DNA from: Patescibacteria group bacterium
GTDB taxonomy: Bacteria; Patescibacteriota; Patescibacteriia; UBA1558; GWA2-36-10
Assembly: GCA_041665505.1 (NCBI GenBank)
Contig: JBAYIR010000001.1
Location: forward strand, 220,392-284,391
Direction of reading: 5' to 3'
DNA: 64,000 nt
Under the pieces are notes generated by a model, which saw only the letters and a list, made by a program, of their open reading frames with translations, did no database searches and was not told the DNA's origin. Numbering within the stretch: the first letter of the stretch is position 1; each line of letters begins with the position of its first letter. The translations under genes and the position numbers were made by a program. This document shows positions 1 through 64,000 of this stretch, piece after piece.

Positions 1-912
1 TATGCTGGTATTTTTCCTCATGAAGGCGGTGAATATCAAAAATTAAGAGAAGCTATATTAAAATTAAAATTAAGCGACGCTAGTTTGGTTTTTGAACCAG
101 CTAGTTCTTCAGCTTTAGGTTTTGGTTTCCGTTGTGGATTTTTAGGCTTATTACATTTAGAAATATTTCAAGAGCGTCTCAGTCGGGAGTTTAATCTGGA
201 GTTGATTGTGACTATACCAACTGTGGCTTATCATATTTATTTAAATAATGGTAAAAATGAGGTTTTAACTACACCTTCAGAAATGCCTGATGTTACCAAA
301 ATTGCTTATATTGAGGAGCCATATATGCATATTGAAGTTATTACTCCCAAAGAACATATGGGAGGCTTAATGGAGTATGTAATATCTCAAAAAGGAATTT
401 CTAAAGATACTGAGTATATTGATAGTAATCGTTTAATACTCCGTTTTGATATTCCCTTGGCTTCTATCTTGGTAGATTTTTATGATAATATAAAAAGTAT
501 ATCATCTGGTTATGCTTCTTTAAATTATGATTTTGCTGATTATAGAAGATGCGAGATAGTTAAGATGGATATCTTGGTGGCGGAAAATCCAGTGGAAGCC
601 TTGACCAGTTTAGTTTATAGAGATGAGGCGCATAGAGTAGGTAAACGGATTGTTAGTAAATTAAAAGAAGTTTTACCTCGTCAACAATTTGTTATTAAAA
701 TTCAGGCGGCGATAGGAGGCAAGATAGTAGCTGGTGATAAATTATCTGCGCTTCGAAAAGATGTAACAGCCAAATTGTATGGTGGTGATGTCACTCGCAA
801 GAGAAAATTATTGGACAAACAAAAAAAAGGCAAAAAGCGTATGGCCCAAGGAGGAAAAGTAGAAATACCGCAAGAAGCCTATCTAGCTGTGCTTAAAAGA
901 GATTCTTCTTAG
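1..912 (+). CDS. lepA: Elongation factor 4 (LepA), C-terminal part; the gene starts upstream of the window
   Basis: The frame stays open from position 1. The translation (YAGIFPHEGGEYQKLREAILKLKLSDASLVFEP...ALGFGFRCGFLGLLHLEIFQERLSREF...) matches the conserved LepA C-terminal domain. Confidence 0.85.
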   Translation, partial: YAGIFPHEGGEYQKLREAILKLKLSDASLVFEPASSSALGFGFRCGFLGLLHLEIFQERLSREFNLELIVTIPTVAYHIYLNNGKNEVLTTPSEMPDVTKIAYIEEPYMHIEVITPKEHMGGLMEYVISQKGISKDTEYIDSNRLILRFDIPLASILVDFYDNIKSISSGYASLNYDFADYRRCEIVKMDILVAENPVEALTSLVYRDEAHRVGKRIVSKLKEVLPRQQFVIKIQAAIGGKIVAGDKLSALRKDVTAKLYGGDVTRKRKLLDKQKKGKKRMAQGGKVEIPQEAYLAVLKRDSS

Positions 913-1054
913 TTTCCGTAGCTAATGCCTAGTGTCCATAATACCATAGAAAGTATTATGAATATGGACATAATAATTAAGACTATTTTTTGAGATTTTT
1001 TATTCACACCATTATAAATCAATAATTATTTTTTAACTCAAGCTATTAGAAAAA

Positions 1055-1525
1055 TTGTGTGGAATTTCTAAAGGAGTTAATATTATGAATAATTTTAGCA
1101 AATTTTTGCTTGATCGGGAAGACTTGAAGCTGGTTTTTAAGTCAAAAAGCAGTTCAGTAGGGGTATATTTTATTATTCTCCTTTTTTTGTTAGCTTTTTT
1201 TATGCTTTTTCCAATGTGGAAAATGGGTTATCATGGTTTTTCCTTATGGTTAATCTGGGTAATTTTTTTGACATTTTTGCTAGCTAGAGAGATTATTGGG
1301 CAAAATAATGTTTATTTATTGACTAATAAAAGACTTATTCACCTTAAAGCAGCGGCCAAAATGGAGTATAGATTAGTTGGGTTTTTAAAAATATCCGATA
1401 TAGATAAGGTTTATAAACAAAAAAATAATATTTGTATTATAGCGCAAAATAAGAGATATTATTTATCAGCTATTGATTTAGCGGATAAAGTTTATAGTCA
1501 GCTAAATTCTTACATAAAAGATTAA
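1055..1525 (+). CDS. Hypothetical membrane protein with a bacterial PH-like (YdbS/YdbT-type) domain
   Basis: Two hydrophobic helices are followed by the motif YLLTNKRLIHLK, typical of bPH_2 domains. The true start may be the internal Met (MNNFSKF). Confidence 0.4.
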   Translation: MCGISKGVNIMNNFSKFLLDREDLKLVFKSKSSSVGVYFIILLFLLAFFMLFPMWKMGYHGFSLWLIWVIFLTFLLAREIIGQNNVYLLTNKRLIHLKAAAKMEYRLVGFLKISDIDKVYKQKNNICIIAQNKRYYLSAIDLADKVYSQLNSYIKD

Positions 1526-1544
1526 AATCTGGTATAATATATTT

Positions 1545-2024
1545 ATGTTGCCAGGAAAAAATTTAGAACAACAAAATATTAGTCCTGAACAATTCAAAGC
1601 TATTGACAAATCAGTAGAAAATTCTTTAGATTCTGGAAAAATAGAGCGAAAAATTATAGCGCCAGCTCAGGAAAATTATAACAATCAAACTCCAACATCA
1701 GTAGTTATACCAGAAGAGCATAATGCAGTTGTTCCCAATAATCAACAAATTATTCATCGGCAAGTAGAAAATGTATTGTCCGCTGGTATGGAAAATGTAT
1801 TTTTATCATTAGACGCTGGTTTGCAGAGGGATTTTAAGCTAAAAGGGGAAGAAACTTCCAATAAAATTACTCTTCTATTGATGCAGACCAAGATAAAAGT
1901 TAGTGCCATTACTAAGCTTATTTTAGAGTGGCTTCGCATTATTCCCAAAATAAATAAACATTATCTAGAACAAGAGGCTAAAATAAAAACAGATAATATA
2001 TTAAAAATAAATCAACAAAAATAA
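1545..2024 (+). CDS. Hypothetical protein
   Basis: ORF of 159 aa lying in the same direction as neighbouring genes. No motif was recognised. Confidence 0.35.
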   Translation: MLPGKNLEQQNISPEQFKAIDKSVENSLDSGKIERKIIAPAQENYNNQTPTSVVIPEEHNAVVPNNQQIIHRQVENVLSAGMENVFLSLDAGLQRDFKLKGEETSNKITLLLMQTKIKVSAITKLILEWLRIIPKINKHYLEQEAKIKTDNILKINQQK

Positions 2025-2027
2025 AAA

Positions 2028-4490
2028 ATGAGTGATTATTTTATTATTGGCATAATTTTATTAATTGGGATTATTATTCTCATAGCTTTGTTTTATTTTG
2101 CTTTCAACCATTCTAGAAGTAGAAGTAATAAAAATCTTCAATCCGAAGTGTTGTTATTAAAAATTCCCAAATATATAAAATCGGAAAAGGAAGAACACAG
2201 CAAAGAATTTGTCCAAGCTGAATTAGGGCAAGTAGAAAACTTATTTGCCGCTTTGAGTGGTCTTAAAGCGCAGAGAAAATTTTTTGGTAGGCGGACAGAT
2301 ATTTTTTCTATAGAGATTGTCTCAGTTGGAGGCTTCACGAATTTTTATGTAGCCACACCAAGTGTTTATAGAGATTTTTTGATTCAACAATTGCAAGCTG
2401 TTTATCCAAAAATATATTTTGAACCAGTTAGTGATTATAATATTTTTCAAGCACAAGGTCATATTAAAGCTGGTGCCCTTAATTTTAAGGGTGATTATAG
2501 TCTGCCAATTAAAACTTATAAGTATTTTGAAAATGATCCTTTAGAGGCGGTCACTAATTCCCTAAGCAAATTAACTGTCAATGAAGGTGCGGCTGTCCAG
2601 TATGTATTTCGGTCGGCCCCTGCTAAATGGCATGCTCGGGGTAGAAAAATAGCACAACAAATGCACCGTGGTATGACTTATAGAGAGGCTATAAAGAAAA
2701 TTGGCGGCGGCGGTTTCTGGGGTAATACGTCTCAGGTATTCAAATTTTTTGCTAGTTTTTTGACTACCAAAGATCCAAAAAAAACTGACCCAGATCAAAA
2801 CGAGCCACCACAGCCAATGTCAGCTATGGAGCAAGAGCGAGCTAAAGGTATGGAAGAAAAAACTTCTAAATCAGGGCTAGAGGTAAATATTAGAGTGGTA
2901 GTTTCTACAGCTAATCCAGAGAGATCTAAAGCTATTTTAAATGATATTTTAAATAGTTATAGTCAATATAATATTTATGAGTTTGGTAATAGTTTTAGAG
3001 CCTATATTCCTAGTAAAGCTGACTCTTATGTAGAACATTTTATTTATCGTCATTTTCTTCCTCAAAAAAGTATGCTCTTAAACTCTGAGGAAATGACTAG
3101 TGTGGTTCATTTGCCTTTAACGACTAGTGAAACACCAAATATTGCCTGGCTGGAAGCGGCTAAAGCAGCTCCACCGGTTAATATGCCGACAGAGGGAGTA
3201 ATACTTGGCAAGAGTTTTTATCGTGGCAGGGAAACTTTGGTTCGTATCAAAGATGCCGATCGTCGTCGACATATGTATGAAATTGGTCAAACTGGTACTG
3301 GTAAATCAGTATTTTTGGAAAGTCTAGCCATTCAAGACATTGCTAATGGTAAAGGGGTTTGTGTATTAGATCCACATGGTGATTTAGCTGAAACTATTTT
3401 ATCTCATGTGCCAAAAGAAAGAGCAGAAGATGTGATTTATTTTGATCCCTCAGATGTTCAAAGGCCAATGGGTATTAATATGTTGGAATTTGAAACAGAT
3501 GAACAAAAAACTTTTGCCATCAATGAAATGATAGCTATTTTTGATAAGTTGTATGATCTCAAAGCTACTGGTGGTCCAATGTTTGAACAATACATGAGAA
3601 ATACCATGTTGCTTTTGATGGATGATAAGGAAAACCAAACCACTTTATTGGAAATTCCAAAAGTTTTAGCTGACGAGAGTTATAGAAAACAAAAATTGGC
3701 TAAAGTAAAAAATTATTTAGTCAAGGACTTTTGGGAAAAAGAAGCACAAAAAGCAGGTGGTGATGCGGCCTTAGCTAATATGGTACCTTATATTACTTCC
3801 AAATTAACTCCTTTTATAGCCAATGACACTATCCGTCCTATAATATCTCAAAGTAAATCGGCTTTCAATTTTAGGAAGGCTATGGACGAAAATAAAATTA
3901 TTATTATTAATCTATCTAAAGGTAAAATTGGTGAGATGAATAGTAGTCTCTTGGGAATGATAATGATTGGTAAAATACTTTTTGCAGCCCTTAGCCGAGT
4001 AGACCTACCAGAAGAGAAAAGACAAGATTTTTATCTTTATATTGATGAGTTTCAAAATTATATTACGGAGAGTATTTCTATTATTTTATCTGAGGCTAGA
4101 AAATATAAATTAAATTTAATATTAGCTCATCAATTTTTAGCACAGTTGGTTAAATCTAAAGATAGAGATACTGGAGTAAAAGATGCTGTCTTTGGTAACG
4201 TCGGCACATTGATTGCCTATCGAATTGGAGTAGAGGATGCTGAGGTAATAGCCAAACAAATGGCGCCAGTTGTGACGCAATATGATTTGGTTAACATGCC
4301 AAAATATACTTGTTATATAAAATTATTAATAGATAACCAAAATCCACCTGCTTTTAATTTTAATCCTATTATGCCAGAAAAAGGCAATTATGAATTGGCT
4401 AAGGCTATCAAAGAGTTGTCACGCCTTAAATATGGTCGGGATAGGCTTATAGTGGAAAATGAAATAAAACAAAGAATGTCTATAATCTAA
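2028..4490 (+). CDS. VirB4/VirD4-like conjugation/T4SS-type P-loop ATPase (FtsK-HerA superfamily) with an N-terminal TM domain. This is the fused form of the split pair at 16264-19538
   Basis: There is an N-terminal TM helix. Walker A is RRRHMYEIGQTGTGKS, followed by a VLDPHGDL motif, Walker B LYIDEFQNY and AHQ. The N-terminal 400 aa aligns with ORF 16264-17754 and the C-terminal part with ORF 17757-19538. Confidence 0.7.
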   Translation: MSDYFIIGIILLIGIIILIALFYFAFNHSRSRSNKNLQSEVLLLKIPKYIKSEKEEHSKEFVQAELGQVENLFAALSGLKAQRKFFGRRTDIFSIEIVSVGGFTNFYVATPSVYRDFLIQQLQAVYPKIYFEPVSDYNIFQAQGHIKAGALNFKGDYSLPIKTYKYFENDPLEAVTNSLSKLTVNEGAAVQYVFRSAPAKWHARGRKIAQQMHRGMTYREAIKKIGGGGFWGNTSQVFKFFASFLTTKDPKKTDPDQNEPPQPMSAMEQERAKGMEEKTSKSGLEVNIRVVVSTANPERSKAILNDILNSYSQYNIYEFGNSFRAYIPSKADSYVEHFIYRHFLPQKSMLLNSEEMTSVVHLPLTTSETPNIAWLEAAKAAPPVNMPTEGVILGKSFYRGRETLVRIKDADRRRHMYEIGQTGTGKSVFLESLAIQDIANGKGVCVLDPHGDLAETILSHVPKERAEDVIYFDPSDVQRPMGINMLEFETDEQKTFAINEMIAIFDKLYDLKATGGPMFEQYMRNTMLLLMDDKENQTTLLEIPKVLADESYRKQKLAKVKNYLVKDFWEKEAQKAGGDAALANMVPYITSKLTPFIANDTIRPIISQSKSAFNFRKAMDENKIIIINLSKGKIGEMNSSLLGMIMIGKILFAALSRVDLPEEKRQDFYLYIDEFQNYITESISIILSEARKYKLNLILAHQFLAQLVKSKDRDTGVKDAVFGNVGTLIAYRIGVEDAEVIAKQMAPVVTQYDLVNMPKYTCYIKLLIDNQNPPAFNFNPIMPEKGNYELAKAIKELSRLKYGRDRLIVENEIKQRMSII

Positions 4491-4596
4491 ATAAATTTAT
4501 CAATTTTAAGCCAAAAAATTAGATTGCCAAGAGCCAAATTTTATGATAAATTATTAGGTGAAATAGAGCTAAATAAGCTCGTAAACAAAAACAAAA

Positions 4597-5181
4597 ATGT
4601 CAAAAGAAAAAAAAATTAAAGATTTAGAAGCTTTATTATATAATTTAGAATTAGAACTCACCAAGACTAAACAAGTTTTAGGTGAGTTAAGTGGTAAAAA
4701 CTCTTCTGAAGCGGCCAATTATAGTTTGAAGGCGGCTAGAGTCGGTAAGCAGATAGATGGTGATGAAGGTTTGGTAGTAGAAGGAGTTTTCAATGGCCAG
4801 ATTATGATTGGTCCTGATGGCAAACAATATAGTGTACCAGCTAATTATGCTTCTAAATCTAAATTAGTAGAAGGGGACATTCTAAAGTTAACTATAAATT
4901 TTGATGGTTCATTTATTTTTAAACAAATATCGCCAGTAGAAAGAACGAGATTGGTAGGCCACCTCATTAAAGATAAGAGTACTAATGAGTTTGTGGTTTT
5001 GGCTGGAGACAAGATATATAAGGTTCTAATGGCCTCAGTAACCTATTTTAAAGGCGAAGAGGGTGATGAGGCAGTTATATTGGTCTCCAAAGATTCTGAT
5101 AGTAATTGGGCCGCTGTAGAGAATATAATTAAAACTAATCATAGAGGGATTTCTACTGACGAATTGGATTTTAGTCTTTGA
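4597..5181 (+). CDS. Hypothetical protein with an N-terminal coiled coil
   Basis: ORF of 194 aa between the ATPase gene and dnaX. No family was recognised. Confidence 0.4.
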   Translation: MSKEKKIKDLEALLYNLELELTKTKQVLGELSGKNSSEAANYSLKAARVGKQIDGDEGLVVEGVFNGQIMIGPDGKQYSVPANYASKSKLVEGDILKLTINFDGSFIFKQISPVERTRLVGHLIKDKSTNEFVVLAGDKIYKVLMASVTYFKGEEGDEAVILVSKDSDSNWAAVENIIKTNHRGISTDELDFSL

Positions 5182-5184
5182 TTT

Positions 5185-6684
5185 ATGTCAGAAGTCATCT
5201 ATAGAAAATATCGGCCAAAATTTTTTAAAGAGGTTATCGGTCAAAAACCGATAAAAATTACTCTAGAAAATGAAATAGCTAGTGGGAATTTGGCCCATGC
5301 TTATTTATTTGTTGGACCACGGGGCACTGGTAAAACTACCTTGGCTCGTCTTTTTGCTCGTTCTTTAAATTGTAGCAATCGTCAAAATAAAGAATCTGAA
5401 CCCTGTAATGAATGCGAAAATTGTAAAGTCATATTAGCTGGACGTTCTATGGATATTTTAGAAATTGATGCTGCTTCTCACACTGGAGTAGATAATGTCC
5501 GTGATAATATTATTGCCAATTCACAAATACCACCTTTTAGTAGTAATGGTTATAAAGTTTTTATTATTGATGAGGTGCACATGTTATCTAAATCTGCTTT
5601 CAATGCTCTGCTTAAAACTTTAGAAGAACCACCCAAAAGAATAATCTTTATTTTAGCCACCACCGAAGTACACAAAGTACCAGAGACTATTATTTCTCGT
5701 TGTCAGAGATTTGATTTTAAAAAAATACCAATCAAGGATATCGTCAAAAGAATGACTGAGATTGTGGAATGGGAAAAAATTGAAATTTCAGAAAAAATTT
5801 TATCAGAAATAGCTCGTCGTAGTGAGGGCTGTCCCAGAGATGCCGAATCATTGCTAGGTCAAATAATTTCTATTAGTGGTGGTAAGGTCAGTGATGAGTT
5901 AGCTTCTTTGGTTTTACCAAATAGCAATTGGCAAGCCATTGACGCTTTGACAGAGGCTTTAAAAGTAAAAAATTTACCAACTGCTCTTAACCAAATTAAT
6001 AAATTAGTAGAAGAGGGGGCAGATTTGAGCATTTTTATTGCTGATTTCATAGATTATATTAGACAGATAATGCTGTACAAAATTATTGGGCCTAGTTTTG
6101 CTCTTGATTTTGATGATAACTTAACAAATTCTATAAAAAAACATGCTCAAGATTTTTTATTAGAAGATATATCAAACTTGCTTAACATAATATTGGATAA
6201 ATTAGCCATTAAAGAAACCATAATTGATCAACTACCTTTAGAATTGGCTTGTGTAGAATTTTTATTGATTCAAGCAGATAATGAAGAAAAAAAGATTGAT
6301 AATTTTTTGGAAACAAAAGATAAAAAAAAAATTAATTTAAATATTCAAGATTTAGAAAAATTACAAAATAATTGGTCAAAAGTAGTGGAACGGGCTAAAC
6401 CATTTAATCATTCTTTGTCAGCTATGTTACAAACTAGCCACCCTTTGACAATGGAGGGAAATTTACTTACCATTGGCTTGGAATATGATTTCCATAAAGA
6501 ACAACTAGATAAATCAGCTAGCAAGGAAAATTTAATAGCCATTTTTAGTGATATATTAGGTAAAAAAATAAATTTAGCTTTTGTTATTGATGCCGATTAT
6601 AAACAAAACCATCAAAGTTTTAAAGGCAAAAGTGAAAGCGGAGTAGATCAAATTTTAGATACTTTTGGTGGAGAAATGTTATAA
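5185..6684 (+). CDS. dnaX: DNA polymerase III subunit gamma/tau
   Basis: N-terminus YRPKFFKEVIGQ, Walker A GPRGTGKTT, zinc module CNECENC and an SRC box ISRCQRF. Confidence 0.9.
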   Translation: MSEVIYRKYRPKFFKEVIGQKPIKITLENEIASGNLAHAYLFVGPRGTGKTTLARLFARSLNCSNRQNKESEPCNECENCKVILAGRSMDILEIDAASHTGVDNVRDNIIANSQIPPFSSNGYKVFIIDEVHMLSKSAFNALLKTLEEPPKRIIFILATTEVHKVPETIISRCQRFDFKKIPIKDIVKRMTEIVEWEKIEISEKILSEIARRSEGCPRDAESLLGQIISISGGKVSDELASLVLPNSNWQAIDALTEALKVKNLPTALNQINKLVEEGADLSIFIADFIDYIRQIMLYKIIGPSFALDFDDNLTNSIKKHAQDFLLEDISNLLNIILDKLAIKETIIDQLPLELACVEFLLIQADNEEKKIDNFLETKDKKKINLNIQDLEKLQNNWSKVVERAKPFNHSLSAMLQTSHPLTMEGNLLTIGLEYDFHKEQLDKSASKENLIAIFSDILGKKINLAFVIDADYKQNHQSFKGKSESGVDQILDTFGGEML

Positions 6685-6689
6685 ACCAT

Positions 6690-6763
6690 TCGGGGATCGT
6701 CTAATGGTAGGACAACGGGTTCTGGTCCCGTCAATTGGGGTTCGAGTCCCTATCCCCGAGCCA
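6690..6763 (+). tRNA. tRNA-Gln (anticodon CUG), 74 nt, with encoded CCA
   Basis: Manual fold. Acceptor TCGGGGA/TCCCCGA, D-stem GTCT/GGAC, anticodon stem ACGGG/CCCGT, loop TTCTGGT (anticodon CTG), T-arm TGGGG-TTCGAGT-CCCTA, discriminator G, then CCA. Confidence 0.75.
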
Positions 6764-6839
6764 ATATTTTATACTTCTTTATTTACAATAATTATACTTT
6801 GGTGTATAATATATTATGTACAATACGTATTATTTGTTG

Positions 6840-6886
6840 CCCTTAATATTATTGGAGTAGCAAATATCGCTAATAAAATATTATAA
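6840..6886 (+). pseudogene. 3' remnant of a third VirB2-like pilin gene copy (encodes ...VANIANKIL*)
   Basis: About 45 nt, together with the following 36-nt spacer, are near-identical to the 3' end and downstream spacer of the two intact pilin genes. Compare 6851-6922 with 7243-7315. Confidence 0.6.
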
Positions 6887-6922
6887 TTTATAATTAACTA
6901 ATAAATAGTAATTCATAATACT

Positions 6923-7279
6923 ATGAAAAAAATATTAACATTCGCTTTGTTATTTCTACCTAGCGTAGCTTCAGCTCAAATAACCGTCAATGACTGGGGA
7001 TACAATGAGTTAGCTCAAGGCAATATCGCCTTAGGTACCAGAGACTTAAGATCAACAATTGCTGGAGTTATAAACATTGTTCTAGGTTTCTTAGGTGTTT
7101 TAACTACTGTGATTATTCTCTTTGGTGGTTTTAAATGGATGACTTCTTATGGTGATTCTTCTAAAGTTGATGAAGCTAAAAAAATGATTGGAGCTGGTGT
7201 CATTGGTCTAGTAATCGTATTGACCGCTTATGCCATTTCCAGATTCGTATTAGTAAATATCGCTAATAAAACATTATAA
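6923..7279 (+). CDS. VirB2/TrbC-like T4SS pilin candidate, tandem copy 1
   Basis: 118 aa. Signal peptide ending ASAQ, then two hydrophobic helices (IAGVINIVLGFLGVLTTVIILFGG and GAGVIGLVIVLTAYAI). This is the VirB2 topology. Confidence 0.55.
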   Translation: MKKILTFALLFLPSVASAQITVNDWGYNELAQGNIALGTRDLRSTIAGVINIVLGFLGVLTTVIILFGGFKWMTSYGDSSKVDEAKKMIGAGVIGLVIVLTAYAISRFVLVNIANKTL

Positions 7280-7315
7280 TTTATAATTAACTAATAAATA
7301 GTAATTCATAATACT

Positions 7316-7669
7316 ATGAAAAAAATATTAACATTCGCTTTGTTATTTCTACCTAGCCTAGCTTCAGCTCAAAATGTCAATGACTGGGGATACAATGAGT
7401 TAGCTACTGGTAATATCGCTCTAGGTACCAGAGACTTAAGATCGACAATTGCTGGAGTTATAAATATTGTTCTAGGTTTCTTAGGTGTCTTAACCACTTT
7501 GATTATTTTGTTAGGTGGTTTCAAATGGATGACTTCTTATGGCAGTTCTGACAAAGTTGATGAAGCTAAAAAAATGATTGGCGCTGGTGTCATTGGTCTA
7601 GTAGTGGTATTAACTGCTTATGCCATTTCCAGATTCGTATTAGTAAATATTGCTAATAAAACAATCTAA
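7316..7669 (+). CDS. VirB2/TrbC-like T4SS pilin candidate, tandem copy 2
   Basis: 117 aa and about 85-90% identical to copy 1. The two sit within a 393-nt direct repeat unit. Confidence 0.55.
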   Translation: MKKILTFALLFLPSLASAQNVNDWGYNELATGNIALGTRDLRSTIAGVINIVLGFLGVLTTLIILLGGFKWMTSYGSSDKVDEAKKMIGAGVIGLVVVLTAYAISRFVLVNIANKTI

Positions 7670-7685
7670 TAGTATTTATTTTTTT

Positions 7686-7716
7686 AAAAAGCATCCTGCT
7701 AAGGGATGTTTTTTAA
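7686..7716 (+). terminator. Intrinsic terminator after the pilin tandem
   Basis: Hairpin GCATCC-tgctaa-GGGATG followed by TTTTTT. Confidence 0.5.
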
Positions 7717-7743
7717 TTTTATTTATAATGCTATAATGAATAC

Positions 7744-8430
7744 ATGCAAATTCCTAAACATATTGGCATAATATTAGATGGTAATCGTCGCTTTGCTAGG
7801 GCTAGAGGATTACCGACTTTTGAAGGTCACCGTCAAGGTTTTACTAATCTAAAAAAAATAGCCAGACATGCTTTTAAAAGCGGTGTGGAAGTTTTGACAG
7901 TTTATGCTTTTTCTATAGAAAATTGGAAAAGAGATAAAGAAGAAGTGGCTTATTTAATGGATTTGTTTAGAATGTTTGTTAATAAAGAAATTGACATTTT
8001 AGCTAAAGAAGGTGTCAAGGTAAATTTTTTTGGTAGGAGAGAGGATTTTGATAAAGATTTGCAAGAATCTATGCTTAGGGTATTAGAAAAAACTAAAAAC
8101 GGTAATAAAGGTATTTTAAATATTTGTTTAAGTTACGGAGGCAGAGATGAAATAGTTAGAGCTTTTAAAAAAATATTAGCCCAAGGAATTAAAGCCAGTG
8201 AGGTAAATGAAGATTTAATAAATAAAAATATAGACTCAGCTGGCTTGCCAGATCCAGATCTGATTATACGGACCTCTGGTGAACAACGTTTATCAGGTTT
8301 TTTGACTTGGCAGTCAGTTTATAGTGAGTTTTACTTTCCCAAGAAAGACTGGCCAGATTTTACTCCACAGGATTTAGATTTAGCTCTAGAGGAATATAGT
8401 CAGAGACAGAGGCGTTTTGGGGCAAATTAA
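7744..8430 (+). CDS. uppS: Isoprenyl transferase (undecaprenyl diphosphate synthase)
   Basis: HIGIILDGNRRFA plus conserved C-terminal motifs (IRTSGEQRLSGFLTWQ). Confidence 0.88.
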   Translation: MQIPKHIGIILDGNRRFARARGLPTFEGHRQGFTNLKKIARHAFKSGVEVLTVYAFSIENWKRDKEEVAYLMDLFRMFVNKEIDILAKEGVKVNFFGRREDFDKDLQESMLRVLEKTKNGNKGILNICLSYGGRDEIVRAFKKILAQGIKASEVNEDLINKNIDSAGLPDPDLIIRTSGEQRLSGFLTWQSVYSEFYFPKKDWPDFTPQDLDLALEEYSQRQRRFGAN

Positions 8431-8473
8431 TTTTTATGCTATAATATATAGATAAAATATTTAATATAAATAT

Positions 8474-10534
8474 ATGAAAAAAGAAAAAAATAAAAATAAA
8501 GTAGCCTTATTTGATAGATTTGGTTTTACCCCAATCTATTTATTAGTTTTACTTTTGGTATCTGCTATAGCCTTAGTGGTCATTATATCCAGAATTGATA
8601 GTAATAATAACCAAATTAGTTTTAATATTAATACGAAAATAAAAGATAATACTTTTAAAAAATTTAAATCAGTTGATGAATTTAAGGCCTATATAGAGGA
8701 TATGGACCAGACAGCTTATTATGGTGGTATGGGGATGGTTAGAAATTTTGCTCAATCAGAAACAATGATGCTAGATGAAGCTCAAGATATAGCCATGCCT
8801 GCGCCAGAGCTTGTTGTTGATGGAAATGGACTTGCACCAGATAGAGTTTCTGATACCAATGTCCAAGTGTTGGGGATTGACGAGCCAGATATAGTAAAAA
8901 CAGACGGTAAACAAATTTATTTTTCTGATAATATAGGGAACTATTGGATTTCTAATCCTATGCCAGCTGTTCGTATGATGGAGGATTCTTTTATTGATAT
9001 AGACCCAAGTGTAGAATTTCAAAATCAAGTTAAGACAAATATTATTAATGCCTGGCCAGCTAGTGATTTAGCTCTCAGCTCAAAAATTGATTTAGCTGGT
9101 GATTTACTGCTAGTAAAGAATATCTTAGTAGTTTTCTCTGGGCAAGATATTGTAGCTTATGATGTCTCAAATCCCAAAGAGCCAAGTAAAAAATGGAGTA
9201 TAAAATTGGATGAACAAACATACTTAATTACCTCTAGACTATATGGGGACAAAATTTATTTAGTCACCCAGACTAGCTTAAATAGAAGTAATCCTTGTCC
9301 AATCAGCCCCTTGGCTCTACAAGACAAGAAAATGATTGTGCCTTGTATGGATATTTATTATCCAAATAATTCTAGCTCAGTTGATTCTACTTTTACGGCT
9401 ATTAGTTTAAATCCTGAATCTGGCGAATTTGAGGATCAAATTTCCTTTGTCGGCAGTCAAAGTACAGCTAATATCTATATGTCAACTGATTCATTGTATA
9501 TTGCCTATACTCAAAATTTAAATATGTTTGATTACATGTTTAAATTTGTAAATACCGAGCTAAATGATTTGGCGCCAGCTAATGTCTTAGCTAAATTAAA
9601 TAAGCTTAATTCTTATGATATTAGTAGTCAGTCTAAATTAAATGAGTTACAAACTACACTTGATGAATGGCTACAAACTTTAGGTCAGGATGAAATGCTT
9701 AAAATGCAGACTGAAATGCAAAATAGAGCAGCCAAATATTATGAGGAAAATAAAAGAGCAGTTTTAAGCACTGGTATTGCTAAAATTGATATTGCCAATT
9801 TAGATATCAAAGCTAGTGGCAGTGTGCCTGGTTATTTACTCAACCAATTTGCTTTAGATGAATATAATGGTTATTTGAGAGTAGCCACTACTATTGGTGA
9901 GAGTTGGGGCTGGGGGATAAGTGCTGGTGGTACTCAAGTCAATGATGTCTATACTTTGGATAGTAATTTGAAAATAAGCGGATCTATTTTAGATTTAGGT
10001 TTAGGTGAGCGTATTTATGCCGCTAGATTTATGGGCGACGTTGGATATTTGGTTACTTTTAAACAAACTGATCCATTTTATGTTTTGGATTTATCAAACC
10101 CCAAAGAACCAAAGATGCTTGGTGAATTAAAAATTCCAGGCTATTCATCATATTTACATCCAATAGCTGACGGTAGAATACTAGGAGTCGGCATGGAAGA
10201 AGGTAAAGTAAAACTTTCATATTTTGATGTTTCAAATCCTTCTAATCCACAAGAAATTGCCAAATATTCTCTTGATGATTATGGTAGTGATGTTTTGTAT
10301 AATCACCATGCTTTTTTACAAGATCCAAAACATCAAGTATTTTTCTTGCCATCTTATAATGGTGGCTATGTATTTTCTTATGCCAATGAGCAGTTGGAAT
10401 TAGTCAAAACTGTGGCGGCCACTGATGCTAAACGGGCACTTTATATTGGCGATTATTTATATATTATAGCCAATGATTATGTGGCAGTGCTAGATGAAAA
10501 TAATTGGGAGAAGGTCAAGGATTTAGCTTTATAA
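8474..10534 (+). CDS. Secreted beta-propeller domain protein (PF09826-like)
   Basis: N-terminal TM/signal sequence, then 686 aa with repeated beta-propeller-like blades. This is a typical CPR/archaeal surface protein family. Confidence 0.45.
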   Translation: MKKEKNKNKVALFDRFGFTPIYLLVLLLVSAIALVVIISRIDSNNNQISFNINTKIKDNTFKKFKSVDEFKAYIEDMDQTAYYGGMGMVRNFAQSETMMLDEAQDIAMPAPELVVDGNGLAPDRVSDTNVQVLGIDEPDIVKTDGKQIYFSDNIGNYWISNPMPAVRMMEDSFIDIDPSVEFQNQVKTNIINAWPASDLALSSKIDLAGDLLLVKNILVVFSGQDIVAYDVSNPKEPSKKWSIKLDEQTYLITSRLYGDKIYLVTQTSLNRSNPCPISPLALQDKKMIVPCMDIYYPNNSSSVDSTFTAISLNPESGEFEDQISFVGSQSTANIYMSTDSLYIAYTQNLNMFDYMFKFVNTELNDLAPANVLAKLNKLNSYDISSQSKLNELQTTLDEWLQTLGQDEMLKMQTEMQNRAAKYYEENKRAVLSTGIAKIDIANLDIKASGSVPGYLLNQFALDEYNGYLRVATTIGESWGWGISAGGTQVNDVYTLDSNLKISGSILDLGLGERIYAARFMGDVGYLVTFKQTDPFYVLDLSNPKEPKMLGELKIPGYSSYLHPIADGRILGVGMEEGKVKLSYFDVSNPSNPQEIAKYSLDDYGSDVLYNHHAFLQDPKHQVFFLPSYNGGYVFSYANEQLELVKTVAATDAKRALYIGDYLYIIANDYVAVLDENNWEKVKDLAL

Positions 10535-10544
10535 AAAAAATTTA

Positions 10545-11360
10545 ATGAATCCAGATTTATATACTGAAAAATCGAAGGTCCAGAAAAACTATTATAATGA
10601 GACTGCCAGCAGATATGACGAGTGGCATATAGATCCGCCTAGCGCTAAAATAGTAGATTTTTGGAATTTCAACAATTTAAAAAAATTTCTTAAAAATGCT
10701 TTGCCTGATAGTCAAGCTGGGCATCTTCATAAGAGTTTAGAATTGGGCTGCGGCACTGGTCGTTTGGCCAATTCTTTATTTCAAATATCTGATGAGGTTT
10801 ATGGTGTTGATCTATCACAAGAGGTGCTTAAAATAGCCAAAGATAAATACCCTAAACTGATATTAGAATGTTCAGAGGTGGTAAATTTATCTTATCCTGA
10901 TAATTATTTTGACATGGTTATTATCAATGGTTCTTTGCATCATTTTTTTGCCGTAGAAAAAACATTTAAAGAAGCTTACCGGGTACTTAAAACCGGTGGA
11001 GTTTTTGTCTTGCTTGGTGAACCAAATAGCGAATTTTTAAAGCCTTATCATCCATTTTTTTATATTTGGGCTATTAATAGAATTTTTAATAGACTATTTA
11101 GTATTTTTAATCGCCAACATACAAAACAAGAATTGATTGAGCCAGATGCGGAGAGCTATAAACCTTGGGTATTAAAAAAACAACTAAAGCAGGCTGGCTT
11201 TGATGTCAAATTTTTTTATACTTATGATTATTTTGTCCGTAGTAATAATAAATTTTTATTAAAATTTTATAATCCTTACCTTAATTTTGAAAATAAAACT
11301 ATCAGCAAAATCTTTCCTTATTTAGGTTTGGCTATTCAAGCTTTTAGTATTAAGAAATAA
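10545..11360 (+). CDS. Class I SAM-dependent methyltransferase
   Basis: Motif I LELGCGTGRL. Confidence 0.7.
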   Translation: MNPDLYTEKSKVQKNYYNETASRYDEWHIDPPSAKIVDFWNFNNLKKFLKNALPDSQAGHLHKSLELGCGTGRLANSLFQISDEVYGVDLSQEVLKIAKDKYPKLILECSEVVNLSYPDNYFDMVIINGSLHHFFAVEKTFKEAYRVLKTGGVFVLLGEPNSEFLKPYHPFFYIWAINRIFNRLFSIFNRQHTKQELIEPDAESYKPWVLKKQLKQAGFDVKFFYTYDYFVRSNNKFLLKFYNPYLNFENKTISKIFPYLGLAIQAFSIKK

Positions 11361-11364
11361 GCAT

Positions 11365-12267
11365 ATGAAAATTGCTGTATTAACTGGGGGTAAGAGTTCC
11401 GAAAGAGAAGTAGCACTAGCATCTAGCAAAAATGTTATAGATTCTTTAATTGCTAGACATCAGGTGAGTGTTTTTGATTTTCCAAATGACTTAGATAAAT
11501 TTTTAAGTACTTATAAAGACTATCAAGTAGCTATACCAGTTTTTCATGGTCCAGGAGGAGAGGATGGAGTAGTTCAAGGTTTTTTAAAAACTTTAGGTAT
11601 TCCTTTTATATTTTCTGATGTAGAAGCCCACGCCGTAGGTATGGACAAATATTTGAGTAAGCAGTTAGCAGAAAAAATCGGATTATTAACAGCTCCTTAT
11701 AATATTTTTGATAAATTTGAAAAAATAATTTTTACTAAATCAGTTGTAGTAAAACCACTAGCTGGCGGTAGTTCCATTGGTATTGCTATTGCTCACAATC
11801 AAGCTGATTTAGATAAGGCTTTTCAGGAAGCTTTTCAGTATAGTGATAAAGTATTGATAGAAGATTATATAGAAGGCAAAGAATTAACTGTACCAATTAT
11901 AGATAAGGGTGAAATATCCTTAGCACTACCAGTGATAGAAATACGTTCCAAGAATGATTTTTTTGATTATGAAAGTAAATATGACAATCAATTGGCAGAG
12001 GAAATTTGTCCAGCTCCTATAGCTGATGACCTAGCCAAAGAATTGCAAAGGCAAGCCTTAGAAATGCATAAAGCTTTGGGGGCTAGGCATATTAGCCGCA
12101 GTGATTTTATTGTTTCTAATGGTGCTATTAGTAAAATATATTTTTTAGAGATTAATACTATCCCTGGCATGACTGATAATTCACTTACTCCTAAGGCGAT
12201 TGTGGCTGGAGGGGAGAATTTTGCTGAGTTACTAGATATTTGGCTGGAATCAGTAACAATTAAATAG
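11365..12267 (+). CDS. ddl: D-alanine--D-alanine ligase
   Basis: MKIAVLTGGKSSEREVAL N-terminus and ATP-grasp motifs (EINTIPGMT). Confidence 0.88.
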   Translation: MKIAVLTGGKSSEREVALASSKNVIDSLIARHQVSVFDFPNDLDKFLSTYKDYQVAIPVFHGPGGEDGVVQGFLKTLGIPFIFSDVEAHAVGMDKYLSKQLAEKIGLLTAPYNIFDKFEKIIFTKSVVVKPLAGGSSIGIAIAHNQADLDKAFQEAFQYSDKVLIEDYIEGKELTVPIIDKGEISLALPVIEIRSKNDFFDYESKYDNQLAEEICPAPIADDLAKELQRQALEMHKALGARHISRSDFIVSNGAISKIYFLEINTIPGMTDNSLTPKAIVAGGENFAELLDIWLESVTIK

Positions 12268-12305
12268 CTCTTGTCAAAATCATTAAATATGTTAAAATAC
12301 GGACA

Positions 12306-13988
12306 TTGTTGATTACAAAATATATGAATAAATATAGTGAAATTTCAAACAAAGGGCAGGTTACAAGTACCAAAATAAGGGTCACTTTTGGCATTATTTT
12401 TTTACTGACTATTTTTGCGGCGCTAATAGTTTGGCCAAGTGCTCCTGGCTGGTTTGGTAAATTTAAGGTTCATTTGGGGCTTGATTTACAAGGTGGCACA
12501 CATTTGGTCTATCAGGCTGATGTTTCTGCTCTAGAAGGAGCTGAAAAAAGAGAAGGTGTCCAAGCATTACGTGATGTGATAGAACATCGTGTTAATGCTT
12601 ATGGTGTCTCAGAATCAGTAGTACAGACAAATTTTAGTGGGGATAATTATCGTATTATTGTAGAGCTAGCTGGTGTAAAAGATGCTAATGAGGCTATTTC
12701 TATTATTGATAAAACTCCACATCTAGAATTTAAAACTCAAGGTGAGGCTGTTTTTGATGAAAGTGCTCAAGCTAAACTAGATGAGATTAAAGTCAAAGCC
12801 AAAGAAGTGTTGGCTAGAGCTCTAGCTGGTGAAGATTTTTCGAAATTAGCTTCAGAATATAGTGAAGATACTGCTTCCGCTGCTAGTGGTGGTGATTTGG
12901 GTTATGTGGCTAAAGGTTTATTTGTGCCCGAATTTGATAAAGTTATTTTTGATGAACTTCAATCCAATCAAATTGCTCCAGAATTAGTGGAATCTCAATT
13001 TGGCTATCACATTATTAAAAAAATAGATCAACGATTAAATGATAAAGGGGAAATAGAAGTACACGCCGCTCATATTTTATTTCAAAAGACTGATGCTGAC
13101 TTAGCTAATGTTGTTTGGCAAGATGTTGGTTTGACTGGCCGTGAAGTGGCTAAAGCCCAATTAAGTTTTGAACAAAATACTCAATCTCCATTGGTCCTTT
13201 TGTCATTCAATGATAATGGTAAAGAAATTTTTTCTAAAATTACTAGTGAAAATGTTGGTAAACCAATTGCTATATTTTTGGATAATGAAATAATTTCTAG
13301 CCCAGTAGTTAATGAAGCAATCAAAGATGGTCAAGCTCAAATTTCAGGTAGTTTTACTATTTCTGAAGCTAAAGAATTAGTTAAAAATTTAAATTTAGGA
13401 GCTTTACCTGTGCCAATAGAACTTATTAGCCAAACTACTATTGGAGCCAGTTTGGGAGCAGAATCATTAGATAAAAGTCTTTTGGCAGGACTAATTGGTC
13501 TGATAGCGGCTGCTTTGTTTATGATTATTTTTTATAGATTACCAGGATTATTATCTGTTTTAGCTTTAGTTGTCTATTCAGTATTATCTTTAGCAATTTT
13601 TGAATTAATACCTATTACTATGACTTTAGCTGGGGTAGCTGGTTTCATATTATCTATTGGTATGGCGGTAGATGCTAATGTGTTGATATTTGAGCGTACT
13701 AAAGAAGAACTTTATGAAGGTAAAAGCCTTAATACTTCTATAGAAAATGGTTTTACACGCGCCTGGTCTTCTATTAGAGATTCAAATATTTCGTCAATTA
13801 TTACTTGTGTGATATTAGCTTGGTTTGGTACTTCAATTGTCAAGGGTTTTGCTATTACTTTGGGTATTGGTATACTTGTTTCTATGTTCTCGGCCATTAC
13901 TGTTACTAGAACTTTTTTAAGATTAATAGTCAATAAGCGTTTGGAAAATAAATTAGGCTTATTTGGAGTAAAAAAAGCAAAGGAATAA
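12306..13988 (+). CDS. secD: Protein translocase subunit SecD with an inserted parvulin-type PPIase domain
   Basis: SecD N-terminus (LGLDLQGGTHLVYQAD) and C-terminal TM bundle. Residues about 150-240 carry a PpiC/parvulin signature (GGDLGYVAKGLFVPEFD...FGYHIIKK). Confidence 0.85.
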   Translation: MLITKYMNKYSEISNKGQVTSTKIRVTFGIIFLLTIFAALIVWPSAPGWFGKFKVHLGLDLQGGTHLVYQADVSALEGAEKREGVQALRDVIEHRVNAYGVSESVVQTNFSGDNYRIIVELAGVKDANEAISIIDKTPHLEFKTQGEAVFDESAQAKLDEIKVKAKEVLARALAGEDFSKLASEYSEDTASAASGGDLGYVAKGLFVPEFDKVIFDELQSNQIAPELVESQFGYHIIKKIDQRLNDKGEIEVHAAHILFQKTDADLANVVWQDVGLTGREVAKAQLSFEQNTQSPLVLLSFNDNGKEIFSKITSENVGKPIAIFLDNEIISSPVVNEAIKDGQAQISGSFTISEAKELVKNLNLGALPVPIELISQTTIGASLGAESLDKSLLAGLIGLIAAALFMIIFYRLPGLLSVLALVVYSVLSLAIFELIPITMTLAGVAGFILSIGMAVDANVLIFERTKEELYEGKSLNTSIENGFTRAWSSIRDSNISSIITCVILAWFGTSIVKGFAITLGIGILVSMFSAITVTRTFLRLIVNKRLENKLGLFGVKKAKE

Positions 13989-13992
13989 ATAT

Positions 13993-14898
13993 ATGTATAA
14001 TATTATTGGTAAAAGCAAAATTTGGCTTGGTATTTCTGGATTTTTAGTTTTAACTTCTATAGTTTTTTTGGCTATTTGGGGTTTTAAACTGGGTATTGAT
14101 TTCACAGGCGGTAGTATTTTAGAGGTGTCTTACTCCCAGCAAAGACCAACTATGGAACAAGTCCAAAATATTTTAGCTCCTTTGGAATTAGGTAGTTTAA
14201 AAATACAAGCAGGCGGTGAAAATGACTATATATTGCGTTTTGAAGAAATAGAGGAAACTACTCACCAAGATATTTTAGACAACTTGTCAGCTATTAAAGT
14301 TGAAGGTGTAGAAGAAAATCAATTATCTGAATCACGCTTTGAGGCTATTGGTCCAGCAGTGGGTGAAGAATTAAAGACTAAAGCCATACAGGCTATAATA
14401 ATAGTGTTAGTGTTTATTGTTTTGTATATTGCTTATGCTTTTCGTAAAGTATCTAAACCAGTTGCTTCTTGGAAATATGGCTTAGCAGCCATTGTGGCCT
14501 TAGCCCATGATATTTTAATAGTAGCTGGGGTGTTTTCAGCTTTAGGCTATTTTATGGGTGTAGAGATAGATACTTTGTTTGTTACAGCCTTATTAACTAT
14601 CCTTGGTTTTTCAGTTCATGATACTATTGTTACCTTTGATAGAATTAGAGAAAATTTGTTTCAAACTCATGACAAAGAATTTAAAGAAATAGTCAATATT
14701 AGTATTAATCAAACTATCACTAGATCTATTAATACTTCTTTTACCACTCTTTTGGTACTTTTGGCCATTTATTTCTTTGGTGGAGAGAGCATTAGATACT
14801 TTTCCTTGGCTTTAATTTTAGGTGTTATATTCGGTACCTACTCTTCAATTTTTATAGCTTCACCACTTTTGATACTTTGGAACAAGAGCAAAACATAA
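13993..14898 (+). CDS. secF: Protein translocase subunit SecF
   Basis: GIDFTGGSILEV and an RND-like TM bundle, directly downstream of secD. Confidence 0.88.
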   Translation: MYNIIGKSKIWLGISGFLVLTSIVFLAIWGFKLGIDFTGGSILEVSYSQQRPTMEQVQNILAPLELGSLKIQAGGENDYILRFEEIEETTHQDILDNLSAIKVEGVEENQLSESRFEAIGPAVGEELKTKAIQAIIIVLVFIVLYIAYAFRKVSKPVASWKYGLAAIVALAHDILIVAGVFSALGYFMGVEIDTLFVTALLTILGFSVHDTIVTFDRIRENLFQTHDKEFKEIVNISINQTITRSINTSFTTLLVLLAIYFFGGESIRYFSLALILGVIFGTYSSIFIASPLLILWNKSKT

Positions 14899-14932
14899 AT
14901 TTATTATTTTAGCTAATATTAGTCAATATATT

Positions 14933-14964
14933 AAGACCCTTGATTTTTTGAAGTCAAGGGTCTT
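14933..14964. terminator. Intrinsic terminator after secDF
   Basis: Perfect 11-bp stem AAGACCCTTGA/TCAAGGGTCTT with a 10-nt loop. The T-run is weak. Confidence 0.45.
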
Positions 14965-15044
14965 GACTAATTTTAAAAAATATGTTACTGTATAGATGAA
15001 TTTTATTATTAGAAATAAAATCAGATAAATTGTAAAGAAATAAT

Positions 15045-16148
15045 ATGTCTGGAATTTTAGACCAAGTAATTACATCAAAGCACTTGTCAAAGCTGTCTGA
15101 TTTTGATCCCCATCAAACTTTAGAAAATATTTTGACTGCTTTATCAGAGCGTGAGCAAGAAATCATAAAAATGCGTCACGGCTTGTCTGGTTCGGAGAAA
15201 AAAACTCTTGAGGACATTGGAAAACAATACGATGTTACTCGTGAAAGAATTAGACAAATTGAAAATACTTCTCTGAAAAAGATCAATAAAAACTTCAATC
15301 AAACTATTTTAAAAGAGATTGAAGATATAGCTAATGCTACTTTGTCTGAGCATGGAGGTTTGATGTCTGAGGATAATTTGATAGCCGAACTATTAGCTAT
15401 GCCTGGAGATTCAGAAGCTAATAGGGCTGCTATTAGGTTTATATTAAATCAACTTTTAAATCATAGATTTTATTTTGTCAAAGAATCAAAACAGCATAAC
15501 AGTTTTTGGAAGACTCCAGAAGCTAATGTAGATTTATTTCATGATACTATAGATAAGGTGCGCACCCTAGTTAATACTCATGGTGACCCACTAAGTTTAG
15601 AAGAACTTATAAATAAAATTCAAGAAACTGAATTCTATACCAATAATAATGATTTGACTGATAAAGTAGTAATAAACTTTATTACCGTCACTAAAAAATT
15701 AGAAGCCAATCCTTATGAAGAATGGGGTTTGGTGGAGTGGCCAAGCATTACTCCGCGTAGAATGAATGATAAGATATATTTGGTGCTTAAGAAAAAAGGT
15801 CAGCCAATGCACTTTACTGAAATTGCTGACACTATAAATCAAATGTCTTTTGACCATAGACAAGCTTATCCAGCTACAATCCATAATGAGTTAATTCTAG
15901 ATAAAAAATATGTTTTAGTTGGCCGTGGTATTTATGCTTTAAAAGAATGGGGTTATAAACCAGGGGTAGTAGCTGACGTCATAGCCGATATTTTAAAAGA
16001 TAGTGACAAGCCACTGACTAAAAAAGAAATAACACAAGCCGTTTTAGAAAAACGTATGATCAAAGAAACTACCATTACCCTAGCCCTAATGAATAAAGAT
16101 AGATTTGCTAGGGATGAAAGAGGTCGTTACTCATTAAAAACTGAATAA
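15045..16148 (+). CDS. Sigma-70 region-4-like HTH fused to a C-terminal HARE-HTH domain (putative transcription regulator, not a canonical sigma factor)
   Basis: Region 4 signature near the N-terminus (TLEDIGKQYDVTRERIRQIENTSLKKI). The C-terminus is HARE-HTH-like (HFTEIADTINQ...GRGIYALKEWGY). Confidence 0.5.
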   Translation: MSGILDQVITSKHLSKLSDFDPHQTLENILTALSEREQEIIKMRHGLSGSEKKTLEDIGKQYDVTRERIRQIENTSLKKINKNFNQTILKEIEDIANATLSEHGGLMSEDNLIAELLAMPGDSEANRAAIRFILNQLLNHRFYFVKESKQHNSFWKTPEANVDLFHDTIDKVRTLVNTHGDPLSLEELINKIQETEFYTNNNDLTDKVVINFITVTKKLEANPYEEWGLVEWPSITPRRMNDKIYLVLKKKGQPMHFTEIADTINQMSFDHRQAYPATIHNELILDKKYVLVGRGIYALKEWGYKPGVVADVIADILKDSDKPLTKKEITQAVLEKRMIKETTITLALMNKDRFARDERGRYSLKTE

Positions 16149-16263
16149 AAAAATTGAAAAACACCAGTCTTGGTAAATAGCTATTTTGCTAATAACTCAG
16201 GCGGGTGTTTTTTTGTAAAAGGCTTTAAAAAAAAATCAAAAAAGGGTATAATATAAATACCTT

Positions 16264-17754
16264 ATGGAAATAACATTTGACTTTTCAGCATTATACGCGG
16301 CTATGGATCAAGGCTACGGAGCCATGGCTTGGTATTTCTTTAAAAACGGGGGGTGGATTATATATTTTTATGTAATTTCTCGCGGTATTTTTGAGATTTG
16401 GCATTTAAATCAAAATATAAAATGGTTTAATACCAATAAATTTGTGATTATCGCTATAGATGTACCAAAAAGTACCGAGCAAACTCCTAAGGCTGTGGAA
16501 CAACTTTTTTCTACTGTTTCTGGTGCTCACAATCCTTTGAATCTTAGAGAAATATATAAAGAAGGACAGTTTCAGCTTAGTTTTTCTTTTGAGATAGTTA
16601 GTATTGACGGCTATGTACAATTTTTAATTCGTACACCTAGCCAATGGCGCGATTTGATAGAAAGCTCTATTTATTCCCAGTATCCAGATGCAGAAATAAC
16701 CGAAGTGGAAGATTATGTTGATACAGTACCTGATCAATACCCAAATGAAACACACAATATTTGGGGTACGGAAATAATTTTAGCTGCCAAGGATGTTTAT
16801 CCTATTCGCACTTATACAGCTTTTGAAGATAATGTTTCAGGCGAATTTAAAGATCCAATAGCCTCACTGATTGAGACTATGAGTAAAATTCAGCTTGGTG
16901 AACAAGTCTGGGTTCAGATTATAGTCAGACCAACTGACACTAAATGGATTAAAAGAAGTCTGAAAGAAGCTTATAAAATTGCTGGTAAGAAATTTTCTGA
17001 GAAAAAAAGTTTTTTGTCTAGCATAATAGATCCTATTACTGGTTTATTTTTCTTGTCCACTGGTGAGCTTTGGGCTTGGCCACAGGATTTGACTGCTAGT
17101 ACTTCTAAAGCTAAAAAAGATGATATGCCATCTATGATGCTTCATTTAACTCCCGGTGAAAAAGGAGCAATAGAAGCCATAGAAGCTAAAGCTAGTAAAA
17201 CTGGTTTTGAATGTAAAATTCGTTTAATATATATATCACCCAAAGAAAAATTTTCTTCGGCTAGAGTCATATCGGCAGTTTTTGGATCCTTTAAACAATT
17301 CAATACGCTAGATTTAAATGCTTTTAAACCTGATCCAAGAACTAAAACTAAAATTAATTATTTTTTTATAAAGACTCTTACAAATTGGCGTAAAAGATCG
17401 ATTATGTCGGCTTATAAAAATCGTAGTGGAGCTATGGGGCATAATTATTTTATATTAAACACCGAAGAGCTAGCTACTATTTGGCATTTCCCAAGCTTAC
17501 TAATCAAAGCTCCACTACTCCAACGAACTGAAAGTAAAAAAGCTAATGCACCTTATTCACTGCCTATTTCTAAAATAGAAGAGAGTGATAAAAGTAAAGT
17601 GACAGAAGATTTAACTAGACAATTAGTCACTCCTAATTTTAATGTTGATATAGCTAATAAGTATTTTGAAGAACGTTTTGCTAAAAAAGATAATAGTGGA
17701 AGTCAAATACCAAAACGTAAGGGGCAAGCACCACCTAATTTACCAACTTCTTAA
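16264..17754 (+). CDS. N-terminal (membrane/accessory) half of a split VirB4/VirD4-like ATPase
   Basis: Homologous to residues about 60-400 of the fused protein at 2028-4490 (EIVSIDGYVQFLIRTPSQWRD aligns with EIVSVGGFTNFYVATPSVYRD). Ends ...QAPPNLPTS* and aligns with ...AAPPVNMPTE in the fused copy. Confidence 0.6.
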   Translation: MEITFDFSALYAAMDQGYGAMAWYFFKNGGWIIYFYVISRGIFEIWHLNQNIKWFNTNKFVIIAIDVPKSTEQTPKAVEQLFSTVSGAHNPLNLREIYKEGQFQLSFSFEIVSIDGYVQFLIRTPSQWRDLIESSIYSQYPDAEITEVEDYVDTVPDQYPNETHNIWGTEIILAAKDVYPIRTYTAFEDNVSGEFKDPIASLIETMSKIQLGEQVWVQIIVRPTDTKWIKRSLKEAYKIAGKKFSEKKSFLSSIIDPITGLFFLSTGELWAWPQDLTASTSKAKKDDMPSMMLHLTPGEKGAIEAIEAKASKTGFECKIRLIYISPKEKFSSARVISAVFGSFKQFNTLDLNAFKPDPRTKTKINYFFIKTLTNWRKRSIMSAYKNRSGAMGHNYFILNTEELATIWHFPSLLIKAPLLQRTESKKANAPYSLPISKIEESDKSKVTEDLTRQLVTPNFNVDIANKYFEERFAKKDNSGSQIPKRKGQAPPNLPTS

Positions 17755-17756
17755 AT

Positions 17757-19538
17757 ATGGAAAACAGAATTACAACTTTTGCTGAAACAAATTATAGAAA
17801 TTCCAATGTTAGATTTGGCATAAAAACTGATGACCGTCGTCGTCATATGTATTTTATTGGTAAAACTGGTATGGGTAAGTCTACAGTTTTGGAAAATATG
17901 ATTATTCAAGATATTCAAGACGGTAAGGGAGTTTGTGTAGTAGATCCTCACGGCGATTTAGTAGAGAAGGTCATTAATTTTGTGCCCTCTAGTCGTATTA
18001 ATGATGTAATATATTTTAATCCAGCTGACTTGGATTTTCCCATTGGTTTTAATGTTTTGGAAAAAGTAGATGCTAGCCAAAGGCATTTGGTTGTATCGGG
18101 ACTAATTGGTGTTTTTCAGAAGATTTGGGCTGATTCATGGGGTCCTAGATTGGAATATGTACTCCATCATGCTATTTCAGCTCTCTTAGAGTATCCTGGC
18201 TCCACTTTGCTTGGTATTATGAGAATGTTGACCGACAAAGCTTTTAGAAAAAGAGTAGTGGAAAAATTGTCTGATCCAGTAGTTAAAGCCTTTTGGATAG
18301 AAGAATATTCTAAATATCCAGATAGGTTTCAATCCGAAGCTATTGCTCCTATTCAAAATAAAGTTGGTCGTTTCCTTTCCTCAGCTTTGATTAGAAATAT
18401 ATTAGGGCAAGTCAATTCATCTTTTTCTATGAGAGATATCATGGATGGCCAAAAAATATTACTTTTGAATCTGTCTAAAGGTAGAGTAGGTGAAGATAAT
18501 TCAGCACTACTGGGGGCGATGATGATTACCAAAATTCAATTAGCCGCCATGAGTAGAGTTGATACTCCGGAAGAAGAAAGAAAAGATTTTTATCTATATG
18601 TAGATGAATTTCAAAATTTTGCTACAGATTCTTTTGCTAATATTTTATCTGAGGCTAGAAAATATAAACTTAATCTTATTATTGCTCACCAGTATATTGA
18701 ACAAGTAGAAGAAAATATTGCAGCAGCTGTTTTTGGTAATGTTGGTACTTTGATAGCTTTCAGAGTCGGTGCGGCTGATGCTGAATTTTTGGAAAAAGAA
18801 TTTTTTCCAACTTTTACTCAAGAGGATTTGGTCAATCTTTCCAAGTTTGAAATTTATATCAAACTAATGATTGATGGTGTAACCTCAGAAGCTTTTTCAG
18901 CTAGAACCTTGCCACCAGTAGCGATGACGGAAGAATTTATAGACATTAAAGAAAAAATAATCAGGGTGACTAGAGAAAGATATGCCAAACCAAGAGCAGT
19001 TATAGAAGATAAAATTATTCGTTGGTCAGAAGGCAGAGGAGAAGATGATATAGATAAGATTCCTGATAGATTAATCAATGAAGCTGTTATCGATAAGTCT
19101 CTCGCTAAAGACATAGCCCCTGTGAGTAGAGAAAATTCAGCTAGTAAAGCCAAGAAAAAAAGAAGAAAATCCAAAGACACTGGTTTTAGTAAAGATGTTA
19201 TTTGCGATTTGTGTGGTAAACAAACTACTATAAATTTTGATCCCGATCCAACTAAACCTATTTATTGCAGAGAGTGTCTAGACCTTTCTAGAGCTGGTAA
19301 AGTTCCGCCACCATCAAGTATTAAAATAATTTCTGATGACGGGCCAGTTGAAGAATTTACTTCTCTAGCTGATGCTTTGAAAGGCAGAAAAGTGACTGTC
19401 AAAAAAACTGAAAATTTAGAAAGTAAGTCAGAAGAGGAAGAAAATATAAAACAGAATGAAGATTTAAGCTCAGAAAAAATTAAAAAAGATGACCAGTCGG
19501 CTGAAGATTTAAAGCCCGGTCAAGTAATAAAATTTTAA
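17757..19538 (+). CDS. ATPase half of a split VirB4/VirD4-like P-loop ATPase, with a C-terminal acidic/Lys-rich tail and a CxxC...CxxC zinc ribbon
   Basis: RRRHMYFIGKTGMGKS, VVDPHGDL, LYVDEFQNF, AHQ. The C-terminus has CDLCGK...CRECL. The start lies 2 nt after the stop of the upstream ORF. Confidence 0.7.
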   Translation: MENRITTFAETNYRNSNVRFGIKTDDRRRHMYFIGKTGMGKSTVLENMIIQDIQDGKGVCVVDPHGDLVEKVINFVPSSRINDVIYFNPADLDFPIGFNVLEKVDASQRHLVVSGLIGVFQKIWADSWGPRLEYVLHHAISALLEYPGSTLLGIMRMLTDKAFRKRVVEKLSDPVVKAFWIEEYSKYPDRFQSEAIAPIQNKVGRFLSSALIRNILGQVNSSFSMRDIMDGQKILLLNLSKGRVGEDNSALLGAMMITKIQLAAMSRVDTPEEERKDFYLYVDEFQNFATDSFANILSEARKYKLNLIIAHQYIEQVEENIAAAVFGNVGTLIAFRVGAADAEFLEKEFFPTFTQEDLVNLSKFEIYIKLMIDGVTSEAFSARTLPPVAMTEEFIDIKEKIIRVTRERYAKPRAVIEDKIIRWSEGRGEDDIDKIPDRLINEAVIDKSLAKDIAPVSRENSASKAKKKRRKSKDTGFSKDVICDLCGKQTTINFDPDPTKPIYCRECLDLSRAGKVPPPSSIKIISDDGPVEEFTSLADALKGRKVTVKKTENLESKSEEEENIKQNEDLSSEKIKKDDQSAEDLKPGQVIKF

Positions 19539-19539
19539 A

Positions 19540-21039
19540 ATGCCATATTATTTAAAAATAAAAAAATTAGACATTGAGACTGGTCAGTCAAACATTGTTT
19601 TGCTCAATGTTGAAGAAGCTATGCGTTACGGCATTAAAGCTGGTGATAAAGTCAGAATCAGCTGGCAGAATCAGTCTATTATTGCTGAAGCTAATACTAG
19701 CCAAACAAGAGTTAGAGCAGGTCAGATTGGTTTGTATAAAGATATTTGGAAAAATATAAAGATATCGCCAAATACTATTGCGGAAATAGAGTTTTTAGAG
19801 CGGGCTCAATCTATACAAGCTATTAAAAAAAGATTATTAGGTAAAAAGTTAAATTATAAAGATTTTTATCAAATATTTTCTGATATTGCCAAGGGTGTTT
19901 TGACTCGTACCGAAACAACTTATTTTGTTGCTTCTAGTTTTATACGTGATTATAGTGACGAAGAGCTGTATTTTATGACCAAGGCTATGGCCGAGACGGG
20001 CGAAATGCTTAAATTTCCTAATAAGATAGTAGTAGATAAACACTCAGTTGGTGGTTTAGCTGGTAATCGTACTACTATGGTGGCTATACCAATATTGGCT
20101 AGTCTAGGATTGGTTATACCAAAAAATTCATCTCGAGCTATTACTTCACCAGCTGGTACAGCCGACACTATGGAGGTTTTAGCTCCAGTGTCTTTTTCCG
20201 CTAAGGAAATACAAGCTATTGTCAAAAAAACTGGGGGCTGTTTAGTGTGGGGTGGTGGTTTAAATCTGGCTCCCGCTGACGATAAAATACTACAAGTATC
20301 TTATCCTTTATCTATGGAACCATATGATAAGATGTTGGTTTCTATTATGGCCAAAAAAGTTGCTTCAGGCATTACCCATTTAGTTATAGATATGCCAGTT
20401 GGAGAGACTACCAAAATACCAAACATGAGAATAGCCAAAGAGCTGGAGAGGAAATTCAAATATATTGCTAGAAAATTTAATATAAAGATAAAAGTCATAA
20501 TGATTCAAACTGAAGATCCAATTGGTATGGGTGTTGGACCAGCTTTGGAGGCTCGCGATGTCTTAAGGGTGCTTCAACAAAAAGATAATTACCCAGCTGA
20601 TTTAGCTAATAAGTCTATTCATTTAGCAGGAGAGCTCTTGGAACTAGCTGGTAAGGCCAAAAAAGGCCATGGGGCTACCATGGCTTGGAAAGCTTTGGAA
20701 TCAGGAGCGGCTTGGAAAAAAATGCAAGAAATAATCAAAGCGCAAGGTGGAAAATATGATATTGATCCAAATGACATTGTCTTAGGTGCTCATAAAAAAT
20801 ATTATAATGCTGATAAATCTGGTTGTATTACTTTTACTGACAATAAAGCTATTAATACTGTCGCTCGTATTCTTGGTGCCCCTAAAGATCAACTAGCTGG
20901 TGTTTATCTCAATAAAGAATATAATGACCACGTCAAAAAAGGCGAGCGTTTATTTACGCTCTATGCTCGCACTAAAGAGCGAATCAAATTAGCTGATAAA
21001 GCCTTGGAAAAATTGAGTATATTTAAAATAGGCAAGTAA
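19540..21039 (+). CDS. AMP phosphorylase (archaeal-type thymidine phosphorylase family, DeoA-like)
   Basis: Carries the N-terminal extension characteristic of archaeal AMPpase. Conserved blocks HSVGGLAGNRTT, SSRAITSPAGTADTMEV and CLVWGGGLNLAPADD. Confidence 0.75.
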   Translation: MPYYLKIKKLDIETGQSNIVLLNVEEAMRYGIKAGDKVRISWQNQSIIAEANTSQTRVRAGQIGLYKDIWKNIKISPNTIAEIEFLERAQSIQAIKKRLLGKKLNYKDFYQIFSDIAKGVLTRTETTYFVASSFIRDYSDEELYFMTKAMAETGEMLKFPNKIVVDKHSVGGLAGNRTTMVAIPILASLGLVIPKNSSRAITSPAGTADTMEVLAPVSFSAKEIQAIVKKTGGCLVWGGGLNLAPADDKILQVSYPLSMEPYDKMLVSIMAKKVASGITHLVIDMPVGETTKIPNMRIAKELERKFKYIARKFNIKIKVIMIQTEDPIGMGVGPALEARDVLRVLQQKDNYPADLANKSIHLAGELLELAGKAKKGHGATMAWKALESGAAWKKMQEIIKAQGGKYDIDPNDIVLGAHKKYYNADKSGCITFTDNKAINTVARILGAPKDQLAGVYLNKEYNDHVKKGERLFTLYARTKERIKLADKALEKLSIFKIGK

Positions 21040-21040
21040 T

Positions 21041-21817
21041 ATGGAATACAACACTGTTGCTCTAAAATTAGCCAAACAAGCTGGAAAAATCATTAGAGAA
21101 AATTTTGTTTCTGGCATGGATAGGGAATATAAAGAAGATTTTACTCCTGTTACAAAAACTGATTTAGAAATAAATAGTTTAGTAATTAAAACTATAAAAA
21201 AATATTTTCCCAGTCACGATGTGATTGGTGAGGAGGAAAGTGATATTTCAGCTAATAGCGATTATAAATGGTATTGTGATCCAGTTGATGGTACTATACC
21301 ATTTGCCAATCATATTCCAGTGTCTACTTTTTCTTTAGCCTTGGCTTATAAAGGTGAAATAATCCTAGGAGTAGTGTGTGAGCCTTTTATGAAAAATGTT
21401 TACTACGCTGAGAAAGGTAAGGGGGCTTATAGAAATGGGAAAAAAATATCCGTGTCTACTGATCAGGAATTAAAAGGTAGAATAATTGGTTTTGAGCATT
21501 GGTCTATAGCTAAATTTGATATATCAAAAATAATGGCGGTAGTGGAAGAAGACCATATTAAAGCTTTAAAATTTGCTTCTTTTGTTTATCTGAGTGTTTT
21601 GGTAGCTAAAGGTGATTTAATGGCTACAATTTTCCCTCACACCACTGCTCATGATATGGCAGCTGTTGATATTATTGTCAGAGAAGCAGGTGGCAAAGTG
21701 ACTGATTTGTATGGTCAACCACTCAATTTTGATAAAGAGTTAAATGGTATGATTGCTAGCAATGTTTTAATACATGATTATCTTTTACAAAAAATTAAAG
21801 CCAATGTCAAATTGTAA
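21041..21817 (+). CDS. Inositol monophosphatase family protein
   Basis: DPVDGT motif and the WYCDPVDGTIPFANHIP block. Confidence 0.75.
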   Translation: MEYNTVALKLAKQAGKIIRENFVSGMDREYKEDFTPVTKTDLEINSLVIKTIKKYFPSHDVIGEEESDISANSDYKWYCDPVDGTIPFANHIPVSTFSLALAYKGEIILGVVCEPFMKNVYYAEKGKGAYRNGKKISVSTDQELKGRIIGFEHWSIAKFDISKIMAVVEEDHIKALKFASFVYLSVLVAKGDLMATIFPHTTAHDMAAVDIIVREAGGKVTDLYGQPLNFDKELNGMIASNVLIHDYLLQKIKANVKL

Positions 21818-22869
21818 TGCTTAAATCCAAAATTAAAATATTAGTTGGATTATCTGGCGGCGTTGATAGCACCCTTAGTTTGTATTTATTACAAAAGCAA
21901 GGCTACCAGGTGGAGGCAGCCTTTATGAAAAACTTTTCGGAAAAGGTCAATATTAAAGGAGAATGTCCTTGGAAAGAAGATCGCTTAATGGCTTATCGAG
22001 TAGCTGCTCATCTTAAAGTGCCTATTCAAACTCTTGATTTTGAAAAACAATATCATGACAAGATAGTTGATTATATTTTTGATTCATATCAAGCAGGACT
22101 GACACCCAATCCAGATGTGCTTTGCAATAACGAAATTAAGTTTAAATTGTTTTTAGAGCAGGCTACTAAACTCGGTTTTGATAAAATAGCTACTGGTCAT
22201 TATGCTAAAATCAAAGAAGATAAAAATGGTTTTCATCTACTGCGCGCTAAAGATCCCAACAAAGATCAGTCATATTTTCTAGCTGGTTTAAATCAAAATC
22301 AACTGGCCAAAGCAATATTTCCTATCGGCGATATTATTAAAACAGAAGTCAGACAACTAGCCAAGAAGGCCAAATTACCCAATGCTGATAGAAAAGATAG
22401 TCAGGGAATTTGTTTTATTGGTAAGATAGATTTAAAAACTTTTCTGCAGCAAAAAATAAAAGCCAAAGTGGGGGAGATACTAGATACTAAAGGCAATAAA
22501 ATAGGTACTCACCAAGGAGTTTGGTATTATACTATTGGTCAGAGGAAAGGACTAGATATTGGTGGTAGCGGTCCTTGGTATGTAGTTAGTAAAGATCTTA
22601 AAAATAATCAACTAATTGTTGGCCATGTTGATGATGAAAAACTGTACAACAAAAGTGTCCAGATTTCAGATTTACATTGGCTTGCTAAAGAATACGAATT
22701 ACCACTCAAAGCTAAAGCTCAGATCCGCTATCGTCAAGCTGGCCAAGATGTCGTTTTAGTAGCTCCAGACAAAGCGGAATTTAAAAAAGCCCAAGCTGGG
22801 GTAGCTTCTGGACAAACATTGGCTATTTATAAAGGCAGAGAGCTCATTGCTAGTGCTATTATTGTCTAA
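21817..22869 (+). CDS. mnmA: tRNA-specific 2-thiouridylase
   Basis: PP-loop VGLSGGVDSTLS and conserved Cys residues (LCNNEIKF, GICFIG). Confidence 0.88.
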   Translation: MLKSKIKILVGLSGGVDSTLSLYLLQKQGYQVEAAFMKNFSEKVNIKGECPWKEDRLMAYRVAAHLKVPIQTLDFEKQYHDKIVDYIFDSYQAGLTPNPDVLCNNEIKFKLFLEQATKLGFDKIATGHYAKIKEDKNGFHLLRAKDPNKDQSYFLAGLNQNQLAKAIFPIGDIIKTEVRQLAKKAKLPNADRKDSQGICFIGKIDLKTFLQQKIKAKVGEILDTKGNKIGTHQGVWYYTIGQRKGLDIGGSGPWYVVSKDLKNNQLIVGHVDDEKLYNKSVQISDLHWLAKEYELPLKAKAQIRYRQAGQDVVLVAPDKAEFKKAQAGVASGQTLAIYKGRELIASAIIV

Positions 22870-22977
22870 TTATTTAGCTAACTATTTTGCTCTATTTCAA
22901 GTATTGTTGACAGGGGCTTTTTCTTTTTCCTCAAAATAAGCTACAATAAGAGTATATAAAAAATTTAAAATAATCCT

Positions 22978-23589
22978 ATGAAAAAATCATTATTAATTTT
23001 ATTTATTTTTCCTCTACTAATAGGGGCTGCTTGCACTTCAAAAGATGTTCAAAAATCTGAAGAACTAAACACCAATGAAGAACCAAAACTTGAAGAAAAA
23101 CAAGTCGTTGAAGAGAATATCATAGAGCCTAGTAATCAAACATATACCTTGTATGAAAATAAGGCTATTGGTTACAAAGTTTTGCGACCAGATGGCTGGT
23201 ATTGGCGACATTTTATGAAAGCTGATTTAAAAACCGCTGGTGTTAATGAATTGATTGATGATTATTTAATTATAGACAAAAATATTATCAAAGGTTTAGG
23301 GTCTGAATATTTAGGAGAAATTGTTATTGGAAAATCAAGGATGAATTTAGAGGAGCTAGCCAAACAAAAAAACGGATACAGCACTAGAGAAGCTACTGTA
23401 GCTGGATTAGCTGCTACTAGATTTGAAATACAAACTAGCGAAGATAATTTATTCCCAAATAGAAAAATTGTTGAGTACCATTTGTTAAAAAATGACGAGA
23501 CATTCGTATTAAGTTATATGTCTAGTGATGATAAGACTGGTGAAGCTATTTTTGAAAAAGTAGTGGCTAGTTTTTCCTTTGTTAAATAA
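22978..23589 (+). CDS. Putative lipoprotein
   Basis: Signal peptide with lipobox LLIGAAC. Confidence 0.5.
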
Positions 23590-23605
23590 AGTTAATATAA
23601 AATAT

Positions 23606-23803
23606 ATGGCTAGAATTGTAAAAAAAGAAGCTCATGGGCCAATAGAGATAAAAGCTAGCGATAAAAATGTTTCGATTTGTGCTTGTGGTTTGAGTAAAAA
23701 TCAACCTTTTTGTGATGGCTCACATAAAATGACCCTAGATGAAGAAGATGGTGTTACTTATAGATATGATGACCATGGTCACCGAGAAAAAATTCAAGAG
23801 TAG
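23606..23803 (+). CDS. CDGSH iron-sulfur domain protein
   Basis: [16 protein letters not shown] signature. The start was moved to the internal Met (MARIVKK), which matches typical family length. Confidence 0.7.
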
Positions 23804-23824
23804 ATAAATCTTAAATTTACAAAT

Positions 23825-24025
23825 ATGGATGAAGAACTATATAAAAAAATAGACGCTCTGGAAATAAAAATAAACGAAATTTACAAAGTTACCAATGCCG
23901 CTAAAAAAATGTTTATTTGGAGCTCGGTGATTAGCCTATTATTATTTGTCATACCTCTAATTATACTAATGTTTGTTTTACCGGGTATGCTTGATACTCT
24001 TACTAGCTCTTATTCTGGTTTATAA
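23825..24025 (+). CDS. Small membrane protein
   Basis: 66 aa with a single TM helix. Confidence 0.3.
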   Translation: MDEELYKKIDALEIKINEIYKVTNAAKKMFIWSSVISLLLFVIPLIILMFVLPGMLDTLTSSYSGL

Positions 24026-24040
24026 TTATCTATCATAAAC

Positions 24041-24084
24041 AAAAAATCATCCAGTTGCTCGTGAATGGCTGGATGATTTTTTTA
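24041..24084. terminator. Bidirectional intrinsic terminator between convergent genes
   Basis: Perfect 10-bp stem AATCATCCAG/CTGGATGATT flanked by an A-run and a T-run. Confidence 0.65.
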
Positions 24085-24525
24085 TTCTATCTTGATTATT
24101 TCATATTTAGCTAGCTTATCACCCAATTTTATTTCTACAATATCTCCAATAGCTTTACCCAATAAAGCTAAGCCTAAGGGAGAGTGGTGAGAAATAACCC
24201 CCGCGCTAGGATTGGTTTCTGAAGAGCCTAAAATACGATATTGCCGTTTCTGGTCATCTATTTTAGTAGTTATTAAATGGCCGATTTGCACAGTTTGTTT
24301 ATTTTTATTTACTTCAATAATTTGGGCATTGGCAATTTGTTTTTCAATATTTAATATTTTTTGATTTACCCCACGCAGGCTGCCTTTGGCCATTTGGTAA
24401 GCGGCATTTTCAGAAAAATCACCCATCAAAGCCAATCTTTTTACTTCGGCAATCAACTTAGGCTGAACATCTTTTTTTAATCTATCTAAATTTTTTTCTA
24501 GCTCAGCCAATTTATCCTCCGTCAT
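24082..24525 (-). CDS. greA: Transcription elongation factor GreA
   Basis: GreA N-terminal coiled coil (MTEDKLAELEKNLDRLK) and C-terminal FKBP-like domain. The ORF track extends 21 codons further to 24588, but the family N-terminus supports the internal Met. Confidence 0.8.
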   Translation of the reverse strand: MTEDKLAELEKNLDRLKKDVQPKLIAEVKRLALMGDFSENAAYQMAKGSLRGVNQKILNIEKQIANAQIIEVNKNKQTVQIGHLITTKIDDQKRQYRILGSSETNPSAGVISHHSPLGLALLGKAIGDIVEIKLGDKLAKYEIIKIE

Positions 24526-24669
24526 AAAAGGATCAGATTTTATATTTGTGTATTGTCCACCTTTTCTAATTGGTACTCTCATAGTCACTAGTATACTTTA
24601 TATATTATTTTTTTGCTAATTATTTTTTATAAAAAATAATAACTGTGGATAAGTATGCTTATAAAAGTA

Positions 24670-24697
24670 TTGACATAGTTTGTAGATGTGATATTAT
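24670..24697 (+). promoter_or_regulatory. Sigma-70-type promoter (TTGACA-16-TATTAT)
   Basis: Consensus -35 and -10 boxes precede the GC-rich, ORF-free stretch. Confidence 0.5.
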
Positions 24698-24704
24698 TTA
24701 TTTA

Positions 24705-24925
24705 CAAGATCGACAGTAGAGAGAGGTTAAGGGGAGGGAAGGATACAAGTTTCTGGATGAAGTTTCTGCGGCTTAGCACTAGGCAATAGAAACTTCATCC
24801 ACAATCATATCCCATCCCAATCACAAAAAAAATCACAACCCCTATCACAATCACAACCTATCACTCTCAACACCAACCCCTGTCGGTCTTGAATCATGTC
24901 CAAAAAATTTAGGGACATTTTTTGT
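24705..24925 (+). ncRNA. Candidate structured sRNA of unknown class
   Basis: No ORF on either strand, and GC-rich relative to the flanks. A 13-bp perfect internal hairpin (24755-24767 with 24788-24800) is nested in an outer helix (24708-24716 with 24880-24888). A CA-rich tract carries repeated AUCACA motifs. The 3' hairpin at 24895-24918 is followed by T6. Confidence 0.4.
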
Positions 24926-24994
24926 TTGACTTAAATTGTTTTAAATAAATAAAAAAACCTCTTTAAAAAGGTATTTTTTGTTTAATAATGTTTA

Positions 24995-25507
24995 TTATTT
25001 TGGTACACTCACACAAGAAAGAGAGGTATAACCCTCACCATCACATTCATCTATACGAGGCTGGGTCTCTAAATTAAACTGTAAAAGATAATAATTTTTA
25101 GGAGAACCAATAATCTTTTGGTACAAATATAAATAAATAACTTGATTTGGTTCATTTTGATTAACTACAGCATTAATTGGATCGCGTGGCATAGCATCTA
25201 AACCAGGTAGCCATTGATTATCTATAGGGTGGTTATAATCAGCACTGATACAGCCACTTATACTTAGTAGACCAGAACATCTGCCATCTTCGGCAGGATA
25301 ATCATCGCCTGTAGTATAATTATAAATTTCCAAAGCTTTACGAATTTGAGTAATATCGCTTAGTCTTCTAGCATCTCTAGCCTTAGCTTTAAAATGGTTT
25401 AAATTAACTACTGCCGCAGTAGAAATAATACCAATAATAGCAATTACTACCAATAATTCCACTAAAGTAAAACCTAGTTTTTGTCTTTTAAAATGGTATA
25501 AAAGCAT
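24995..25507 (-). CDS. Type IV pilin/pseudopilin (prepilin with N-terminal methylation motif)
   Basis: KLGFTLVELLVVIAIIGIIS class III signal and hydrophobic helix. C-terminal Cys pair. Confidence 0.8.
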   Translation of the reverse strand: MLLYHFKRQKLGFTLVELLVVIAIIGIISTAAVVNLNHFKAKARDARRLSDITQIRKALEIYNYTTGDDYPAEDGRCSGLLSISGCISADYNHPIDNQWLPGLDAMPRDPINAVVNQNEPNQVIYLYLYQKIIGSPKNYYLLQFNLETQPRIDECDGEGYTSLSCVSVPK

Positions 25508-25632
25508 AACTATATAAGTATAGCATAAATTTGCTTTTTATTAATAGACTTTGTTATGCTTGAAATTATAAAATAGAGAAAGAGGAGACGCCCTAAGACG
25601 CCTCCTCTTACATATAGCTCAGGCTATTGATG

Positions 25633-25845
25633 CTAAATAGCCTTGAAGTTGCCCCAACCATTCCAAAGAGGCTGACCATGACGATCCCGCTGAGAGTCTA
25701 CCTGTATGAAAACGTCTTGGATGCTAGTCAAACCCCATCCAGCCAGAATTTCACGAGGTGGGTCTTTGCGGATGCCAGTGATAATATGAATCTTGCCACT
25801 ACCAATGGCTTTGACTTTCTGACCCTTTTTGAATTCACAAGGCAT
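25633..25845 (-). CDS. Small hypothetical protein (70 aa)
   Basis: Perfect SD AAGGAGG 7 nt upstream of the ATG. Lies in the GC-rich island. Confidence 0.5.
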   Translation of the reverse strand: MPCEFKKGQKVKAIGSGKIHIITGIRKDPPREILAGWGLTSIQDVFIQVDSQRDRHGQPLWNGWGNFKAI

Positions 25846-25869
25846 TTTCTTTCCTCCTTGAGCTGGAAG

Positions 25870-25901
25870 GCATGTGGTGTGTGAGAGAACAAAAAAGTCG
25901 C
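25870..25901 (-). terminator. Hairpin plus U-tract in the 5' leader of the small ORF (terminator or attenuator)
   Basis: On the minus strand, GTCGCTTAG-cagt-AAGCGAC followed by TTTTTT, located just upstream of the RBS. Confidence 0.45.
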
Positions 25902-26107
25902 TTACTGCTAAGCGACGAACTGGTATTTAATATAAATTATAGACTAAATAACAAATCACCACTTAACAATATAAGGGTTGTACCAAAAGAAGAAAAAATT
26001 TGGCTTGATTTGTCTCATAAAATATATATTATAATATTTTATTCAATTTGGCAAGTAACTTAAAAAAGAGCTTTTTTAAAAGCTTATATTTTTGATTAAT
26101 TTTTTGA

Positions 26108-26142
26108 GTGCCTGCCTCATCACGCTAAAGGTGACGAGGCAG
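26108..26142 (-). terminator. Stem-loop immediately 3' of the hydrolase gene
   Basis: 14-bp stem GCCTGCCTCATCAC/GTGACGAGGCAGGC with one mismatch. A second small hairpin plus U-run follows at about 26055-26075 on the minus strand. Confidence 0.45.
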
Positions 26143-26152
26143 GCTCAAGACT

Positions 26153-26833
26153 TCAGACGTCCGCTATGATGCGGTCGCCGTATTCACGACGGAAGGAGTT
26201 GATTTGCAGAAGCAGAGCCTCCAAGAGATGTTCTCCAACATAGATTCGAGTTGGAGACTGCCAGTGTGAGGACTGCTCCATGAGCTCCAAGAGGTATCTG
26301 GCCAAAGGCACATATTCGCGAATGGTTTCGTTTATTTGCTTGATTTGAAACTCTGGGTCAGCCTTGAATCCCAGAGTGCGAAGATTGGCTACCCGATCAG
26401 CTAGTTTGAGAATAATTACCTCAATACTGCCAGCTTCTCGCATTTGACGGATATAAGAAAGCTTATCCCGCTTATAATCTTCGCCTTTACTCAAAAGTTC
26501 AACCCAATAGCGGACTGTGGAGCCAAAAAGCCTCTCAATCTTGTCCAAGCTGAGTTTGTCAGCCTCTACAGCATCATGAAGCCAAGTCACAACATTCATC
26601 TGCCAGTCGTCTTTGATACCCAGTTCGCAGCTGACTAAATCAGCTACATCACGCAGGTGTTTGAAGTAGTAGGTGACACCATCACCACGATACTCACCAC
26701 GGTGAGCCCATTTCCCCAGACGGTAGGCGCAGACCATCAAGCGTGCTTCTTCAGGGTCATTGATGTAACCCTGAAAACGAACCAAATAGCGTTCGTAGCC
26801 GCGCATTTCCTCAGGTTTTTTTCTGACTTTCAT
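26153..26833 (-). CDS. HD-domain (p)ppGpp hydrolase, SpoT/Mesh1-type small alarmone hydrolase
   Basis: LHDAVED and KLADRVANLRTL match the RelA/SpoT HD hydrolase motifs. Strong SD AAGGGGGT before the internal Met (MKVRKK), so the start was trimmed from the ORF-track coordinate 26869. Distinctly higher GC than the genome. Confidence 0.7.
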   Translation of the reverse strand: MKVRKKPEEMRGYERYLVRFQGYINDPEEARLMVCAYRLGKWAHRGEYRGDGVTYYFKHLRDVADLVSCELGIKDDWQMNVVTWLHDAVEADKLSLDKIERLFGSTVRYWVELLSKGEDYKRDKLSYIRQMREAGSIEVIILKLADRVANLRTLGFKADPEFQIKQINETIREYVPLARYLLELMEQSSHWQSPTRIYVGEHLLEALLLQINSFRREYGDRIIADV

Positions 26834-26947
26834 GTTCGTTACCCCCTTGTTGACGTGAATTGTAAACAACCAAAGTTAATGTCAATAGTTATACTATAGT
26901 CCAAAATTAATGTCAAACATATATTTGTTGATAAATTAGCTAAAATA

Positions 26948-26977
26948 TTGACATAATATCTTTTTTTGTTCTATTAT
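26948..26977 (+). promoter_or_regulatory. Sigma-70 promoter (TTGACA-18-TATTAT)
   Basis: Consensus boxes upstream of an ORF-free GC-rich unit. Confidence 0.55.
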
Positions 26978-26983
26978 TTAAGG

Positions 26984-27346
26984 GTATCTAGAAGTTCCAT
27001 TTTCAAAATCCATCGTGGTTGTAGAAGTCCTAGGAGGGGAAGAAAGAAGCGACTCAATTAGGGAAGATGACCATGATGGTAGACCATCAAACTACGAAGT
27101 TAAGTAGAGGCGCCTGAACGTCTGCCAAACGACGGCCCTCTCCAGCCAATTAACTTCCTGCTTTGATGGTCATCCTTGGATGACTGCTGCTGTGAGCATC
27201 ACGTGTGAGTATCACGCCGAGCTCTCGCCTTCGGCATAGGTGGTGTTTTGCTCAACCCGAGCTTAAGTTCTAAGTCCTCAGCCGCTTGTAGCAGCAGCAT
27301 CCATGGATGAGCCCCCGGTCCGTACTGGGGGCTCGCTTTCTTTTTT
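26984..27346 (+). ncRNA. Candidate structured ncRNA A (about 360 nt), class unknown
   Basis: No ORF of 60 aa or more on either strand despite high GC. Long-range complementarities include CCTTGGATGACTGCTGCTG with CAGCAGCATCCATGG, and GATGACCAT with ATGGTCATC. There is a UUCG-type tetraloop (GCCTTCGGC). It ends in a strong terminator: a 10-bp GC stem at 27309-27334 followed by TTTCTTTTTT. Confidence 0.5.
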
Positions 27347-27359
27347 AAAATTTATACTA

Positions 27360-27388
27360 TTGACATTAACTATAAAATAAGCTATAAT
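27360..27388 (+). promoter_or_regulatory. Sigma-70 promoter (TTGACA-17-TATAAT, perfect consensus)
   Basis: Located immediately after the terminator of unit A. Confidence 0.6.
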
Positions 27389-27394
27389 ATATAA

Positions 27395-27647
27395 TCCTTT
27401 CGTTTTTTGTAGCCATGAGCTAATAAGCTAATGGGTCGCCGGTAGGTAACTCCAGGTCGTTGTAAGGGCACCCTCCTTCAATGACTGCCACCACGCCTGT
27501 CGGCGACCCAGTTAATAGTTGGACCTTGGGCTGGGAAGCATATTCCCCAGCACCACTAGCCGAGCTGAGCTGAGCGGAAAACTCAGTCCAAGGTCCACCA
27601 CCTTTTGCCCTGCCAGAAGATCACTTCGGCAGGGTCTTCAATTTGTC
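27395..27647 (+). ncRNA. Candidate structured RNA B (about 250 nt); possibly a cis-regulatory leader of alaS or an independent sRNA
   Basis: 9-bp helices GGGTCGCCG/CGGCGACCC and GGACCTTGG/CCAAGGTCC, plus internal hairpins (CTGGGAA-gcata-TTCCCAG and CTGAG-cggaaaa-CTCAG). Ends in the terminator-like hairpin CCCTGCC...GGCAGGG followed by a U-rich tail. About 85 nt upstream of alaS. Confidence 0.45.
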
Positions 27648-27732
27648 AAAATTAATTGACTTTTTAGCTTAAATTTATTAAAATATATAAGTATTTACTA
27701 TAAAAGTAGTAAATTTTTTCCAATAAACAATT

Positions 27733-29502
27733 ATGACTAGCCAAGAATTAAAAAACAATTTTTTCCAATATTTTCAGAGCAAAGATCATACTTTGATTAG
27801 TTCTGCTTCTTTGATTCCAGAAAATGACCCCACAGTATTATTTACTACTGCTGGTATGCATCCTTTGGTCCCATATTTGATGGGTGAAAAACATCCTGCT
27901 GGTCTGCGTCTGGTTAATGTTCAAAAATGTCTACGCACCGGAGATATTGATGAGGTAGGGGATGCTACACACCATACTTTTTTTGAAATGCTTGGTAATT
28001 GGTCTTTGGGGGATTATTTTAAAAAAGAGGCTATTGAATTTTCTTGGGAATTTTTAACTGAGATATTAAAACTAGATAAAAATAAATTAGCTGTTAGTGT
28101 CTTTGCTGGAGATGATGATGTTAGTCGTGATGAAGAAAGCTCTCAGATTTGGCAAAGCATTGGCGTTAGCAAAATTGCTTATCTTGGTAAAAAAGATAAT
28201 TGGTGGGGCCCAGCTGGACAGACTGGTCCTTGTGGTCCAGATACTGAAATATTTTATTGGACTAGTAGTGAGTCTGTACCAGATAATTTTGATCCAGAAG
28301 ATAAACGCTGGGTAGAAATCTGGAACAATGTCCTGATGCAATATAATAAAACTATTAATGGCCAGTATGAGCCACTGAATCAAAAAAATATTGACACTGG
28401 TATGGGTCTAGAAAGGACTCTAGCTGTTTTAAATGGTCTAGATGATAATTATTTGACTGAACTTTGGCAGCCGATTATTAAACAATTAGAAAAATTGTCA
28501 GCTAAAAAATACGGAGATGATAAAAAATCTTTTCGTATTGTAGCTGATCATATCAGGAGTGCTGTATTTTTGATGGGTGACCCTAGAGGTATTGCTCCGG
28601 CCAATAAAGATCAAGGTTATGTACTGCGTCGATTAATCAGACGAGCCATTCGTTTTGCTAAATTATTGGGTATAGAACAAGATTTTTGTGTATCCTTAGC
28701 TCAAGTGATTATTGATTTATATAAAATAGATTACCCGGAATTAGAAACAAATCAAAAATTTATAATTGATGAATTAGCTAAAGAAGAAAATAAATTTAGT
28801 CAGACGATTGAAAAAGGTATTAAAGAATTAGAAAAATTAGTAGACAAAAATTTGCTCAATGAAAAAGAAGCTTTTCAACTTTTTGCTACTTATGGCTTTC
28901 CATTAGAGATGACTTTGGAATTAGCTAAAGAAAAAGGCTTAAATTTGTCTGAAAGTAAATATCAAACAGAATTTAAACAACACCAAGATTTATCTCGCAC
29001 CGCTTCAGCTGGTATGTTTAAAGGTGGTTTAGCTGATGATAGCGAAATGGCCACCAAATATCATACTGCTACTCATCTTTTGCACCAAGCACTGCGTAAT
29101 GTTTTAGGTAATCATGTGGAGCAGCGTGGTTCTAATATCAATGCTGAGCGCTTACGTTTTGATTTTGTACATCCTGATCCAATGACCGCAGAGCAGATAA
29201 AAAAAGTAGAGGATATTGTCAATCAACAAATTCAATTGGCTTTGGCAGTTACTTGTGATGAGATGTCAGTAGCTGAAGCCAAAGAGCAGGGAGCAATTGG
29301 ATTATTTGATAAAAAATACGGAGAAAAAATAAAAGTATACACAGTTGGTCCAAACTCCTCAACCAGCTCGGAACCTCCTTTTAGTCGGGAAATTTGTGGT
29401 GGTCCACATGTCAAAAATACTAATGAATTAGGTAAATTTAGTATCAAAAAAGAGCAGTCTTCTTCAGCTGGTATCAGACGTATAAAAGCGGTGTTAGAAT
29501 AA
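27733..29502 (+). CDS. alaS: Alanine--tRNA ligase, short form (catalytic plus editing domains; lacks the C-terminal C-Ala/oligomerisation region)
   Basis: Class II AlaRS N-terminus (FTTAGMHPLVPY), WGPAGQTGPCGPDTEI, and editing-domain HxxxH (HTATHLLHQALRNVLG). Only 589 aa. Confidence 0.85.
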   Translation: MTSQELKNNFFQYFQSKDHTLISSASLIPENDPTVLFTTAGMHPLVPYLMGEKHPAGLRLVNVQKCLRTGDIDEVGDATHHTFFEMLGNWSLGDYFKKEAIEFSWEFLTEILKLDKNKLAVSVFAGDDDVSRDEESSQIWQSIGVSKIAYLGKKDNWWGPAGQTGPCGPDTEIFYWTSSESVPDNFDPEDKRWVEIWNNVLMQYNKTINGQYEPLNQKNIDTGMGLERTLAVLNGLDDNYLTELWQPIIKQLEKLSAKKYGDDKKSFRIVADHIRSAVFLMGDPRGIAPANKDQGYVLRRLIRRAIRFAKLLGIEQDFCVSLAQVIIDLYKIDYPELETNQKFIIDELAKEENKFSQTIEKGIKELEKLVDKNLLNEKEAFQLFATYGFPLEMTLELAKEKGLNLSESKYQTEFKQHQDLSRTASAGMFKGGLADDSEMATKYHTATHLLHQALRNVLGNHVEQRGSNINAERLRFDFVHPDPMTAEQIKKVEDIVNQQIQLALAVTCDEMSVAEAKEQGAIGLFDKKYGEKIKVYTVGPNSSTSSEPPFSREICGGPHVKNTNELGKFSIKKEQSSSAGIRRIKAVLE

Positions 29503-29567
29503 TTGCTATAAATTATTAAATTTGCTACATTTAATATATATAATATATAAATTATTAAACAAAAATT

Positions 29568-29777
29568 ATGAAAAAAACAATCGTCTTAAGTATTTTACTA
29601 TTAGTAGCTAAGGCCGCCAAAGCCCAAGAAACAACTACAACAGTAGCTCCTTTTTGGCAAGATAAAACTTTTTTAATGTTAACTGGTGGAGCACTTTTCT
29701 TGATTATTCTTCTAATAGTTAAAAAGGTAGTAGAAAAACGTAGCGCCAAAAAATACACCAATAGTGAAAATTCATAA
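29568..29777 (+). CDS. Small secreted/membrane protein
   Basis: Signal peptide plus TM helix, 69 aa. Confidence 0.35.
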   Translation: MKKTIVLSILLLVAKAAKAQETTTTVAPFWQDKTFLMLTGGALFLIILLIVKKVVEKRSAKKYTNSENS

Positions 29778-29782
29778 AATTT

Positions 29783-30145
29783 ATGGAGTTTAAAATTTAT
29801 AATCAAAATTTTGATTTGTCTGAGCCTTTTAGGCAATATCTACAAGAAAAGTTTAATAGCCTAGATAAATATCAAGCTAATATTCTTGATTTTCAAATAA
29901 AACTCATTAGAGATCAACATCATCAGAAAGGTGAGGTTTATATTATAGAAGTAAAATTGTCTTTACCAAATACTGAATCTATATTTATCAAAGAAGAAGC
30001 TAGTGACGCTCGGGCCGCTGTAGATCAGGCTCAGGAAAAATTGGCTAGACTTTTGGTTAAAAATAAAAATAGGAAATTGGGTAAATTAAGAAGAAATATT
30101 AAAAAATTTCAATCATTAAAATTTTGGAAAAAGAAAGAATACTAG
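29783..30145 (+). CDS. hpf: Ribosome hibernation promoting factor (RaiA/YfiA family)
   Basis: MEFKIYNQNFDLSEPFRQYLQEKFNSLDKY... is typical of HPF. Confidence 0.8.
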   Translation: MEFKIYNQNFDLSEPFRQYLQEKFNSLDKYQANILDFQIKLIRDQHHQKGEVYIIEVKLSLPNTESIFIKEEASDARAAVDQAQEKLARLLVKNKNRKLGKLRRNIKKFQSLKFWKKKEY

Positions 30146-30146
30146 T

Positions 30147-32909
30147 ATGTTAAAATTCATAGATAAGCTGTTTGGAGATGCTAATGAAAAATTTTTAAAA
30201 ACTCTTGAGCCTCAAATAAATGCTATAAATGAGGCGGAACAAAAATTTCTCAAACAGACTGATGAAGAACTGAAAGCTGAGAGTTTAAATTTAAAACAAC
30301 AAATAAAAGACGGTACCAAATTGGATGATGTCCTGGTACCGGCTTTTGCCCTTGTAAAGGTAGCGGCCCAGCGTACTTTGGGTCAACGTCATTATGATGT
30401 ACAGCTACTGGGTGGTATTGTCTTACACCAAGGACAAATAGCTGAAATGAAAACTGGTGAAGGTAAAACCCTTACTTCAACTTTAGCTATATATTTAAAT
30501 GCTCTAGCTGGACAAGGCGTGCATGTGATTACTGTTAATGACTATTTAGCCAAACGTGATGCTGTTTGGATGTCCAAAATATATTCATTTTTAGGCTTAA
30601 GTATTGGTGTAATTTCTCATGAAAGTGCTTTTGTTTATGATACTAGTCACAGTGCTGACAAAAATTTAGACTCTCAGGTTAAAATAGCTATGGATTATTT
30701 AAGGCCAGTCGCTAGAAAAGAGGCTTATGCAGCTGATATTACTTATGGTACCAATAATGAGTTTGGTTTTGACTATTTGCGTGACAATATGGCTCAAGAT
30801 GCCGCCAGGCAAGTCCAACGCGGATTGCATTATGCTTTAATTGATGAAGTTGATAGTGTTTTAATTGATGAAGCTAGAACACCATTGATAATTTCTGCTC
30901 CAGCTGAACAATCGACTGATCGCTACAGCCAGTTTGCCCAAATAATTGAAAATCTTAAAGTCAATGAAGATTATAATATTGATGAAAAAATGAAAGCTTG
31001 TACCTTGACTGAAGAGGGTTTGATAAAAATGGAAAAACTGCTAGGCGTAGATAATATCTATGAGAGTCATGGTATGGAGATTATCCATCATATAGAGTCT
31101 GCTCTTAAAGCTAAAACTTTGTTTGCCAAGGATATAGATTATGTCATCAAAGACAATGAAATAATAATTATTGATGAATTTACTGGTCGAATGATGCCAG
31201 GTCGTCGTTATAGTGAAGGACTTCATCAAGCTATTGAAGCTAAAGAAGGAGTAGAAGTCCAACGTGAAAGTATGACATTAGCTACTGTCACTTTTCAAAA
31301 TTATTTTCGTATGTATACCAAATTGGCTGGTATGACTGGAACGGCGGCTACTGAAGCTGAAGAAATGGCCAAAATTTATCATTTAGATGTTACTGTCATA
31401 CCGACTAACAAAGCTTTTATTAGAGATGATCGCGCTGATAGAATTTATAAAAACTATCGTGGCAAGCTCAAATCTATTATTAAAGAGATAAAAGAGCGCC
31501 ATGAAAAAGGTCAGCCAGTGCTAGTTGGTACTATTTCTATTGAAAAAAATGAAGAGCTTGGACAACTATTAGAAAAAGCTGGCATTCCACACCAACTACT
31601 CAATGCCAAATTTCATGAAAAAGAAGCAGAGATTATTGCTCAAGCTGGTCGCAGAGGTGCAGTGACTGTAGCTACCAACATGGCTGGCCGAGGAGTAGAT
31701 ATTATATTAGGTGGAGCACCATTTGATCAGGTCAAATATGATGAAATCATCTCTTTGGGTGGTTTGCATGTTTTGGGTACAGAACGTCATGAATCACGTC
31801 GCATTGACAATCAGCTGCGCGGTCGTAGTGGTCGTCAAGGTGATATTGGTTCATCTCAATTTTATATTTCCATGGAAGATGATTTGATGCGGGTTTTTGG
31901 TTCAGATCGTATGAAAAACGTCATGGATAGATTAGGTCTAGCCGAAGACATGCCTATAGAAAATAAAATCATTTCCAATTCTATAGAATCAGCTCAAAAG
32001 AAAGTAGAAGGTCATAATTTTGATATTAGAAAACATTTGGTAGAATATGATGATGTTATCAATAAACATCGTCAAGTGGTTTATAATTCTCGTCAGCAAT
32101 TACTACAAATTTTTTCTGACAAAGAACACAAATCTGAAAAAACTTCTCAAGATATAGTTTTAGATTATGTCAGCCAAGAAATTGAAAATGTTATCTCATT
32201 TCATACTTTGGGTGAAAAAAATGTAGGGGACTTTGATCCCAAAGAAATTTTGGAAACTTTAAAAGCTATATTTATTCTGGATAGTCAAGAAGAAAATAAA
32301 ATAAAAGAACTTTTGACTCAAAACGGTCGCAGTAATTCTCATGACAATCGGGATAAAATAATTGAGTATATTATTTCTATTGCCAAGGAAAAGTATCTTA
32401 AATTGACTGAGGAAATAAATACCAATGTCAGTCTAGCTGATAATACTTGGACACCAATGCAAATTATTGAGTGTAGTATGGTGCTTAGAAGTATTGATAC
32501 TCTATGGGTAGAACATTTGACTGCTATGGATAAGCTCCGGACAGGTATTGGCTTACAAGGCTATGGTCAAAGAGATCCACTGGTGGAATACAAACGTGAG
32601 GCCTTTGGTCTTTTTAATAGTTTACTTGATGCTATCCGTAAACAAATAGTTTATTCTGTCTTCAAAGTCAGTTTAAAAAGAAATGCCGTTGCCAATAACC
32701 CCAGCCAAGCTAGACCAGGGGAAAGCCAAAAAGTTTTTGAAGAGCAAAAACAAGGCTATCAGCCATTTCAAAAACAAGTAGCCAATCGAGAAGTCCAACA
32801 TAAAGCTGTTTCCAATAAACCAAAAAATCAGGCTGGCGAAATAATCGGCCGAAATGACCTCTGTTATTGCGGTTCTAGTAAAAAATATAAGAAGTGCCAT
32901 GGGAAGTAA
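30147..32909 (+). CDS. secA: Preprotein translocase ATPase SecA
   Basis: Walker A MKTGEGKT, DEAD-like motor motifs, and a C-terminal zinc finger CYCGSSKKYKKCHG. Confidence 0.92.
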   Translation: MLKFIDKLFGDANEKFLKTLEPQINAINEAEQKFLKQTDEELKAESLNLKQQIKDGTKLDDVLVPAFALVKVAAQRTLGQRHYDVQLLGGIVLHQGQIAEMKTGEGKTLTSTLAIYLNALAGQGVHVITVNDYLAKRDAVWMSKIYSFLGLSIGVISHESAFVYDTSHSADKNLDSQVKIAMDYLRPVARKEAYAADITYGTNNEFGFDYLRDNMAQDAARQVQRGLHYALIDEVDSVLIDEARTPLIISAPAEQSTDRYSQFAQIIENLKVNEDYNIDEKMKACTLTEEGLIKMEKLLGVDNIYESHGMEIIHHIESALKAKTLFAKDIDYVIKDNEIIIIDEFTGRMMPGRRYSEGLHQAIEAKEGVEVQRESMTLATVTFQNYFRMYTKLAGMTGTAATEAEEMAKIYHLDVTVIPTNKAFIRDDRADRIYKNYRGKLKSIIKEIKERHEKGQPVLVGTISIEKNEELGQLLEKAGIPHQLLNAKFHEKEAEIIAQAGRRGAVTVATNMAGRGVDIILGGAPFDQVKYDEIISLGGLHVLGTERHESRRIDNQLRGRSGRQGDIGSSQFYISMEDDLMRVFGSDRMKNVMDRLGLAEDMPIENKIISNSIESAQKKVEGHNFDIRKHLVEYDDVINKHRQVVYNSRQQLLQIFSDKEHKSEKTSQDIVLDYVSQEIENVISFHTLGEKNVGDFDPKEILETLKAIFILDSQEENKIKELLTQNGRSNSHDNRDKIIEYIISIAKEKYLKLTEEINTNVSLADNTWTPMQIIECSMVLRSIDTLWVEHLTAMDKLRTGIGLQGYGQRDPLVEYKREAFGLFNSLLDAIRKQIVYSVFKVSLKRNAVANNPSQARPGESQKVFEEQKQGYQPFQKQVANREVQHKAVSNKPKNQAGEIIGRNDLCYCGSSKKYKKCHGK

Positions 32910-33250
32910 AATTTAATTTATTTAAATTTATGGATTTAAAAGGACACATTAAGCGGGCTGTAACCATCAAAAATAAGTATGCTTTAGTGGAAATAAAAAC
33001 ATCTGGCAAGCCATGGAGTGTTTTGGAAAGAACTCAGGGTTTCATGGGAGATGCTGGAGATTTAATGAAGCTAGTAATGGCTAAAAATAATTTAAGAAAC
33101 ATTGATAATGTTGATGAAAAATTAAAACACGAGTTATCTGATTGTTTATGGTCAATATTAGTCATTGCCGATGAGTTAGGTATAGATATGGATGAGGAAT
33201 TTACAAAAAGTATGGATGATTTAGAAAAAAAAATTTTAGTTATAAAATAA
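32894..33250 (+). CDS. MazG-like nucleotide pyrophosphohydrolase (small, YpjD-type)
   Basis: EExGE/ADELGD-type motif (LSDCLWSILVIADELGIDMDEEF). Confidence 0.6.
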   Translation: MPWEVKFNLFKFMDLKGHIKRAVTIKNKYALVEIKTSGKPWSVLERTQGFMGDAGDLMKLVMAKNNLRNIDNVDEKLKHELSDCLWSILVIADELGIDMDEEFTKSMDDLEKKILVIK

Positions 33251-33282
33251 AGTATAAACATTATCATGGGAAATAAAGCACT

Positions 33283-33618
33283 ATGAAGAAATTCCGAACA
33301 AAAGAATACGAAGAAGATTGCAGAATAACAGGAGAATTTAATAATTGTACTTTAGCTATTGCCCGCGCAGTAACAAAAGAGCTTTTGCCTCAAGAAAAGA
33401 TGCATTCTCATCTTAATACCACGGAATATTATATATTCCTTAGAGGTAAAGCTGAAATGTTGGTTAATAATGATATTATTAAGGTAGCCCAAGGGGATGT
33501 TTTGATGATTGAACCTGGAGAAATGCATAAAGTAAACAAAATAATAGAAGAGATAGACTATATCGCTATACGTGACTCAATTACCAAAGATAAAAAATTA
33601 AATGACAAACAGTCATAA
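33283..33618 (+). CDS. Cupin domain protein
   Basis: GEMHKV cupin motif 2 region. 111 aa. Confidence 0.5.
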   Translation: MKKFRTKEYEEDCRITGEFNNCTLAIARAVTKELLPQEKMHSHLNTTEYYIFLRGKAEMLVNNDIIKVAQGDVLMIEPGEMHKVNKIIEEIDYIAIRDSITKDKKLNDKQS

Positions 33619-36133
33619 GGCAAAAAAATTTATATTTACTAGTTATAAATTAGAACCCAGTAAGACTAGGGCCATTTTTAACTATGCTATTGAATTTGAA
33701 AACAAGCAACCAAGTCTTTCTTTTAGCGAGACCATCATTTTCCCTAGAAAATTTTCTGTTAAAAATATACCTACTGGTTTATTAGAAAATGTCTTAAGCA
33801 GTGTGCATCTAATGTTGGGCATTAGCTATTATAAGCTATACTGTCCGCCAAAAATTATAATAAAATCAAAACCAATTTCCAAAGAGCAAGCCGAGTTTTG
33901 GAGTACTGTTTATAAAAAAGGACTGGGAGAATTTTTTTATCAAAATAAAATTGATCCCAGTAATTTAATAAAATTTCCTTTTGCTAATAAGGTCAAAACT
34001 AGTTCTTATTCTTTGAAGCGGAAAGAAAGAATGCTGGTAGGAATTGGTGGCGGTAAAGATTCTATTGTTGTCGGCGAACTACTTAAAGAAAATAATAAGG
34101 ATATAACAGCCCTGCTTATTGCCACGCAAAAAAGCTCAGCCATTTCTGAGGCAGTTGTTGCTAAAATGGAGATTCCGGCTCTAAAAATAAAACGCTATCT
34201 TGATGAAAAAATATTTACTGAGCACCTTGGTGCCTACAATGGACATATCCCAATTTCGGCGGTGTTTGCCTGGCTAGGTTATTTAACAGCTACCCTATAT
34301 GATTATTCCCATGTGGCTGTTGGCAATGAGTATAGCAGCAACTTTGGTAATATAAAATATAAAAAAGAAGACATAAATCACCAGTGGAGTAAATCTCTGG
34401 AATTTGAAAATCTTTTCCAAAATTACACCAAAAAATTCCTATCAGCCGATATCCTTTATTTCTCCTTGCTCAGGCCATTTTATGAAATCAGGATTGCGGA
34501 AATGTTTGCCAAATACAAGCAGTATTTTCCGGTTTTTTCCAGTTGTAATAGAAATTTTAAAGTACACGAAAAAAGACCAGACACTCTTTGGTGTGGTGAA
34601 TGTGCTAAATGTGTTTTTGTCTTTACGATGCTCTCTGCTTTTTTGAAAGAAAAAGAATTAGTGTCTATATTTGGTAAAAATTTATACCAGGACAAAAAAC
34701 TTTTACCCATGTTTTTAGACGTGCTTGGTTTTGGAAAAATGAAGCCTTTTGATTGTGTTGGTACTTTCGATGAAGCACAGGCAGCCTTGTATCTGGCTAG
34801 AGAAAACTTTAAAGATACTTTTATTATGAAGTATTTCTTGCCAAAAATAAAAAATCCAAAGCTATTAGTGGAGAAAGTCTTTAAGTTTAATATCACTGAC
34901 ACACTGCCTGAACAGTTTGTATTGGTTGGAGCCAGAAATGCCTTAATCTTAGGCTATGGCAAAGAGGGTAAAATGACCGAAGAGTATTTAAAAAAGTATT
35001 TCCCAAAAATAAAAATTACAATTGCGGATAAAACCCTTGATCCGAATTATCTCAAAATACAGAAAAATTTTGATATTGTGAGTAAAACTCCTGGTCTTTC
35101 TAAGCGACAAGTTTCTGTTCCCTATATTACTGCCACCAATATTTTCTTATCTCAAGTAAAAAATATTGTTATAGGCGTGACCGGTACTAAAGGCAAAAGT
35201 ACTACCTCGGCCTTGATTTATGCTATTTTAAAGGAAGCTGGTCAGAAGGTAAGCTTCTTAGGAAATATCGGTACGCCAATGCTTGGTGCTTTGATGAAGC
35301 CAATTGATAAAGATGAAATATTTGTAATTGAGCTCTCCAGTTATCAACTTGATGACATAAAATATTCTCCACACATTGCCCTGATACTAAACCTTTTTCC
35401 TGAACACATGGACTATCATGGTAGTGTTGAAAAATATTATGCTGCCAAAAAAAACATTATAAAATTTCAAAATAAAGACGATTACTTTATCTATAATAGT
35501 CAAAATGATAAGTTGAAAATATTAGCCAAATCAGCAAAAGCCCATAAACTGACCTTTGCCAAAGATTTTAATTTTAAAAATCTTAATACGGCCTTAAAGG
35601 GAAAACATAATGAACAAAACATCAAAGCAGCCATAGCAGTGGCTAAAATATTTAATATTTCCGAATCTGATATCAAAAAAGCCATAGCCAAATTTAAGCC
35701 ACTACCTCATAGACTAGAGTCGCTTGGAAAATTTTCAGATATTTTATTTATTGACGATGCTATTTCAACAACTCCCGAGTCTACAATCATGGCTCTAGAA
35801 ACAATCCCAAATATAGGAACTATTTTTTTAGGGGGGACAGATAGAGGTTATGATTTCACTGAACTGGAAAAATGCTTAAGAAAGAAAAAAATTAAAAACT
35901 TAGTTTTATTTCCTGACAGTGGTCAGCGTATTCTAAAATCAAAAGCTGGATTTAATATCTTAGAAACTTCTAGTATGGAGGAAGCTGTAGCTTTTGCTTA
36001 CAAAAATACACCCAAACAAATGACCTGTTTGCTATCAACAGCCTCTCCCAGTTATAGTCTCTGGAAAAATTTTGAGGAAAAAGGTGAACAATTTAAATAT
36101 TGGATTAAAAAACTTTCAAATAAAGCTAAATAG
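33602..36133 (+). CDS. murD: Fusion protein: N-terminal PP-loop ATPase (N-acetyl-sugar amidotransferase-like) plus C-terminal UDP-N-acetylmuramoylalanine--D-glutamate ligase (MurD)
   Basis: The C-terminal 420 aa aligns with MurD block by block (GVTGTKGKSTT, ELSSYQLDD, LNLFPEHMDYHG, KGKHNEQN, PLPHRLE, LGGTDRGYDF). The N-terminal 420 aa carries the PP-loop GIGGGKDS and a Cys cluster CGECAKC. Confidence 0.8.
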   Translation: MTNSHKAKKFIFTSYKLEPSKTRAIFNYAIEFENKQPSLSFSETIIFPRKFSVKNIPTGLLENVLSSVHLMLGISYYKLYCPPKIIIKSKPISKEQAEFWSTVYKKGLGEFFYQNKIDPSNLIKFPFANKVKTSSYSLKRKERMLVGIGGGKDSIVVGELLKENNKDITALLIATQKSSAISEAVVAKMEIPALKIKRYLDEKIFTEHLGAYNGHIPISAVFAWLGYLTATLYDYSHVAVGNEYSSNFGNIKYKKEDINHQWSKSLEFENLFQNYTKKFLSADILYFSLLRPFYEIRIAEMFAKYKQYFPVFSSCNRNFKVHEKRPDTLWCGECAKCVFVFTMLSAFLKEKELVSIFGKNLYQDKKLLPMFLDVLGFGKMKPFDCVGTFDEAQAALYLARENFKDTFIMKYFLPKIKNPKLLVEKVFKFNITDTLPEQFVLVGARNALILGYGKEGKMTEEYLKKYFPKIKITIADKTLDPNYLKIQKNFDIVSKTPGLSKRQVSVPYITATNIFLSQVKNIVIGVTGTKGKSTTSALIYAILKEAGQKVSFLGNIGTPMLGALMKPIDKDEIFVIELSSYQLDDIKYSPHIALILNLFPEHMDYHGSVEKYYAAKKNIIKFQNKDDYFIYNSQNDKLKILAKSAKAHKLTFAKDFNFKNLNTALKGKHNEQNIKAAIAVAKIFNISESDIKKAIAKFKPLPHRLESLGKFSDILFIDDAISTTPESTIMALETIPNIGTIFLGGTDRGYDFTELEKCLRKKKIKNLVLFPDSGQRILKSKAGFNILETSSMEEAVAFAYKNTPKQMTCLLSTASPSYSLWKNFEEKGEQFKYWIKKLSNKAK

Positions 36134-36136
36134 CTC

Positions 36137-36589
36137 ATGTTAATAGAAAAAAACTTTAACAATTGTCTCTACTGTAACGATAAAGATATTAAATCAAGAG
36201 TGATCTTTGAAGACAATTTAGTGATGGTTTTTCCGACTAATATCCCTATAACCCCAGGACATTTATTAATTTGCCCAAAAAGACATATCAGTAAAATAGA
36301 TGCTTTGTCTGATGAAGAACTAAAAGCAATTAAAGATTTAATAGTGCGTTTAAAAAATACTCTAGCAAAAACATTTGGGGCCGAAGGTTTTAATGTTGCC
36401 TTAAATGAAGGCCAAAGTGCTGGTCAATCAATAGACCACTTGCATATACATATAGTGCCTAGAAAAGCTGGAGATGCCGGAATATATGAGTACGAGCCTA
36501 GAAAATTTCTTTATCGACCAGGCTCAAGAAATACTTCCCCAGAAAATGAACTCAGAGAAATTACTGAATTAATCAAAAAAAACATTTAA
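36137..36589 (+). CDS. HIT family hydrolase
   Basis: Histidine triad HLHIHIVPR. Confidence 0.8.
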   Translation: MLIEKNFNNCLYCNDKDIKSRVIFEDNLVMVFPTNIPITPGHLLICPKRHISKIDALSDEELKAIKDLIVRLKNTLAKTFGAEGFNVALNEGQSAGQSIDHLHIHIVPRKAGDAGIYEYEPRKFLYRPGSRNTSPENELREITELIKKNI

Positions 36590-36601
36590 TAATATTAATG
36601 C

Positions 36602-37024
36602 ATGGAAAATAATATTACACTTCAAGTCGGCGTTAAAGCTCTGCTCAAAAATAAAGAAGGTCAGTATTTACTGATTCGTCGTTCACTTATCAAATATCCT
36701 GATATCAAAGGACGCTGGGATATTGTCGGTGGGCGCATTGAGCCAGGTACGACTTTGTTAGAGAATCTGCGTCGTGAAATCAAAGAAGAAACGAACTTAG
36801 AATTAGTAAATACTCCACAATTAATTGCTGCTCAAGATATTATACCAAAAGTAGATAAGCATATTGTCCGCCTTACTTATATAGGCGAAATAAGTGGGGA
36901 AATAAAGCTAGATGAATCAGAAAATGATATGTACAAGTGGTACAGCTCTGATGAATTAAAACAAGTAGCAGATATGGATATTTATTTTAAGGAATTATTA
37001 GATAATAATTATATTATCATTTAG
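36602..37024 (+). CDS. Nudix hydrolase
   Basis: Nudix box GGRIEPGTTLLENLRREIKEETNL. Confidence 0.8.
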   Translation: MENNITLQVGVKALLKNKEGQYLLIRRSLIKYPDIKGRWDIVGGRIEPGTTLLENLRREIKEETNLELVNTPQLIAAQDIIPKVDKHIVRLTYIGEISGEIKLDESENDMYKWYSSDELKQVADMDIYFKELLDNNYIII

Positions 37025-37041
37025 AATAATATATAATAAAT

Positions 37042-38514
37042 ATGAGTTTTGAGAAACAACCAGCACACCCACCATTTAAGGGTGAATTAAAAAAAGTCAA
37101 AGCAGGTGATAATTTTGATGTCCATAAATTAGAAGAATCAGAAGATTCTATATCTTTGCCAGAAGGAGAAGAAAAAGATTTTGTAAGTGACCAGTTTATT
37201 ATCACAGAATATGTTTCTTATGAAAATAGAGACCACCAAAGTTTTGTGGGCTTAAAAAAATTCTATGAAGATGCTAAAGGAGAATTAGAAGATATCTTGC
37301 CACAATCATTTTTTGTAGAAGGACCACCATCTGATCCTCAACAACTTGGTCGGGCATTTTATGTTATTCAAAATTTTGATAATCCTGGCTTTAATGAAAG
37401 AGCCAAAAAAACAGCCGATTTAAATACTAATGAATTTTCTGTAGAGTTTTTGCAACGTTTATTGGATATACAAGATAGATTGACTAGATTTTTATCTAAA
37501 TATAGCGACGATTTACCAAGCGACTGGGTAAATAGCGATGATTTAGACCCAAAATTATTTAAAGAGGATGTGTTGTATGATTCAGAAAGTTCTCAAATTC
37601 AAATCAGTAACTTTTTCAAACTTGATGCCCAGACTGCTCAAGTAGCTTTGGGTAATGAACAACATTTTGAAGCTAGCCAAAACAGATTGCAAATTTTAAA
37701 AATAATGGGTTTAGCTAGCTTAGTAACTAAAATAGATAGAGCTATAGAGAGAAGTGCTTTTAGTCAATGGACCAAAGATAAACGAGTACATTGGAAACTT
37801 GATCCAGAAAAATTAAAAAGTTTAGAGGCAAAAGATAGTAAAGCTATGGCACTGACATTTGATGACGGGCCAAATGATGAAACTGAAGAATTACTGGACA
37901 TATTAAAAAGACAAAATGTCAAAGCTACTTTTTTCCTGGTTGGTTCTCAAATTGCTGGCCGAGAACATATAGTAAAAAGAATAGCCGACGAAGGACACCA
38001 AATAGGTGTCCATGAATGGTCTCAAGAGGGTCTACCTACCAATCAGGCTCTTAAAAATCCTGGTGAATTTGCTAAAAGATTTGTTGGGCCAAGACAAGAT
38101 TTAGGTGATGTCAAAAGAACCAAGGAACTAATAACTAGTATCACTGGCCAAGAACCTAAGATTGGTCGAGTAGCCGGAGTTCATGGCACTATAGATAGTT
38201 TTAGAGAGTTTGAGGCTATGAATTTGGATATAATTCATGGTGATGCTTATGACATTTTATTTATTCCACCAACAAAAAAATTGCACGCTAAAAAACTTTT
38301 AGAAAGAGCTCTAAAAAATAATGGCGCTGGTAAAATAAGAATTTTTCATATTGGTACTATGAAAGATGATGGTCAGCCTATGACCAAAGACGAAATTGAT
38401 TTTGCCGAAGGTGAAGTCTACCCACCAGCTGAAACATTAAAAATAATAGAAAATTATATAAAAACTAGCCAAGCTCAAGGCTATACTTTTGTTGGTATTG
38501 AAGAAAATATATAA
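37042..38514 (+). CDS. Polysaccharide/peptidoglycan deacetylase (NodB homology domain) with an N-terminal extension
   Basis: LTFDDGP motif and the KATFFLVG block. Confidence 0.7.
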   Translation: MSFEKQPAHPPFKGELKKVKAGDNFDVHKLEESEDSISLPEGEEKDFVSDQFIITEYVSYENRDHQSFVGLKKFYEDAKGELEDILPQSFFVEGPPSDPQQLGRAFYVIQNFDNPGFNERAKKTADLNTNEFSVEFLQRLLDIQDRLTRFLSKYSDDLPSDWVNSDDLDPKLFKEDVLYDSESSQIQISNFFKLDAQTAQVALGNEQHFEASQNRLQILKIMGLASLVTKIDRAIERSAFSQWTKDKRVHWKLDPEKLKSLEAKDSKAMALTFDDGPNDETEELLDILKRQNVKATFFLVGSQIAGREHIVKRIADEGHQIGVHEWSQEGLPTNQALKNPGEFAKRFVGPRQDLGDVKRTKELITSITGQEPKIGRVAGVHGTIDSFREFEAMNLDIIHGDAYDILFIPPTKKLHAKKLLERALKNNGAGKIRIFHIGTMKDDGQPMTKDEIDFAEGEVYPPAETLKIIENYIKTSQAQGYTFVGIEENI

Positions 38515-38516
38515 AT

Positions 38517-39014
38517 ATGAAAAAATATACTAGAGCTCAAAATATAAAATATTACGCCAAGCTTCCACGCAAACGTGTATCTGTCGGCGCTCTATTTTTT
38601 AATAATAAAAACCAATTACTAATAGTAAAACCTAATTACAAAGATAATTGGCTCTTGGTTGGTGGTAGTGTAGAAAAGCAAGAATCACCCTATCAAGGGA
38701 TCAAAAGAGAAGTTAAAGAAGAGATTGGCATAAATTTTAAACCTAGACCAATCTGCATTGAATATCAATTAAAGAAAAATTTTCAAAGTGAAACAATTTA
38801 TATACTATTCTATGGAGGAGTATTAAACCAAAAACAGATTAACGCTATTAAATTACAAAAATCCGAGCTGGAGGAGTACAAATTTATTAGCCCTAAGCTG
38901 GCTATAAAAGTTTTGAGCAAAACAGCTGGTCCTAGAATACCACACTGTCTAAAGGCCATTAAAAATAAGCAAATAGTGTATCTAGAAAATGGTAAGCTAA
39001 TAAATAATTTATGA
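38517..39014 (+). CDS. Nudix hydrolase
   Basis: Nudix box GGSVEKQESPYQGIKREVKEEIGI. Confidence 0.75.
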   Translation: MKKYTRAQNIKYYAKLPRKRVSVGALFFNNKNQLLIVKPNYKDNWLLVGGSVEKQESPYQGIKREVKEEIGINFKPRPICIEYQLKKNFQSETIYILFYGGVLNQKQINAIKLQKSELEEYKFISPKLAIKVLSKTAGPRIPHCLKAIKNKQIVYLENGKLINNL

Positions 39015-39475
39015 AAAAAAAGTATACTTTAATATTTATTAGCAAAGATAATAAAATACTTTTAGGGCTAAAAAAAAGAGGTTTTGCTTTTGGTAAATAT
39101 ACTCTAGTTGGTGGCAAGGTAGAGCCGGGGGAGACTATTGAAGAAGGAGCTAGAAGAGAAGTCTTTGAAGAATCAAATTTAGATGTACGAGATTTAAAAA
39201 AAATAGCTGTCTTAGATTTTGTCTGGCCGGATAAAAAAAATCCTGATATGGAAGTTCATTTGTTTAAAACTAATAATTTTTCTGGTCAGCTGGCAGACAA
39301 TGATGAAATCAGTCCTAGTTGGTTTGAAATTGATAAGCTACCATATAAAAAAATGCTAGATGATAATAAATATTGGTTTCCACTAGTATTAAAAGATCAA
39401 AAATTTCAAGCCCAATTTTTATTTGATAAGCATGATAAAGTAATCAGCCATAATATAAAAATAGAGACTCCTTAG
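39011..39475 (+). CDS. Nudix hydrolase, MutT-like
   Basis: Nudix box GGKVEPGETIEEGARREVFEESNL. Confidence 0.75.
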   Translation: MKKKYTLIFISKDNKILLGLKKRGFAFGKYTLVGGKVEPGETIEEGARREVFEESNLDVRDLKKIAVLDFVWPDKKNPDMEVHLFKTNNFSGQLADNDEISPSWFEIDKLPYKKMLDDNKYWFPLVLKDQKFQAQFLFDKHDKVISHNIKIETP

Positions 39476-39539
39476 GGAGCCTTTTATTGACCTTGAAAAA
39501 TAATCTGTTTTCTGGTATATTATAGCTGATAATTTTCCT

Positions 39540-39816
39540 ATGTCGCTAGATAAAATAGCTAAAATTAGACAAAAAAATAGACAAAGTGGATCGAGAAATT
39601 ATCCACAGTCTAGCCAAAAGGCGTTCTTTAATAGAAAAGATTGCTAATTTTAAAGATCCTTATAATATTCGTGATCTAAAAAGAGAAAAAGAAATTATTG
39701 AAAATATAACTACAGTAGCCAGAAAAAATAAACTAGAAGAAACTTTCATTAAAGACTTATATAAAAAAATAATGGCCGGGGATTTAAAACAAATAAAAAA
39801 TATTCTACAAAAATAA
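39540..39816 (+). CDS. Chorismate mutase-like (AroQ class) protein, interrupted by a +1 frameshift at an A7 tract
   Basis: Frame A from ATG 39540 gives MSLDKIAKIRQK. Skipping one A in the A7 run at 39571-39577 continues as IDKVDREIIHSLAKRRSLIEKIANFK...RDLKREKEI, the AroQ helix-1 consensus. The ORF track only reports the downstream part (39586-39816, GTG start). Confidence 0.5.
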
Positions 39817-40896
39817 ATGTTTTATCAAAAAATTATTAGACCAATCTTATTTCTCTTTGACCCAGAAAAAATTCATGATTTTACTATCTGGGGCTTATCT
39901 TTTTTTAGTAAATCAAAAATATTAAATCAGCTTCTCAAGTCTAGACTAAACTATACTTCGCCACGCTTGCGTCAAAAATTATTTGGCCTTTATTTTAAAA
40001 ACCCAATTGGGTTAGCCGCTGGTTTAGATAAAAATGGCAAAGCCATAAACACTTGGTCAGCTATGGGCTTTGGCTGGGCTGAAATTGGTTCTATTACTTA
40101 TCAAGTTCAAGCTGGTAACCCAAAACCTAGATTATGGAGACTACCTCAAGATAAAGGCTTGGTTGTTTATTATGGTTTGGCCAATCAAGGAGCTATAAAA
40201 ATAGTAGAACAACTCAAGAAAAAAACTGGTTTGATATCAGCTAGTATTGCCAAAAGTAATAATGTGCCATTAGAAAAAGCCGCTGATGATTACCAAGCTA
40301 GCTTTGAAATATTAGCTGAACATGCTCAAATTATTACTATTAATCTAAGCTGTCCTAATGTCAAAAATTTTACTGGTTTGCAATCCAAAGAATTACTAGA
40401 ACCAATATTAGAAAGAATACAAAGCATCAATAGCAAACAAAAACCTATTTGGCTCAAAATTGGACAAGATTTGTCCAAGGAGGAGCTAGATGATATTATT
40501 TATTTAGCCAAAAAATATCATATAGCCGCTATTTTGGCTTGTAATTTATCTAAAGATAAAAGTCACTTAAACTTAAAATCCAAACATCAAGATAAACCAG
40601 GTGGTGTCTCTGGCCAAGCCATTAGAGCTAAAACTAATAAAATTATTGCCTATCTTTATCAAAACAGTGAAGGTAAATATAAGATTGTTGGTATTGGCGG
40701 TGTTTTTTCCGGCTATGATGCCTACCAAAAAATAAAAGCTGGTGCCAACTTAGTTCAGTTAATTACTGGCTTGATATACAATGGCCCTAGTACTATTAGA
40801 GTGATAAACACCCAATTGGAAAATTTAATTCAAAATGACAATTTTAAACATATCTCCGAAGCAGTTGGTATAGAAAGTGACCAGTACCATTTATGA
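39817..40896 (+). CDS. pyrD: Dihydroorotate dehydrogenase (quinone), class 2
   Basis: IGLAAGLDKNG, NLSCPN and GIGGV motifs. Confidence 0.88.
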   Translation: MFYQKIIRPILFLFDPEKIHDFTIWGLSFFSKSKILNQLLKSRLNYTSPRLRQKLFGLYFKNPIGLAAGLDKNGKAINTWSAMGFGWAEIGSITYQVQAGNPKPRLWRLPQDKGLVVYYGLANQGAIKIVEQLKKKTGLISASIAKSNNVPLEKAADDYQASFEILAEHAQIITINLSCPNVKNFTGLQSKELLEPILERIQSINSKQKPIWLKIGQDLSKEELDDIIYLAKKYHIAAILACNLSKDKSHLNLKSKHQDKPGGVSGQAIRAKTNKIIAYLYQNSEGKYKIVGIGGVFSGYDAYQKIKAGANLVQLITGLIYNGPSTIRVINTQLENLIQNDNFKHISEAVGIESDQYHL

Positions 40897-42410
40897 ACTT
40901 AGAATACAAAAATTATTATAAGTATAGAATTTTAGAAATAATACCAGGTTTATTTGTCTGGCTGACTTTTATAGCTACTATTGTTTTATCTTTTATTTCG
41001 CCACTCTATGGTATTTATTTTATTATAATTTTTGATGTTTATTTTGTTTTGCGTATCACTTACATGCTTATTTATTTGCTTATTTCTTGGTTTAAATACC
41101 GCCAGGCCAATAAAGTAGATTGGTGGAAATTTTTAACTGATACTCATTCTAAAAATTGGGCCGAGTATTATCACATTATATTTTTACCGACCGCTGGTGA
41201 GCCATTGGAAGTAGTAGCTAGTACTTTTGATAACCTAGCTTATAAAACCAAATATGATCAAAAAAAATTCATAATTGTTTTGGCTGGTGAAGAACGTTAC
41301 ATGGAACAATTTTTAGAAATATCTAGTCAAATAAGCAAAAAATACAACAATAATTTTTATAATATCATTGTTACTATCCATCCTGATAATCTGGAAGGGG
41401 ATTTAAAGGGTAAAGGCTCCAATCTTTATTATACTGGTTATGAAGTAAAGAAATATATTGACGCCCAAAAACTAGATTACAAAAAATTAATTGTTTCTAC
41501 TTTTGATATAGATACGATTTCTCATCCAGATTATTTTGCTTATTTGACTCACAAATTTATATCCCACAAAAATCCCTATCAAGCCAGTTTTCAGCCAATG
41601 GCTTTTTATCATAATAATGTCTGGGAATCTGATATTATCACTAGAGTAGTGGCCAACGGCACCACTTTTTGGCTCTTAACTGATTTAGCCCGCCCTGACA
41701 GGTTATTTACTTTTTCTTCTCACTCTATGAGTTGGCAAGCTTTAGTAGATATTGGTTTTTGGCAAAATAATATAGTGACTGAAGACTCTCGTATATTTTT
41801 ACAATGCTTAATACATTATAATGGGGATTATGAGGTAGTACCAATGCATATCCCTGTTTCCATGAATACTGTTCACGTTGGCAGTCTTTACCGCAGTTTA
41901 GTCAATCAATACAAACAAATGCGCCGCTGGGCTTATGGAGTAGAACATTTTCCTTACATGATTTGGCAATTTAGCAAAAACCAAAAAATTCCTAAAAGTA
42001 AAAAATGGATTTATACTTGGAATCAAACAGAAGGAGTCTATACTTGGGCTACGGCACCAGTTTTAATATTTATCATGGGTTATTTACCCCTGTACTTGGC
42101 TGAAAAACAAAATTTGACTAATGTCCTGACCCAAAATGCACCCCTGATGCTAGAAAATATAATGCGTTCTGGTATGATTGGTATGCTAATAATTGCTTTA
42201 ATGAGTGTGATAATATTACCGCCTATTCCACCAAAACACCGCGGTTCTAGATACAATATAGCTTTTAAATATTTACTAATGTTCTTGCAATGGATTATTT
42301 TTCCTGTCACTATGATACTCTTTGGTTCTTTACCAGCTATTGATGCTCAAACTAGATTAATGTTGGGTAAATATTTAGGTTTTTGGGTGACGGAAAAGAA
42401 AAAAATATAA
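40893..42410 (+). CDS. Integral-membrane family 2 glycosyltransferase (processive, QxxRW type)
   Basis: TM helices at both ends. The cytoplasmic domain carries TFDID (DxD) and QMRRW (QxxRW). Confidence 0.5.
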   Translation: MNLEYKNYYKYRILEIIPGLFVWLTFIATIVLSFISPLYGIYFIIIFDVYFVLRITYMLIYLLISWFKYRQANKVDWWKFLTDTHSKNWAEYYHIIFLPTAGEPLEVVASTFDNLAYKTKYDQKKFIIVLAGEERYMEQFLEISSQISKKYNNNFYNIIVTIHPDNLEGDLKGKGSNLYYTGYEVKKYIDAQKLDYKKLIVSTFDIDTISHPDYFAYLTHKFISHKNPYQASFQPMAFYHNNVWESDIITRVVANGTTFWLLTDLARPDRLFTFSSHSMSWQALVDIGFWQNNIVTEDSRIFLQCLIHYNGDYEVVPMHIPVSMNTVHVGSLYRSLVNQYKQMRRWAYGVEHFPYMIWQFSKNQKIPKSKKWIYTWNQTEGVYTWATAPVLIFIMGYLPLYLAEKQNLTNVLTQNAPLMLENIMRSGMIGMLIIALMSVIILPPIPPKHRGSRYNIAFKYLLMFLQWIIFPVTMILFGSLPAIDAQTRLMLGKYLGFWVTEKKKI

Positions 42411-42425
42411 TAATTACTAATATAA

Positions 42426-42456
42426 AAAACACTTCAGAATTGACTAGAGTGTTTTT
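42426..42456. terminator. Bidirectional terminator between convergent genes
   Basis: AAAACACT...AGTGTTTTTTT hairpin flanked by A-runs and T-runs. Confidence 0.45.
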
Positions 42457-43395
42457 TTATTGAAAAGTTTTATCTAAATATTTTTGATAACCACGGATAA
42501 ATTCATCAGCTTTTATTATTTTCTTAGCAGCTGGTTGAAGCTCTAAAATTTTGATAGACCCTTCTCCAGTACCAACTAATAAAGTATTTTTATCAAAACT
42601 TATTTGACCGACTTTGAACTTTTGGTCCACTACTTCTGTTTTTAAAATTCTAACATCCAAATTATCTAATTTGGTATAAGCGCCTGGCCAAAGACGAAAA
42701 GCGCGAACTTGATTATGAATCTCCTGGGCAGATTTTTGCCAGTCAATTTGACCATCTTCTTTTTTAATCATTTTACAAAACGTAGCTTGCCGGTCATCTT
42801 GAGCTAGGGGACTAATTTTGTTATTTAAATAGTCTAATATGTTTTTATGCAAAAGATCAGCTCCTAAGTCAGCTAAACGTTCAGATAAAGCTATATAATC
42901 CTCATTTGGGTCTATTTTTAGCTTTATTTGGCTCAAAATTGGCCCGTGGTCCATCTTTTTGTCCAATTGCATCAAAGATAGGCCTGTAGACTCAAAACCA
43001 GCTAAAATGGCGCTTTGAATAGGTGATGGTCCACGTAAAACTGGTAAAAGGGAAGGATGGATATTAATGGCTTTAAGTGCAGATAAATCCAAAATATTTT
43101 GAGGAATTATTTTACCATAAGCTACGACTACAAAGGCAGCTGGCAAATATTTTTCTAAGACGCTGATAAAACTTTCATCTAGTTTGTCCGGAGTTAAAAT
43201 AGCTAGATTATTTTGCAGAGCATATTCTTTGACTGGACTAGCCAGCATTTTTTTACCCCGTCCAGCTGGTCTATCAGGTTGAGTAATTACCAAAGATACT
43301 AAATTTAATTTATTCAGTATATTTAAAGAGGGCACAGCAAATTCAGGGCTGCCCCAAAATATAATTTTAGAAGAGTTATTTTGCTTGTTCATCAA
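42457..43395 (-). CDS. fmt: Methionyl-tRNA formyltransferase
   Basis: IIFWGSPEFAVPSL N-terminus and SLLP motif. Confidence 0.88.
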   Translation of the reverse strand: MMNKQNNSSKIIFWGSPEFAVPSLNILNKLNLVSLVITQPDRPAGRGKKMLASPVKEYALQNNLAILTPDKLDESFISVLEKYLPAAFVVVAYGKIIPQNILDLSALKAINIHPSLLPVLRGPSPIQSAILAGFESTGLSLMQLDKKMDHGPILSQIKLKIDPNEDYIALSERLADLGADLLHKNILDYLNNKISPLAQDDRQATFCKMIKKEDGQIDWQKSAQEIHNQVRAFRLWPGAYTKLDNLDVRILKTEVVDQKFKVGQISFDKNTLLVGTGEGSIKILELQPAAKKIIKADEFIRGYQKYLDKTFQ

Positions 43396-43876
43396 GTTGT
43401 TTTTTTAAGGCATCTAATATTTCCTGCCCTTGATTTATTTTCTCAACTCGGTCAATAAATAATATACCATTAAGATGATCTACTTCGTGTTGCAAAACCA
43501 CTGCGGCTATACCTTTTATTTTGTCTTTATGTAACTGGCCACTTAAATCCTGATATTTAATATGAATTTTTTTTGGCCTAATGACATCACCAAATATTTT
43601 TGGTAGTGACAAACAACCTTCATCAGTAGTAGTTTTTTCTTTGGAAAAGAAAGTAATTTCAGGATTAACATAAGCCTTATATTTAGTATCTCCTAGTCCA
43701 ATTACTAATAATCTAATGCTTTGACTAACTTGCGGGGCAGCTAAACCTATGCCATCATCATTGTACATCGCCTTAGCCATCTCGTCAGCCATATTTTTTA
43801 GAGCATCATCAAAAACACTAATGGTTTTAGCAATTTTTCTAAGTATTGGATCTGGGTATTTGGCTATTTTAAACAT
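43376..43876 (-). CDS. def: Peptide deformylase
   Basis: GLAAPQV, EGCLS and HEVDHLNG motifs. Confidence 0.9.
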   Translation of the reverse strand: MFKIAKYPDPILRKIAKTISVFDDALKNMADEMAKAMYNDDGIGLAAPQVSQSIRLLVIGLGDTKYKAYVNPEITFFSKEKTTTDEGCLSLPKIFGDVIRPKKIHIKYQDLSGQLHKDKIKGIAAVVLQHEVDHLNGILFIDRVEKINQGQEILDALKKQLDEQAK

Positions 43877-44048
43877 ATTTACAATATACTATATTTTGTG
43901 GATTATGGCGATAGACAAACTCATTTTTTAGAGCTAATCTTTATTTTTATAAAAGATATTAATATACTATATATTTGACTTTTTGTCAACTTTGTATAAA
44001 AGCTAACATTTTAATGACTAAAGTTTATTTTTTTGTTACACTATAAAT

Positions 44049-44312
44049 ATGCAACAAATAGCTGATATATTCAAAAATAAAAAAGAAGCAAAAAAAGCCC
44101 CAGCTTATCAGTGGCAGGATTTAGCTTTGCGTATTGTAGAAGAATTGGCTATTCCTCAATCTAAAAAAAATTCTGTTTTTAAAGTTTGTAAAGATTATGA
44201 TAAAAATTTTGTAGAAAAATGCTTAGATGACACCAAAGAATTAGCTCAAGGCTCAGCCCGTTGGCGATATTTTTTCAAACTGGTCTCGGAATACAAAAAA
44301 AGCTCCTCTTAA
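44049..44312 (+). CDS. Hypothetical protein
   Basis: 87 aa. No motif recognised. Confidence 0.3.
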   Translation: MQQIADIFKNKKEAKKAPAYQWQDLALRIVEELAIPQSKKNSVFKVCKDYDKNFVEKCLDDTKELAQGSARWRYFFKLVSEYKKSSS

Positions 44313-44335
44313 GGAGCTTTTTAAATTAAACTTAA

Positions 44336-45127
44336 TTACTTTATTTTAAAATTTTCTACCAAATAACCAATACCAAAAGGGGCTTGGTAGCTTAATTTTA
44401 GTGGTTGATAATTCATTTCTTTAATTATACCCAAAAGTATAAGTAGAGATCTAAAGCCACATTCTCCAGCCTCTTTAATAAATTGCGGATTCATATCTAT
44501 AATCTCACCAATTTTATTATCATTGATTAATTTTATAATTTTTTGATCAAACTCTTGTGCTTGTGGAGAATAACCAGCTGGGGAGTCTTGATGTAATTTG
44601 TGAGATAAATCACCAGAAGCAATAATAGCTACTCGTTTATCGGCCAAATTTATTTGTTTACGAATTAGCTCACCAAACTTAATATGATCTTGGTAAGGTA
44701 AATCAGCATAGCCAATACTAACAATACTAATATTTGGCAAATGCTTAGTTAAGTAAAGTAAAGGCACACCACTACCATAATCAAGATCCTGATTAGCTGT
44801 TAAGACAATTGGAAAATAATGTTCACATGATTCTTTTATTTTATAACCAAAACCTAACTCATTATTAAATTCCAATTTGGTTATTAAATCGCCAAATTCT
44901 TTAAAATTGACTTTCAACTTTGGTTGCTGATTGATAGTAAAAAATTGACCACCAGAAATATTGGCGTGAGAAGAAATAATAATTATAATATCAGGCTTGG
45001 AAGCATATAATTCATGCTCCAAGTCTTTATAAGCTTCGATAGTTAATTTTAATTTGTCTAGATTTTCTTTACCTACTTCTGGAATCAAAATAGGCGAGTG
45101 GGGGACAAAACAAGAAAAAGTAATCAT
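44336..45127 (-). CDS. MEMO1/LigB-like (class III extradiol dioxygenase subunit B-like) protein
   Basis: N-terminal VPHSP motif and about 260 aa, typical of the family. The assignment is tentative. Confidence 0.4.
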   Translation of the reverse strand: MITFSCFVPHSPILIPEVGKENLDKLKLTIEAYKDLEHELYASKPDIIIIISSHANISGGQFFTINQQPKLKVNFKEFGDLITKLEFNNELGFGYKIKESCEHYFPIVLTANQDLDYGSGVPLLYLTKHLPNISIVSIGYADLPYQDHIKFGELIRKQINLADKRVAIIASGDLSHKLHQDSPAGYSPQAQEFDQKIIKLINDNKIGEIIDMNPQFIKEAGECGFRSLLILLGIIKEMNYQPLKLSYQAPFGIGYLVENFKIK

Positions 45128-45132
45128 ATATA

Positions 45133-46608
45133 TTATTCTTGGCTTAATATACTTTCACCGAGGGTATGAAAATTCATTATCTTACTAGTCACAATTTGTA
45201 TTTGAGCCCAATTATAGCCTAACTTGTCAAAAGTTGCTCCGTCTGGAATCAATCGACGCTGGCCATTAGATATTACATAGACCCTAGGATCAAGGTCTTT
45301 TTTAATCAAAGTACCATCAGTCAATTTAATAGGGCTAGCATCAGCCAGCTCAGCTAGAGTTTTAGAAGTGACTTCTTTTATTTTTAACTCTGGAAAATTA
45401 GCTTCTCTTATAAAGGAATCAATTATCTTGTGTTTTTGACCATCTTTTACCAAATAAATTTCCTCAGTGGACATATCTTGCCAGACCTGAGCAAAAGGAC
45501 TAGATGATTCATCTAAAGCATCGCCTGTGGCATAAATATCTAATTCGGACTTAGCTACTTTTTCTATTTCTGTTGGATTAAAGCCTAACTGACGAAAAGC
45601 TTCATCAGAGCTAATCAATCTTTTACTTAAACCATCTATTAAATATCTATTACCACTAGGATCTTCTAAAACTGAATAATTAGCATGAGAGATTAAAGCA
45701 TCATCTTGATATTTTACTAACTCTTCGGCGGCTACTAAAAGTACTTTATTTGGGTCAAAACGTGAAACAAGGCTGGTCATATTAGCAAAAGCTCTTTTTT
45801 TACCATTAGCTATCAAATAAATAGCTCCATTACCACCAGTTTTAGCTTTGACTAAAGCTCCATCGGGGAAAAAACCTAGACTAACTACTGGTGTATCATC
45901 ATCGTTGTCAGTCAAACCACCAAAACCATATTTATTCCAAAGTGTAAAAAAAAGTTTGTTACCATGAAGATGAGGAGTATAAATATACATAGCAGCTGTA
46001 ATTTTATTGGCTGGTGTCACTACCGTACCTTTTTCTGTACATGGTAAATCTACAGTTGGGTCATCAGCACAGGCTGGTTTATTTGGTTGCCAATTGTAAC
46101 TATGGATATTATCTATATACCATCTAAATTGGAGAGCAGCCCCTCTAACTTGTTTACCAAAACCTTTATATTTGATATTGCAATAATTACCATCATAACA
46201 ATAATAGCCCATGGCAAAATCAATTGCTCTCTCTGAAGCGCTAGTGGCTTCTATTAAACCTTGCTCTTTTTGCAGTAGCGTCAATAAAAATTGAGGATTG
46301 ATTTTTGCTTCTTGAGCAGCATTATAAATTACCTCAGCCGCTGTCCTGGTTTTAATATATTTTACTTCTGGATCAGTAGATACTTCCGCTGGAGAGGGAT
46401 TATTACCACTATATTCGTAGTCCTTTAAATAGGAATTTTTAGAGCGCAAAAAATCTCTAATTTCAGAAACGGTCATAGACTGATAATTTTCAGCGTCGGA
46501 GTCAGAAATTATTTGATTATAATCAACTTCAGCCCCAAAAACTACATTGGGGATAAGTATCAAAAATAAAGTAAAAATGGCTATTTTTTTCTTATAATAA
46601 CTAGTCAT
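45133..46608 (-). CDS. Secreted hypothetical protein
   Basis: N-terminal signal/TM. 491 aa. Confidence 0.45.
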   Translation of the reverse strand: MTSYYKKKIAIFTLFLILIPNVVFGAEVDYNQIISDSDAENYQSMTVSEIRDFLRSKNSYLKDYEYSGNNPSPAEVSTDPEVKYIKTRTAAEVIYNAAQEAKINPQFLLTLLQKEQGLIEATSASERAIDFAMGYYCYDGNYCNIKYKGFGKQVRGAALQFRWYIDNIHSYNWQPNKPACADDPTVDLPCTEKGTVVTPANKITAAMYIYTPHLHGNKLFFTLWNKYGFGGLTDNDDDTPVVSLGFFPDGALVKAKTGGNGAIYLIANGKKRAFANMTSLVSRFDPNKVLLVAAEELVKYQDDALISHANYSVLEDPSGNRYLIDGLSKRLISSDEAFRQLGFNPTEIEKVAKSELDIYATGDALDESSSPFAQVWQDMSTEEIYLVKDGQKHKIIDSFIREANFPELKIKEVTSKTLAELADASPIKLTDGTLIKKDLDPRVYVISNGQRRLIPDGATFDKLGYNWAQIQIVTSKIMNFHTLGESILSQE

Positions 46609-46744
46609 AATGATTTAATAATGATTATTTTATTTTAGTCTATCTATTATAGCAAAATTATCAGATTATGACCATTGATTTTTAACTATATTTAAGATAA
46701 AATCAAGCTATAGTAATTAAAATAAGCATTAATTTTAAGCACTA

Positions 46745-47296
46745 ATGGAAAATAAAAGATTATTTATAGCCCTACCAATTGATCCGGGTATTACTAAAGA
46801 TTTGGTGAAAAAATTTAGTAATCTTGACTTACCATGGGAAAAAATAAAAAAAATTCCAGCTGAACAAATACATCTAACTTTAAAATTTTTAGGTGATTTT
46901 AATATTGAAAAAATTCCTGATTTACTAAATAGTTTAGAAAAAGTAGACATTGGTGTAAGTGATATAGAGTTAAAAATAAATCAAAGCCAAGTATTTACTC
47001 CTAATCAGCCAAAAGTCTTAGCTCTGTCCATTGAGGTCAATCCACAATTACAGAAACTATACAATGAAATAGAACAAATTTTGTTTGACGATGGCTTGGC
47101 CCACAAAGAGATACGGCGTTTTTCTGGCCATTTGACTCTAGCACGAATAAAACAAAAAGCCGACTTTGAAGAGTTTCAAAAATTTAACGATTGGAAGATA
47201 ATCAGATCATTTTCAATATCAAATTTTGAAATAATAGAAAGTGAGTTAACTAAAGCTGGCCCAGAGTATACTAGTTTACAAAGTTTTGATTTATGA
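46745..47296 (+). CDS. thpR: RNA 2',3'-cyclic phosphodiesterase (2H phosphoesterase, LigT/ThpR)
   Basis: Two H-x-T/S-x motifs (IHLTLKF and GHLTLARI). Confidence 0.75.
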   Translation: MENKRLFIALPIDPGITKDLVKKFSNLDLPWEKIKKIPAEQIHLTLKFLGDFNIEKIPDLLNSLEKVDIGVSDIELKINQSQVFTPNQPKVLALSIEVNPQLQKLYNEIEQILFDDGLAHKEIRRFSGHLTLARIKQKADFEEFQKFNDWKIIRSFSISNFEIIESELTKAGPEYTSLQSFDL

Positions 47297-48042
47297 AAGA
47301 ATATAAACTTTTAGGTGTAAAAGTAAATATCATGGCTGAGTATTTATTAAAAAATAAACTACTAGACTTTTTAAATTCCAATACTCAACACCAAATAGCC
47401 ACCATTAATCCAGAATTTATAGTTAGTAGTCAAAAAGATAAAAATTTTTTAGCCACTATCAACCAAGCTAGTATTTCTTTGATTGATGGTTCTGGTATTA
47501 TCAAAGCTTTACAGTATTTGGGGCACAATGTCTCGCTAGATGATAGAATAACTGGGGTAAAATTAACAACTATATTGATAGATTTAGCTATAAACAAAAA
47601 TTTAAAAATAATGTTTTGCTTATATAGCCAAGGACTGACCAAGGCGGATAGATTCTTCATGCTTTTAAAAGCTAAATATCCTTCCTTAGATTTTCAAGTA
47701 GCTGATGAAAACACCGCTTTAGAAAAAGGCAGAATCTTTGCCCCTAGTATTGTCTTAGTTGGTTTTGGTGCTCCTCGTCAAGATATTTGGATTGCCAAAA
47801 ATTTAAAAGAAATTCCTAGCGTTAAAATAGCAGCGGGAGTAGGTGGAACATTTGATTTTATGTCTGGTAAAATCAAAAGAGCCCCCAAATTTATGCAAAG
47901 CCTAGGTTTGGAATGGTTTTGGAGACTAATATTACAACCCACTAGATTTTTACGTATTAATCGAGCTATAATAGTGTTTCCCTACTTAATATATCGAGAT
48001 AAAATAAAGCATCAAAAAAAATATGGAAAAAGTAAGAACTAG
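47293..48042 (+). CDS. WecB/TagA/CpsF family glycosyltransferase
   Basis: GFGAPRQDIWI and the LGLEWFWRL C-terminal block. Confidence 0.75.
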   Translation: MKEYKLLGVKVNIMAEYLLKNKLLDFLNSNTQHQIATINPEFIVSSQKDKNFLATINQASISLIDGSGIIKALQYLGHNVSLDDRITGVKLTTILIDLAINKNLKIMFCLYSQGLTKADRFFMLLKAKYPSLDFQVADENTALEKGRIFAPSIVLVGFGAPRQDIWIAKNLKEIPSVKIAAGVGGTFDFMSGKIKRAPKFMQSLGLEWFWRLILQPTRFLRINRAIIVFPYLIYRDKIKHQKKYGKSKN

Positions 48043-49450
48043 GTTTGCTCCTAGCCCCACTGGATATTTACACATTGGCGGTTTGCGTACTGCTTTGTTT
48101 TCTTATTTGTGGGCTAGAAAAAATAAAGGTGAATTTACTATTAGGATAGAGGACACCGATAGGGAAAGATATATTGAAGGAGCTGACAAACAATTACTAG
48201 ATACTCTAGCTAAATTTGCTATTATCTCTGATACCGAGGTTAAACATCAATCAAATAGGCTAAAATTATACCAAAAAGATTGTGATAAGTTGATAGAACA
48301 CAATCAGGCTTACAGATGTTTTTGTTCTCCTGAAAGATTAGATAAAGTACGCGAAGAACAACAAAAAAACAAACAAGTACCAAAATATGACCGCTATTGC
48401 TTAAACTTAAGTCAAAAAGAGATTGATGATAAAATAAACAATGGACAAAAATTTGTAGTCCGTTTTAAAATTCCAGACAATCAAATTGTAGTAGCTGAGG
48501 ATACTGTTTATGGAAAAATTTCCGTCAAAACCCAAGACTTGGACGATTTTGTAATTTTGAAATCAAACAAATTTCCTACTTACCATCTAGCTAATGTAGT
48601 GGATGATCATGATATGCGTATCACACACGTTGTAAGAGGAGAAGAGTGGATACCATCTTTTCCTAAACATGTTTTAATTTATCAAGCTTTGGGCTATGCT
48701 ATGCCTATTTTTGTACATTTACCACTACTACTTAATCCTGATAAATCTAAACTTTCCAAAAGACAAGGAGATGTAGCCGTAGAGGATTATCTAAACAAAG
48801 GCTATTTGATAGAAGCTCTAATTAACTACGTGGCTCTTTTGGGTTGGAGTCCGGGTAATGACAAAGAATTTTTCTTACTCAAAGAATTAACTAAAGAATT
48901 TTCTTTAGAAAAAATAAACAAAGCTGGAGCAGTATTTGATGTTAATAAACTAAATTGGTTTAATGCTGAATACATTAGAAAAATAATTTCTCAAAATGAT
49001 GAAAGATTTTTGCAACTAATAAATGAGACCGAACAATATCTTGGTAAAAATGCTCATAAAGCCAAAAAAGTTTTAAGATTATTTGGCAGCCGAATAGATA
49101 ATTTATCTCAATTAGCTCAGGATAGTAAATTTTTATTTGAATTAGCAGATTATAAAAAAGAATTGCTAATTTTTAAAAAATCAGACCTAATCAAAACCAA
49201 AGAGGCTTTAAATTTAGCTTTAGGCACTCTAGGTAAGTTGCATCATAGTGAGTGGGATCAAAAAAGCATCAATGATTCCATAAATAATCTAATAGCTAGA
49301 CGCCAACTTAGCCCAGGTGATATTTTTTGGCCACTAAGAGTAGCTTGTTCTGGTTTAGAACGTAGCCCCTCACCAGCAGAATTGTTAGAATTTTTAGGCA
49401 AAGAAGAAGCTTTAGCTAGAGTAAAAAAAGCTATTAAAAAACTACAGTAG
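48023..49450 (+). CDS. gltX: Glutamate--tRNA ligase
   Basis: RFAPSPTGYLHIGGLRTAL (HIGH motif) and KLSKR (KMSKS). Confidence 0.9.
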   Translation: MEKVRTRFAPSPTGYLHIGGLRTALFSYLWARKNKGEFTIRIEDTDRERYIEGADKQLLDTLAKFAIISDTEVKHQSNRLKLYQKDCDKLIEHNQAYRCFCSPERLDKVREEQQKNKQVPKYDRYCLNLSQKEIDDKINNGQKFVVRFKIPDNQIVVAEDTVYGKISVKTQDLDDFVILKSNKFPTYHLANVVDDHDMRITHVVRGEEWIPSFPKHVLIYQALGYAMPIFVHLPLLLNPDKSKLSKRQGDVAVEDYLNKGYLIEALINYVALLGWSPGNDKEFFLLKELTKEFSLEKINKAGAVFDVNKLNWFNAEYIRKIISQNDERFLQLINETEQYLGKNAHKAKKVLRLFGSRIDNLSQLAQDSKFLFELADYKKELLIFKKSDLIKTKEALNLALGTLGKLHHSEWDQKSINDSINNLIARRQLSPGDIFWPLRVACSGLERSPSPAELLEFLGKEEALARVKKAIKKLQ

Positions 49451-49503
49451 CTTACTTGTTTATATTTCATAAATATGCTATAATATAAACATATTAGTAA
49501 ACC

Positions 49504-50757
49504 ATGCTACAAATAAAAATAAAAACTAGTCAAATATTATCTAGTATCTTAGCCATAACTTTACTTGGTTTTATTTTTTTACCAAAAAATACTGGAGCCG
49601 TAGAATATAAATTAGATAATGTTGATACTATAGAAACATGGCAGTTAAATCAAGATATTAATGAAAAAAGATCTGAAATTCAAGAACTTAGGCGTCAAAT
49701 TGATGTTTATAAAAAAAATATTGATGCTAAACAAAGGCAATTAGGCAATCTAGCTACTCAAATCAGCACACTCAATGAGAGTATTGCTAAAATTAACTTA
49801 GAAATACAAGCTACTGAATTGGAGATGGATGCTTTGAATCTTGAAATAGAAAATACCCAACTAAAAATTGATTCCAAAGAAAAAGAAATAACTGAACAGA
49901 AAGATGTATTAGCTGAAGTAATTCGTTCTTTGCATAGACAACAACAAAAAAATAATCTTCTAGAAATATTAATACTTAATGATAATTTTAGTGATTTTAT
50001 AGCTGACCTCAACAATCTAGAAGACATGAGGGACAATTTATTTGATGGGGTAGGAGAACTAAATAAAATAAAAATTGCCTTAAGTGATGATAAAAATTCC
50101 ATAGAAAATGAAAAAACAGAACTTGACACTCTAAAAAGTATACTAGATAACAAAAAAGGTAGTTTAGATGGCCAAAAGACTAGTAAATCAACACTGATGG
50201 CTGCTACCCAAGGACAAGAAGCCAAATATCAGACCCTGCTACATCAAGCTAAAGAAGAACAAGAGCAGGCTAATAGTGATATTGTTTACCTAGAACAAAT
50301 TGCTCGTGAAAAAGTAAATCGTCAATTAGAGTTGGATAACATCACTAGTGATGGTCTGATGTGGCCAGTGACTTCTCAAAGAGTGACTGCTTATTTTCAT
50401 GATCCAGATTACCCCTACCGTTATATTTTTGAACACCCAGCTATAGATATTGCTACACCACAAGGCACGCCACTAAGAGCCGCTGAATCAGGCTACGTGG
50501 CTAAAGCTAAAGACGGAGGAGCGACTGGCTATAGTTATATTATGTTGATTCATGCCGACGGTTTATCTACTGTCTATGGCCACATTAATAGTATCAGTGT
50601 CAGTGCTGACCAATTTGTTTCTAAAGGTGACATTATTGGCTATACCGGTGGTATGCCAGGTACTTATGGTGCTGGGCCACTTACTACTGGTCCGCATCTT
50701 CATCTAGAGGTGCGTCTAAATGGCGTACCAGTTGATCCGCTAAATTATTTACCTTAA
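49504..50757 (+). CDS. M23 family metallopeptidase with an N-terminal coiled coil (EnvC-like)
   Basis: Signal/TM, a long coiled coil, and C-terminal HxxxD...HLHLEV M23 motifs. Confidence 0.75.
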   Translation: MLQIKIKTSQILSSILAITLLGFIFLPKNTGAVEYKLDNVDTIETWQLNQDINEKRSEIQELRRQIDVYKKNIDAKQRQLGNLATQISTLNESIAKINLEIQATELEMDALNLEIENTQLKIDSKEKEITEQKDVLAEVIRSLHRQQQKNNLLEILILNDNFSDFIADLNNLEDMRDNLFDGVGELNKIKIALSDDKNSIENEKTELDTLKSILDNKKGSLDGQKTSKSTLMAATQGQEAKYQTLLHQAKEEQEQANSDIVYLEQIAREKVNRQLELDNITSDGLMWPVTSQRVTAYFHDPDYPYRYIFEHPAIDIATPQGTPLRAAESGYVAKAKDGGATGYSYIMLIHADGLSTVYGHINSISVSADQFVSKGDIIGYTGGMPGTYGAGPLTTGPHLHLEVRLNGVPVDPLNYLP

Positions 50758-50766
50758 AATTAACAT

Positions 50767-50792
50767 AAAAAAAACGGTTTAGGCCGTTTTTT
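50767..50792 (+). terminator. Intrinsic terminator
   Basis: AAAACGG-ttta-GGCCGTTTTTT. Confidence 0.5.
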
Positions 50793-50809
50793 AATTATAA
50801 TTTACAAAT

Positions 50810-52549
50810 ATGGAAAATCAAAAACCAAGCGAGCAAAAAAACTACGAAGAACATAGAATAGATGGTTTTAAAATATTTTTAGCTATTTTGGCTATAATTT
50901 TAGTTATTTCCAATGTTATTACAGTATATTTTTTGCTTAATAAAAATAAACAGCCAGAAAATACTAATCAAAACACAAATAATAATATAGTAGTTAATGA
51001 AAATAATATAAATGATGACATCAATACTGATTTACCGACTGAAGAAATATTAGTAGATTGGTACACTCAGCCCATAGCTATAAATGTTGAAGAATTTTTT
51101 GGAGCAGATAAAATTGCTCTAAATAAAAAAGAAAACCCAGATTTTACTATTTTGGAAGTAAGCTCTATAGAAAAAGTAGGCCAAGTAAAAACTGGTGCTT
51201 ATGCTGGCGATAATTTATACGCTGTTTTAATTCAAGAAATGGGCACTACCAAACTCCATGCTATTAAACACAACGACGATGTTTTAATATTTAATAACCA
51301 AATAGACTATAATCGCTGTGCTGATAATGCCTATAAGTACCTATGCACAGATATAAATACTACTATACAAAATCTAGAAACTCCTGAAACTATAGAAATT
51401 GCTAATTCCAATTTACAACTTATAAAAAAAGAATGGCAATATTACCAAAAATTTAGCGAGCTAGAAAATATTGAAAAATTATTTGAATATGCTCCTGGAA
51501 AATACATTTATCAAGAAAAATTCCCAAATAGCAAGAATTTAAATTATCTAGCCACTGCTGAAGATCAAAGCATTAGACTATACGAATTAAAGTTGGATTT
51601 TTTAGGGACAGAAGGAGAATCTAGCCAATATCTTGGCCAAATTCCTAATACTTTAGACATTACTTGGTCAGATGGCACTAAAAATTCAGAAGAATTCTTG
51701 CAAGAAACCTATAGAAATAGCCAATCTTACGCTTATTATATAAAAGGCTTAGAAGATTTAAAAATTACTGGACAGACCAAAACTGGTAAGCCTATTTATG
51801 AATTAAAAAATCCTAACTTCAAAGAAATCTCAGCCGACACAGAAAATATTTTTGAAAAAATGTATAACTCTATCTATACTCCTGCTGGTCAAGAAACTCC
51901 TTTTGCAGAATTTTTAAAACAACACCCAATTATTTTCTGGCAAGACCCATTTGGAAATTTTCTAGAATTTAGAAATGCGGAGTTTATGCCCGCTGCTGAA
52001 TTTGGCAAACCAGTAATATACCTTTACCCTGAAAAGACCACTGATGTCAGTGTCAAAGTATCCCCCAATAAAGGTTTAACTATCACTGAACCAGCTTACA
52101 ATAATGGTTGGTTGGTCAAAGCTTATCCTGATGGTAATTTGTATAATTATAATGATCAGAAAAACTATCCTTATTTATTTTGGGAGGGCAGGGGAATAAA
52201 CTATCAAATACCCAAAGATGGTTTTGTAGTAGCCAAAAACGACATCAGAAAATTTTTAGTAGAAAAATTAAGCGAACAGGGGTTGATAGCTAAGGAATAT
52301 AATGAATTTATAGACTTTTGGGCACCAAAAATGACTGAACAGGCTTATTATTTTATTACCTTTATGCCTCAAGCTGACTTTGATAAGCTAGCCCCTCTTG
52401 AAATAAGTCCTCGGCCTGATACTATTATAAGAGTATTTATGGACTATAGGCCGCTAAATGAAATAATTAAAGTCAAAACACCAGTATTTAAAACCCCAGC
52501 TAGAAATGGTTTCACTGTAGTAGAGTGGGGTGGAGCGCTCCATAATTAA
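50810..52549 (+). CDS. Membrane-anchored hypothetical protein
   Basis: N-terminal TM. 579 aa. No motif recognised. Confidence 0.45.
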   Translation: MENQKPSEQKNYEEHRIDGFKIFLAILAIILVISNVITVYFLLNKNKQPENTNQNTNNNIVVNENNINDDINTDLPTEEILVDWYTQPIAINVEEFFGADKIALNKKENPDFTILEVSSIEKVGQVKTGAYAGDNLYAVLIQEMGTTKLHAIKHNDDVLIFNNQIDYNRCADNAYKYLCTDINTTIQNLETPETIEIANSNLQLIKKEWQYYQKFSELENIEKLFEYAPGKYIYQEKFPNSKNLNYLATAEDQSIRLYELKLDFLGTEGESSQYLGQIPNTLDITWSDGTKNSEEFLQETYRNSQSYAYYIKGLEDLKITGQTKTGKPIYELKNPNFKEISADTENIFEKMYNSIYTPAGQETPFAEFLKQHPIIFWQDPFGNFLEFRNAEFMPAAEFGKPVIYLYPEKTTDVSVKVSPNKGLTITEPAYNNGWLVKAYPDGNLYNYNDQKNYPYLFWEGRGINYQIPKDGFVVAKNDIRKFLVEKLSEQGLIAKEYNEFIDFWAPKMTEQAYYFITFMPQADFDKLAPLEISPRPDTIIRVFMDYRPLNEIIKVKTPVFKTPARNGFTVVEWGGALHN

Positions 52550-52551
52550 GC

Positions 52552-54414
52552 ATGGTAAGTAAACAAAAAAAAATTATTATTATCTTAGTCCTGCTTCTTT
52601 GCCAAGTAGGACTATTTTATACTTGGCTTAAATGGGAAAATATTGATTTTCTTAAACCTAAACAAAAAATTGACCAGCCACTTAAAGTGGAGGAAAGAAT
52701 TTTGGAAACTCATAAGTCATATTTTATATCAGCTGATTTTTATAACCAGGCTTATGAGGCAGGTACTAAACAAATAATATCAGCCGAAGATAAAGTCTAT
52801 GGAGGTATAATTCCCCATCATCTCATGCCCAAAGACAAAATAGCTGCTTGGTTCTTGGGTTTAAAAGACACAAATTATGACACAGTGGTATTAATTGGCC
52901 CCAATCATTTTGAAGCAGGTGAGGCTGATATTATAATTTCCCAAGCAAAGTGGGAGACGCCTTATGGCGAACTTCTACCTGATCTAAAACTGAGTGATAA
53001 TTTACTAAAAGTTAAAAATATAAAGCTAGATGAGAAACCTTTTGGGAGTGAACATTCTATATCTGGCTTAGTGCCATTTATAAAAAAATCTCTGCCGCAA
53101 GCCAATATAGTACCAATTATTTTAAAAAATAAAACTAAAACCGCCGACTTAGATAATCTAGCTGCCAACTTAGCCAGTCTGATAGTTAAAGAAAAAACTT
53201 TGGTTCTAGCCAGCGTTGATTTCTCCCACTGGCAGACTGATCTAGTCTCAGATTTTCATGATGATTTAAGTCAAAATGTTATAGAAACTTTTGATTTTGA
53301 ACGTATCCATAATCTAGAAATAGATTCACCGGCCTCTATTTATGCCGTTTTAAAGTATTTAGAAAAAATAGATGCCCAAAAATCTCAGCTAGCTTTCCAT
53401 ACAGATTCTAGTGAACTACTAAAAAAACCTGATGAGGCTGGTACTAGTCATTTTTATTATTATTTTTCCACTGGCCAAAAGAAAACAGAAACGGCTTTAA
53501 GTTTATTATTTTTTGGTGATCTAATGCTAGATAGAAATGTCAAAACAATTATAGATAAAAATGGTTTAGGCTATATATTTAATAATTTAGCCACTGAGGA
53601 AAATAGATTTTTTATGAGCCCTGATATTATTAGTGCCAATTTAGAAGGAGCTCTAACTAATAGTGGTACTCATTATCCGCCAGAAGCTAGTATTGATTTT
53701 GCTATAAACCCTGATTTAATAAAAAAAATTAAAAAAGATTATTTCTTTAATTTTTTTAATTTAGCCAATAACCATATCACTGACCAAGGCCAAAAAGGTC
53801 TAGAAGAGACTAAATATAATTTAAATAAGCTAAATATAGATTACAGTGGTTGCCCAGACGCTATGCTTGATAATTGTAGTAGCCAAATTTTGGATATAGC
53901 TGATCAAAAAATTGCTATGTTTGGCTTTAGCATGGTTTATAATAATTTTGATTTAACCAAAGCTATAAATGAAATCAAAGAAGCTAAAGAAAAAAATAAC
54001 TTAGTGATTGCTCAAATTCATTGGGGAGCTGAGTATACACATAATTTTAATGAGCAGCAACAAAATATTGCTCATCAATTTATTGATGCCGGAGCTGATA
54101 TAATAATTGGGCATCATCCTCATGTGGTTCAAGGAATAGAAATTTATAACAATAAGCCAATTTTTTATTCCTTGGGTAATTTTGTCTTTGATCAATATTT
54201 TTCTCCAGACACCCAGGAAGAATTAGCTGTGGGAATATCCTATCAAACTGGAGAATACAAAATATATCTATTCCCAATTCAATCAAACAATAGTCAGCTC
54301 AGCTTAATGACTGGCGAAAATAAAAATAACTTTTTTAAAAAAATAGCTGACTGGTCAAACATTACTCAAAATTTTGAAAAACAACTACTTAGTGGACAAG
54401 TTTTAATCAAATAA
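52552..54414 (+). CDS. Fusion: MEMO1-like domain plus CapA (PGA_cap) metallophosphatase-like domain
   Basis: The N-terminal half has GGIIPHHLMP...IGPNHF. The C-terminal half has LANNHITDQG...IAQIHWGAEY...GHHPH, typical of the CapA family. Confidence 0.6.
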   Translation: MVSKQKKIIIILVLLLCQVGLFYTWLKWENIDFLKPKQKIDQPLKVEERILETHKSYFISADFYNQAYEAGTKQIISAEDKVYGGIIPHHLMPKDKIAAWFLGLKDTNYDTVVLIGPNHFEAGEADIIISQAKWETPYGELLPDLKLSDNLLKVKNIKLDEKPFGSEHSISGLVPFIKKSLPQANIVPIILKNKTKTADLDNLAANLASLIVKEKTLVLASVDFSHWQTDLVSDFHDDLSQNVIETFDFERIHNLEIDSPASIYAVLKYLEKIDAQKSQLAFHTDSSELLKKPDEAGTSHFYYYFSTGQKKTETALSLLFFGDLMLDRNVKTIIDKNGLGYIFNNLATEENRFFMSPDIISANLEGALTNSGTHYPPEASIDFAINPDLIKKIKKDYFFNFFNLANNHITDQGQKGLEETKYNLNKLNIDYSGCPDAMLDNCSSQILDIADQKIAMFGFSMVYNNFDLTKAINEIKEAKEKNNLVIAQIHWGAEYTHNFNEQQQNIAHQFIDAGADIIIGHHPHVVQGIEIYNNKPIFYSLGNFVFDQYFSPDTQEELAVGISYQTGEYKIYLFPIQSNNSQLSLMTGENKNNFFKKIADWSNITQNFEKQLLSGQVLIK

Positions 54415-54426
54415 AACTAATAAAAT

Positions 54427-54452
54427 AAGCCATTTTACCTAGGCTTTTTTAT
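54427..54452 (+). terminator. Weak intrinsic terminator
   Basis: AAGCC-n10-GGCTT followed by T6. Confidence 0.35.
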
Positions 54453-54480
54453 TATTTTAAAATTTTTATAGCCATAGACC

Positions 54481-54509
54481 TTGACAAATACATAAACATA
54501 TGCTATTAT
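54481..54509 (+). promoter_or_regulatory. Sigma-70 promoter (TTGACA-17-TATTAT)
   Basis: Consensus boxes precede an ORF-free GC-rich segment. Confidence 0.5.
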
Positions 54510-54515
54510 TCTTTT

Positions 54516-54740
54516 TGTGCTGAAAAAAATCAGCCTGTACAGTTTGAAAAGTTGGCCTCTGGTTTAGACGTGTATTTAACGGGAGCGCATAACCACATCT
54601 GTGGATCTTGCGTTACTGTTACGCGCTAAATCGGCAAAGCCACTTTCAAAGCTCCCTCCACGGGGAGCATTCATCCTGGCCCACGGGCTGGGGTGAAAGA
54701 GGGGGTCCCAGGCCCAGTCGGGACCCTCTTTTCTTTTTGT
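54516..54740 (+). ncRNA. Candidate structured sRNA (about 225 nt), class unknown
   Basis: GC-rich with no ORF. Nested helices GGGAGC...GCTCCC and AGCGCATAAC...GTTACGCGCT. Strong terminator at 54699-54729 (GGGTCCC/GGGACCC) followed by TTTTCTTTTT. No + strand gene lies downstream. Confidence 0.45.
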
Positions 54741-54765
54741 TTATAAAATCTAAATACCTTTTAAA

Positions 54766-55722
54766 CTATTTCTTAAGGGGATGAAAATCTGTATGCATTT
54801 TTTCTGCATACCTATCACTAGCGTGTACATAACGCGTGGTAGTATCCAATGACTCATGACCTAGTAGTATTTGAATAGCTGCTGGATTAGCTCCATTTTC
54901 AGCCAAATAAGTAGCAAAGGCATGACGGATAGAGTGAGCTGAAAATGGAATGTTAATAGACAATAACTCGCGATAACGTTTTATTTTTGATTGTAAATAA
55001 TTGGTAGATATTTTTTTGTGCTTATCAGCGTTGTTTAATCCACGGTAAGGAATAAACAGATAAGGAGTAACATCATGACGAGTACTAAGATAATCTTTAA
55101 TGTGTTTTGTAGCTCGCGGAGTCAAATAAACAAAACGTTGTTTTTTGCCTTTACCCATCACATAGATACGCCCAGTATTATCTAATTGCTCACGCCTTAA
55201 GGAAAGTAATTCTGATATACGCATACCTGTAGCAAAAAGAGTTTCTAGCATGGCACGATTACGAAGTTTAATAGTCGGATCAGTTTCAAATTTTGTAGGA
55301 GCTTCTATTAACCTGATAAGCTCATGCATCTCTGGCACTTGGCCATATTTTTTTTCAGTCTTAAGTAACTTAACGGCATCAGCACTAATAGGAGTCTTAT
55401 AATCTACGTCCATCAAAAATTTTAAATAAGATCTCAGAGCTGACAAAATACGATTGATACTATGGCTAGATAATTTTTTTTCACCCGGCTCGCTCAAGGC
55501 AGTCTCCCTAGAAGTAGAGGAGAGGTAGGCCTTAAATTTGATAATAGACCTTTTGGTAAGATTTTTAAAATCAGTCTTAATATCGCTGGCTAAAAAATTT
55601 TCAAAAGTGTTTAAGTCTCTTTCATAATTGTAGACCGTCTCACTAGAGTAGTTATTGGATTGGATATTCTCCAAATACTCATCCAAGAGAGGAAGCTGAT
55701 ACTTTTTATTGGTTTTTATCAT
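54766..55722 (-). CDS. Tyrosine recombinase XerC/XerD family
   Basis: C-terminal catalytic R...HxxR...Y motifs (HSIRHAFATYL, LGHESLDTTTRY). Confidence 0.8.
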   Translation of the reverse strand: MIKTNKKYQLPLLDEYLENIQSNNYSSETVYNYERDLNTFENFLASDIKTDFKNLTKRSIIKFKAYLSSTSRETALSEPGEKKLSSHSINRILSALRSYLKFLMDVDYKTPISADAVKLLKTEKKYGQVPEMHELIRLIEAPTKFETDPTIKLRNRAMLETLFATGMRISELLSLRREQLDNTGRIYVMGKGKKQRFVYLTPRATKHIKDYLSTRHDVTPYLFIPYRGLNNADKHKKISTNYLQSKIKRYRELLSINIPFSAHSIRHAFATYLAENGANPAAIQILLGHESLDTTTRYVHASDRYAEKMHTDFHPLKK

Positions 55723-55833
55723 ATCTATATTATAAAGGCTGTTTTTATTATTGTCAAACTGAGTGTAAGAGTTATTATACTCAGTTAGTATTATCCATAA
55801 TAAAAAGGCTTATTAAGCCTCATTACTATTAAA

Positions 55834-56658
55834 TCACTTAAAATAGACCTTATCCCCGAATCTGATATCTATATAGTCTATATCTACACCAGTGATATTC
55901 TCTTCTAATACTGCTCTTAAATTATTCAACTGCTGATGTATATCTTGCTCTCTATCTATTTTGACATAAAAACCAGTTTGAGTATTTAAATCAATACTCC
56001 AATCATTATAAATGGTAATTTTCTCTAGCTTAGCCTTAGTTGCTATTAGATCCATCCAATTTAAATATATCTGATTAATAACATTTATCTCTTCATCACT
56101 AAAAATTTGTTCTCCCTCTGGTCGACCATCACGTCTATCGTCTAAAAGCAAGTATTTATCGTCCAAATTGCTGATTTGGCGATTTAAGAGCCCTTTGGCA
56201 TCAAGTAGGTATATTGAGCCATCTTTTTGCCAAATAAAATGAGAATTCTTTTCTTTAATACTTATCTTAAGAGTGCTTGGCCATTTTTTTTGTATTTGTA
56301 CCTCTTCTAAATTATATTGGACAATCAATTGCTGTTTTAGCTCATCTACTGGCACCAAAAAGTAATTGGTCTTTTCAAAAAAAATAAATTTAGTAACTGC
56401 TAGCTGTTCAAAGACAAAATTTTGTACTTCTTCAACACTGACATCATTTTGACCACTTAAGTCTATATTTTTTATTTTCAAAAATTTTAATTGCCAAATA
56501 CTTTGTAATAATAATATAGCTAAAATTATCAGCACAATTCTAAAAATTGTTTTCTTTGGAATATTTCTTTGCTGCACATAATAACCCCGCTGGACCTTTT
56601 GTGGTCTTCGAGGTAAATGTCTCTGCCATGTTTTGGTGGTTTTGATTATTGCGCTCAT
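55834..56658 (-). CDS. FtsQ/DivIB-like cell-division protein (POTRA domain)
   Basis: Basic N-terminus, single TM, then a POTRA-like region. Tentative. Confidence 0.45.
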   Translation of the reverse strand: MSAIIKTTKTWQRHLPRRPQKVQRGYYVQQRNIPKKTIFRIVLIILAILLLQSIWQLKFLKIKNIDLSGQNDVSVEEVQNFVFEQLAVTKFIFFEKTNYFLVPVDELKQQLIVQYNLEEVQIQKKWPSTLKISIKEKNSHFIWQKDGSIYLLDAKGLLNRQISNLDDKYLLLDDRRDGRPEGEQIFSDEEINVINQIYLNWMDLIATKAKLEKITIYNDWSIDLNTQTGFYVKIDREQDIHQQLNNLRAVLEENITGVDIDYIDIRFGDKVYFK

Positions 56659-56710
56659 ACTCTACTCTATATAATAAGACTATATATTATGTGTCGTAAA
56701 ACATTAAATA

Positions 56711-57811
56711 TTAAACTAATCTTCTTTCTAAATTGGGATTTATTCTAGTAACTATTTCATAATTTATACTCTGACACTTATTAGCTATATCGTCAGCACT
56801 GATGTTTTTGCCATCATCTGACCCTAATAATGTTACTATCTCCCCTACTTTGACATCTAGATTGTCTGGTAATTCTACCATGGTTAAATTCATACAAATA
56901 TTTCCCCGGATTGGACAGAGATGCCCTTGAATTAAAACTTCAGCATTATTAGAAAGTAGTCTTGGATAGCCTTCATTGTAGCCAATTGGTAATACTGCTA
57001 TCTGGCAATCTTTGGGACACTGATAAGTCCTGTTGTAACCGATGCTATCTCCTGACTTAAGTTTTTTAATCTGAATTATTTTTGTTTTCCAGCTCATCAC
57101 CGCTTGTAAAGAAAAATTCTTTAGCTCAGCCTTTTCTTTGGTAGACTGACTAGGCCATAAACCATAAAAAGCTAAACCAACTCTTATAATATCACCTTGA
57201 GCTTCTGGTAAAGTAATACTGGCCGCGCTACAAGCACTGTGAAATTTATATTTTTTGTATTCTCTAGTGATATTTTGAAAACTATTTAATTGCTCTTTGG
57301 TAAAACTTTGATCGGCCACCTCTGATTCAGCATAATGAGTAAAGATAGAAAAAATTTTTAAATTACTCTTTTGTTCAATTTGAGCTATTGAGTCTTTAGC
57401 TTCACTAAGTTTAAAACCTAAACGAGAAGTGCCTGTATCAATTTTTATATTAACTAAAAAATCTTGGCCTAAAGATTCTAAATAATCAGCGGTGGCTAAA
57501 TCATAAATGGGCAAAGAAATTTGTGAATCAACTTTCTTTAAAGCTTCAGTATCATCTATATCAAAATAGCTGAGCACCATAATTGGTTTTTTGGTGATAT
57601 TTTTTATAGCCAAAGCTTCATCTAAATTGGCTACCATAAAACCAGCTACATCTTCATTGTCTTTCAAGAAGCTAACTATTTCTTTACTGCCATGCCCATA
57701 GGCATTGCTTTTGACTACTGGCCAAAACTCAGAATTAGGTGCTAAATTTCTAAATTGCCTAATATTGTGTAAAATATTTTTTTGATTGATTTCTATCCAA
57801 GTCAGGGGCAT
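56711..57811 (-). CDS. alr: Alanine racemase
   Basis: PLP-binding VVKSNAYGHG. Confidence 0.88.
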   Translation of the reverse strand: MPLTWIEINQKNILHNIRQFRNLAPNSEFWPVVKSNAYGHGSKEIVSFLKDNEDVAGFMVANLDEALAIKNITKKPIMVLSYFDIDDTEALKKVDSQISLPIYDLATADYLESLGQDFLVNIKIDTGTSRLGFKLSEAKDSIAQIEQKSNLKIFSIFTHYAESEVADQSFTKEQLNSFQNITREYKKYKFHSACSAASITLPEAQGDIIRVGLAFYGLWPSQSTKEKAELKNFSLQAVMSWKTKIIQIKKLKSGDSIGYNRTYQCPKDCQIAVLPIGYNEGYPRLLSNNAEVLIQGHLCPIRGNICMNLTMVELPDNLDVKVGEIVTLLGSDDGKNISADDIANKCQSINYEIVTRINPNLERRLV

Positions 57812-59047
57812 TTATTTTTTGAGTACTTTCTTATTCATGTATTTTTGTAAAACTTTGGGCACTTTGACTGATCCATCAGCTTGTTGATTTTGCTCCAATA
57901 TAGCTGGCAAAATACGACTAGTCGCTAGACCTGAAGCATTTAGAGTATGCACAAACTTATTTTTACCATCACTATCTTTAAATCTAGTATTACCACGACG
58001 AGCTTGATAATCTAAAGCATTGGAGACACTAGAAACTTCTTTATAGGTATTCATAGACGGAATCCAGACCTCAATATCAACTGTTTTAGCCATAGCTGCA
58101 CTACAATCCCCAGCCGCCAATTTTACTGAAGTGTAGTGTAAATCTAAACCTTCTACTAATTTTTCAGCGTGTTTGAGTAATTCATCAAAAGCTGACCACG
58201 AATCATCTGGCTTGGTAAATTGAAACATTTCAATTTTATTGAATTGATGACCACGAATCATACCCCTCTCCTCTGCTCGATATGAGCCAGCCTCCCTGCG
58301 GAAGCAAGTAGAAAAAGCATAATATTTTAACGGCAAATTTTTAATATCTAGCATTTCATCACGATGAAAATTACCCAACATCATTTCTGAAGTAGCATTT
58401 AAACAAAGCTTATCTTGAGTCCAAAACAAATCATCTCTAAATTTTGGCAAGTGCCCAGAGGTGTAAGCAGATTTTTCAGTCAGTAGAAATGGCGGGATTA
58501 TAAAAGTATAATTATTTTTACGGTGATAATCAATAAAATAACTTAAGAGTGCCCATTCTAATAAAGCGCCATCACCAGTGTAAGCCCAAAAACCAGCCCC
58601 CGACATCTTGGCAGCTCTTTCATAATCTATTAGACCCAAGCTAGTAGCTAAATCCACATGGTTTTTGACTGCAAAATCAAAGCTTGGTTTATTTTTAAAA
58701 GTCTTAATAATCTGATTATTTTCTTTACCACCAGTGACAACATCATCAGCAACAATATTTGGTAAGGCTGAGAGTGCCCCATCTAATTCTGATTGAGCTA
58801 TAAATAAATTTGCATCCGAATCCTTGATTTCTTTACCTAGGCTTCTCATTCTTTTAATAATTTGCACATCTGGTTTGGATTTTGAAAATTTATTTCTCTC
58901 AGCTTTTAATTCTTCATTTTTAGCAATCATTTTTCTACGATAATCATCTAACTTGATTATTTTTTTAAAATCAACTACAAAACCTCGTTTTTCTAAGGCC
59001 TTTTCTATTTCTTCTGTTTTTTCTCTAATTAAATTAATATCTAACAT
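57812..59047 (-). CDS. serS: Serine--tRNA ligase
   Basis: N-terminal coiled coil MLDINLIRE..., class II motifs (FRREAGS, GSGLA-like). Confidence 0.9.
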   Translation of the reverse strand: MLDINLIREKTEEIEKALEKRGFVVDFKKIIKLDDYRRKMIAKNEELKAERNKFSKSKPDVQIIKRMRSLGKEIKDSDANLFIAQSELDGALSALPNIVADDVVTGGKENNQIIKTFKNKPSFDFAVKNHVDLATSLGLIDYERAAKMSGAGFWAYTGDGALLEWALLSYFIDYHRKNNYTFIIPPFLLTEKSAYTSGHLPKFRDDLFWTQDKLCLNATSEMMLGNFHRDEMLDIKNLPLKYYAFSTCFRREAGSYRAEERGMIRGHQFNKIEMFQFTKPDDSWSAFDELLKHAEKLVEGLDLHYTSVKLAAGDCSAAMAKTVDIEVWIPSMNTYKEVSSVSNALDYQARRGNTRFKDSDGKNKFVHTLNASGLATSRILPAILEQNQQADGSVKVPKVLQKYMNKKVLKK

Positions 59048-59048
59048 A

Positions 59049-59618
59049 CTATTTGATTATAATTTTTTTGATTTCATCTCCTTGAACTATAGAATCAACT
59101 ACCTCTTGACCTTCTAAAACTCCAGCAAAAATAGTGTGTTTACCGTCTAACCAAGGCGTAGGCACATGGGTAATAAAAAATTGTGAGCCATTGGTATTTG
59201 GTCCAGAATTGGCCATAGAAACAATACCTGCCATATTGTGTTTTAAATTGGGATGGAGTTCATCTTTAAAGGTATAACCTGGGCCACCAGTACCAGCAAT
59301 AGGTAAATTGCTACCATCTGGGGTATAAGAAAAATCTTTGCCTGCTTCGCCTTTAGTTTGAGGATCGCCAGTCTGAATCATAAAATTTTCAATCACTCTA
59401 TGAAACTTCACACCATCATAAAATCCCTCTTGAGCTAATTTTACAAAATTTTCTACCGTCACAGGTACCTTATCATGAAATAAGGCTATTTTTATATCCC
59501 CTTTATTTGTTTTGATTATTGCTTCTTCCATAGTAATTTTTTTGGCTGGAAAAATCAGCATCATCACTACAGCCAAAAAAATTGCTCCAGCCATGATTAA
59601 AAGATTTTTTTTATCCAT
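59049..59618 (-). CDS. Cyclophilin-type peptidyl-prolyl isomerase, membrane-anchored/secreted
   Basis: [15 protein letters not shown] and SMAN...GSQFFIT blocks. N-terminal TM. Confidence 0.85.
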
Positions 59619-59619
59619 A

Positions 59620-60216
59620 TTATTTTAATTGTTTAATTATTTGTTCTAATGCCCTACCCCGATGACTAATAGCGTTTTTTTGATCAATAGTCAGCTCAGA
59701 AAATACTTTATCATAGCCATCTGGATAAAATACTGCACTATATGGCAAACCTTTATCCATCTTACAAATTAATTGACTAGCGATTGTGCCTAATTGTTCT
59801 CCTCTAGCAATTAACTCCTCCTGCCCATCATAAAAAGCTACAACTGTCACAAATTTAGCGCTTCTTTTTTCTGCCGGCACATCTTTCATTTTATCCAAAA
59901 GCATCTGCAACAACTCTTCATCTGTAGCTGTATAACCTGGCCAAGTCCTAGAATGAACACCTGGCTCGCCACCTAAAGCTTCTACTGAAAGTCCTGAATC
60001 ATCAGCCATAGTGGGTATCTTGGACAAGTTATAATAAAATTTGGCCTTGGCCATTGCATTTTCCTCATATGTTTGGCCTGTTTCTTTATAATCTTCTATA
60101 ATGCCCAAATCAGCTAAAGAAACAATTTCTATTCCTAAATCCTTAGATAATTTTACTTGCGATTCTTTAAATTTACCTTGATTATGAGTAGCTATCAATA
60201 ACTTATTTATTTTCAT
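59620..60216 (-). CDS. rdgB: dITP/XTP pyrophosphatase (Ham1/RdgB family)
   Basis: [10 protein letters not shown] and the FVTVVAF block. Confidence 0.8.
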
Positions 60217-61771
60217 CTTTTGGCCTCATTAATGGAAAGAAAACACAATCCCTCAAACTGTCTTGCTGAGATAAAATAGTAATAAATCTATCCAAACCAA
60301 GACCTACTCCAGAGATTGGTGGCATACCATGCTCCATAGCCAATATATACTCATCATCACCTTCCATAGCTTCTTCATCTCCTTTGGCTTTTTCTTTTTC
60401 CTGTTCTTTAAATCTAGCAGCCTGATCAACAGAATCTACTAATTCCGAATAGCCTTTGACTATTTCCCAACCATTTATAACCAATTGAAATTGGTTGACC
60501 ATCTCCGGGTGATTATTATTGGTTCTAGCTAATGGTTGCAAAGCCTTGGGGTAATTATATAAAAAGGCTGGACCAACAATTTTTGGCAGACTGACTTTTT
60601 TGTAAAGATAATCTACCAAAGTAGCATAACCCATTTTATCCATGTCTGTGATATCTATTTTATTTTTCTTGATGGCTTTTTTTAATTCTTCTACATCTTT
60701 GGTCTCTAAGATGTTTATCCCTGAATCTTTTTTTATTAGCTCTACATAATCTATTCTCGGCCACTCTCCTAAGAAATCAACTTTTTTTACTTTACCTTCT
60801 TTATTTTTTACTGGTACAGTTGAATCAATATTTAGTTTTTTCAAAACATGCTTAATCAGTCTTTCTGTAAAATCCATATTCTGCTTATAGCCCCAATAAG
60901 CTACATACCATTCAAAATGAGTATGTTCTGGTAAATGAGAAGGGTCTATCCCCTCATTTCTAAAAGCTTTGCCTATTTCAAAAATTCTTTCAAAACCACC
61001 AATAATCAATTTTTTGTGTGGCAACTCTTGAGATATGCGCAAAACCAAATCAGCATCCAAAGCATTATTGTGAGTAAAATATGGCTTAGCAGCTGCTCCA
61101 GTGGCTTTGTACTCCAAAATAGGAGTCTCTACTTCATCAAAATTATTGTCCCAAAAAAATTCTCTAAAAGTTTTAATAATATCTGACCTAAATTTAAATC
61201 TTTTTCTAGCCTCCTCATTGGTAATGGTATCTAGATATCTCCTACGTAAAATCTGCTCTTCGTCTGACAAACCATGAAATTTTTCTGGTAACGGCCTCAA
61301 GGCTTTACCCAAAAATGTCAATTCTTTAACCAATAGAGTCAACTCACCATGATTGGTTTTAAATAGTTCACCTTCCACTCCAATATAATCACCAATATCA
61401 ATCATCTTTTCCCAAAATTTATGATGAGGCATTTTACTTTCATCCAAAGCAATAATCTTAGTAATATCTTTTACCAAGGCCAATTGTATTCTGCCTTCAA
61501 AATCCTGTAACTGAGCAAAAGAAAGTTTGCCATGTGAGCGAAAAATCATCACTCGGCCAGCCAGACGAATATCTTTTCGAGGAGACTTAATAACTTCTTC
61601 ATTTGAACGAATATTTTTGTCTGCTTTCTTTTTGGCTAAATCTGTGCTAATCCTATCCAAAAAATTTTCTGGAGTAATATCTATCCCTAACTCCGCTATA
61701 GTTAATCTTTTGGCTAATCTTTGCTGATATTCATCATTGATATCTGGCTCTTTGGCTTCATTTTTTATCAT
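60203..61771 (-). CDS. lysS: Lysine--tRNA ligase (class II)
   Basis: OB-fold N-domain and class II motifs (FRNEG, GGLGLGLDRF). Confidence 0.9.
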   Translation of the reverse strand: MIKNEAKEPDINDEYQQRLAKRLTIAELGIDITPENFLDRISTDLAKKKADKNIRSNEEVIKSPRKDIRLAGRVMIFRSHGKLSFAQLQDFEGRIQLALVKDITKIIALDESKMPHHKFWEKMIDIGDYIGVEGELFKTNHGELTLLVKELTFLGKALRPLPEKFHGLSDEEQILRRRYLDTITNEEARKRFKFRSDIIKTFREFFWDNNFDEVETPILEYKATGAAAKPYFTHNNALDADLVLRISQELPHKKLIIGGFERIFEIGKAFRNEGIDPSHLPEHTHFEWYVAYWGYKQNMDFTERLIKHVLKKLNIDSTVPVKNKEGKVKKVDFLGEWPRIDYVELIKKDSGINILETKDVEELKKAIKKNKIDITDMDKMGYATLVDYLYKKVSLPKIVGPAFLYNYPKALQPLARTNNNHPEMVNQFQLVINGWEIVKGYSELVDSVDQAARFKEQEKEKAKGDEEAMEGDDEYILAMEHGMPPISGVGLGLDRFITILSQQDSLRDCVFFPLMRPKDENK

Positions 61772-61833
61772 AAATATAAAATTTTCTTATGAAATAATAA
61801 TACAAGAATTTAGGCTAAAAATCAAGGTAAAAA

Positions 61834-62640
61834 CTACTTAAGCAACGGCAATTTTTGGCCTTTAAATTTTAGGAGATATTTTATGAAACTAATGATATGA
61901 TGACGAGCTGTTTTGGAAAATAAGGTCTGCCAGAGTCCTTGAGAAGCTGATTGACGACGATGGAGATGAATTATCTCGGCTGTACCAACATAAACTACCT
62001 TATATCCATTTGCCCAAAAACGTCTAGACCAATCCAAATCCTCCATGTATATAAAATAGCGTTCGTCCAATAATCCTACTTTTTTTAAAGCTTGGCTTCT
62101 GACTATCAAACAAGCTCCATATAAACTAGGCACTTGGCTATTTTTGTAGTGATCCAAATCTTTCATTAAGTATTTATCCGACCATTTTTGACCAGCCTTA
62201 GTCTCGCCAAGTGAAGTACGTCGATAAAGCGGTAATTTCCAATCTGGAAAATTGGTGCAAGAATATTGAATAGTCTTATCAGCATTAATCAGCCTAGGTC
62301 CAGCTAAAGCCACTTGTGGATTAGCCTCCATATATTCATAAAGTTGTACTATGGCGTTTGATAAAATTGCTAAGTCTGGGTTCATAATCATAATATATTT
62401 ACCCTGAGCTGCTTTGATGCCTAAATTATTGCCATAAGCAAAACCACCATTTTTATTACTCTGAATAAATTTAACCATTGGAAATTTTGCTTCTACAATC
62501 TCTTTTAATCCATCGTAAGAGGCATTATCCACTACAATAATTTCATATTGATAAGGTAAATTTAAATCTAACAAATTTTTTAATAATTCTTTGCTTAAAT
62601 TTTTATTTTTGTAATTTAAAATTACTATTGATAAATCCAT
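61834..62640 (-). CDS. Family 2 glycosyltransferase
   Basis: MDLSIVILNYKN start and a DxD region (VVDNAS). Confidence 0.75.
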   Translation of the reverse strand: MDLSIVILNYKNKNLSKELLKNLLDLNLPYQYEIIVVDNASYDGLKEIVEAKFPMVKFIQSNKNGGFAYGNNLGIKAAQGKYIMIMNPDLAILSNAIVQLYEYMEANPQVALAGPRLINADKTIQYSCTNFPDWKLPLYRRTSLGETKAGQKWSDKYLMKDLDHYKNSQVPSLYGACLIVRSQALKKVGLLDERYFIYMEDLDWSRRFWANGYKVVYVGTAEIIHLHRRQSASQGLWQTLFSKTARHHIISFIKYLLKFKGQKLPLLK

Positions 62641-62771
62641 ATTCGCCCCGTTAAATAATATTTAAGTTTTTACTTAAATATTAAATTTTAATTATTAACG
62701 TAACTTATATAAGCATTATTTTATTCCCCTAATATATAAATAAATAATTCATTTTTATTTTTAAAATTTAT

Positions 62772-63779
62772 TTAACGGGGTGAATTTACAAACCATTTAT
62801 AAATATCATCGGCATTTATCTTTCTGTGCTTCATGATATATTTTCTTTTTTTAGCTAGACTAGGAATAGCCCTTAGATATTCTTTAAAACCAACTAAAGT
62901 CCTTCTTTCAAAAAGCAATAAATATATAAACTTTTTAAACTCATAGAAACTAATAGCAAAAAAATCTTGGAATAAATTTTTATAAAAAGAATTCTTATAC
63001 AAAAGCATTAGATGATTGCGATAAGAAAGTTTGTTGGCTAGACCTCTACGTTGACGAGATTCTTTAAGATTTTTACTTTTGGCCACGCTACGATGATGGT
63101 AAGCTTTGGTACTAGTAACTAACCAATTTTCCCAAGCAAATAATCTTAGTCGCCAAGCTAAATCAGCATCCTCTTTATAGGCAAAAAAATCTTCATCAAA
63201 ATATTCTAAATGATTGCCCTTTGGCAAACCAGCCACAATATCTAAGGCCTGACGTCTATATAAAGTAGCTGTAGCGGAAAGACCAAAAACCTCTTGATTA
63301 TCTACAGCTACTTCTTTTTGACCTTGATAATTATCTATAATTTCTCTCTGCTTATTTATTTTTAAACCATAAGAATCAATAATTTTTGTTTTGACTCCAC
63401 TGGCAAAATCCCAATACATCAGTTTGCCAGAGCAAGAAGCAACATTTTTATTTTTTTCCAAAAAATCTACTAACTCTCTAAGATAATTTTCTTCTAATAT
63501 CACATCTTGATTTAAAACCAAAACATAATCTGAATTTGACCAATTTATCAATAGATTATGCCCCTTGGCAAAACCAATATTTTGTTTTTGATTTATAATT
63601 CTAGCCTTAGGATAATATTCTCTAACAATATCCACTGATTTATCACTGGAGGCATTATCTAAAACCAAAATTTCCCAATCTACAAAAGATTGAGCAGATA
63701 AACTTTTGAGTAGCCAAGGCAAATATTCTTGACCATTCCAAGTAAGCAAACTAATAGTAACTGTTGGTTTTTGTTGCAT
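62772..63779 (-). CDS. Family 2 glycosyltransferase
   Basis: TISLLTWNGQEYL start, LDNASSD, GT-A fold. Confidence 0.75.
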   Translation of the reverse strand: MQQKPTVTISLLTWNGQEYLPWLLKSLSAQSFVDWEILVLDNASSDKSVDIVREYYPKARIINQKQNIGFAKGHNLLINWSNSDYVLVLNQDVILEENYLRELVDFLEKNKNVASCSGKLMYWDFASGVKTKIIDSYGLKINKQREIIDNYQGQKEVAVDNQEVFGLSATATLYRRQALDIVAGLPKGNHLEYFDEDFFAYKEDADLAWRLRLFAWENWLVTSTKAYHHRSVAKSKNLKESRQRRGLANKLSYRNHLMLLYKNSFYKNLFQDFFAISFYEFKKFIYLLLFERRTLVGFKEYLRAIPSLAKKRKYIMKHRKINADDIYKWFVNSPR

Positions 63780-63972
63780 AAGGAGAAAAAATTATACTAG
63801 CCAAGATCAAAAATGCCAAACCAATAGGATGATTGATATATGGTGTAAATATATGAATAATTAATAAACTAGTCAATGTAGCACTAAATGTTAAGCTAAG
63901 TATGGGTTCAGTACCTAGACTTAGATAGATTCTATTATAGACCAATATTAGCCAAAAAATAAAAGCTAGCAC
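63751..63972 (-). CDS. Small membrane protein (GTG start)
   Basis: SD AAAGGAGG 9 nt upstream of GTG. Two hydrophobic helices. Overlaps the start of the downstream GT2 gene. Confidence 0.35.
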   Translation of the reverse strand: MLAFIFWLILVYNRIYLSLGTEPILSLTFSATLTSLLIIHIFTPYINHPIGLAFLILASIIFSPYATKTNSYY

Positions 63973-64000
63973 TAATAAAATTCCTCCTTTGACTAATTGA

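Follow-up and report, generated by a model that had tools for sequence, protein, structure and literature searches.

We show that positions 27360-27646 of the window, i.e., the whole 64-kb stretch of DNA that was analysed, make up a predicted self-contained gene whose product is a structured non-coding RNA ~245 nt long (unit 2 hereafter) and which has its own strong sigma-70-type promoter. Judged from its orthologues, unit 2 represents a small, previously unclassified family that is confined to a clade of AT-rich Patescibacteria; the members of this family sit just 5' of the promoter of alaS, usually behind a further RNA gene (unit 1). The family is new, its kind (a stand-alone structured sRNA) is ordinary, and its distribution is narrow. 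As the best explanation overall, and probably the correct one, we regard unit 2 as a stand-alone sRNA gene, the product of which would act in trans and be bound by protein, its adjacency to alaS being a matter of synteny. Patescibacteria are uncultured bacteria with reduced genomes that may lean heavily on few regulators; to our knowledge, small RNAs with a regulatory or structural role have hardly been explored in this group (candidate phyla radiation), and we know of none that has been characterised. In a full-text literature search, we came across no account of RNAs of this type from Patescibacteria. With its two strongly promoted RNAs, both maintained by selection, and an apparently portable GAG-repeat module, the locus offers a concrete handle for their study.

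Architecture of the predicted RNA gene

Unit 2 is embedded in the following arrangement of genes and RNA units (window coordinates):

24082-24588, minus strand: greA
24995-25507, minus strand: pilin-like gene
25633-25845, minus strand: ORF of 70 aa
26153-26836, minus strand: SpoT-like HD_4 (small-alarmone-hydrolase-like) gene (Pfam PF13328, E = 2e-9)
~26985-27346, plus strand: unit 1 RNA, with a promoter at 26948 and a strong terminator at 27308-27335
27360-27646, plus strand: unit 2 RNA gene (the RNA under study), with its promoter at 27360
27733-29502, plus strand: alaS, encoding a 589-aa AlaRS (Pfam tRNA-synt_2c, E = 3e-135, plus tRNA_SAD)
3' of alaS: a hibernation-factor gene, then secA

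The GC content of the window is 33%, and its sole GC-rich stretch in 64 kb extends from ~25570 to 27640, the HD_4 and 70-aa genes having ~46-50% GC vs 33% for the window. The 70-aa ORF matched no Pfam family, TRAP family included (six ORFs near the locus were scanned), and neither the HD_4 protein nor the 70-aa protein had a match in the PADLOC defence library. Orthologues of unit 1 were found in the related loci L172, L171, L176 and L005, and L175 may carry an AT-rich further version of it.

The promoter, the body and the tail of unit 2 were resolved into these elements:

27360-27388, plus strand: promoter, with the -35 element TTGACA at 27360-27365, a 17-nt spacer and the -10 element TATAAT at 27383-27388
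27396-27432, plus strand: 5' leader of unit 2, single-stranded or weakly structured in the predicted fold
27433-27509, plus strand: helix P1, a 15-bp outer stem (GGGUCGCCGGUAGGU / GCCUGUCGGCGACCC) around a variable inner hairpin; inverted repeat I13
27510-27520, plus strand: linker J1/2, AGUUAAUAGUU, conserved (AGCUAAUAGUU in L172, UAUUAAUAUAGUU in L176)
27521-27596, plus strand: helix P2, a 15-bp outer stem (GGACCUUGGGCUGGG / CUCAGUCCAAGGUCC); inverted repeat I14
27557-27579, plus strand: GAG-repeat module within P2, UAG-cc-GAG-cu-GAG-cu-GAG-cg-GAA, made up of five triplets that recur every 5 nt
27597-27607, plus strand: linker J2/3, ACCACCUUUUG, conserved
27608-27634, plus strand: helix P3, terminator-like, CCCUGCC-A-GAAG / CUUC-G-GGCAGGG, from the fold
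to 27646, plus strand: U-rich tail after P3, UCUUCAAUUUGU

The promoter matches the consensus at 12 of 12 positions, and the exact TTGACA-17-TATAAT arrangement occurs twice in the 64-kb window vs 0.02 occurrences expected from shuffles. Transcription would start near 27395, both ends of the transcript being deduced from sequence signals alone. Positions 27396-27645 have 54% GC, and the predicted fold of unit 2 has an MFE of -104.4 kcal/mol (z = -5.9), a value equalled by none of 200 shuffles. The architecture is that of three independent long hairpins with conserved linkers between them; the outer stems of P1 and P2 comprise 15 ungapped pairs each, and the G-U pairs in these two helices mark the plus strand as the transcribed strand. 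The P3 stem ends 99 nt and the U-rich tail ~87 nt before the ATG of alaS (27733), which places them ~20 nt and ~10 nt, respectively, 5' of the alaS promoter. The tail is imperfect in the window and in L172 and fails the U-run rule of a simple terminator scan, and 4-7 consecutive U follow P3 in L176, L008, L013 and L091 (by eye). A coding gene was rejected because unit 2 contains no credible ORF and has stops in all six frames; the single ORF that reaches 40 aa is a TTG-started frame of 46 aa with no ribosome-binding site, and it is shortened to 21 codons in L176 (by eye).

Much of this had been described in a first-pass annotation of the same DNA, in which a perfect TTGACA-17-TATAAT promoter, a GC-rich RNA of ~250 nt and a terminator-like end ~85 nt before alaS were correctly recognised. 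The two enclosing helices that it reported are real and correspond to P1 and P2, but their length was given as 9 bp instead of 15 pairs each. It had also left open whether the element is an sRNA or a cis-regulatory leader, and the former agrees with the gene's own promoter, the terminal hairpin and U-tail, the lack of an ORF, the orthologues in five lineages and the covariation. An Rfam scan, which it had suggested as a check, matched no family, the T-box included: no covariance-model match was found in unit 2 with Rfam 15 (4227 models, including tmRNA, RNase P, SRP, 6S, OLE, raiA and ribozymes), no T-box (RF00230) was detected by cmscan of 26850-27760 at the gathering score and at E <= 10, in line with the earlier remark that the canonical T-box sequence (AGGGUGGNACCGCG) is missing, and in the six orthologous loci cmscan at E <= 5 detected neither a T-box nor any other family within the RNA. 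ARAGORN found no tRNA, tmRNA or tRNA-like structure at unit 2.

Distribution and covariation of the family

Related loci were gathered via homologues of HD_4, homologues of AlaRS, and searches of public genome and metagenome collections with AlaRS as the query; of these searches, the genome scan yielded L011-L014 and the metagenome scan one close relative, L091, which is cut 188 nt 5' of alaS. A descriptor that combined the J2/3 linker with P3 (A[CT]CAC, <=16 nt, CCCT[GA] ... [CT]AGGGT) matched solely just 5' of the alaS promoter (1.3 Mb, both strands; 6 lineages), L013 being picked up with a P3-only pattern. Orthologues of unit 2 are thereby known from five Patescibacteria lineages besides the window, and the family of 6 lineages (window included) comprises 3 close relatives and 1 partial copy:

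Window: family member, reference for the AlaRS identities; its AlaRS is 100% identical to P0012, a protein annotated in a Patescibacteria MAG
L172 (run SRR28219341): family member; AlaRS 92% identical to the window
L091: family member, partial (the contig ends inside the RNA); AlaRS 81% identical to the window
L176-L179: family members; AlaRS 73% identical to the window
L013: family member with the linker AUCAC; AlaRS 69% identical to the window
L008: family member; the contig ends inside alaS

Members range in length from 210 to 310 nt, and near-consensus promoters (TTGACA/17/TAnnnT) are found in the same place in L172, L176, L008 and L013. Conservation in unit 2 concerns the helix bases and the short linkers (UUAAUAGUU, ACCAC). 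The ACCAC in J2/3 is invariant in five of the six lineages (AUCAC in L013), and the base of the P3 stem, CCCUG/CAGGG, is invariant, with insertions of 45-55 nt held inside the stem in L176, L008 and L013. P2 is optional, being present in the window, L172, L176 and L091 and missing in L008 and L013, in which P1 runs straight into the ACCAC/AUCAC linker, followed by P3. A comparison of the window with L172 gave 93-98% identity for the two RNA units and 82-93% for the surrounding genes; the sole divergent block of the RNAs is the P1 interior (72%), which shows compensatory changes, its 3' arm having been rewritten (from CAAUGACU to ACAACAGCU) in such a way that it still pairs with the 5' arm, which has hardly changed. 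Compared with L172, the window has 8 nt duplicated in the 5' leader of unit 2 (AGCTAATA; pairwise alignment). The gene content of the slot 5' of alaS varies among relatives, and the HD_4-alaS synteny persists between loci whose HD_4 proteins share as little as 38% identity. In L176-L179, both RNA units and the 70-aa ORF occur where there is no HD_4 gene, for which reason a dependence of unit 2 on the HD_4 gene was rejected.

Covariation was found in each helix. In P1, the pairs at ranks 6-9 (counted from the helix base) change from GC/CG/CG/GC to AU/UA/UA/UA, and double compensatory changes affect six of the nine base-proximal pairs (5 lineages). In P2, ranks 9-11 change from GC/GU/CG to AU/UA/UA in L176, and in P3, ranks 5-7 change from GC/CG/CG to AU/UA/AU, covarying in L091 and L176. 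Because the five full-length RNAs, with their domain insertions, could not be usefully aligned over their whole length with MAFFT, core constructs were used, in which the helix interiors were swapped for GAAA spacers and homologous stem positions share columns. In these constructs (P1, P3), 95% of the cells are paired, and double changes occur in 11 of 20 pairs; the covariation score of the P1/P3 cores was reached by none of 500 shuffles, and slid controls came nowhere near it, statistics that are optimistic, with 5-6 sequences and stems picked by eye before the pairs were counted. The substitutions indicate that unit 2 is under selection for structure, with compensatory changes in all three helices.

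The alaS promoter and its leader

The first-pass annotation had treated 27360-27732 as one unit. This merged two transcription units, as 27646-27732 holds the promoter and a short leader of alaS:

27656-27684, plus strand: alaS promoter, with the -35 element TTGACT, a 17-nt spacer and the -10 element TAAAAT; 10 of 12 consensus positions matched; outside the RNA
27693-27719, plus strand: hairpin followed by U6 in the alaS 5' UTR, AUUUACUAU-AAAA-GUAGUAAAU-UUUUU

When the 100 nt before the start codon were aligned, the alaS promoter (TTGACTTTTTAGCTTAAATTTAyTAAAAT) proved to be kept in 11 lineages, whether they have the RNA or not, and in BLAST searches against the related loci this piece was the best-conserved part of the intergenic region (90% over 51 nt in L002). 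L011/L175 and L173 have kept the alaS promoter and leader and lack unit 2, a protein-coding gene or a short spacer preceding the promoter, and in L002, L005 and L174 an unrelated RNA fills the slot 5' of it. Since the alaS promoter is conserved with and without unit 2, alaS would be transcribed from its own promoter either way. The actual leader of alaS is the hairpin at 27693-27719, not unit 2; five of nine lineages have a hairpin and a subsequent U-run in the alaS 5' UTR, with stem sequences that differ in L005 and L008.

These results bear directly on the proposal that unit 2 is a cis-regulatory leader of alaS, in which transcripts from 27360 would be stopped at P3 or read through depending on tRNA-Ala, alanine or AlaRS. 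We consider it distinctly unlikely. Unit 2 does lie directly 5' of alaS in all six lineages that have the RNA, the imperfect U-tail in the window and L172 might render termination leaky, and the ACCA after a helix is reminiscent of a tRNA acceptor end. However, a separate, highly conserved alaS promoter, common to all 11 lineages, lies 3' of P3, relatives whose AlaRS is 73-75% identical have retained this promoter and the leader and have no unit 2, and neither a T-box nor any other leader family was recognised in Rfam. The folds speak against a switch as well: when the 3' arm of P3 is forbidden, 14.6-16.1 kcal/mol are lost in the five full-length orthologues, and the freed 5' arm pairs with non-homologous, differing partners or with none, while the 45-55-nt insertions in the P3 stem (L176, L008, L013) suit a structural helix rather than a balanced switch. 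A GACCC/GGGUC alternative between the 3' strands of P1 and P3 was discarded, being too short (5 nt) and not conserved in L013 (by eye). A regulated leader survives solely as a possible leaky read-through into alaS in the window and L172, the U-tail of which would have decayed.

Hence the leader, riboswitch or attenuator reading of the first-pass annotation could not be upheld in view of the separate alaS promoter, the RNA-less relatives and the lack of an antiterminator, and with it falls the suggestion of a possibly novel mechanism of alaS control, which promoter, relatives and folds leave unsupported. The alternative terminator/antiterminator fold that had been envisaged was not found as a conserved feature in the five full-length orthologues. 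As for the element 5' of alaS in related genomes, it is conserved at the same position in some relatives but absent in others, so that the lack of conservation upstream of alaS homologues, which had been named as evidence against the proposal, was found in part. This negative outcome removes an unsupported claim of new alaS control and directs attention to the conserved alaS promoter and the short hairpin leader.

Two known systems of synthetase control invite comparison. T-box leaders (RF00230) control aminoacyl-tRNA synthetase genes, including alaS, in Firmicutes. Unit 2 is similar in being a structured RNA of 200-300 nt 5' of such a gene and in ending with a terminator-like hairpin, but differs in that it has no Rfam match (E <= 10), no T-box sequence and no antiterminator, and in that a promoter intervenes before alaS. 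In E. coli, AlaRS is said to bind a palindrome around the transcription start of its own alaS gene, reportedly described by Putney and Schimmel in 1981. The plausible control region here resembles that case, as it consists of the gene's own promoter and a short leader with a conserved palindrome/hairpin (27693-27714); this hairpin, however, lies 3' of unit 2 and is separate from it, and the AlaRS of the window has 589 aa.

Possible functions of unit 2

Three further explanations place the function of unit 2, or its absence, elsewhere. A trans-acting sRNA that base-pairs through a seed, either UUAAUAGUU or the (C)CACCAC before the terminator, is suggested by the typical build of the gene (own promoter, stem-loops, a conserved single-stranded stretch by a putative intrinsic terminator), and CCACCACCUUUU may loosely resemble the anti-Shine-Dalgarno end of 16S rRNA. 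Nevertheless, we regard such a function as rather unlikely: the conserved unpaired segments measure 5-9 nt, conservation resides mostly in the helix bases, both candidate pairings are not conserved and look like chance, and a seed-type sRNA would not usually be so highly structured, measure 210-310 nt or have whole domains that are optional. Among the complementarities that were tried and rejected, GGUCCACCAC, antisense to the alaS codons for CGGPH, is perfect in L172 alone (one mismatch in the window, 2-3 in L176/L091), and an 8-nt match between CACCACCU of unit 2 and AGGUGGUG of unit 1 is not conserved in L176 (by eye, compared with L172 and L176). That unit 2 has no dedicated function in the host and came in by horizontal transfer as cargo of a GC-rich island, or is what remains of such an island, is suggested by its position in the only GC-rich stretch of the 64 kb (25570-27640), by the ~46-50% GC of the HD_4 and 70-aa genes, and by the variable content of the slot in relatives, and yet it is very unlikely, given that the RNA is better conserved than the adjoining coding DNA, that its substitutions keep the pairing and that a near-consensus promoter is kept in each orthologue. 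Moreover, neither flanking direct repeats nor an integrase were found, the HD_4-alaS synteny extends down to 38% HD_4 identity, and searches of phage genomes gave no match and those of viral contigs no credible one, 120 pattern matches in viral contigs being due to chance, with no stem or U-tail.

It is highly improbable that the RNA serves as a tRNA acceptor-end mimic or decoy for AlaRS, the CCA-adding enzyme, an end-modifying toxin or the HD_4 hydrolase. ACCAC directly follows a 5'-GG...CC-3' helix on its 3' side in five of the six lineages (P2 in four, P1 in L008), and unit 2 is located between alaS and, in most lineages, the HD_4 gene; against this, the ACCA is internal, being followed by the linker and P3, and forms no 3' end, and in L013 it is replaced by AUCAC, which is separated from the helix. 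AlaRS requires a G3:U70 pair, but the position equivalent to 3:70 is occupied by A-U in the window and by G-C in L008. The negative ARAGORN result for tRNA-like structures argues in the same direction, as does the presence of both RNAs in L176-L179, where no HD_4 gene exists on which they could depend.

The reading that we prefer, a stand-alone sRNA acting in trans and bound by protein, draws on the GAG-repeat module. A 13-nt motif, AGC[TG]GAGC[TG]GAG, was found in 5 independent lineages, in each case within these RNAs, together with one stray match (1.3 Mb of related loci); its carriers are unit 2 in the window, L172 and L091, the upstream RNA in L008, and a single 420-nt RNA in L005. When GAA, AAG and UAG are allowed, the runs comprise five triplets in the window, L172 and L005 and six in unit 1 of L008; the strict GAG run is three, L176 has a degenerate copy with a run of three, and L013 has none. 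The run length was reached by none of 500 shuffles, for a motif, (GAG-NN)3-6, that was defined after inspection, and the module is partly base-paired in the predicted folds. It seems to occur once per locus, on differing RNAs, which suggests a portable recognition element.

It is the specificity of the GAG-NN repeats to these RNAs, together with their varying placement among lineages, that leads us to consider binding by protein. Unit 2 would then act in trans, its most likely role being that of a scaffold or sponge that binds protein, a mechanism that we propose tentatively and rate well short of an even chance. The conserved helix bases, the junction/linkers and the GAG triplets spaced by two nucleotides might form the recognition surface, and the long helices might act as stable, sequence-tolerant spacers. 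The adjacency to alaS would be inherited synteny, and the putative terminator of unit 2 might mainly insulate the alaS promoter from the strong promoter upstream.

Repeated short motifs mark several RNAs that bind or titrate proteins. Oligomeric proteins of the TRAP type read (G/U)AG triplets separated by 2-3 nt, and GGA repeats are found in CsrB/RsmZ. The UAG/GAG/GAG/GAG/GAA series of unit 2, with its exact 2-nt spacers, would fit the TRAP spacing rule, and the module seems to be portable among the RNAs of the locus; however, it has 3-6 repeats, whereas TRAP needs more, L013 has none at all, and the module is partly base-paired. No TRAP (MtrB) homologue was found among the six ORFs near the locus that were scanned against Pfam.

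Stand-alone structured ncRNAs appear as GC-rich islands in AT-rich intergenic DNA (Breaker-laboratory approach; PMC6429828, PMC8632094, PMC11109978). Unit 2 resembles ncRNAs of the raiA/OLE type in that it is GC-rich, ORF-free and strongly folded, shows covariation, has its own promoter and a putative terminator and is restricted to a narrow range of organisms, but its sequence and architecture are different, and it matches no curated family. In a comparison with OLE and its partner OapB (a small KOW-like RNA-binding protein, PDB 7k9b), unit 2 matches OLE neither in sequence nor in structure. The fold likeness of a small KOW-like protein to OapB is generic, uL24 and Spt5 KOW domains scoring higher, and this protein and the unit 2 RNA co-occur incompletely. 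No OapA- or OapC-like genes were seen.

A more far-reaching idea, which we think unlikely, is that units 1 and 2 are the RNA parts of a lineage-specific ribonucleoprotein of Patescibacteria with interchangeable modules and an oligomeric or KOW-like small protein as the reader. If this were true, the locus would couple a new abundant RNA, of the same general kind as OLE, 6S and CsrB yet unrelated to them, to translation or stress functions (alaS, hibernation factor, SpoT-like hydrolase). The modules in question would be a AGGAGGGGA domain, the GAG-NN repeats and a GGGUC/ACCAC/CCCUG junction, and the reader might perhaps be the rare 70-aa protein encoded next door.

Unit 1 and other RNA-like units beside alaS

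Upstream of unit 2, the structured RNA gene of ~245 nt that precedes the promoter of the alanyl-tRNA synthetase gene (alaS), lies a larger structured RNA gene of ~360 nt, for which no Rfam match was obtained:

26948-27346 (+): unit 1, structured RNA gene

Its promoter reads TTGACA-18-TATTAT (at 26948), a strong terminator occupies 27308-27335, and the predicted fold has an MFE of -142.8 kcal/mol (z = -5.3). Unit 1 shares 93-96% identity with its counterpart in L172, one of the loci from related genomes, and orthologues in three others (L171, L176 and L005) share a 5' domain, AGGAGGGGAA...AGCGACUC, together with a helix, ACUGCUGC.../...GCAGCAGC. Conservation of unit 1 is wider than that of unit 2. 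Immediately 5' of the unit-1 -35 box, at 26928-26947 (+), we also noted the motif GT(G/T)GATAAATTAGC(T/C)AAA, which is kept in L172, L176, L175 and L171 and partially in L005 (the copy in L001 is cut by the contig end); it may function as an UP element or be bound by a regulator.

The same neighbourhood in five relatives holds units that run from promoter to terminator without an ORF, are 160-430 nt long and form long hairpins.

ORF-free promoter-to-terminator units in loci from related genomes
L010, 1205-1640 (-)
L174, 3505-3930 (+)
L012, 2062-2362 (+)
L002, 5608-5885 (-)
L013, 2978-3140 (+)

None of these units matched an Rfam family in the loci searched, and no resemblance to unit 1 or unit 2 could be recognised in any of them. 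It seems that the site beside alaS and HD_4, a SpoT-like hydrolase gene, is a hotspot of fast-evolving RNA genes. A separate observation concerns L013, in which an 86-nt stretch (1179-1264, -) matches positions 2128-2213 of bacterial 23S rRNA (the L1-stalk region; 54.9 bits) outside any rRNA operon; this stretch may serve a ribosomal-protein operon as a leader that mimics rRNA.

The alaS control region and its product

The segment 27656-27732 (+) is the real alaS control region. Its promoter is unusually conserved, even in the spacer, across 11 lineages, and the leader that follows is ~45 nt long, shows no visible Shine-Dalgarno sequence, and carries a weak AU-rich hairpin with a U6 run (27693-27719). 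Hairpin and U-run are retained in five of nine lineages with differing stem sequences, and the hairpin could be either an attenuator or an operator palindrome, the latter resembling the situation in E. coli alaS. The encoded AlaRS (27733-29502, +) comprises only 589 aa, and tRNA-synt_2c and tRNA_SAD are its only Pfam domains; a typical bacterial AlaRS has ~870 aa, and by this measure the protein seems to lack the usual C-terminal extension. Its close homologues in archaeal DPANN and Lentisphaerota MAGs are 55-60% identical.

The HD_4 gene and an adjacent putative leader-peptide cassette

The hydrolase gene is of the small alarmone hydrolase type:

26153-26836 (-): HD_4 gene, SpoT-hydrolase-like

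Its GC content is ~48%, compared with 33% for the genome, and it belongs to a small family, with 11 members in a search of 5.8 billion proteins. Synteny between HD_4 and alaS was found in most relatives, down to an HD_4 identity of 38% (L013); in L007 and L010 the gene stands in other contexts. The -35 context of the unit-2 promoter, ACTATTGACATTAACT (27356-27371, +), recurs as an exact copy on the other strand before the HD_4 gene (26870-26916, -), where two tandem copies of TTGACATTAA(C/T)TTTGG are present; the repeat could be a site for a shared regulator or simply an extended -35 region.

Upstream of a 70-aa ORF (25633-25845, -) lies a cassette of the following elements and a strong Shine-Dalgarno sequence.

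Putative leader-peptide cassette of the 70-aa ORF
25897-26054 (-): whole cassette
26054-26026 (-): promoter-like site
26018-25956 (-): 20-codon ORF with many aromatic residues, MRQIKPNFFFFWYNPYIVKW
25916-25897 (-): terminator hairpin and U6

The peptide (M.QI.Q..(F/Y)F(F/L)W(Y/R)N.Y...) and the hairpin recur 5' of the homologous ORF in L171, L176 and L007, and just upstream of a similar small ORF of unconfirmed homology in L005. The arrangement is suggestive of either attenuation by a Phe/aromatic leader peptide or a conserved micro-protein.

A second perfect promoter

The window contains only one other perfect TTGACA-17-TATAAT, which lies together with a 318-aa ORF in the interval 54766-55757 (-). 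The ATG of this ORF, which by eye looks like a putative XerC/D-type tyrosine recombinase, follows the -10 box at a distance of 6 nt, and the mRNA would be leaderless.
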